The notes under the pieces: generated by a model
The model's input: the letters and a program-made list of their open reading frames with translations, nothing else
The model's database searches: none
What the model was told of the DNA's origin: nothing
Position numbers and translations under genes: made by a program
Shown: positions 1 through 24,000 of the stretch, piece by piece
Numbering within the stretch: position 1 is the first letter of the stretch
Layout of the letters: each line of letters begins with the position of its first letter
Assembly: GCA_019873645.1 (NCBI GenBank)
Contig: JAIOAX010000050.1
Span: 1-24,000 of the forward strand
Length of the DNA stretch: 24,000 nt
Source of the DNA: Chloroflexota bacterium
GTDB taxonomy: Bacteria > Chloroflexota > Anaerolineae > B4-G1 > SLSP01
Reading direction: 5' to 3'

Positions 1-160
1 ATGGTGTTAACGTACTCCCTACACCATCGTTAGTATTTTGCGGCCCGCGCTCAGTTTTAGCTATTCAATTTCTTAAGGTTCTGCGACTTGACAAAACTTA
101 GAACATCTCTGCGGTGAGATTTTTAGTTTTTTCAGTAGACTCATGATTGAGCAATGAGGA

Positions 161-1444
161 ATGATGCGCAACGCCAACTATAACCTTGATGTGTACCCCA
201 AAATCGTGCGGGCCGGAAAGGAAACGACGCTCACCGTCCGACCGTTGTACGATCACGTCCGCGCGGTCGCCGCTGTGTCGGAGGTGACGCTTTATCCTGC
301 AGAAGGTGGACCGGCGCAGACTGCGCAAACGCCGCCGCTCACACTCACGCCGACGGTTGTGGATGACGGCATACAAGTACGTTATCTTTTCGAGCGTGAG
401 CAGGAATACATCCTGTTGTTCGGAAACCGTGAGAAACCTCTGGCCGAAACGCACCTTTACGCGCTGGACGATGATCTGTTCACACGCCGTCCCTACAAGG
501 GCGACCTGCACATTCACAGTTGCCGCTCAGACGGCAAAGAATCGCCGGCCTATGTTGCCGGCGCCGGACGCCGCATCGGCCTGGACTTCATGGCGATCAC
601 CGATCATCACCAATACGCCCCGTCTCTGGAAGCCAGCCGCGCCTTTGAAAATGTCCCCATTGACCTGCACCTTTATCCCGGTGAGGAGGTCCACCCGCCG
701 GACAATCCCGTTCACATCATCAACTTCGGTGGCAATTTCAGTGTGAACGGGCTGTTCAAAAGTGAGCTTTATCGGCGCGAAGTCCAGGCTCTGGCCGAAA
801 AGTTTACTGACTTTCCGCCGGATATGGGGCGCTACACGTATGCCTCGTGCGTCTGGTGCTTTGACAAAATCCGGGAAGGCGGGGGGCTGGCTGTATTTTG
901 CCACCCCTACTGGTATACGCACCATCGCTACGATGTACCCGAGGCGTTGACCACGCTGCTGCTTGACCGTCAACCCTACGACGCGCTGGAACTCATCGGC
1001 GGGTATCATCCGCATGAGTTTGAATCGAACATGCTGCAAGTAGCACGCTATCACGATGAACGCGCACGCGGCAAACGCATCCCCATCGTCGGAGTGAGTG
1101 ATGCGCATGGCTGCGAGACCGGTGAGTTATTCGGCTGGTACTACACCATCGTTTTTGCCCCGTCGCCGGAGCTGCCCGATCTCGTTGAGAGCGTGAAAAC
1201 ATTGTACTCCGTCGCCGTGGAGGCGCTGCCGGGCCAGACGCCGCGCGCCCATGGCCCGTTTCGCCTTGTCAAGTATGCACAATACCTGTTGCGCGAAATC
1301 TTTCCTGTGCACGATGCGCTCTGTGTCGAAGAAGGACGGCTGATGCTGGCGCACATTGCCGGCGACGCCAACGCCCTCGAATGGCTGCGTGCGTATCAAG
1401 GCCGTACCGCCGCCCTTTACGACCATCTTTGGGCTACCGCATAG
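161..1444 (+). CDS. PHP-domain metal-dependent phosphoesterase (CehA/McbA-like) with ~110-aa N-terminal extension
   Basis: 427-aa ORF. PHP His/Asp motifs GDLHIHSCRSDG, MAITDHH, PGEEVH, VSDAHG. GAGG lies just upstream of tandem ATGs at 161/164, so the start is ambiguous by one codon. Confidence 0.75.
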   Translation: MMRNANYNLDVYPKIVRAGKETTLTVRPLYDHVRAVAAVSEVTLYPAEGGPAQTAQTPPLTLTPTVVDDGIQVRYLFEREQEYILLFGNREKPLAETHLYALDDDLFTRRPYKGDLHIHSCRSDGKESPAYVAGAGRRIGLDFMAITDHHQYAPSLEASRAFENVPIDLHLYPGEEVHPPDNPVHIINFGGNFSVNGLFKSELYRREVQALAEKFTDFPPDMGRYTYASCVWCFDKIREGGGLAVFCHPYWYTHHRYDVPEALTTLLLDRQPYDALELIGGYHPHEFESNMLQVARYHDERARGKRIPIVGVSDAHGCETGELFGWYYTIVFAPSPELPDLVESVKTLYSVAVEALPGQTPRAHGPFRLVKYAQYLLREIFPVHDALCVEEGRLMLAHIAGDANALEWLRAYQGRTAALYDHLWATA

Positions 1445-1535
1445 GCGCCCCCATTTGCACGCGCCGTAAATTGTGTCAAAATGCCCCTGGAGTTCCGACT
1501 TTAGTGACATCGAGCGACCCAGGAACAGATGACTT

Positions 1536-3560
1536 ATGAAAACACGCCTGGCTCTTCTTCTGAGTATCCTGGCCTCATTGCTCTGTGTGTTAGGGCTGCC
1601 CCTGTGGAGTGTGCGCTATGCCCTGTTTATGCCGGAGTTTTACCGCCGCTGGTTGCGGGAAAGTGACTTTGTCGCACAGGTGAGCCTGGCCCTGGCAAAC
1701 GACCTGCCGCGACGCATCCCCGAAGCGACGTGGCCGGCGTGGCTCCCCCGCGCACCGGAACAGTTGCGGTCGCTTTTCGACTACGTGCTGGTACCCTCAG
1801 AAGTCGAAGCGTTAGGGGAACGGGTGGGACCATCATGGGCGGCATGGCTGCTTGGCGAAGCGCCGTCGCCGGAACGGGTGACGCCGGAGATGGCGCGCCA
1901 GCTTTCCGGCGACCGAGGCGAGAATATCCGCGCCTTTCTGTGGCGCGCTTTGCCGTCTTGTGAGGCAGCCACGCCGCCGGCCTGCCTTCCCGCCGATCCC
2001 GGTGCGCATGCCGCCGTGGGACGGCAACAGCAGGCGTGGTGGAGCGGCTTTACCGGTGACTTCATCGCCATGGGTGAAGCTGCCGAAGCGCGGCTCATTG
2101 CGGCATGGCAGGCGCCGGGCTGGCTACGGTGGGTATGGTATGCGCCGCTTCTGGCGTTCATCCTGGCGCTCATCGCCACAGCGTTGATGCCCGACCGCAG
2201 ACGCTGGGTGTGTATGAGCGTGCCGTTGCTCACGACCGGCCTGTTTGTTGGCAGCATCGGTGGACTGGCGTGGCTGGATCGAATCGCGCCGCCGGATATT
2301 CGTGCGCTGACCGGCATCCCGTTTTCAATGGGGACGCTGACGGTGTTTGCCTCGCTGTGGCATGCGCTGATGCGCATCCTGGGGCCGTTGTGGCTGATGG
2401 GCGGCGCGGTGTCGCTGGCTCTGGGGTTGCTCTGGTTGACACTGACTTTTGAGCATCGGAGCAGCAAAGGAATCGTCGTGGCGCTGGCGTTGTTGACGCT
2501 GTGGGGCGGGGTACAGTTTTATCCAGGTTCGCTGTTGACGCCTGTAGCGACGCTTCCTCCACCGACGACTGAACCTACGCCGACGCCGTGGCCCACCTTC
2601 ACCAGCACGCCGACGTTGACGCCAACGCCGCATTACTGGCCTGTGTCGCCCGGCACACCCGCGCCGACGCCTTCCGGCCCGTTCACGAGCGAGGCGCAAC
2701 TTCTCGGTTGTATTCATGGGAAAGGCAAGCCGCTTCTCGCATTGCGTCTGGCGGACGATGAAATTCAGGCTTTGAGCGCCAATGTCACACTGCGCTATCG
2801 TTACCCGGCGCTTAATCCCTTGCCACAGGTGACGCATCCGCTAACCTTCACGGCGTTCGCGTTGACAGATGACGGAACGGAGATCGCCGTGGCGCAGGAA
2901 CGCAACCTGTACCTTTACACCTTCCCGTCGTGGTCGCGGACGTTGCGCAGCCGTATTGCGACCTTTGCGCCGATTCGGACGCTGGCCTATGCCGTCGGAC
3001 GCACACAACTGGTGCTGGGATTGGAGAACGGCTATTTGTGGGTCATCAACCCGGCAAACGGGGCCATCGTGTGGCTTCTCAAGGCCGGCGATAGCGCGGT
3101 GACGGCGCTGGCCGCGCATCCAACGCAGCCACTTGTGTTGGCCGGCATGGCTGATGGGCGCGTGTTGCTGTGGGACATGGCAAACGGTGCACAAGTCGCC
3201 GTCCTGGAAGGGCATACGGCCGCCGTGCAGTTCCTGGTCTTTGCGCCATCTGGCGACCGCGCGCTCTCGGTAGATGCGGTCGGGCAGTGGATGGTATGGG
3301 ATGTCGCGCAGCGGAACGTGGTGCGGCAGCGCACGCCGACGTTGACCGGCGCACTGTCCACGTTGACGTGGACGGAAGGTTTCATCCTCGGCGGTACAAC
3401 GGCCGGCGAATTGCTTTTTGCGGACGAAGACCTGACCTTCCAGCGCCTGCCGGTTGCCCAAAACGCCATCACCGCCGTTCACCTGGACGCCGCCGGCGCG
3501 GCCCTCATCGCTGCCGCCGACGGCACAATCTGCATCTGGGGAGTCCTCCATGTTCCCTGA
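1536..3560 (+). CDS. Polytopic membrane protein with Pro/Thr-rich linker and C-terminal WD40-type beta-propeller
   Basis: 674-aa ORF. N-terminal hydrophobic segment LALLLSILASLLCVLGL plus several TM-like stretches. Linker PPPTTEPTPTPWPTFTSTPTLTPTP. WD-like repeats such as GMADGRVLLWDMANG...LEGHTAAVQFLVFAPSGDRALS...WMVWDV. Confidence 0.75.
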   Translation: MKTRLALLLSILASLLCVLGLPLWSVRYALFMPEFYRRWLRESDFVAQVSLALANDLPRRIPEATWPAWLPRAPEQLRSLFDYVLVPSEVEALGERVGPSWAAWLLGEAPSPERVTPEMARQLSGDRGENIRAFLWRALPSCEAATPPACLPADPGAHAAVGRQQQAWWSGFTGDFIAMGEAAEARLIAAWQAPGWLRWVWYAPLLAFILALIATALMPDRRRWVCMSVPLLTTGLFVGSIGGLAWLDRIAPPDIRALTGIPFSMGTLTVFASLWHALMRILGPLWLMGGAVSLALGLLWLTLTFEHRSSKGIVVALALLTLWGGVQFYPGSLLTPVATLPPPTTEPTPTPWPTFTSTPTLTPTPHYWPVSPGTPAPTPSGPFTSEAQLLGCIHGKGKPLLALRLADDEIQALSANVTLRYRYPALNPLPQVTHPLTFTAFALTDDGTEIAVAQERNLYLYTFPSWSRTLRSRIATFAPIRTLAYAVGRTQLVLGLENGYLWVINPANGAIVWLLKAGDSAVTALAAHPTQPLVLAGMADGRVLLWDMANGAQVAVLEGHTAAVQFLVFAPSGDRALSVDAVGQWMVWDVAQRNVVRQRTPTLTGALSTLTWTEGFILGGTTAGELLFADEDLTFQRLPVAQNAITAVHLDAAGAALIAAADGTICIWGVLHVP

Positions 3561-3634
3561 TCCCTACTTCCCAATCCCCAATCCCTACTCCCCAATCCCT
3601 AATCCCTGATTACTTGTTACTCATTACTTTTCAC
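3561..3634 (+). repeat. Degenerate heptamer array (7x TCCCNAN-like then ~3.5x TTACTNN), G-poor on + strand
   Basis: Read directly: tccctac ttcccaa tccccaa tccctac tccccaa tccctaa tccctga ttacttg ttactca ttacttt tcac. Only 2 G in 74 nt. It starts at the base after the stop codon of the upstream gene and ends 9 nt before the sbcD ATG. Confidence 0.9.
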
Positions 3635-3643
3635 TGAGGCTCT

Positions 3644-4885
3644 ATGACCAATCCTATCCGTATCCTGCACTTCGCCGATTTGCACATCGGCATGGAAAAC
3701 TATGGACGCCTGGACCCGGAGTCGGGCCTGAACCAGCGCGTGAAGGATTTTCTCGCGCGCCTGGATATGGTTGTTGAGTACGCCATCGCGCATGAGGCCG
3801 ACATGGTGCTCTTTGCGGGCGATGCCTTCCGCACACGCAGCCCGAATCCCACCCACCAGCGCGAGTTCGCGCAACGCATCCGGCGTTTGTCACAGGCGGC
3901 GATCCCAACCGTCCTGCTTGTGGGCAACCACGATGTTCCGGTGATGGAACAGCGCGCCTCGAGCGTCGAAATCTTTGCCACCCTTGCCGTTCCCTACGTC
4001 ACCGTTGCGGCGCGCCCGGAGCTGCTGCGCATAGACACGCGCCGCGGGCCGCTCCAGCTTGCGGTGATTCCTTACCCTGTCCGCCAGCGTCTGCTCAGCC
4101 GCGAACAGTTCCGGCAAATGAGCCAGGAAGCGTTGGATCGCGCCGTGAGTGAGGTTGTGGTGCGCCTGATTCAGCAGTTTGCGGAGCGACTTGATCCCGC
4201 TATCCCGGCAGTGCTGGCCGGACACTTCTCGGTTGAAAACGCGCATTGGGGATCGGAGCGCAATATTATGGTGGGCCGGGATGTGGCAATCCCGCTCTCG
4301 GCGCTGACCGATGCCGTCTGGGATTACGTCGCGCTCGGACACATCCATCAGCACCAAAATCTTAATCCGACGAACGATCCACCGGTGGTGTATGCCGGCA
4401 GCCTGGAGCGGGTGGATTTCGGCGAGGAGAAACAACCCAAGGGCTTCTGTTGGGTCGAAGTGCAGCCTGAAATGACCGTGTGGCGCTACGTGGAAACGCC
4501 GGCGCGCCCTTTTGTGACCATTCGGGTAGACGTGCGGCGGGACTCGCAACCCTTGCGGACCATCGAGCGGGCGCTGGCTTCGCATACGCTCTCTGAGGCA
4601 GTTGTGCGGCTAGTCGTGCAGATGCTGCCAGAGCAGGAGTCGTACCTGCGAGAGGCCGATCTAACGCCTTTGCTGACGGAGGCGTTTTTTGCGCAGCTCA
4701 ACCGCGAGGTGGATCGCGCCGCCCGTGATCGCCTCAGCGGCCTGGAGCCAGACGCACTGACTCCTCTGCACCTGTTGGAACGTTATCTGCAATCCAAAGG
4801 CAAGCTGGACGAAGAATTGCCGCCTTACCTGGCAGAGGCGCAAGCCATCTTTGCGGATGAGGACGCTGTTACCACGGATGATTGA
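3644..4885 (+). CDS. sbcD: SbcD/Mre11-family DNA repair exonuclease (calcineurin-like phosphoesterase)
   Basis: 413-aa ORF. Motifs ILHFADLHIG, LFAGDAFRTRSPNP, LLVGNHDVP, AGHFSV, LGHIHQHQ in the canonical SbcD/Mre11 order. GAGG 4 nt upstream of the ATG. Confidence 0.85.
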   Translation: MTNPIRILHFADLHIGMENYGRLDPESGLNQRVKDFLARLDMVVEYAIAHEADMVLFAGDAFRTRSPNPTHQREFAQRIRRLSQAAIPTVLLVGNHDVPVMEQRASSVEIFATLAVPYVTVAARPELLRIDTRRGPLQLAVIPYPVRQRLLSREQFRQMSQEALDRAVSEVVVRLIQQFAERLDPAIPAVLAGHFSVENAHWGSERNIMVGRDVAIPLSALTDAVWDYVALGHIHQHQNLNPTNDPPVVYAGSLERVDFGEEKQPKGFCWVEVQPEMTVWRYVETPARPFVTIRVDVRRDSQPLRTIERALASHTLSEAVVRLVVQMLPEQESYLREADLTPLLTEAFFAQLNREVDRAARDRLSGLEPDALTPLHLLERYLQSKGKLDEELPPYLAEAQAIFADEDAVTTDD

Positions 4886-4888
4886 GGC

Positions 4889-4916
4889 TTGACAAATCTC
4901 CGAAATCCTCTATAGT
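4889..4916 (+). promoter_or_regulatory. Sigma70-type promoter TTGACA-16 nt-TATAGT for the transglycosylase gene
   Basis: TTGACA at 4889-4894 and TATAGT at 4911-4916. It lies inside the 5' part of the tracked ORF 4882..6534, which argues for the downstream GTG start. Confidence 0.55.
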
Positions 4917-4968
4917 CAGAAATAAGGTTCATTCTAAAGGGGTCAACAATCAATCAACGGGAGAGCGT

Positions 4969-6534
4969 GTGCTAACGAAACCCTTCCATAGAGCGATGTC
5001 GGCGCTCGTGGTGCTGGGGCTGCTGACAGGTGTGGTCGCCGGACATGTAGGGGCTTCGCACTTCCCAGATTCCTCCACGCAGTCCTCTGGAACGTCCACC
5101 CTGTCGCCTTATTGGAGCCGCAAAATCCTGCGCTGGGAAAGCCTCATTGTGCAAGAGGCCAACCGGCGCGGCCTGGATCCTGACTTGATCGCCTCTCTGG
5201 TGTGGATGGAGTCGCGCGGCGATGCAACCGCCATTGGGCCAGTTGGCTCAGTGGGATTGATGCAGGTCATGCCGAAGGAGGAAGGGTTTTCCTGGCGGCC
5301 TTCCAAACAGGCGCTCCTTGATCCCAGCCTCAACCTCTTTTGGGGCACGCGCACCCTGTCCATTATCATCCAACAGGGCAATGGCGACATCTTCAACTCG
5401 CTCGCGGCTTACAACGCCGGCTGGGAGCAAATTGATTACCGCCGTCCGCGTTACTTTGCCACCACCATCTTGCGTGATTATGTGAGTGCCGTTGCCATGC
5501 GCTGTGGGATCAGCGGACGTTGGGTGGCCTACTTCGCCGTCAAAAGTTATCAAATTCGCGGGCCGATTTGGATCGCCGATTCCGCCCGTCAGGATGTTTA
5601 CTTCTTCGGCCAGGCCAACATAATGCCCGAAGGGACGCCTCTGATCCCTGATGTCGCACCGGCTACGGTTGTGGCGCGTTTTGAGTCGGAAGATACGGGC
5701 GACCGCCACGAAGTGGGCCTCTGGCTCTACGATACCACGCGCCAGGCATGGGATAGTTGTGCGGCTAAGACGGCCACCGTCACGCCGACATTCACCGTGA
5801 CGGCGACACCGGCGCGCACTTCTGCGTCGACACCCACGCCGTCGTCTTTACCTTCTGCAACGCTGATTGCAGCGCCGGTTATGCCATCGCCGACCTCTAC
5901 ACCGACTGTTGCACCGCTTTTTACCGCGATGCCGGGCGCGGGTGAAACCGGTGTGGATGCAGTTGTGCTCGATAACGGTGCCGATTTGCGCCCGGGCGCC
6001 ACGCGCTGGTGGGACCCTACGACGACTTTAGCCCCGGGCACTGCCTTGCGTTTGCTCGGTTATGACCCCGCTATACCGGAGTGGGTGTACGTCGGCACGC
6101 TTGACCGGACCGTGGAGGGGTGGACGCAGATCGTCAATCTTAAGTTGTTGCGCCCGTTGCAGGGCCTGCCGCAGATGACGCCTATCCCTACGCTGACGCC
6201 GACAACCACCGCTACGCCGACGCCGACGGCCACGCCGACCGTCGCCTGTACCGGCGAATCTTTGTGGGCTGAGGCCTGGCCGATCCGCAAACTGAACACC
6301 GTGGATGGCTGGATGGCGGTCATTTACGCCAGGGGGCATGGCGGCAATTGCGTGTATACTTATGCCTGGAACGAAGAGGAGAATGTCGTGGGTGGGCCAA
6401 CGTTAGAGGGCTATCTCTTTGAGGTTCACTCCTCGGATCGCGCCGGCAACATTGTCGGGACGGTTCTGGTGATGTCGGGAAACGAGATCGTGCGCGTAGG
6501 CGTGTATATTAAGCCGCCGGATAGTGGCGAGTAA
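4969..6534 (+). CDS. Secreted or membrane-anchored lytic transglycosylase (SLT domain) with PT-rich linkers and C-terminal domains of unknown function
   Basis: SLT motifs LVWMESRGD...GSVGLMQVMP...AAYNAGW. Start moved to GTG 4969, preceded by GGGAGAG and followed by the signal/TM segment MSALVVLGLLTGVVAG. Linkers TATVTPTFTVTATPARTSASTPTPSS and TPIPTLTPTTTATPTPTATPT. Confidence 0.8.
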   Translation: MLTKPFHRAMSALVVLGLLTGVVAGHVGASHFPDSSTQSSGTSTLSPYWSRKILRWESLIVQEANRRGLDPDLIASLVWMESRGDATAIGPVGSVGLMQVMPKEEGFSWRPSKQALLDPSLNLFWGTRTLSIIIQQGNGDIFNSLAAYNAGWEQIDYRRPRYFATTILRDYVSAVAMRCGISGRWVAYFAVKSYQIRGPIWIADSARQDVYFFGQANIMPEGTPLIPDVAPATVVARFESEDTGDRHEVGLWLYDTTRQAWDSCAAKTATVTPTFTVTATPARTSASTPTPSSLPSATLIAAPVMPSPTSTPTVAPLFTAMPGAGETGVDAVVLDNGADLRPGATRWWDPTTTLAPGTALRLLGYDPAIPEWVYVGTLDRTVEGWTQIVNLKLLRPLQGLPQMTPIPTLTPTTTATPTPTATPTVACTGESLWAEAWPIRKLNTVDGWMAVIYARGHGGNCVYTYAWNEEENVVGGPTLEGYLFEVHSSDRAGNIVGTVLVMSGNEIVRVGVYIKPPDSGE

Positions 6535-6560
6535 GTCCGGCGTCCGCCTATCGTTACCTC

Positions 6561-6592
6561 GGCCAGGGTGAACCCATCCTGGCCTTTGTTTT
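6561..6592 (+). terminator. Rho-independent terminator
   Basis: GGCCAGG (6561-6567), 10-nt loop, CCTGGCC (6578-6584), then TTTGTTTT. It sits 27 nt after the stop of the transglycosylase gene. Confidence 0.65.
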
Positions 6593-6603
6593 GGGTGAAG
6601 CGA

Positions 6604-7878
6604 ATGGGTACTCAAAAATGTGACCTGTTAGTTCATTCTGCCGCTCAACTCTGTGTCATCCCGCCCCAGGAGGGCGGCCCGCAGCGCGGCGCGCGTCTGG
6701 GAGACCTGGGCCTGATTGAAGACGGCGCGGTCGCCATTGCGGCGGGCCGGGTGGTCGCCGTCGGGCCGAGCCGCGAGGTACGCCCGCATTTTGACGCCAC
6801 GCGCGAGATTGACGCGCGCGGCAAGGTCGTGTGTCCCGGTTTCGTGGACCCGCACACGCATCTGGTATGGATGGGCGACCGCGCGGCGGAGTTCGAGCAG
6901 CGCATCGCCGGCGCGACGTATATGGAGATTATGGCGGCCGGCGGCGGGATTATGTCCACCGTCCGCGCCACACGGGATGCCTCTGTGGATGAGCTGGTTG
7001 CGGCGATGCGCCCCCGCCTGGATCGCATGCTTGCGCACGGCACGACAACCGTGGAGGTAAAAACGGGCTACGGCCTGGAAACTGCGGCGGAACTGCGCCA
7101 GTTGGAGGCGATTGTCGCGCTCGACCGAATACACCCGGTGACGCTGGTACCAACTTTCCTGGGTGCGCATGCCGTCCCCACCGAATACCGGGATTGTCCC
7201 GCCGCTTACGTGGATGGGGTGATTCACGAAATGCTGCCCGCCGTGGCCGACAAATCACGGGCGTTGGGACTGCCGCGCCTGCCATTCTGCGATGTTTTCT
7301 GTGAAGATGGCGCGTTTGACCTGGCGCAGAGCCGCCGCATCCTTGAGGCGGCGCGAGCGTTGGGTTTCCCGCTGAAAATCCACGTGGACGAGTTTGCCAC
7401 GCTCGGCGGGGCGCGGCTGGCCGTGGAACTGGGGGCGACCTCGGCGGATCACCTGGTCACGACGCCACCGGAGGACATTGCCGCGCTTGGTGCTTCACAA
7501 ACGATGGCAGTCTCGCTGCCGTGTACGCCTTTTGGCCTGGGGTATACCGCCTATACCCCTGCCCGTGCGTTACTGGAGGCGGGCGCAGCCCTGGCGCTGG
7601 CGACCGATTGCAACCCCGGCACAGCCTGGAATGAATCCATGTCTTTTGTCATTGCTCTGGCATGCCGTTACCTGCGGATCACGCCAGCGCAGGCGCTCGT
7701 TGCCGCGACGCTGAATGCTGCGTTCGCCATTGGCCTGGGGGAGCGGGTGGGAAGCCTCGCGCCCGGCTATGCGGGCGACCTGCTGCTCCTCGACGTCCCC
7801 GACTATCGGCATCTGGGGTATCGCTTTGGGGTGAATCCGGTGGCGCTGGTTGTTAAAGATGGAAAAGTTGTTGTCTGA
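6604..7878 (+). CDS. hutI: Imidazolonepropionase (amidohydrolase superfamily)
   Basis: Motifs GFVDPHTHLVWMGDRAAEFEQRIAGATYMEIMAAGGGIMSTVRATR, KIHVDEF, SADHL, ATDCNPG. Start placed at ATG 6604 because the tracked start at 6568 lies in the terminator loop. Confidence 0.85.
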   Translation: MGTQKCDLLVHSAAQLCVIPPQEGGPQRGARLGDLGLIEDGAVAIAAGRVVAVGPSREVRPHFDATREIDARGKVVCPGFVDPHTHLVWMGDRAAEFEQRIAGATYMEIMAAGGGIMSTVRATRDASVDELVAAMRPRLDRMLAHGTTTVEVKTGYGLETAAELRQLEAIVALDRIHPVTLVPTFLGAHAVPTEYRDCPAAYVDGVIHEMLPAVADKSRALGLPRLPFCDVFCEDGAFDLAQSRRILEAARALGFPLKIHVDEFATLGGARLAVELGATSADHLVTTPPEDIAALGASQTMAVSLPCTPFGLGYTAYTPARALLEAGAALALATDCNPGTAWNESMSFVIALACRYLRITPAQALVAATLNAAFAIGLGERVGSLAPGYAGDLLLLDVPDYRHLGYRFGVNPVALVVKDGKVVV

Positions 7879-8803
7879 AGCACTTCACACGCTGGTTGTT
7901 GAATCCGGCGGCGGACGCATTGACAGCTATATCGCCGAGGCGTTGCCGGCTTTGTCGCGCACGGCCGTTCAGCGTTTGATTGACGCCGGCGATGTGTTGG
8001 TGAACGGCGCGCCGACGCGCGCAGCGTACAAAGTGCGCGCTGGCGATGTCATCGCGGTGCGTATCCCTCCGCCGGAACCCACGACCTTGACGCCGGAGAC
8101 CTTGCCTCTGGACATCCTCTATGAGGATGCAGATATGCTCGTCATCAACAAAGCCGCCGGCATGGTGGTGCATCCGGGCGCGGGTAACTTTTCCGGCACG
8201 CTGGTCAACGCTTTGCTGGCCCACTGCACCGATTTGCAGGGCGTGGGCGGAGAACTGCGTCCCGGCATCGTCCATCGGTTGGACAAAGACACCTCCGGCG
8301 TGCTGGTCGTCGCCAAACACGACCGCGCCATACAGGCGTTGCAACGGCAGTTCAAGGCGCGCGAGGTGCGCAAAGTCTACCTCGCCTTGGTGATCGGCAA
8401 CATCGCGCCGCCTGAAGGGGTGATCGAAGCGCCCATCGGACGGCATCGCGTGCATCGTCAGCGCATGGCCGTTGTCGCCGAGGGCAAACCGGCGCGCACA
8501 CGCTGGCGGCTGCGGGGGCGTTATCACGATGCGCAAAATCGCGTTTACACATTACTGGACGTACTGCTGCTCACGGGCCGCACCCATCAGATTCGCGTCC
8601 ATTTTGCCTGGCTTGGCTATCCACTGGTGGGGGATACCATCTATGGTCCGGCGCACAGCCCGTTGCCCGCGCCACGTCAATTTCTCCATGCCCATACTTT
8701 GACTCTGGTACATCCAACGACCGGCGAGCAGATGACCTTCACTGCGCCCTTGCCAGAGGATTTGGCGCAGCTTCTGGCCTCTTTGACGCCGCTCCCGGCG
8801 TAG
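7859..8803 (+). CDS. rluD: RluA-family 23S rRNA pseudouridine synthase (RluD-like) with N-terminal S4 domain
   Basis: S4-like RIDSYIAEALP..SRTAVQRLIDAGDVLVNG. Catalytic motif HRLDKDTSGVLVVAKH, plus GRTHQIRVH. Start is either ATG 7859 or TTG 7850, and both overlap the hutI end. Confidence 0.85.
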   Translation: MEKLLSEALHTLVVESGGGRIDSYIAEALPALSRTAVQRLIDAGDVLVNGAPTRAAYKVRAGDVIAVRIPPPEPTTLTPETLPLDILYEDADMLVINKAAGMVVHPGAGNFSGTLVNALLAHCTDLQGVGGELRPGIVHRLDKDTSGVLVVAKHDRAIQALQRQFKAREVRKVYLALVIGNIAPPEGVIEAPIGRHRVHRQRMAVVAEGKPARTRWRLRGRYHDAQNRVYTLLDVLLLTGRTHQIRVHFAWLGYPLVGDTIYGPAHSPLPAPRQFLHAHTLTLVHPTTGEQMTFTAPLPEDLAQLLASLTPLPA

Positions 8804-8814
8804 GTTGTGAGAGT

Positions 8815-8887
8815 CAGCAGATTAAGCGGATTGAGCAGATTGTAGTTGGCGAGACGGAAAAATCTGCTTCATCTGCTTAATCTGCTG
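8815..8887. repeat. Long hairpin built from 9-nt units (CAGATTAAG/CGGATTGAG type)
   Basis: The 27-nt arms 8815-8841 and 8861-8887 are complementary at 24/27 positions by eye, with a 19-nt loop. Same unit family as 13977, 14616 and 19327. Confidence 0.85.
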
Positions 8888-8906
8888 ATTGAGACATCAC
8901 CCCCAT

Positions 8907-8935
8907 TTGACGATTAGGGCAAATTCAGGTATCCT
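8907..8935 (+). promoter_or_regulatory. Candidate promoter TTGACG-17 nt-TATCCT placing the TSS at or next to the tlyA ATG
   Basis: TTGACG at 8907-8912 and TATCCT at 8930-8935. The ATG at 8944 is 8 nt after the -10 element and no spaced SD is present. Confidence 0.35.
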
Positions 8936-8943
8936 TCAAGGCA

Positions 8944-9744
8944 ATGGAGAAGCAGCGGCTCGATGTTTTGTTGGTGGAGCGTGGCCTGGCGGAAAGTCGG
9001 TCGCTGGCGCAGCGGCTCATCCATGCGGGTGAGGTGCTGGTAGATGGACAGGTGACCGACAAGCCCGGCGTGAGTGTGCCGGTGGATGCCGATCTGAGGC
9101 TAAAATCCCGTCTGCGCTTTGTGAGCCGGGGCGGTGAAAAGCTGGCAGCGGCGTTGGCGCGTTTTCCGGTAACGGTCGCCGGAAAAGTGGCTGCGGATAT
9201 CGGGGCTTCGACGGGGGGCTTCACGGATTGCCTCCTCCAACACGGCGCGGCGAAGGTCTACGCTATAGATGTGGGATACGGCCAACTGGCGTGGGAGCTG
9301 CGTCAGGATACGCGGGTGATCGTGTTAGAGCGGGTCAATGCGCGCTATCTGACGACGTTGCCGGAAGCGGTTGACATGATCGTGTCGGATGTGTCGTTCA
9401 TCTCGCTGCGGCTGATCTATGCAACGGCAGTGCGCTGGCTCAAACCCGAGGGCGCGGTTATCTCGCTCATCAAGCCGCAGTTCGAGGCCGGACGCGCGGA
9501 TGTCGGCAAGGGTGGGGTGGTGCGCAATCCGGCGGTCCACCGGCGCGTGCTGGAGACGGTGGCGGCCGATATGGCGGCTTTGGGCCTGGGCTTGCGCGGT
9601 TTGATGGTCTCTCCGTTGCTTGGCCCCGCCGGCAACGTCGAATTTCTGGGGTGGTGGCTTTTGGGCGCAGACGCCGGCGACGTACCGATGTTGATTGCCC
9701 AAACTCTGGATGAGGCTAAAACGTTGGAACGTTGGAACGTTTGA
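8944..9744 (+). CDS. tlyA: TlyA-family rRNA 2'-O-methyltransferase (hemolysin A-like) with S4 domain
   Basis: 266-aa ORF. RLDVLLVERGLAESRSLAQRLI..G.VLVDG, FVSRGGEKLAAAL, SAM-binding DIGASTGGFTDCLLQHGA, and DVSFISL. Confidence 0.85.
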   Translation: MEKQRLDVLLVERGLAESRSLAQRLIHAGEVLVDGQVTDKPGVSVPVDADLRLKSRLRFVSRGGEKLAAALARFPVTVAGKVAADIGASTGGFTDCLLQHGAAKVYAIDVGYGQLAWELRQDTRVIVLERVNARYLTTLPEAVDMIVSDVSFISLRLIYATAVRWLKPEGAVISLIKPQFEAGRADVGKGGVVRNPAVHRRVLETVAADMAALGLGLRGLMVSPLLGPAGNVEFLGWWLLGADAGDVPMLIAQTLDEAKTLERWNV

Positions 9745-9763
9745 ACGTTCTAACGTTCCAACG
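9720..9763. repeat. Octamer array with five AACGTT palindromes at exact 8-nt spacing, self-complementary overall
   Basis: acgttgga acgttgga acgtttga acgttcta acgttcca acg. Arms 9724-9741 and 9744-9761 are complementary at 17/18 positions. It contains the tlyA stop (9742-9744) and ends 15 nt before the lepA ATG. Confidence 0.9.
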
Positions 9764-9777
9764 CAAAGGGAGAAGAG

Positions 9778-11592
9778 ATGGATCCGCAACATATTCGCAA
9801 TTTCAGCATTATCGCGCACATTGACCACGGCAAATCCACGCTGGCCGACCGGTTACTGGAAGCAACCGGCACGGTCGAGTCGCGGAAATTTGCCAGCGGG
9901 CAGGCGCAGGTGCTCGACAGCATGGATCTGGAACGGGAGAAGGGTGTGACGATCAAAGCCTCGGCGGTGCAGATGCACTGGGTCGCGGCCGATGGCGAGG
10001 AGTACGAACTGAACTTAATTGATACCCCCGGTCACGTGGACTTCGCCTACGAGGTGAGCCGGGCGTTGGCGGCCTGCGAAGGGGCATTGCTGGTGGTGGA
10101 CGCCACACAGGGGATCGAAGCGCAGACGTTGGCGAACCTGTATCTGGCGTTGGAGAACGATTTGGAGATCATCCCGGTCATCAACAAAATTGACCTGGCG
10201 ACGGCGAATGTTGAAAAAGTTTCCCGTGAAGTGGCCGAGTTATTGGGGGTGCCGGTGCAGGATGTGGTCCCCGTTTCAGCGAAGGAGGGCACGAACATCA
10301 ATACCCTGCTGCAAGCGATTGTCGAGCGCGTGCCGCCGCCCAAAGTCACCGATGTCACAGCGCCATTGCGCGCCCTGGTCTTCGATTCCCATTATGACTC
10401 TTACAAGGGCGTGGTGGCTTACGTGCGACTGTATGAGGGGCAGGTAACCGGAACGACGCCGTTGCTGATGATGGCAACCGGCGCGAAGACCGAACCGGTA
10501 GAAGTAGGCATCTTCCGGCCAGGAATGGAGCCGGTCGAGCGGCTCTCGGCGGGCGAGGTGGGGTACATTGCTACGGGCTTCAAATCGGTGCGTGAAGCGC
10601 GCGTCGGCGACACCATCACCGAACAACGCCGGCCGGCGGCGGAGCCGCTGCCCGGCTACCGCCCTGCTAAACCGATGGTCTTTGCCAGCCTTTACCCTTC
10701 GGAGGCCGATGATTACGAAAGCCTGCGGGATGCGCTGGAAAAATTGCAACTCAACGACGCCTCGCTCACTTATCAGCCCGAAACGTCGCAGGCGCTGCAA
10801 TTCGGCTTCCGTTGCGGCTTTTTGGGCCTGTTCCACATGATCATCGTGCAGGAGCGTTTAGAGCGCGAGTATGGGCAAGACCTGGTGGTGACCGCGCCGA
10901 GTGTGGCCTACCAGGTGTTGTTGACCAACGGTGATGAGATCGAAATCCACCGTCCGGCCGATCTGCCCGATCCATCGGTGATCCAGGAAGTCCGCGAACC
11001 GTGGATGAAGGTCCAGGTCATCACGCCGACCGAGTATTTGGGCGCCATTATGGAAATCTTCCGCCGCAAGCGCGGCACGCTTTTGCTGACCGAGACCCTG
11101 GATCAACAGCGCGTTCTGCTTACCTTTGAGACGCCGCTGGCCGAAATGGTGATTGACCTGCACGACCGTCTCAAGTCGGCCACACGCGGCTACGCCTCAA
11201 TGGACTACACCTTCGATAGCTATCGCGCCGATGACCTGGTGAAGGTGGATGTACTGGTCAACAAAGACCCGGTGGACGCCTTGGCGATTATCGTCCACCG
11301 TGACAAAGCTTACGAGAAAGGCTCGTTGCTCATCCGCAAGATGAAAGAAGTCATCCCGCGTCAATTGTTCGAGGTGCCGATTCAGGCCGTCGTCGGCGGG
11401 AAGGTGATCGCGCGTGTCAATGTGCAGGCGTTGCGTAAGGACGTGCTGGCGAAGTGCTACGGCGGCGATGTCACCCGCAAGCGCAAATTGCTGGAGAAAC
11501 AAAAGGCCGGTAAGAAACGTATGAAGGCATTGGGAAATGTCATCATCCCACAAGAGGCGTTCCTGGCGATGTTGCGGCTTGATGAAGACTGA
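9778..11592 (+). CDS. lepA: Elongation factor 4 (translational GTPase LepA)
   Basis: 604-aa ORF. IRNFSIIAHIDHGKSTLADRLL, DTPGHVDF, NKIDL, and the LepA C-terminal region. SD GGGAGAAG upstream. Confidence 0.95.
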   Translation: MDPQHIRNFSIIAHIDHGKSTLADRLLEATGTVESRKFASGQAQVLDSMDLEREKGVTIKASAVQMHWVAADGEEYELNLIDTPGHVDFAYEVSRALAACEGALLVVDATQGIEAQTLANLYLALENDLEIIPVINKIDLATANVEKVSREVAELLGVPVQDVVPVSAKEGTNINTLLQAIVERVPPPKVTDVTAPLRALVFDSHYDSYKGVVAYVRLYEGQVTGTTPLLMMATGAKTEPVEVGIFRPGMEPVERLSAGEVGYIATGFKSVREARVGDTITEQRRPAAEPLPGYRPAKPMVFASLYPSEADDYESLRDALEKLQLNDASLTYQPETSQALQFGFRCGFLGLFHMIIVQERLEREYGQDLVVTAPSVAYQVLLTNGDEIEIHRPADLPDPSVIQEVREPWMKVQVITPTEYLGAIMEIFRRKRGTLLLTETLDQQRVLLTFETPLAEMVIDLHDRLKSATRGYASMDYTFDSYRADDLVKVDVLVNKDPVDALAIIVHRDKAYEKGSLLIRKMKEVIPRQLFEVPIQAVVGGKVIARVNVQALRKDVLAKCYGGDVTRKRKLLEKQKAGKKRMKALGNVIIPQEAFLAMLRLDED

Positions 11593-11624
11593 AAGACTAC
11601 CAGACTAAAGACTACCGGACTATT
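11586..11624. repeat. Short-period (~8 nt) AGACTNNN array
   Basis: AGACT/GGACT recurs at 11586, 11594, 11602, 11609 and 11617. It spans the lepA stop and the spacer before the transporter gene. Confidence 0.6.
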
Positions 11625-11636
11625 TTCGGGGGGCGT

Positions 11637-12806
11637 ATGGGTTCGATCGGTGAAGCCTGGCGACGAATTCCTGTATCGCGACGCAAACAATTGATCCTGG
11701 TGCTGGTCGCGCTGGTGATCATCGGATTGGCGATCTGGACGGCGCGGACGGTCTTAATCCCTTACATTTTCGGCCTGGTGCTGGCTTATGTGCTCGCGCC
11801 GCTGGTCAGGTTTTTTGAACGCGGCTTTTTGTGGCTGAGCCGGCGCCGCCACTTGAGATTTTTGCGACGCGCGTCACGCGGTCTGGCAATTGGGTTGGTG
11901 TACCTGCTGGTCCTGGCGACCCTGGTGGGCTTCTTCTCGGTCTTTGTCCCGATGTTGATCGAACAGGGCAAGGCGTTGTGGGCCGCCAGGGATACGATTT
12001 GGCGATACATCTACCGCCTTGGTGAAAACATCGTTGAGCAATATCGCCTGTTGCCGGAACAGGTGCGTACTCAGATTGATGAGAACCTCACCAAATTCGG
12101 CGCGCAGGTGGGCAAAATCATCCAGCAGGCGGTCGGCGGCACGGCGGTCGTGATCTCGTATACGTTCAGCCTCCTGCTGGCAATCCTGATCATCCCCTTT
12201 TGGACTTTTTACATGCTGTTGGATTCGCACAAGCTGGGACAGACGTTTGTGCGTTCGATTCCGGCCTCGATCCGCGAGGACGTTTTGAAGATTGCTGCGC
12301 TCATTGACGCGGTTTTTGCCTCTTATCTGCGCGGGCAACTCTTGCTGGCTCTGATCATCGGCTCGGTCTCCACGATTTTCTTTGGGATTGCTGGATTGCA
12401 GTTTGCCTTGATCCTCGGTGTCATTTCCGGGCTTTTCGAGTTGATCCCCAACATCGGCCCGATTCTCGGCGCGATTCCGGCGATTCTGGTGGCGCTGGCG
12501 CAAGACCCCACGCTGGCACTGGTGACGACGATTTACGCCATTGTCATCCAACAAATTGAAAATATCTTCATCACCCCCCGGGTGCTGGGGCGGAGCGTGC
12601 AACTGCATCCGGTATTGGTGATGGTGGTGCTGGTCATTGGCAGCGAAGTCGGTGGATTGGTCGGCCTGTTCCTTGCGCCGGTGGCCACCGCCGTATTGCG
12701 GGACCTGTTCCGTTACATCTACTATCGTCTCGAAGAAGAACCGCTCTCCCCGGCCGAGGCTTTGGCGAAGGTGTGGAGCGCCGAGGCGTTTGATATCCAG
12801 GTGTGA
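11637..12806 (+). CDS. AI-2E family transporter (PerM/UPF0118-type permease)
   Basis: 389-aa polytopic ORF. Characteristic LIPNIGPILGAIPAILVAL and ITPRVLG segments. G-rich SD upstream. Confidence 0.85.
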   Translation: MGSIGEAWRRIPVSRRKQLILVLVALVIIGLAIWTARTVLIPYIFGLVLAYVLAPLVRFFERGFLWLSRRRHLRFLRRASRGLAIGLVYLLVLATLVGFFSVFVPMLIEQGKALWAARDTIWRYIYRLGENIVEQYRLLPEQVRTQIDENLTKFGAQVGKIIQQAVGGTAVVISYTFSLLLAILIIPFWTFYMLLDSHKLGQTFVRSIPASIREDVLKIAALIDAVFASYLRGQLLLALIIGSVSTIFFGIAGLQFALILGVISGLFELIPNIGPILGAIPAILVALAQDPTLALVTTIYAIVIQQIENIFITPRVLGRSVQLHPVLVMVVLVIGSEVGGLVGLFLAPVATAVLRDLFRYIYYRLEEEPLSPAEALAKVWSAEAFDIQV

Positions 12807-12824
12807 AAAGGAGCGTAAAAAATC

Positions 12825-13928
12825 ATGGCAAACAAAGTGCGTTTAGGTATCATCGGAGTTGGACAAATCGGCAAGAGTCACCTGCGGAATTACCAGAAGA
12901 TCGAGGGCGTCGAAATGGTGGCGGCGGCCGACGTCAACGCGGCCGAATTGGAGCGCGTGGCGCAGGAATTCGGCATTCCCAACACGTATACGGATTTTCG
13001 GGAGCTGTTGCGGCGCGATGACATCGTCGCGGTGGATGTGTGCTTGCATAACAACCTGCATATGCCCGTCACCGTGGCGGCGTTGGAGGCCGGCAAGCAC
13101 GTCTATTGCGAGAAGCCCATCGCCGGCGCCTATACCGACGGCGTGACGATGGTGGAAACCGCCAAAGCGACGGGCAAGATGCTGCACATTCAGTTGAGCA
13201 CACTCTACAGCAAGGAGACCAAGGCTGCCAAATACCTCATTGACGGCGGACATTTGGGCAAAATTTATCACGCGCGCTCAACCGGTTTCCGACGGCGGGG
13301 ACGCCCCTATGTGGATGGTTACGGCACGCCGGCTTTCGTCCAAAAGCACAATTCCGGCGGCGGTGCGTTCTACGATATGGGTGTGTATCACATCGCCAAC
13401 ATCCTCTACCTGCTGAACAATCCCAAAGTCCTGCGCATTACCGGTAAGACCTACCAGGAAACGCCCATTGACCCACGCCGTCTGGAAATCAGCAACTACA
13501 ACGTGGAAGAACTGGGGATGGGCTTTGTGCGCCTGGAAAATAACATCGCCCTGGACATCATCGAGGCATGGGCCATCCATCTGGACAACTTTGAAGGTTC
13601 CTACATTGTCGGTTCGCAGGGTGGGGTGCGGCTGGAACCGTTTGGCTACTACTTCAACATCGGCGACCTGGCGATCAACGGCGCAGCCGATTTGGGGCAA
13701 TTCGATTATCGCCTGCACAACGTCCATGAGATCGGCGATGTCTATGACAGCTCACAACATCATTGGGTCGCGGCGCTGCAGGGCCGCGTCGCGCTGTTGC
13801 CGACGGCCGAGGTCGCGCTCAACACGATGTTGATTTCCGAGGGGATTTATCTTTCCGAGAAGTTGGACCGCGAAGTGACCGCCGCTGAAGTGCTGGAACT
13901 CTCGCAGTCTACGGCGATGAAAGTGTAG
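12825..13928 (+). CDS. Gfo/Idh/MocA family NAD(P)-dependent oxidoreductase
   Basis: 367-aa ORF. N-terminal Rossmann motif [15 protein letters not shown] and the EKP motif (HVYCEKPIA). SD AAAGGAG. Confidence 0.85.
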
Positions 13929-13976
13929 TTGAGGCTCACACGCTATCCTGGCTGCACGCCCCAAAACCCATTTTTT

Positions 13977-14112
13977 GTCAGCGGATTGAACGGATTAAGC
14001 AGATTGAGCAGATTCAGGCGTCAATTAAAAGCTAATCCGTTAAAGTCCGTTTAATCCGTTGACATGCATTTTTATGCTGGGTTGAGCGCGTCGCTTATGA
14101 GGTCTTATGACA
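13977..14112 (+). repeat. Left copy of a ~125-135-nt element: 9-mer hairpin plus unique tail
   Basis: Aligns by eye with 19327-19453 at roughly 90% identity with one 9-nt unit indel. Tail TTGACATGCATTTTTATGCTGGGTTGAGCGCGTCGCTTATGA. Confidence 0.85.
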
Positions 14113-14428
14113 CCGGGGGTGGGATCATACCCCGGATATGTTCGTTGATCCAGCGAGGGCGATTGGGGATGTAGACGGTCACGGCGACCAGTTCGGTATT
14201 GTCGGTGTAGTCGCAGACGACGTGGATCGGCAAGGGATATTGGACGACCGGCCCGGCAATCAACAGCCGCCGGCGCTTGGGGTAGTGCTCGACAATCCGC
14301 CCGTTGAAGATCGCATGCAAGATGTCCTTACCCCGCAATCCCTCTTTGTAGGCCTCACGCAGGGCATGGTCGGATACCCGCAGGCGTTTCCACCGCGAAA
14401 GCAGGTCTTCGGTGTCGGTGATGCTCAC
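14105..14428 (-). CDS. DUF4258-like small protein (putative toxin-like, uncharacterised family)
   Basis: Pattern RVSDHALREAYKEGLRGKDILHAIFNGRIVEHYP...PLPIHVVCDY...LVAVTVYIPNRPRW matches my recollection of the DUF4258 profile. Start placed at GTG 14428, with GGAG 8 nt upstream, rather than at the tracked ATG 14524. Confidence 0.55.
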   Translation of the reverse strand: MSITDTEDLLSRWKRLRVSDHALREAYKEGLRGKDILHAIFNGRIVEHYPKRRRLLIAGPVVQYPLPIHVVCDYTDNTELVAVTVYIPNRPRWINEHIRGMIPPPVS

Positions 14429-14615
14429 TTCGGTTGCTCCACGTGTGTTGACGGATTCAAGGTTTACGTAACCCAGTAGAATTTTACCACAGAGTACCCA
14501 GAGAGTACAGAGGTTTTTTCTCATCGTTTGGGTGCATTTCAGGATGAGCGCCAGTTTAGCTCATTGTGCAACATTGGGCGGGAACATTTCGTACAGAAAA
14601 TGCGTCATAGCTGGT

Positions 14616-14651
14616 GGATTTCAATCCATTTCATCCGTTAAATCCGTTGAC
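14616..14651 (+). repeat. Partial copy of the 9-mer family (AATCCGTT arm ending in TTGAC)
   Basis: ggatttcaatccatttcatccgttaaatccgttgac. It shares the AATCCGTTGAC end with 14053-14063 and 19393-19403. Confidence 0.7.
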
Positions 14652-14671
14652 TGTCTCCAAGGAGAGCCGGT

Positions 14672-14782
14672 ATGCATACACAAAGTCCAAAGTCAAATCT
14701 GTGGGTGAACATGCTCCTGCTGTTTTTAGGCGCGCTGCCGCTGATTGTCTTGCTGTTGGTGCTGCCGTGGCTGTTAGGCTGA
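14672..14782 (+). CDS. Small hydrophobic single-TM peptide (36 aa), function unknown
   Basis: Below the ORF-track length cutoff. ATG 14672 is preceded by AAGGAGAG with a 5-nt spacer. Translation MHTQSPKSNLWVNMLLLFLGALPLIVLLLVLPWLLG, stop TGA 14780-14782. Host-like CTG-rich codons. Confidence 0.45.
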   Translation: MHTQSPKSNLWVNMLLLFLGALPLIVLLLVLPWLLG

Positions 14783-14976
14783 GAGGAGCGTCAGGCAAAC
14801 GTGGCGGTTGCGTCAAGCAGAAAGCCCGCCGGCCCGTAGATCACGTCACGGCCAGTTTCGCCGGAGATCCGCAATTGCGCATTGCGGTGCGCGGGCCGGT
14901 GCTGCGTGGGTGCAAACCCTCACACTATGCAGCAATAAGGTTGCCAATCTTCGCATGGGTAGAAACCTGCCCCCGT

Positions 14977-15008
14977 CCTGAAGTGTAACCCCCGGTTCAG
15001 GATTATTT
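14977..15008 (+). terminator. Weak candidate terminator hairpin
   Basis: CCTGAA, 13-nt loop, TTCAGG, then ATTATTT. The stem is short and the loop is long. Confidence 0.25.
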
Positions 15009-15035
15009 GACCTCTCAGAATAATTCGCTTATACT
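15007..15035 (+). promoter_or_regulatory. Sigma70-type promoter TTGACC-17 nt-TATACT
   Basis: TTGACC at 15007-15012 and TATACT at 15030-15035, about 70 nt upstream of ATG 15106. Confidence 0.55.
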
Positions 15036-15105
15036 GGTATCGTTGGCAAAGGGTTCCACATAATACATGTTAGCCGCGAGAACGACCAACTGTATGAGGG
15101 GAAAT

Positions 15106-15531
15106 ATGCCACAAGAGAAAGACAAAATCCTCTCACGCGAACTCGGTAAGCTCGGAGGGCCTGGTGCCAGCCTGACATCCAGATTGCTGCCCAACGACGT
15201 TCTTGAACTCACGATGGAGACAAGTAGTCCACCAGAGAAGACATTGGAGACTGTTTTCACCATATTGAGTCAGGAGGGGAAGATAACCGAAACTCACGAA
15301 TCTGATCCTAACACCTCTGCGGTTTGCGCAGTCGTAGGGGCTGGATTCTGGAATCTCAATCCAGCTCTTGTGGAAGTTCGGATAGTGTCAACGATAAACC
15401 ATGTAACAAAGTTGTTGATCATTGGAACAGCCAAAGAAGGGTTGATCAAGCAACGCGCTGGAGAAAAGGCCGCCAGAAGGATCGCGGACTTGCTGGCTCA
15501 GGCACTTAACCAGGCATACACTCGCGGCTAA
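15106..15531 (+). CDS. Hypothetical protein (141 aa), no family recognised
   Basis: Start moved to ATG 15106, preceded by GAGGGG with a 4-nt spacer. AT-richer third codon positions and ATA/AGA/AGG codons, unlike the flanking genes. Confidence 0.6.
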   Translation: MPQEKDKILSRELGKLGGPGASLTSRLLPNDVLELTMETSSPPEKTLETVFTILSQEGKITETHESDPNTSAVCAVVGAGFWNLNPALVEVRIVSTINHVTKLLIIGTAKEGLIKQRAGEKAARRIADLLAQALNQAYTRG

Positions 15532-15745
15532 CATCTCGCTCCAGCCGACTGCTCCCTTGCTCGCTTCGCGACGCAGCTTAGCCGCCCCTCGTTGGGTGGC
15601 TGTGCAACAATTGAAGCCAATCACTATCGGAGCTTGCTGGTGAAATCAATGTAGCTGGCTACATCCACCCGCAATCGGCTGAAATGCGGGCCGTTAACCC
15701 GCCGCTAACCGGGCATCAAGTCTCATTCGCTTTGGAGGTTCAACT

Positions 15746-16300
15746 ATGTGGAAGTCGCAGTTAATAGCCTTGCGCAAATACCTGGCCTCGTTTTTCAAAC
15801 GCGACTGGGAACTGACTGATTACCCGATCGTGCTGAGACACCAGAACCCCGATACCCCTGCACCGCCCATTAAGAACCTCAAGCTGGTTCCGTGGTGTGC
15901 TACAATCGTCAACTGGATCAACATCATCGGGTTTGGCGACACGAAGGAAGAAGCATTGGCCGATCTCAAACGGTGTTTCGATGAGTACAAGCTCGCACAC
16001 GGCTCTGTCCCCCGGCCGGGTACGCGTGTCCCGTTGCAGCTTCCTCCGGTTAATGAGATCCAGAAGCATGTGCCTATGGCGCGTGATTTCTTTGCTCGCA
16101 TCTTGAACATGGACTTTGACGAGTGTTTCATTTCTGATCGGTCCAGCCTGTGGGACTTCCCGTATGAAGACGATGAAGACGAGGCCGCGGTGTTCGCCAA
16201 AATCGAACAGGTTTACGGTGTAGACGTTTCAGACATTCACGATGGTAACCTGGCCCAAATTTTCAGCCGACTTGAGGAGCACGTTCAGGGGCGGTCTTGA
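15746..16300 (+). CDS. Hypothetical protein (184 aa) with HicB/UPF0150-like motif and acidic C-terminal domain
   Basis: GGAGG 7 nt upstream of the ATG. WCATIVNWINIIGFGDTKEEALADLKRCFDEY resembles the GxTxEEAL core of HicB-like antitoxin N-domains. The C-terminal half (DFDECFISDRSSLWDF...VFAKIEQVYGVDVSDI) is unassigned. Confidence 0.65.
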   Translation: MWKSQLIALRKYLASFFKRDWELTDYPIVLRHQNPDTPAPPIKNLKLVPWCATIVNWINIIGFGDTKEEALADLKRCFDEYKLAHGSVPRPGTRVPLQLPPVNEIQKHVPMARDFFARILNMDFDECFISDRSSLWDFPYEDDEDEAAVFAKIEQVYGVDVSDIHDGNLAQIFSRLEEHVQGRS

Positions 16301-16313
16301 GGTCAGATATGCG

Positions 16314-17252
16314 CTACCCAGAGGAAAAGGTGGTAGTAGACATTCCGGCAGTTTGGAAACGCAGCAATGTAATTTCCGGGGGGGCGTTTATGCGTACCTT
16401 GAATCCACCAATCCCCCGGTTGATATAGACAAAGGTAGCGTCATTGTGGACTAATCCGGCCAGATAGCGTGTGCCAAAGCACGTGGAGGCCAGAGACCAA
16501 CCCAACTGTGGGATGTAGATGGTGCCGCCGTGCGTGTGTCCGGCCAATGTCAATGCTATACGCCGGGCAGGTAGCATTTCGGAGAAATCCGGATTATGGA
16601 CGAGCAATACACAGGTTGCGTCTGAGGGTATTGTGTGCAATAACTGTTCCAGGTGCGCGCGCTGAGTTGCCCATATACGCTGAAAAATTGCGAAATTGGT
16701 GCAAAGGCTGCCACCGGGATCCTCAATGCCGATCAGCCACAAGGGAACGCCACCGATTAAACACATGTGTGCGGTATTGCGCAGTACCCTGATGCCTGCG
16801 GCTGTAAGGTTCTGGCGGATCCGATCGGGACCTGCCCAAGCATCGTGATTGCCCAGGACAGCATAACAACCGTAACGCGAACGCAGCGCAGCTAACTCCC
16901 GCGCCGCTACTGCACTAAAGCCAGCATAGAGTGTTACGAAATCGCCGGTCAAGACTATCAGATCTGGCTTCAAGGCATTGACCTGCGACACGATGCGCCG
17001 CAGATAATGAACGCTGGCATCCGCATCCATGTGGATATCGCTCAATTGTACCAACTTCAGACCATGCCAGGCGGCCGGCGCATTTTGCAAAGGAAAGACC
17101 ACCTCGCTCACAGCAGCATTTTTGAACAGCGATTCCTCTATGCAGAACGTTGGCAAGGCTGCCAACATGCTGCCGCGCTGCAAGAGTTTGAGGAATTGGC
17201 GTCGGGATAGACGTGAATAATACAATTGCTCGAAAGCCCCTATGATCCGCAC
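16314..17252 (-). CDS. Tat-signal metallophosphoesterase (calcineurin-like, YaeI/YkuE type)
   Basis: GTG start. Twin-arginine motif SRRQFLK. Motifs LSDIHMD, LTGDFV, LGNHD, LVHNPD, AGHTHGG. Confidence 0.85.
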   Translation of the reverse strand: MRIIGAFEQLYYSRLSRRQFLKLLQRGSMLAALPTFCIEESLFKNAAVSEVVFPLQNAPAAWHGLKLVQLSDIHMDADASVHYLRRIVSQVNALKPDLIVLTGDFVTLYAGFSAVAARELAALRSRYGCYAVLGNHDAWAGPDRIRQNLTAAGIRVLRNTAHMCLIGGVPLWLIGIEDPGGSLCTNFAIFQRIWATQRAHLEQLLHTIPSDATCVLLVHNPDFSEMLPARRIALTLAGHTHGGTIYIPQLGWSLASTCFGTRYLAGLVHNDATFVYINRGIGGFKVRINAPPEITLLRFQTAGMSTTTFSSG

Positions 17253-17304
17253 AGAATGCTCATCTCCAAAGATAAAGCATTTTCTCTAAGTAGCACGAAT
17301 TCGA

Positions 17305-18063
17305 TTAGCGGTTCTGTTTGCCGATCATCGTCTCCAAATGCGCGATAATGTCCATAGCGCGCTGTTCCTGCTCCGCGAGCGTTGAGAGCCAGCGGTCGGC
17401 GGCGGAGTAGACGTCCTCGTCGGGCGCGGGCGTATCAATCGCCTGTCTGAGGTTGCCGGTTAGACCCCCGTCGAGCTGCAAGAGCATCCGCAAGATCGCC
17501 ATCATGCTGTAACCGGCGCGGATGAGCATCCGAATCACCCGCAGCCGGCCGATCTCCGCCGCGCCGTAGTACCGGTAGCCGTTGTCGGGATCGCGCGGTA
17601 CATCGAGCAATCCGTTGCGTTCCCAGTTGCGCAGCATATCCACGCTGACCCCCAGCAATTTCGCCGTTTCACCGATGCGCAAGGGCGCGCGTGTGGCGTC
17701 GGCGGCCATCCCTTGCGCCCAGCGTTCCAGCAGACGCACAGCGCTTTCGGCGTGGGCGCGCTCGGCTTGCACCAGCGCCAGGTGCGCGTAGCCGGCTTCA
17801 AGCGCACCGCCCAGATCGCCGGTGGCGGCCTGTTTGACCAGTTTCACAACCGATTGACGAATCGCTTTGCCGGGCCACGCGCCGCGAAAGGCCAACCGCG
17901 CCAGGATCATACAATCGGCATGAAACTCGGTGAACTGCCGGTAACCGCCAGGGGTACGCAGCACGGGCGGGATGAACCCTAACGTTTCATAGAGCCGCAC
18001 CGTGTTGGGATGGCACCCGGCGGCTTTGGCAATGTCGGACGTGCGTAGATATTTTTCGTTCAT
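17305..18063 (-). CDS. MerR-family transcriptional regulator with two tandem MerR HTH domains
   Basis: The first HTH is YLRTSDIAKAAGCHPNTVRLYETLGFIPPVLRTPGGYRQF. The second is LRIGETAKLLGVSVDMLRNWERNGLLDVPRDPDNGYRYYGAAEIGRL. Confidence 0.85.
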   Translation of the reverse strand: MNEKYLRTSDIAKAAGCHPNTVRLYETLGFIPPVLRTPGGYRQFTEFHADCMILARLAFRGAWPGKAIRQSVVKLVKQAATGDLGGALEAGYAHLALVQAERAHAESAVRLLERWAQGMAADATRAPLRIGETAKLLGVSVDMLRNWERNGLLDVPRDPDNGYRYYGAAEIGRLRVIRMLIRAGYSMMAILRMLLQLDGGLTGNLRQAIDTPAPDEDVYSAADRWLSTLAEQEQRAMDIIAHLETMIGKQNR

Positions 18064-18074
18064 GGCGTAGTTTC

Positions 18075-18107
18075 ATCCTTGCGAAGGTCCTAAACCTCCG
18101 CAAGGAT
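18075..18107 (-). promoter_or_regulatory. Perfect 9-bp inverted repeat between the membrane gene stop and the MerR start
   Basis: ATCCTTGCG, 15 nt, CGCAAGGAT. In mRNA sense the 3' arm contains the only SD-like AAGGA, 12 nt before the MerR ATG. Confidence 0.4.
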
Positions 18108-18111
18108 TCTT

Positions 18112-19233
18112 TCAATAGCCGAAGAGTTTCCGCGCCAGCCAGCCGAGCGCGGTGAACATGCTGCCGATGAACGTGCCGCCGTCGCTGCGCAGGATGACGA
18201 ATGGCTCGCTCGGCACGCCGAAGAACGGGCGCAGCGCCCACGCCATTTGCGTGCCAACGAAGGCGTAGATGACCAGCCACGTCGTCAGGATGCGCCATTG
18301 CCGCACATCCAGCGCATGGCGTTGGACGTGGCGCATCCCCTGGCGCAGGAACGATAATCCCCACCAACTGCTGATCCCCAGGATGATGACGTTGAGCAAA
18401 ATGAGAATCGTGTATTGCTCGCCGATCGTCAACCAGAAGAAGAGCGAAATCGAGGCGAAGGCCAGGCTCAGTGCCCCGGTGATGGTAACGGCGGCCATCA
18501 TCAGCGTTGTCGTCTGTTGGAACGTCAACTGCGAGAGCGCAGCGTTGCCGACGCTGCTAAAAAAGTCGCGGCCTTCCAGCGGCACGCCGAAAAACGGGCG
18601 CAGGGCATAGCTGAGCTGCGCGCCGATGAGGCCGTATAGCAGCAGCCAGCCTATCAACACCAGTGTGCGTACCCCGCCGCGCACGAACAGGTTGAACCAC
18701 CTGCCGAACGTCATCCGCTCCGGTGGCTGGCTCTCGTTGGCGTATAGCATGCCCTGGACGAGGAAGATCAGGCCGAGTACTGCGCACAGACCCAGCGCGC
18801 CGATGTTGAGCAGCACAAGGAGGTTCGCGTCGGTCCCGCTGAGCAGAAAGAGCAGGCTGATGGGCGTGACGCCCAGCGCCAGCACCGCCGTGACGGCCTG
18901 TGAGGTGAGGATCAACGTGGTCATTTGCAGGAAGCGCAACCGCGAACCGAACAGCACGCTAAAGTAGTAAAGCGTCGGCAGGCAGATCAGCCCGCTGATG
19001 AGAAACAGTGCGGGCAGTTTGACGATTCCCCAGAGCGACGGCCCCAGCGTGTGCCCGCTCAGCCCGGCGACCGCGCCAAAGACGCCGAAGCCAAGCGCAA
19101 TGAGGATGAGCAAATGCAGAATCTTATCTGATAAGCCCTGGCTTTGGCCGATTTCGGCGAAATACGCGGTACGCGCGCGGAGGATACGTTCAACAATGGC
19201 AAAGGCGCTCAGGATGTGTTGCAGCGCAGACAT
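18112..19233 (-). CDS. Polytopic membrane protein of unrecognised family with repeated ALRPFFGVP motif
   Basis: About 9-10 hydrophobic segments. GAQLSYALRPFFGVP and GTQMAWALRPFFGVP end the two halves. Start placed at ATG 19233 (GAGGAG with 6-nt spacer) rather than GTG 19239. Confidence 0.75.
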   Translation of the reverse strand: MSALQHILSAFAIVERILRARTAYFAEIGQSQGLSDKILHLLILIALGFGVFGAVAGLSGHTLGPSLWGIVKLPALFLISGLICLPTLYYFSVLFGSRLRFLQMTTLILTSQAVTAVLALGVTPISLLFLLSGTDANLLVLLNIGALGLCAVLGLIFLVQGMLYANESQPPERMTFGRWFNLFVRGGVRTLVLIGWLLLYGLIGAQLSYALRPFFGVPLEGRDFFSSVGNAALSQLTFQQTTTLMMAAVTITGALSLAFASISLFFWLTIGEQYTILILLNVIILGISSWWGLSFLRQGMRHVQRHALDVRQWRILTTWLVIYAFVGTQMAWALRPFFGVPSEPFVILRSDGGTFIGSMFTALGWLARKLFGY

Positions 19234-19326
19234 ACGCACCTCCTCACAAAATAGTCATGGGGGCGTTAGTCGGATAGTCGTCAATCAGACAGTCCGTTGA
19301 AAGCCGTTCAATCTATTCCGAAAATG

Positions 19327-19453
19327 GTCAGCGGATTAAGCAGATTGAGCAGATTTATGCAACAATTGAAAGCTAATCCGTTCAAATCCGTTTAATCCGT
19401 TGACATGCATTTTCATGCTGGGTTGAGCGCGTCGCTCATGATGTCTGTTGACA
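19327..19453 (+). repeat. Right copy of the ~125-135-nt element (9-mer hairpin plus unique tail)
   Basis: Same order and orientation as 13977-14112. Tail TTGACATGCATTTTCATGCTGGGTTGAGCGCGTCGCTCATGA. It overlaps the last ~13 codons and the stop of coaE. Confidence 0.85.
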
Positions 19454-20102
19454 TTTTTATGTTTTTCCACGCGGCGATGACCTGCGCGCGGGTTTCGTCG
19501 AGGCTGCCACTGGTATTGATGACCACATCGGCGCGGGCGAGCTTCTCGGCTTGCGGCGGCTGCGCATGGATGCGGCGCAAGGCGTCCTCACGGGTGAGGC
19601 CACGAGAGCGCATTAGCCGCGCGAGTTGCTCTGCTTCCGGGCATGTGGTCACCCAGATGGCGTCGTAATGATCGGCGATGCCGCTTTCCAGCAGTTTGAT
19701 GGCTTCCACAACGACGACCGGCGCACGGCTTGCAGCGATGCGCGCTTCGATGATAGTGATGATGGGAGGATGCGTCAGTTGTTCCAGCCGCGCCAATGCT
19801 TCCGGGTCGCTAAAGACGATGTCGCCGAGCTTGCGGCGATCAATGGTACCATCGGGGGCGAGGATACCCGTCCCAAACGCGGCAATGACGGCCGGATACG
19901 CGACGCCCTCGGGGGCGATGACCGCATGGGCGACCTGATCTGCGTCAATACGTTCGGCCCCCAATTCTACCAGCATCCGCCCGACGACAGATTTCCCCGT
20001 GGCAATGTTGCCGGTTAGCCCGATGCGATATGGGGGGGTAGGGAGTAGGGAGTAGGGATTGGGGATTGGAGATTGGGAATTGGAAATCAGCGAATCGGCC
20101 AT
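19413..20102 (-). CDS. coaE: Dephospho-CoA kinase
   Basis: P-loop IGLTGNIATGKS and typical CoaE length and order. Preceded by a ~24-aa N-terminal extension encoded by the heptamer array. No other canonical start lies before the P-loop. Confidence 0.85.
   Translation of the reverse strand: MADSLISNSQSPIPNPYSLLPTPPYRIGLTGNIATGKSVVGRMLVELGAERIDADQVAHAVIAPEGVAYPAVIAAFGTGILAPDGTIDRRKLGDIVFSDPEALARLEQLTHPPIITIIEARIAASRAPVVVVEAIKLLESGIADHYDAIWVTTCPEAEQLARLMRSRGLTREDALRRIHAQPPQAEKLARADVVINTSGSLDETRAQVIAAWKNIKMSTDIMSDALNPA
20033..20086. repeat. Inverted copy of the TCCCNAN heptamer array (G-rich on + strand)
   Basis: G7 run, then gtaggga gtaggga gtaggga ttgggga ttggaga ttgggaa ttggaaa. It lies inside the coaE 5' coding region. 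Confidence 0.9.
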
Positions 20103-20120
20103 CTGTTTGGTGCTCCCCCG

Positions 20121-20162
20121 TTACTCATTCCTGATTACTTTCTACCAATTACCGATTACCAG
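20121..20162 (+). repeat. TTACNNN heptamer array
   Basis: ttactca ttcctga ttacttt ctaccaa ttaccga ttaccag. Same orientation as 3610-3634. It contains the ABC-F stop codon (20156-20158). Confidence 0.8.
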
Positions 20163-22069
20163 CCCCCGCTTAATTCTGCCACGCTCGCCCACTGTTCCAG
20201 AAGCTGATTCAACTCCGCCTCGACCTGATGATATTCCGTGCCGAGTCTGGCGACGCGGTTCACATCTTGGACACGCCCGGCCAGTTCCAAAGCGGTTGTC
20301 AACTCGCGCAGGTGTGTCTCCAGGACATGGATTTGGGTTTCCAGGGCGTCTAACTGTTTCTGTTGACGCGCCAGGGCGCGTTCGCGCTCACGCGCGATCT
20401 GGCGCGCGGCTTCCCGACGCGCCCGGTTTTCCTCCTCGCGGCGCTGCAAGCTCGGTGCCCCACCGCTGCGATATTCTTGATGCCATGCGGCATAAGCGGG
20501 ATAGCCTTCCTCGAAAACGTGTAATTTTCCATCGGCGATGGCCCACACCTGCGTGGCGATTTCGCGGATGAGATAACGGTCATGGCTGACCAGGAGCACC
20601 GTTCCGTTGAAGCTGGAGATGACGTCTTGCAGCACTTCTTGCGAAGGAATGTCCAAATGGTTGGTCGGCTCATCCAGCAGCAGGAAGTTGGCCTTTTCCA
20701 GCGCCAGGATCGCCAACGCTACCCGCGCGCGTTCGCCGCCAGAGAGCACGCCGACATCCTTGAAGACATCATCGCCGCGGAAGCCGTAGCGCGCCAGAAA
20801 CGAGCGTGTCTCGGCGACGGAGTCCATCCCCGCGTCAAGGAGTGTATCCAACACACTTTTCCCCGCAACCAGATGCTCTTGCACTTGCGCGAAATAGCCG
20901 ATATGCACCGCCGCGCCGATGCGCACCCGTCCATGTAAGGGCCGAATCTCGCGCAGGATCGTGCGCAGCAATGTCGTTTTGCCGGAGCCGTTTGGCCCGA
21001 CCAGCGCCACGCGCTGACGACGGCGAATTTCGGCTTCCTCAACTGTGAGCAGCGGGGTCTCTGGGGTGTAACCGACTTGCAGGTTATACAGGCCAAGAAC
21101 CAGGTCGCCGCTGCGTAAGGTCGTTTGCAGGTTGATGTGAATGGATTGCTGTTCAATAGGCCGCTCGAGGCGTTCTACCCGTTCCAGACGCCGCAGCCGT
21201 CCTTTGGCCTGCGCAGTGCGTTGTCCGGCCATGTAGCGGCGGATGTAATCCTCGGTTTTGGCGATTTCCTGTTGCTGGGTCTCGTAAGCAATCCGTTGTT
21301 GTCGTCGGCGTTCGGCGCGCTGCTGGACGTAAGCGGTATAGTTGCCACGATAGGCCTCAATGCGACCGAATTCCATCTCGATGACACGATTGGCGACGGT
21401 GTCCAGGAACTCGCGGTCGTGCGCCACAACGATAATACCGCCCTTCCAGCTCTTAAGTTGCTCTTCCAGCCACTCGATGCCTTCCAGGTCAAGGTGATTG
21501 GTCGGCTCGTCAAGCAACAGCAGGTCGGGTTCCTCCAACAACAAACGCGCCAAAAGCGCGCGCGTCTGCTCGCCGCCGCTGAGATAGGCCACCGGCATGT
21601 CGAACTCGTCCTTGCGGAATCCCAGGCCGCCGAGCACCTGCCCGATGCGCGCTTCGTAGGTGAAGCCGCCCGCTTGCTCGAATTTCTCCAGAAGCATGCC
21701 GTAACGGGCCAGTGCGGCCTCACGTTCGACCTCATCAGGTGAGGCCATTTGCTCCTCCAGGCGGTGCAGCGTCTCTTGCTGGGCCTGGAGATCGGCAAAC
21801 ACGGCTTTCATGGCTTCCCACAACGTCCCTGCGCTTTTGAAATGGGGGATTTGGGGCAGATAACCGATGCGGATGTCGCGCGCGCGGCTCACCGTTCCGG
21901 CGTCTGGCTCTTGCAGGCCGGCAATGATGTCCAGTAAGGTGCTCTTCCCGCAGCCGTTGACGCCCACCAGCGCCACACAGTCGCTTGGGTGGACCTCGAA
22001 GGAAACTTGCGCGAAAATCTCATCTGGCCCGAAGTATTTGGCTAAATTAGATACCGATAGAAGTGCCAT
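20156..22069 (-). CDS. ABC-F family ATPase (two ABC domains, C-terminal coiled coil; Uup/YheS-like)
   Basis: Two Walker A motifs (GVNGCGKST, GPNGSGKTT), two signature motifs (LSGGEQ, LSGGER) and Walker B LLLLDEPTNHLD twice. Start moved to ATG 22069 (MALLSVSNLAKYFG). Confidence 0.9.
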   Translation of the reverse strand: MALLSVSNLAKYFGPDEIFAQVSFEVHPSDCVALVGVNGCGKSTLLDIIAGLQEPDAGTVSRARDIRIGYLPQIPHFKSAGTLWEAMKAVFADLQAQQETLHRLEEQMASPDEVEREAALARYGMLLEKFEQAGGFTYEARIGQVLGGLGFRKDEFDMPVAYLSGGEQTRALLARLLLEEPDLLLLDEPTNHLDLEGIEWLEEQLKSWKGGIIVVAHDREFLDTVANRVIEMEFGRIEAYRGNYTAYVQQRAERRRQQRIAYETQQQEIAKTEDYIRRYMAGQRTAQAKGRLRRLERVERLERPIEQQSIHINLQTTLRSGDLVLGLYNLQVGYTPETPLLTVEEAEIRRRQRVALVGPNGSGKTTLLRTILREIRPLHGRVRIGAAVHIGYFAQVQEHLVAGKSVLDTLLDAGMDSVAETRSFLARYGFRGDDVFKDVGVLSGGERARVALAILALEKANFLLLDEPTNHLDIPSQEVLQDVISSFNGTVLLVSHDRYLIREIATQVWAIADGKLHVFEEGYPAYAAWHQEYRSGGAPSLQRREEENRARREAARQIARERERALARQQKQLDALETQIHVLETHLRELTTALELAGRVQDVNRVARLGTEYHQVEAELNQLLEQWASVAELSGGW

Positions 22070-22078
22070 AATGCTTGA

Positions 22079-22087
22079 ATTATACCA
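22079..22087 (-). promoter_or_regulatory. Extended -10 element TGgTATAAT, 9 nt upstream of the ABC-F ATG
   Basis: The minus-sense sequence reads gtcTGgTATAATtcaagcattATG. There is no SD and no good -35. Confidence 0.4.
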
Positions 22088-22255
22088 GACTTCTGGAAGC
22101 GGAGTGCATTTCAAATTCGGGGTGGCGTCGCAAAAGAAAGCAGCCAGTTGCACCTAATTGATTTGTAGGTTAATATATTGGACTTTGGACAAGCACAACC
22201 GCGCGCAAGGGGCACTTGCACGTAAAGAGCCCCTTTACAACACGTTGATAAGCAC

Positions 22256-23621
22256 TTAGATTGCTGCCGCCGCCCGTTTTTGCCCCTTGATGACCAACGG
22301 ACGGCGGGTTCTGCGGACACCGGCTGTCCCGGCCCGCCGGCCGGGCGATTTATCACAGGGTTGGGGCGGCTGTGCCGGGGTATCCAACTGCCGCATAATG
22401 CGGCCAAAGTCCCATTGCGCCAGCGTGGGCGTGACCCGGCGGTGCTGGATGTGGGGCAGATAGCGCTCCCAGGGACGGGGCTAACATCCGCGCCAACCAG
22501 AGTTGCAGGGAGGCCCACTGCACAATGCGCCCCCAAGCCTCCTCCTGCTCTGTCGGGGGTGTTTGAAACCCGACTAACGTCAGGTGTTGCTTGGTAAAGC
22601 AGAAGTAGTGCGCTAAGCGCGGGTGTTGCCGATACGCCAGGTACGCCTCGGAAGGGCGGATTTCCGCGCGGCGTGTCCTGGCTACCAGCAGCCACAACGG
22701 GTGGTGCCAGACGGGCTGCCCCTCCGCGTCGTACACCACAATGCGGAGCAGGGTGAAAGGGTGCTGATGCCTCAGACAACCCCGCTGGCCGCGCATCCGC
22801 AGATTGTGCCAGGCCTGGATGTCCACCCGGTAAGTCTGCCCAGACGCCCCCGTTTGGAACAACGAGACCTGGGCGGCGGGCGTCGGCCACGTGTTGGGAT
22901 CGGCCAAGTCAAACCGCGCCCCATACCAGGCGGGATGTCCCCGCTGCCCCGCCAGGGCCTCCGGCGGCAGGTAGAAGACGCGGTTGCCACGCACGCGGGC
23001 AATGAGCACAGCATCCGGACACGTGCGCCGCTCGACGAGGCACGCCGGCTGGCTGTAACTGCTGTCGCCCACCACGACCAGCAACTGGGTGTGCCAGGGC
23101 AGATTGGGAGCGGTCAGCAGAGCCTTGAGCTGTTGGATGCCGGTCAACTCCTTGTCCGCCTCACTGCTTACCCGTTTGACCGCTGGCAACACCCAACTCG
23201 CGCTGCCCGCCGGCTCCGTTTCGGGCAGGTAGGCCACCAGGGAATACTGATGGCCGACCACTATTGGCCGATTGCCGGGCGCGGGATTGGGGGCGTACAC
23301 CAGCCCGCGATCGCTCAGGGTGGCGGCATACGGGCGTGGATGGGGACTGCTATCCACCCCGAACAACCAAAAGCGACGGGTCTGGGGTGGGGGCGTCGTC
23401 AGGCCAAGCCAATCCGGCTGCGCGGCGTAGGCCGCAATCCCCTTGTACATTTCGCTGTACCCCCGCCGGAAGCACGACGCCAGACTGTATTCGGCCGGGG
23501 GACTGTACCTGAGGGGGCTCCCCAACGCATCCACCAACTCCATCAACATATCAGCGCGTTTGTCAAAGTGCTGGTACAGTTGCTCGCGGAACTGTTGTAA
23601 GATCAGTTCTGCGGTAGGCAT
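22256..23621 (-). pseudogene. DDE transposase (IS4/IS701-like superfamily, exact family not assignable by eye), frameshifted
   Basis: Candidate Asp motifs FGVDSS and VVVGDSSYS, with a YREK-like region. The reading frame breaks at the G4/C4 run 22477-22480. The shifted frame reads RPWERYLPHIQHRRVTPTLAQWDFGRIMRQLDTPAQPPQPCDKSPGR... and stops at 22256-22258. Confidence 0.65.
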
Positions 23622-23665
23622 ACCTTTACTGGGCCACAGTTTCTAAAAATTGTCCAATGTAACTC

Positions 23666-23694
23666 TTGACATCTCGCCTTTTTTGCTCTATAAT
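23666..23694 (+). promoter_or_regulatory. Perfect consensus sigma70 promoter TTGACA-17 nt-TATAAT
   Basis: TTGACA at 23666-23671 and TATAAT at 23689-23694, about 35 nt upstream of the TetR ATG. Confidence 0.65.
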
Positions 23695-23710
23695 TGAATA
23701 TATATTCAAT
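23693..23710. promoter_or_regulatory. 18-bp perfect palindrome ATTGAATATATATTCAAT, candidate TetR operator
   Basis: It overlaps the last 2 nt of the -10 element and covers the predicted TSS. A TetR-family gene lies immediately downstream. Confidence 0.45.
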
Positions 23711-23729
23711 TTCCAGCAGGAGTCAATCT

Positions 23730-24000
23730 ATGCCTCGTCCTGATGTCAGCATCGAACGCAAACACCAAATCCTGCAGGCCGCTGAGCGCGTCTTTGCCCG
23801 CGAGGGTTTGACCAACACCCGTATGGAGCAAATCGCCGCCGAGGCCGGTTTGAGCGTCGGCATTCTCTACTGGTATTTCAAAGACAAAGATGACTTGATT
23901 TATCAACTGTTGGTCAATTTGACCGAGCAAGACCGGGCAGCGTATCCCAGCTGGCTACAAGCGCCGGGTAGTGTGCGCCAGAAGCTCGAGCGGATATTTA
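23730..24000 (+). CDS. TetR/AcrR-family transcriptional regulator (5' part, runs off the window)
   Basis: Not in the ORF track because no stop falls inside the window. ATG 23730 follows CAGGAG. Translation MPRPDVSIERKHQILQAAERVFAREGLTNTRMEQIAAEAGLSVGILYWYFKDKDDL is a typical TetR N-terminal HTH. Confidence 0.85.
   Translation, partial: MPRPDVSIERKHQILQAAERVFAREGLTNTRMEQIAAEAGLSVGILYWYFKDKDDLIYQLLVNLTEQDRAAYPSWLQAPGSVRQKLERIF

What the first reader, a model, noticed from the sequence alone, without database searches (positions are those of the whole stretch)
15007..17252. Low-GC3 cassette with its own consensus promoter: two orphan proteins converging on a Tat-exported metallophosphoesterase
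From about 15.0 to 17.3 kb the third-codon G/C bias of the surrounding genes collapses. ATA, AGA, AGG, TTG, AAT and GAT codons are frequent, which suggests foreign origin. The cassette opens with TTGACC-17-TATACT. It encodes a 141-aa protein I cannot place. A 214-nt spacer follows, and then a 184-aa protein whose residues ~50-85 (WCATIVNWINIIGFGDTKEEALADLKRCFDEY) resemble the HicB/UPF0150 antitoxin core. That core is fused to an unassigned acidic C-terminal domain (YEDDEDEAAVFAKIEQVYGVDVSDI). Its stop is only 13 nt from the stop of the convergent phosphoesterase, leaving no room for terminators, so the transcripts must overlap. A HicB-like domain without a recognisable HicA, next to an unknown 141-aa partner, could be an undescribed toxin-antitoxin or immunity-type pair. 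That is a hypothesis only.
Basis: partly seen in the sequence, partly recalled or inferred. Interest (0 to 1): 0.6.

Follow-up and report, generated by a model that had tools for sequence, protein, structure and literature searches.

The report
Stray integron cassettes, not a toxin-antitoxin pair
The two "orphan" genes are independent integron gene cassettes of unknown function. They sit behind a host repeat-borne promoter in a strain-specific 2.4-kb insertion, so this is an ordinary kind of mobile-gene cluster, not a new toxin-antitoxin pair.

Summary
The sequence features are real: both ORFs, the 214-nt spacer, the TTGACC-17-TATACT promoter, the 13-nt stop-to-stop gap and the SRRQFLK phosphoesterase. 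The GC3 dip is modest (0.53/0.65/0.59 against a genome mean of 0.71, sd 0.07).

The toxin-antitoxin or immunity reading is not supported.
- ORF A and ORF B never co-occur in about 100 homolog loci.
- Neither has a conserved neighbour.
- No HicA lies on this contig.

Window 14907-17304 is an indel relative to the nearest relative, where 155 bp stand in its place.

ORF A is an integron gene cassette.
- It starts at a GTTAGCC core site (15069).
- It ends in an attC (15526-15597) of the same family as the attC sites in this genome's own array (contig C56; IntI on contig C9).
- Its closest homologs carry attC sites that an independent covariance model detects.

ORF B follows an attC 3' half ending in GTTAACC (15676-15699). 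It is probably a cassette whose own attC was lost.

The promoter belongs to a host dispersed repeat (40 or more copies) that carries a promoter at a fixed offset.

A has a helix-grip-like fold. The biochemical functions of both remain unknown.

Verdict: a new member of a known kind (a CALIN-like cassette cluster), of moderate-to-low interest.

The parts
14672..14782 (+). Context: 36-codon hydrophobic peptide gene with an AAGGAG SD sequence. It is conserved next to MerR in relatives G001 and G010 and marks the native left flank.
14828..14906 (+). A 79-bp remnant of a 261-aa membrane-protein gene that is intact in relatives G001 and G010. About 678 bp of the gene's 5' part are deleted in this genome.
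   Evidence: blastn alignment; ORFs; tblastn
14907..17304 (.). Strain-specific 2398-bp segment with no counterpart in the nearest relative G001, where 155 bp lie instead. Homology resumes exactly at the MerR stop (17305). The segment is unique in the genome.
14963..14982 (+). Tail of a roughly 100-nt dispersed host repeat with 40 or more copies. In the other copies the tail is followed by a sigma-70-like promoter at a fixed offset.
15007..15035 (+). Promoter-like TTGACC-17-TATACT. The -35 hexamer lies 24 nt after the repeat tail, which is the modal offset of the repeat family. The -10 hexamer ends 34 nt before the cassette boundary.
15069..15075 (+). Core site GTTAGCC (GTTRRRY type), the 5' boundary of cassette A. 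DNA homology with the closest A loci begins exactly here, and the site is conserved in L057 and L087.
15106..15531 (+). ORF A, 141 aa. It belongs to a conserved hypothetical family with an invariant AKEGLIKQ motif. It has no Pfam, NCBIfam, PADLOC or PHROG match. The predicted fold is helix-grip-like (Bet v 1/SRPBCC, BamC-N).
15526..15597 (+). attC of cassette A. R'' is GGCTAAC (it contains the TAA stop), L'' is CCAGCCGAC, L' is the degenerate GCAGCTTA (15573-80), and R' is GTTGGGT (15591-97). It aligns box for box with attC sites of this genome's own array.
15598..15699 (+). Either a second, decayed attC-like unit (an ORF-less cassette) or the distal part of a composite attC. An R''-like GTGCAAC lies at 15602-08. 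A clean 3' half (L' CGGCTGA, 15676-82; R' GTTAACC, 15693-99) forms the 5' boundary of cassette B.
15746..16300 (+). ORF B, 184 aa. The N-domain (about residues 20-95) is basic and HicB/UPF0150-like. The C-domain (about residues 96-184, net charge -12) is an acidic helical domain with D-x-S-S-L-x-D-F and Y-G-V-D-V-S-D motifs. The family has 1210 cluster representatives and no Pfam model.
16301..16313 (.). The 13-nt junction between the stops of B and the convergent phosphoesterase. No attC follows B here, although its closest homolog L056 has an attC-like site after the stop. The cassette array is truncated at this point.
16314..17252 (-). Metallophosphoesterase, 312 aa (Pfam Metallophos; YaeI/LpxG-like but below equivalog cut-offs), with an N-terminal SRRQFLK twin-arginine motif. 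It is an accessory gene: same-genus genomes hold only 29-41% identical paralogs. It shows no cassette features.
17305..18063 (-). Context: a double-HTH MerR-family regulator, 81-87% identical in six same-genus genomes that carry the full-length gene. It marks the native right flank.

Best explanation
Window 14907-17304 is a strain-specific accessory insertion at a hypervariable junction in a Chloroflexota genome that carries an integron.

Its left 1.4 kb is a small, decaying cluster of integron gene cassettes away from the integrase (CALIN-like). It consists of:
- cassette A: the G|TTAGCC boundary at 15069, ORF A, and an attC at 15526-15597;
- a roughly 100-bp ORF-less attC-like remnant ending in G|TTAACC at 15693;
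- cassette B: ORF B, whose own attC has been lost at the junction with the convergent phosphoesterase gene.

A and B are independent genes of unknown function that were brought side by side by site-specific recombination. They are not a functional pair.

As in an integron array, they are probably transcribed together, each translated from its own Shine-Dalgarno sequence. The promoter is not theirs. It is the outward-facing promoter module of a host dispersed repeat that lies 34 nt upstream of the first cassette.

Transcription probably reads through the attC and B into the 3' end of the phosphoesterase gene.

Shown:
- the indel;
- the absence of co-occurrence;
- attC-family membership by sequence alignment;
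- attC sites after the closest A homologs;
- IntI and an array elsewhere in the genome;
- the repeat-promoter module.

Inferred:
- the route of arrival (IntI-mediated insertion at a secondary site, or translocation of an array fragment);
- co-transcription;
- the cassette status of B.

The biochemical functions of A (helix-grip-like small protein) and B (HicB-like domain plus acidic domain) remain unknown.
For: 1. Indel. Compared with G001 (98% amino-acid identity on the flanking gene), 14907-17304 replaces 155 bp, and a native 261-aa gene is reduced to a 79-bp remnant.

2. This genome has an integron.
- IntI (TIGR02249) scores 503 bits against a cut-off of 265, at C9:152495-153430.
- Covariance model R1 was built only from 7 attC sites of an IntI-adjacent array in a Thermoflexales MAG. 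It finds 9 attC sites on the + strand of contig C56, and others on C23 and C17.

3. A's 3' flank aligns box by box (R'', L'', L', R') with those C56 attC sites and with attC sites of L005.
- An exact-box pattern gives 8 hits in the 4.9-Mb genome and 0 in 5 shuffles. One hit is 15526-15699. The others lie in arrays verified by the model.

4. Model R2 was built from 21 attC sites, with neither the window nor the A-linked attC sites among them. It detects an attC directly after the A homolog in L087, L084 and L057 (21-22 bits), further attC sites in L087, L141 and L109, and 4 in the array that holds the 77%-identical homolog (L005).

5. DNA homology to the nearest A loci covers only the gene plus about 37 bp on each side, and it starts at GTTAGCC.

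6. A is rare and patchy.
- It was found in 0 of 40 relatives and 2 of 300 genomes of the phylum.
- It is still 68% identical to a spirochaete protein.
- No neighbour is conserved across 80 loci.

7. B is directly preceded by an attC 3' half plus G|TTAACC. This is homologous to the stretch before the closest B homolog (L056), which also has an attC-like site after its stop.

8. Promoter. Of the 40 repeat copies, 23 have a promoter-like site matching at least 9 of 12 positions, against 1.7% of random windows. In 22 of those 23 the -35 lies 22-25 nt after the tail. The window copy has offset 24.
Against: - The independent covariance models score the window's own attC poorly. R1 finds no hit. R2 gives 14.0 bits, E 0.13, and ranks it second in the window. 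Its identification rests on alignment and box patterns, plus two apparent substitutions in L'.
- The second attC-like unit is supported only by its 3' half.
- B's cassette status is indirect. No B-homolog locus gave a significant attC hit (L056: 12.3 bits, E 0.6), and B has no attC in the window.
- Most members of the wider A family (for example in Streptomyces) are unlikely to be cassettes.
- The phosphoesterase shows no cassette features, so the 2.4 kb may not have arrived as a single unit.
- IntI is on another contig, and the assembly is a fragmented MAG with 5.7% contamination.
Confidence: 0.75

Rival explanations
1. A and B form an undescribed two-gene toxin-antitoxin or immunity module. 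In this reading the HicB-like B neutralises A, or the reverse.
For: - B has a HicB-like N-domain.
- The two genes are adjacent, on the same strand, and probably co-transcribed.
- Integron arrays and the contexts of B homologs are rich in toxin-antitoxin genes (L004: BrnT/BrnA and ParE-like).
Against: - No locus among 9 B contexts and about 90 A contexts holds both genes.
- In 40 relatives, A was found in 0 and B in 4.
- The two genes are separated by an attC, so they are separate mobile units.
- A has a helix-grip-like fold and no toxin-family match in Pfam or PADLOC.
Confidence: 0.04
2. B is a solo or 'orphan' HicB-type antitoxin that acts in trans on one of the genome's HicA toxins.
For: - B has a HicB-like fold and a remote profile match.
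- The genome has 8 HicA genes.
Against: - B does not reach the Pfam HicB models.
- It lacks the RHH/HTH DNA-binding domain of HicB antitoxins. Its C-domain is strongly acidic.
- No HicA lies on this contig.
- No HicA-like neighbour was seen in the 9 homolog contexts.
Confidence: 0.08
3. The segment is a generic horizontally acquired islet unrelated to integrons. The attC-like boxes are chance or a different kind of repeat.
For: - The covariance models score the window site weakly.
- No IntI lies on the contig.
- This genome is full of dispersed repeats.
Against: - The exact-box pattern has 0 hits in shuffled genomes. It otherwise hits only arrays verified by the model.
- The site aligns along its whole length with attC sites of the genome's own array.
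- attC sites are detected after three close A homologs by a model that did not include them.
- Homology starts at a GTTRRRY core site.
Confidence: 0.1

Closest known systems
CALIN/SALIN elements: clusters of attC sites, or single attC sites, lacking an integron integrase (Cury et al. 2016, PMC4889954; Loot et al., bioRxiv 10.1101/2022.09.11.507474)
   Same: - Promoterless cassettes on one strand, each ORF followed by an attC and bounded by G|TTRRRY.
- No IntI nearby, although IntI is present elsewhere in the genome. Cury et al. report this for about half of CALINs.
- The cassettes encode proteins of unknown function.
- The cluster lies next to a resident promoter, as Loot et al. found for expressed cassettes inserted into genomes.
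   Different: - The attC sites are decayed. A's L' carries two substitutions, the second unit is only half recognisable, and B's attC is gone.
- The promoter comes from a dispersed host repeat.
- I could not run IntegronFinder's own model, so the formal criterion (two or more attC calls) is not met with a curated tool.
HicB antitoxins of HicAB type II toxin-antitoxin systems, and UPF0150 proteins such as TTHA0281 (PDB 2dsy)
   Same: - The N-domain of B has the same beta-beta-beta-alpha core.
- It has the G-x-G-x-T-x-E-E-A helix start and the [LI]-P-x-P tail.
   Different: - It has no HicA partner and no RHH/HTH DNA-binding domain.
- It has an extra N-terminal helix and an acidic helical C-domain that also occurs alone in phage contigs.
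- It falls below all Pfam thresholds.
Bet v 1 / SRPBCC (START-like) helix-grip proteins and the BamC N-terminal domain (PDB 2laf)
   Same: The predicted fold of A is an antiparallel sheet packed against a long C-terminal helix. Foldseek E is about 6e-6 and prob is 1.0.
   Different: - The TM-score is only 0.4-0.5 and rmsd is high.
- The order of secondary-structure elements differs (alpha-alpha-beta-alpha-beta4-alpha).
- There is no sequence or profile match.
- The invariant AKEGLIKQ loop has no counterpart that I know of.
YaeI-type and LpxG-type calcineurin-like phosphoesterases
   Same: The protein has a Metallophos domain, an N-terminal twin-arginine-type signal, and a length of about 300 aa.
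   Different: It scores 117 and 113 bits against cut-offs of 188 and 350, so it is not an equivalog of either. Its substrate is unknown.

Membership tests
Integron gene cassette (ORF A) | An attC (imperfect palindrome R''-L''...L'-R') directly 3' of the ORF on the coding strand | tested here: met
   - 15526-15597 aligns box for box with attC sites of the genome's own array.
- The exact-box pattern has 8 genomic hits against 0 in shuffles.
- Caveat: model R2 gives only 14 bits, E 0.13, and L' carries 2 substitutions.
Integron gene cassette (ORF A) | A 5' boundary at a G|TTRRRY core site | tested here: met
   GTTAGCC lies at 15069-15075. Homology with L057, L005 and L087 starts there.
Integron gene cassette (ORF A) | Homologs found as cassettes, with attC sites or in arrays | tested here: met
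   Model R2 finds an attC right after the A homolog in L087, L084 and L057. L005 is an array with 4 attC sites.
Integron gene cassette (ORF A) | A cognate integron integrase in the genome | tested here: met
   TIGR02249 scores 503 bits (cut-off 265) on contig C9. The array is on C56.
Integron gene cassette (ORF A) | IntI-dependent excision and integration | not testable with these tools
   This needs a recombination assay.
Integron gene cassette (ORF B) | Its own attC 3' of the ORF | tested here: not met
   Only 13 nt separate B from the next gene, with no boxes. The homolog L056 has an attC-like site by eye, but R2 gives only 12.3 bits, E 0.6.
Integron gene cassette (ORF B) | A 5' boundary at the R' of a preceding attC | tested here: met
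   CGGCTGA-N10-GTTAACC at 15676-15699 matches 18 of 20 positions of a C56 attC 3' half. It is homologous to the stretch upstream of L056.
CALIN (Cury et al. 2016) | At least two attC sites clustered, with no IntI nearby | tested here: inconclusive
   There is one degenerate attC plus one half or second unit. No IntI hit lies on contig C50. IntegronFinder itself was not available.
HicB antitoxin (HicAB type II TA) | A HicB/UPF0150-like N-terminal fold | tested here: met
   - Foldseek: 2dsy, E 8e-3, prob 0.99, plus the HicB entries 6u0i, 6g26 and 6g1c.
- The top BFVD hit is a 'HicB family' protein.
- hhalign gives prob 79%, P 1.6e-5.
HicB antitoxin (HicAB type II TA) | A match to the Pfam HicB_lk_antitox or HicB models at threshold | tested here: not met
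   None of the 21 family members hit, even at E up to 10. A genome scan with PF15919 finds other loci but not this one.
HicB antitoxin (HicAB type II TA) | An adjacent HicA toxin gene | tested here: not met
   The genome has 8 HicA loci, none on C50. None was seen in the homolog contexts.
HicB antitoxin (HicAB type II TA) | A C-terminal RHH/HTH DNA-binding domain | tested here: not met
   The C-domain is acidic (net -12, pI 4.3) and helical, and has no HTH/RHH match at threshold.
Two-gene TA or immunity pair (A+B) | Conserved co-occurrence or adjacency of the two genes | tested here: not met
   There is no co-occurrence in about 100 loci, in 40 relatives, or in 300 genomes of the phylum.
SRPBCC / Bet v 1-like (ORF A) | A helix-grip fold with a ligand cavity | tested here: inconclusive
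   Foldseek prob is 1.0 but TM is 0.4-0.5 and rmsd is 5-10 Å. Model pLDDT is 79. There is no Pfam match.
Acyl/peptidyl carrier protein fold (B C-domain) | Profile similarity to PP-binding and a conserved phosphopantetheine Ser | tested here: not met
   hhalign gives prob 4.5%. In that alignment the position of the carrier Ser is variable and acidic in the B family. Foldseek hits to ACPs have E of 2.5-4.6.
Tat-exported metallophosphoesterase | A Metallophos domain plus an S/T-R-R-x-F-L-K signal | tested here: met
   PF00149, E 7e-12. SRRQFLK lies at residues 15-21, followed by a hydrophobic stretch. Export itself was not tested.

The most novel reading that the evidence does not exclude
ORF B represents a large, undescribed two-domain family: 1210 clusters at 50% identity and no Pfam model. 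A basic HicB-like domain is fused to an acidic helical domain that phages also encode as a stand-alone small protein of about 100 aa.

The family is carried on integron cassettes and in conflict islands (next to bDLD1-CHAT, TA clusters, and Ro60/vWA). It may take part in phage-host conflict, for example as a defence sensor or decoy whose acidic domain phages copy as a counter-measure.

Separately, the roughly 100-nt dispersed repeat could be a mobile 'portable promoter' element that activates captured cassettes.
Probability: 0.12. Interest if true: 0.6.

Novelty: new member of a known kind. Interest (0 to 1): 0.33.

Why it matters
- It removes a false lead: there is no new toxin-antitoxin pair here. 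It also explains the odd composition, the structured spacer and the tight convergent junction by one known mechanism, integron cassette capture and decay.
- It documents a cassette cluster outside the main array in a Chloroflexota genome, a phylum in which integrons have received little study.
- The cluster lies directly behind a resident promoter. This is the configuration that Loot et al. showed experimentally allows genome-inserted cassettes to be expressed.
- It flags two sizeable uncharacterised protein families (the AKEGLIKQ family and the HicB-like-plus-acidic-domain family) and a promoter-bearing dispersed repeat as objects for follow-up.

Tried and rejected
- Pfam, NCBIfam, PADLOC and PHROGs scans of A and B, and of all members of both alignments, gave nothing.
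- PDB sequence searches with profiles gave nothing.
- Rfam on 13.8-17.5 kb at E up to 1 gave nothing.
- Folding of the spacer as RNA gave z = -1.15, which is not remarkable.
- Fusions in longer B-family proteins showed no informative domains.
- The ACP-like reading of B's C-domain was rejected (hhalign prob 4.5%).
I rejected it as specific, because the repeat is a dispersed family with 161 hits. The right-hand genes are also syntenic in relatives.
- The 160 bp upstream of cassette A are not attI-like. They show no similarity to the IntI-proximal regions of three genomes.
- The phosphoesterase is not a reversed cassette. No attC boxes or model hits lie at either end.
- MerR-phosphoesterase adjacency was not found in other genera.
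- The genome-contig scan with the B alignment failed for lack of a conserved stretch.
- A is absent from viral contigs.
- Model R1 alone missed the window attC.
Full report
**1. Observation**

- ORF A is 15106-15531 (+), 141 aa. The longer ATG at 15067 is not used by homologs, which all start at the MPQEKD Met.
- ORF B is 15746-16300 (+), 184 aa.
- The spacer between them is 214 nt.
- B's stop is 13 nt from the stop of a convergent 312-aa gene, 16314-17252 (-). That gene has a Pfam Metallophos domain (E 7e-12). It resembles YaeI and LpxG without reaching their cut-offs. It carries SRRQFLK at residues 15-21.
- TTGACC-17-TATACT lies at 15007-15035.

The composition claim is only partly right.
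- GC3 is 0.528 for A, 0.649 for B and 0.588 for the phosphoesterase.
- The other 16 window genes have GC3 of 0.67-0.82.
- The genome mean is 0.712 (sd 0.069) over 2022 long ORFs.
- A is therefore at about the 3rd percentile, the phosphoesterase at about the 6th, and B at only the 13th.

**2. The segment is an indel at a variable junction**

The genome (G000) is 4.9 Mb in 73 contigs with 58.6% GC. It shares its phylum with a 'Chloroflexaceae bacterium' MAG, so it belongs to Chloroflexota. I infer this: the L084 and L087 sequences are identical in the alignment, so the two loci come from the same MAG.

I compared the window with same-genus genomes.
- The left flank (oxidoreductase and DUF4258 gene) and the right flank (MerR onward) lie on different contigs in relatives.
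- In the nearest relative, G001, a conserved 36-codon peptide gene (window 14672-14782) is followed by an intact 261-aa membrane-protein gene. That gene is convergent with MerR.
- In the window, only 79 bp of the 261-aa gene survive (14828-14906).
- Window 14907-17304 has no counterpart and replaces 155 bp of G001.
- Homology resumes exactly at the MerR stop.

The 2398 bp are unique in the genome. The phosphoesterase has only 29-41% identical paralogs in same-genus genomes. Its best matches (40-50%) are in other genera. The accessory origin is therefore confirmed, and the window state is the derived one.

**3. A and B are not a pair**

Both proteins belong to conserved hypothetical families that have no Pfam, NCBIfam, PADLOC or PHROG match.
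- A has 77 word-indexed relatives. In the collection of 185,579 species genomes, 172 stretches encode an A relative carrying the AKEGLIKQ motif. They span Chloroflexota, Planctomycetota, Actinomycetota, Bacillota, Acidobacteriota, Desulfobacterota and others.
- B's family has 1210 representatives at 50% identity.

I examined 9 independent-to-related contexts of B and about 90 contexts of A.
- No locus holds both genes.
- Among 80 A loci, no flanking gene family recurs in more than 4 loci.
- B's neighbours are heterogeneous: a bDLD1-CHAT protein, a BrnT/BrnA and ParE-like island, Ro60/vWA, a radical-SAM gene, and a methyltransferase.
- In 40 relatives, A was found in none and B in 4.
- In 300 genomes of the phylum, A was found in 2.
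- The genome's 8 HicA genes all lie on other contigs.

**4. What the genes are: integron cassettes**

The clue was that DNA homology between the window and the closest A loci covers only the gene plus about 37 bp on each side. Identity is 91% (L057), 80% (L005) and 75% (a spirochaete). The homology begins at GTTAGCC (15069) and runs into GGCTAAC, which overlaps the stop codon. These are the core site (GTTRRRY) and inverse core site (RYYYAAC) of integron attC sites.

Tests:

(a) The genome encodes an integron integrase. TIGR02249 scores 503 bits against a cut-off of 265, at C9:152495-153430, 1 kb from the contig end.

(b) I built covariance model R1 from 7 repeats flanking the cassettes next to IntI in a Thermoflexales MAG.
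- R1 finds 9 attC sites on the + strand of G000 contig C56, which is in effect one cassette array.
- It finds a few more on C23 and C17.
- It finds 3 in L005, the locus holding the 77%-identical A homolog.

(c) The window's 15526-15597 aligns along its length with C56 and L005 attC sites. The boxes are:
- R'' GGCTAAC;
- an 8-nt spacer;
- L'' CCAGCCGAC;
- a CTCGCTTCGC-type loop;
- L' GCAGCTTA, against the consensus GCGGCTGA;
- a spacer;
- R' GTTGGGT.

(d) An exact-box pattern gives 8 hits in the genome and none in 5 shuffles. The pattern is xAAC, 6-10 nt, CAGCCGAC, 5-150 nt, CGGCT[GC]A, 7-14 nt, GTT. One hit is 15526-15699. The rest are in the arrays verified by the model.

(e) Model R2 was built from 21 attC sites, with neither the window nor the A-linked attC sites among them.
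- It detects an attC immediately after the A homolog in L087, L084 and L057 (21-22 bits).
- It detects further attC sites in L087, L141 and L109, and a fourth in L005.

Weak point: R1 misses the window site. R2 gives it only 14.0 bits, E 0.13. This is consistent with two substitutions in L', that is a decaying site, but it is not independent proof.

**5. The rest of the spacer and ORF B**

After R' (15591-97) come an R''-like GTGCAAC (15602-08) and, at 15676-15699, a clean attC 3' half (CGGCTGA, 10 nt, GTTAACC). That half matches 18 of 20 positions of a C56 attC. This is either a decayed ORF-less cassette or the far arm of a composite attC.

B starts 47 nt after that G|TT.
- The same arrangement, homologous in sequence, precedes the closest B homolog (L056, G|TCAGCC).
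- L056 also has an attC-like GGCTGAC...GTTGGGC of about 60 nt after its stop. R2 scores that site only 12.3 bits.
- In the window B has no attC. The array is cut 13 nt after its stop, where the phosphoesterase gene begins.

I therefore rate B's cassette status as probable, not shown. The phosphoesterase has no cassette features.

**6. The promoter is the host's**

Window 14963-14982 is the tail of a roughly 100-nt dispersed repeat. The repeat consists of a GC-rich hairpin plus the tail AAACCTGCCCCCGTCCTGAA and has 40 or more copies.
- 23 of the 40 copies have a sigma-70-like site matching at least 9 of 12 positions within 90 nt downstream, against 1.7% of random windows.
- In 22 of those 23, the -35 lies 22-25 nt after the tail.
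- The window's TTGACC is at offset 24.

The 'cassette's own promoter' is thus a resident promoter module, whose -10 hexamer ends 34 nt before the first cassette boundary. This fits the finding that cassettes inserted outside integrons are expressed when they land near a resident promoter (Loot et al., bioRxiv 10.1101/2022.09.11.507474). It also fits the description of CALIN elements in genomes that encode IntI elsewhere (Cury et al. 2016, PMC4889954).

No terminator-like site lies between the promoter and the phosphoesterase's 3' end. The only + strand hit is inside ORF B. Co-transcription of A and B, and convergent overlap with the phosphoesterase transcript, are therefore plausible but inferred.

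**7. The proteins**

ORF A (AlphaFold2, pLDDT 79, pTM 0.73):
- The model has two N-terminal helices, a five-stranded antiparallel sheet with one inserted helix, and a long C-terminal helix.
- Foldseek finds Bet v 1/PR-10, CoxG/SRPBCC and BamC-N (E about 6e-6) but at TM 0.4-0.5.
- The invariant residues cluster in G-x-A-K-E-G-L-I-K-Q before the last helix.

ORF B (pLDDT 86):
- It has a basic N-domain (pI about 9-10) and an acidic C-domain (net -12).
- The N-domain's best PDB match is the UPF0150/HicB-like TTHA0281, followed by several HicB antitoxins.
- The best viral match is a 'HicB family' protein.
- hhalign against 19 HicB_lk domains taken from this genome and its relatives gives prob 79%, P 1.6e-5. 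The alignment covers the strands, the G-x-T-x-EEA helix and the LPxP tail.
- The C-domain has invariant D-x-S-S-L-x-D-F and Y-G-V-D-V-S-D motifs. It occurs as a stand-alone ORF of about 95-115 aa in 5 IMG/VR viral contigs, among small genes between structural genes or next to an HNH endonuclease.
- It matches no Pfam or PHROG family.
- A weak carrier-protein resemblance did not survive a profile test.

**8. Verdict**

The finding is a real accessory segment, but its interpretation changes. It is a small, decaying cluster of integron cassettes away from the integrase, placed behind a host repeat-borne promoter and abutting an unrelated accessory phosphoesterase. A and B are independent cassettes of unknown function.

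This is a new member of a known kind. The residual interest lies in the two uncharacterised families, especially B's phage-shared acidic domain, and in the promoter-carrying repeat.

Noticed in passing
window 14963-15035; about 40 other sites in G000 (e.g. C2:132939, C3:132296, C5:67067): A roughly 100-nt dispersed repeat (GC-rich hairpin plus the tail AAACCTGCCCCCGTCCTGAA) carries a sigma-70-like promoter at a fixed 22-25-nt offset. 23 of 40 copies have one, against 1.7% of random windows. It looks like a portable terminator-promoter module.
   Followed up: partly
G000 C9:152495-153430 and all of contig C56 (L202): The genome has an integron integrase 1 kb from a contig end, and a 20-kb contig with 9 attC sites on one strand. 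This is probably the main cassette array, split by the assembly. Smaller attC groups lie on C23 and C17.
   Followed up: partly
window 13991-14112 and 19332-19453: These 122-nt direct repeats are 90% identical. They belong to a dispersed REP/MITE-like family built of 9-nt units, with 161 blastn hits in the genome. They do not bracket a specific mobile element.
   Followed up: yes
window 14672-14782: A 36-codon hydrophobic peptide gene with a strong SD sequence is conserved (84% DNA identity) in relatives G001 and G010, next to the variable region.
   Followed up: partly
window 14105-14524 (-): A DUF4258 (toxin-like) gene is conserved in G001. I saw no evident partner gene on its strand.
   Followed up: no
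window 18064-19454: The 375-aa polytopic membrane-protein gene is absent in the nearest relative G001, where MerR abuts coaE. It is present in G002 and G010. This is a second indel in the same neighbourhood.
   Followed up: partly
L014 and L016 (relatives G009 and G003), 2058-3506: In these relatives, B-family genes lie 20 nt upstream of a protein with a bacterial death-like domain (bDLD1) and a CHAT protease domain. This is a conflict-system context.
   Followed up: no
L060 (IMG/VR contig of 258 kb), 3064-5733: The stand-alone version of B's acidic domain sits between an HNH endonuclease and a ribose-phosphate pyrophosphokinase / Nampt-like gene in a jumbo-phage-sized contig.
   Followed up: no
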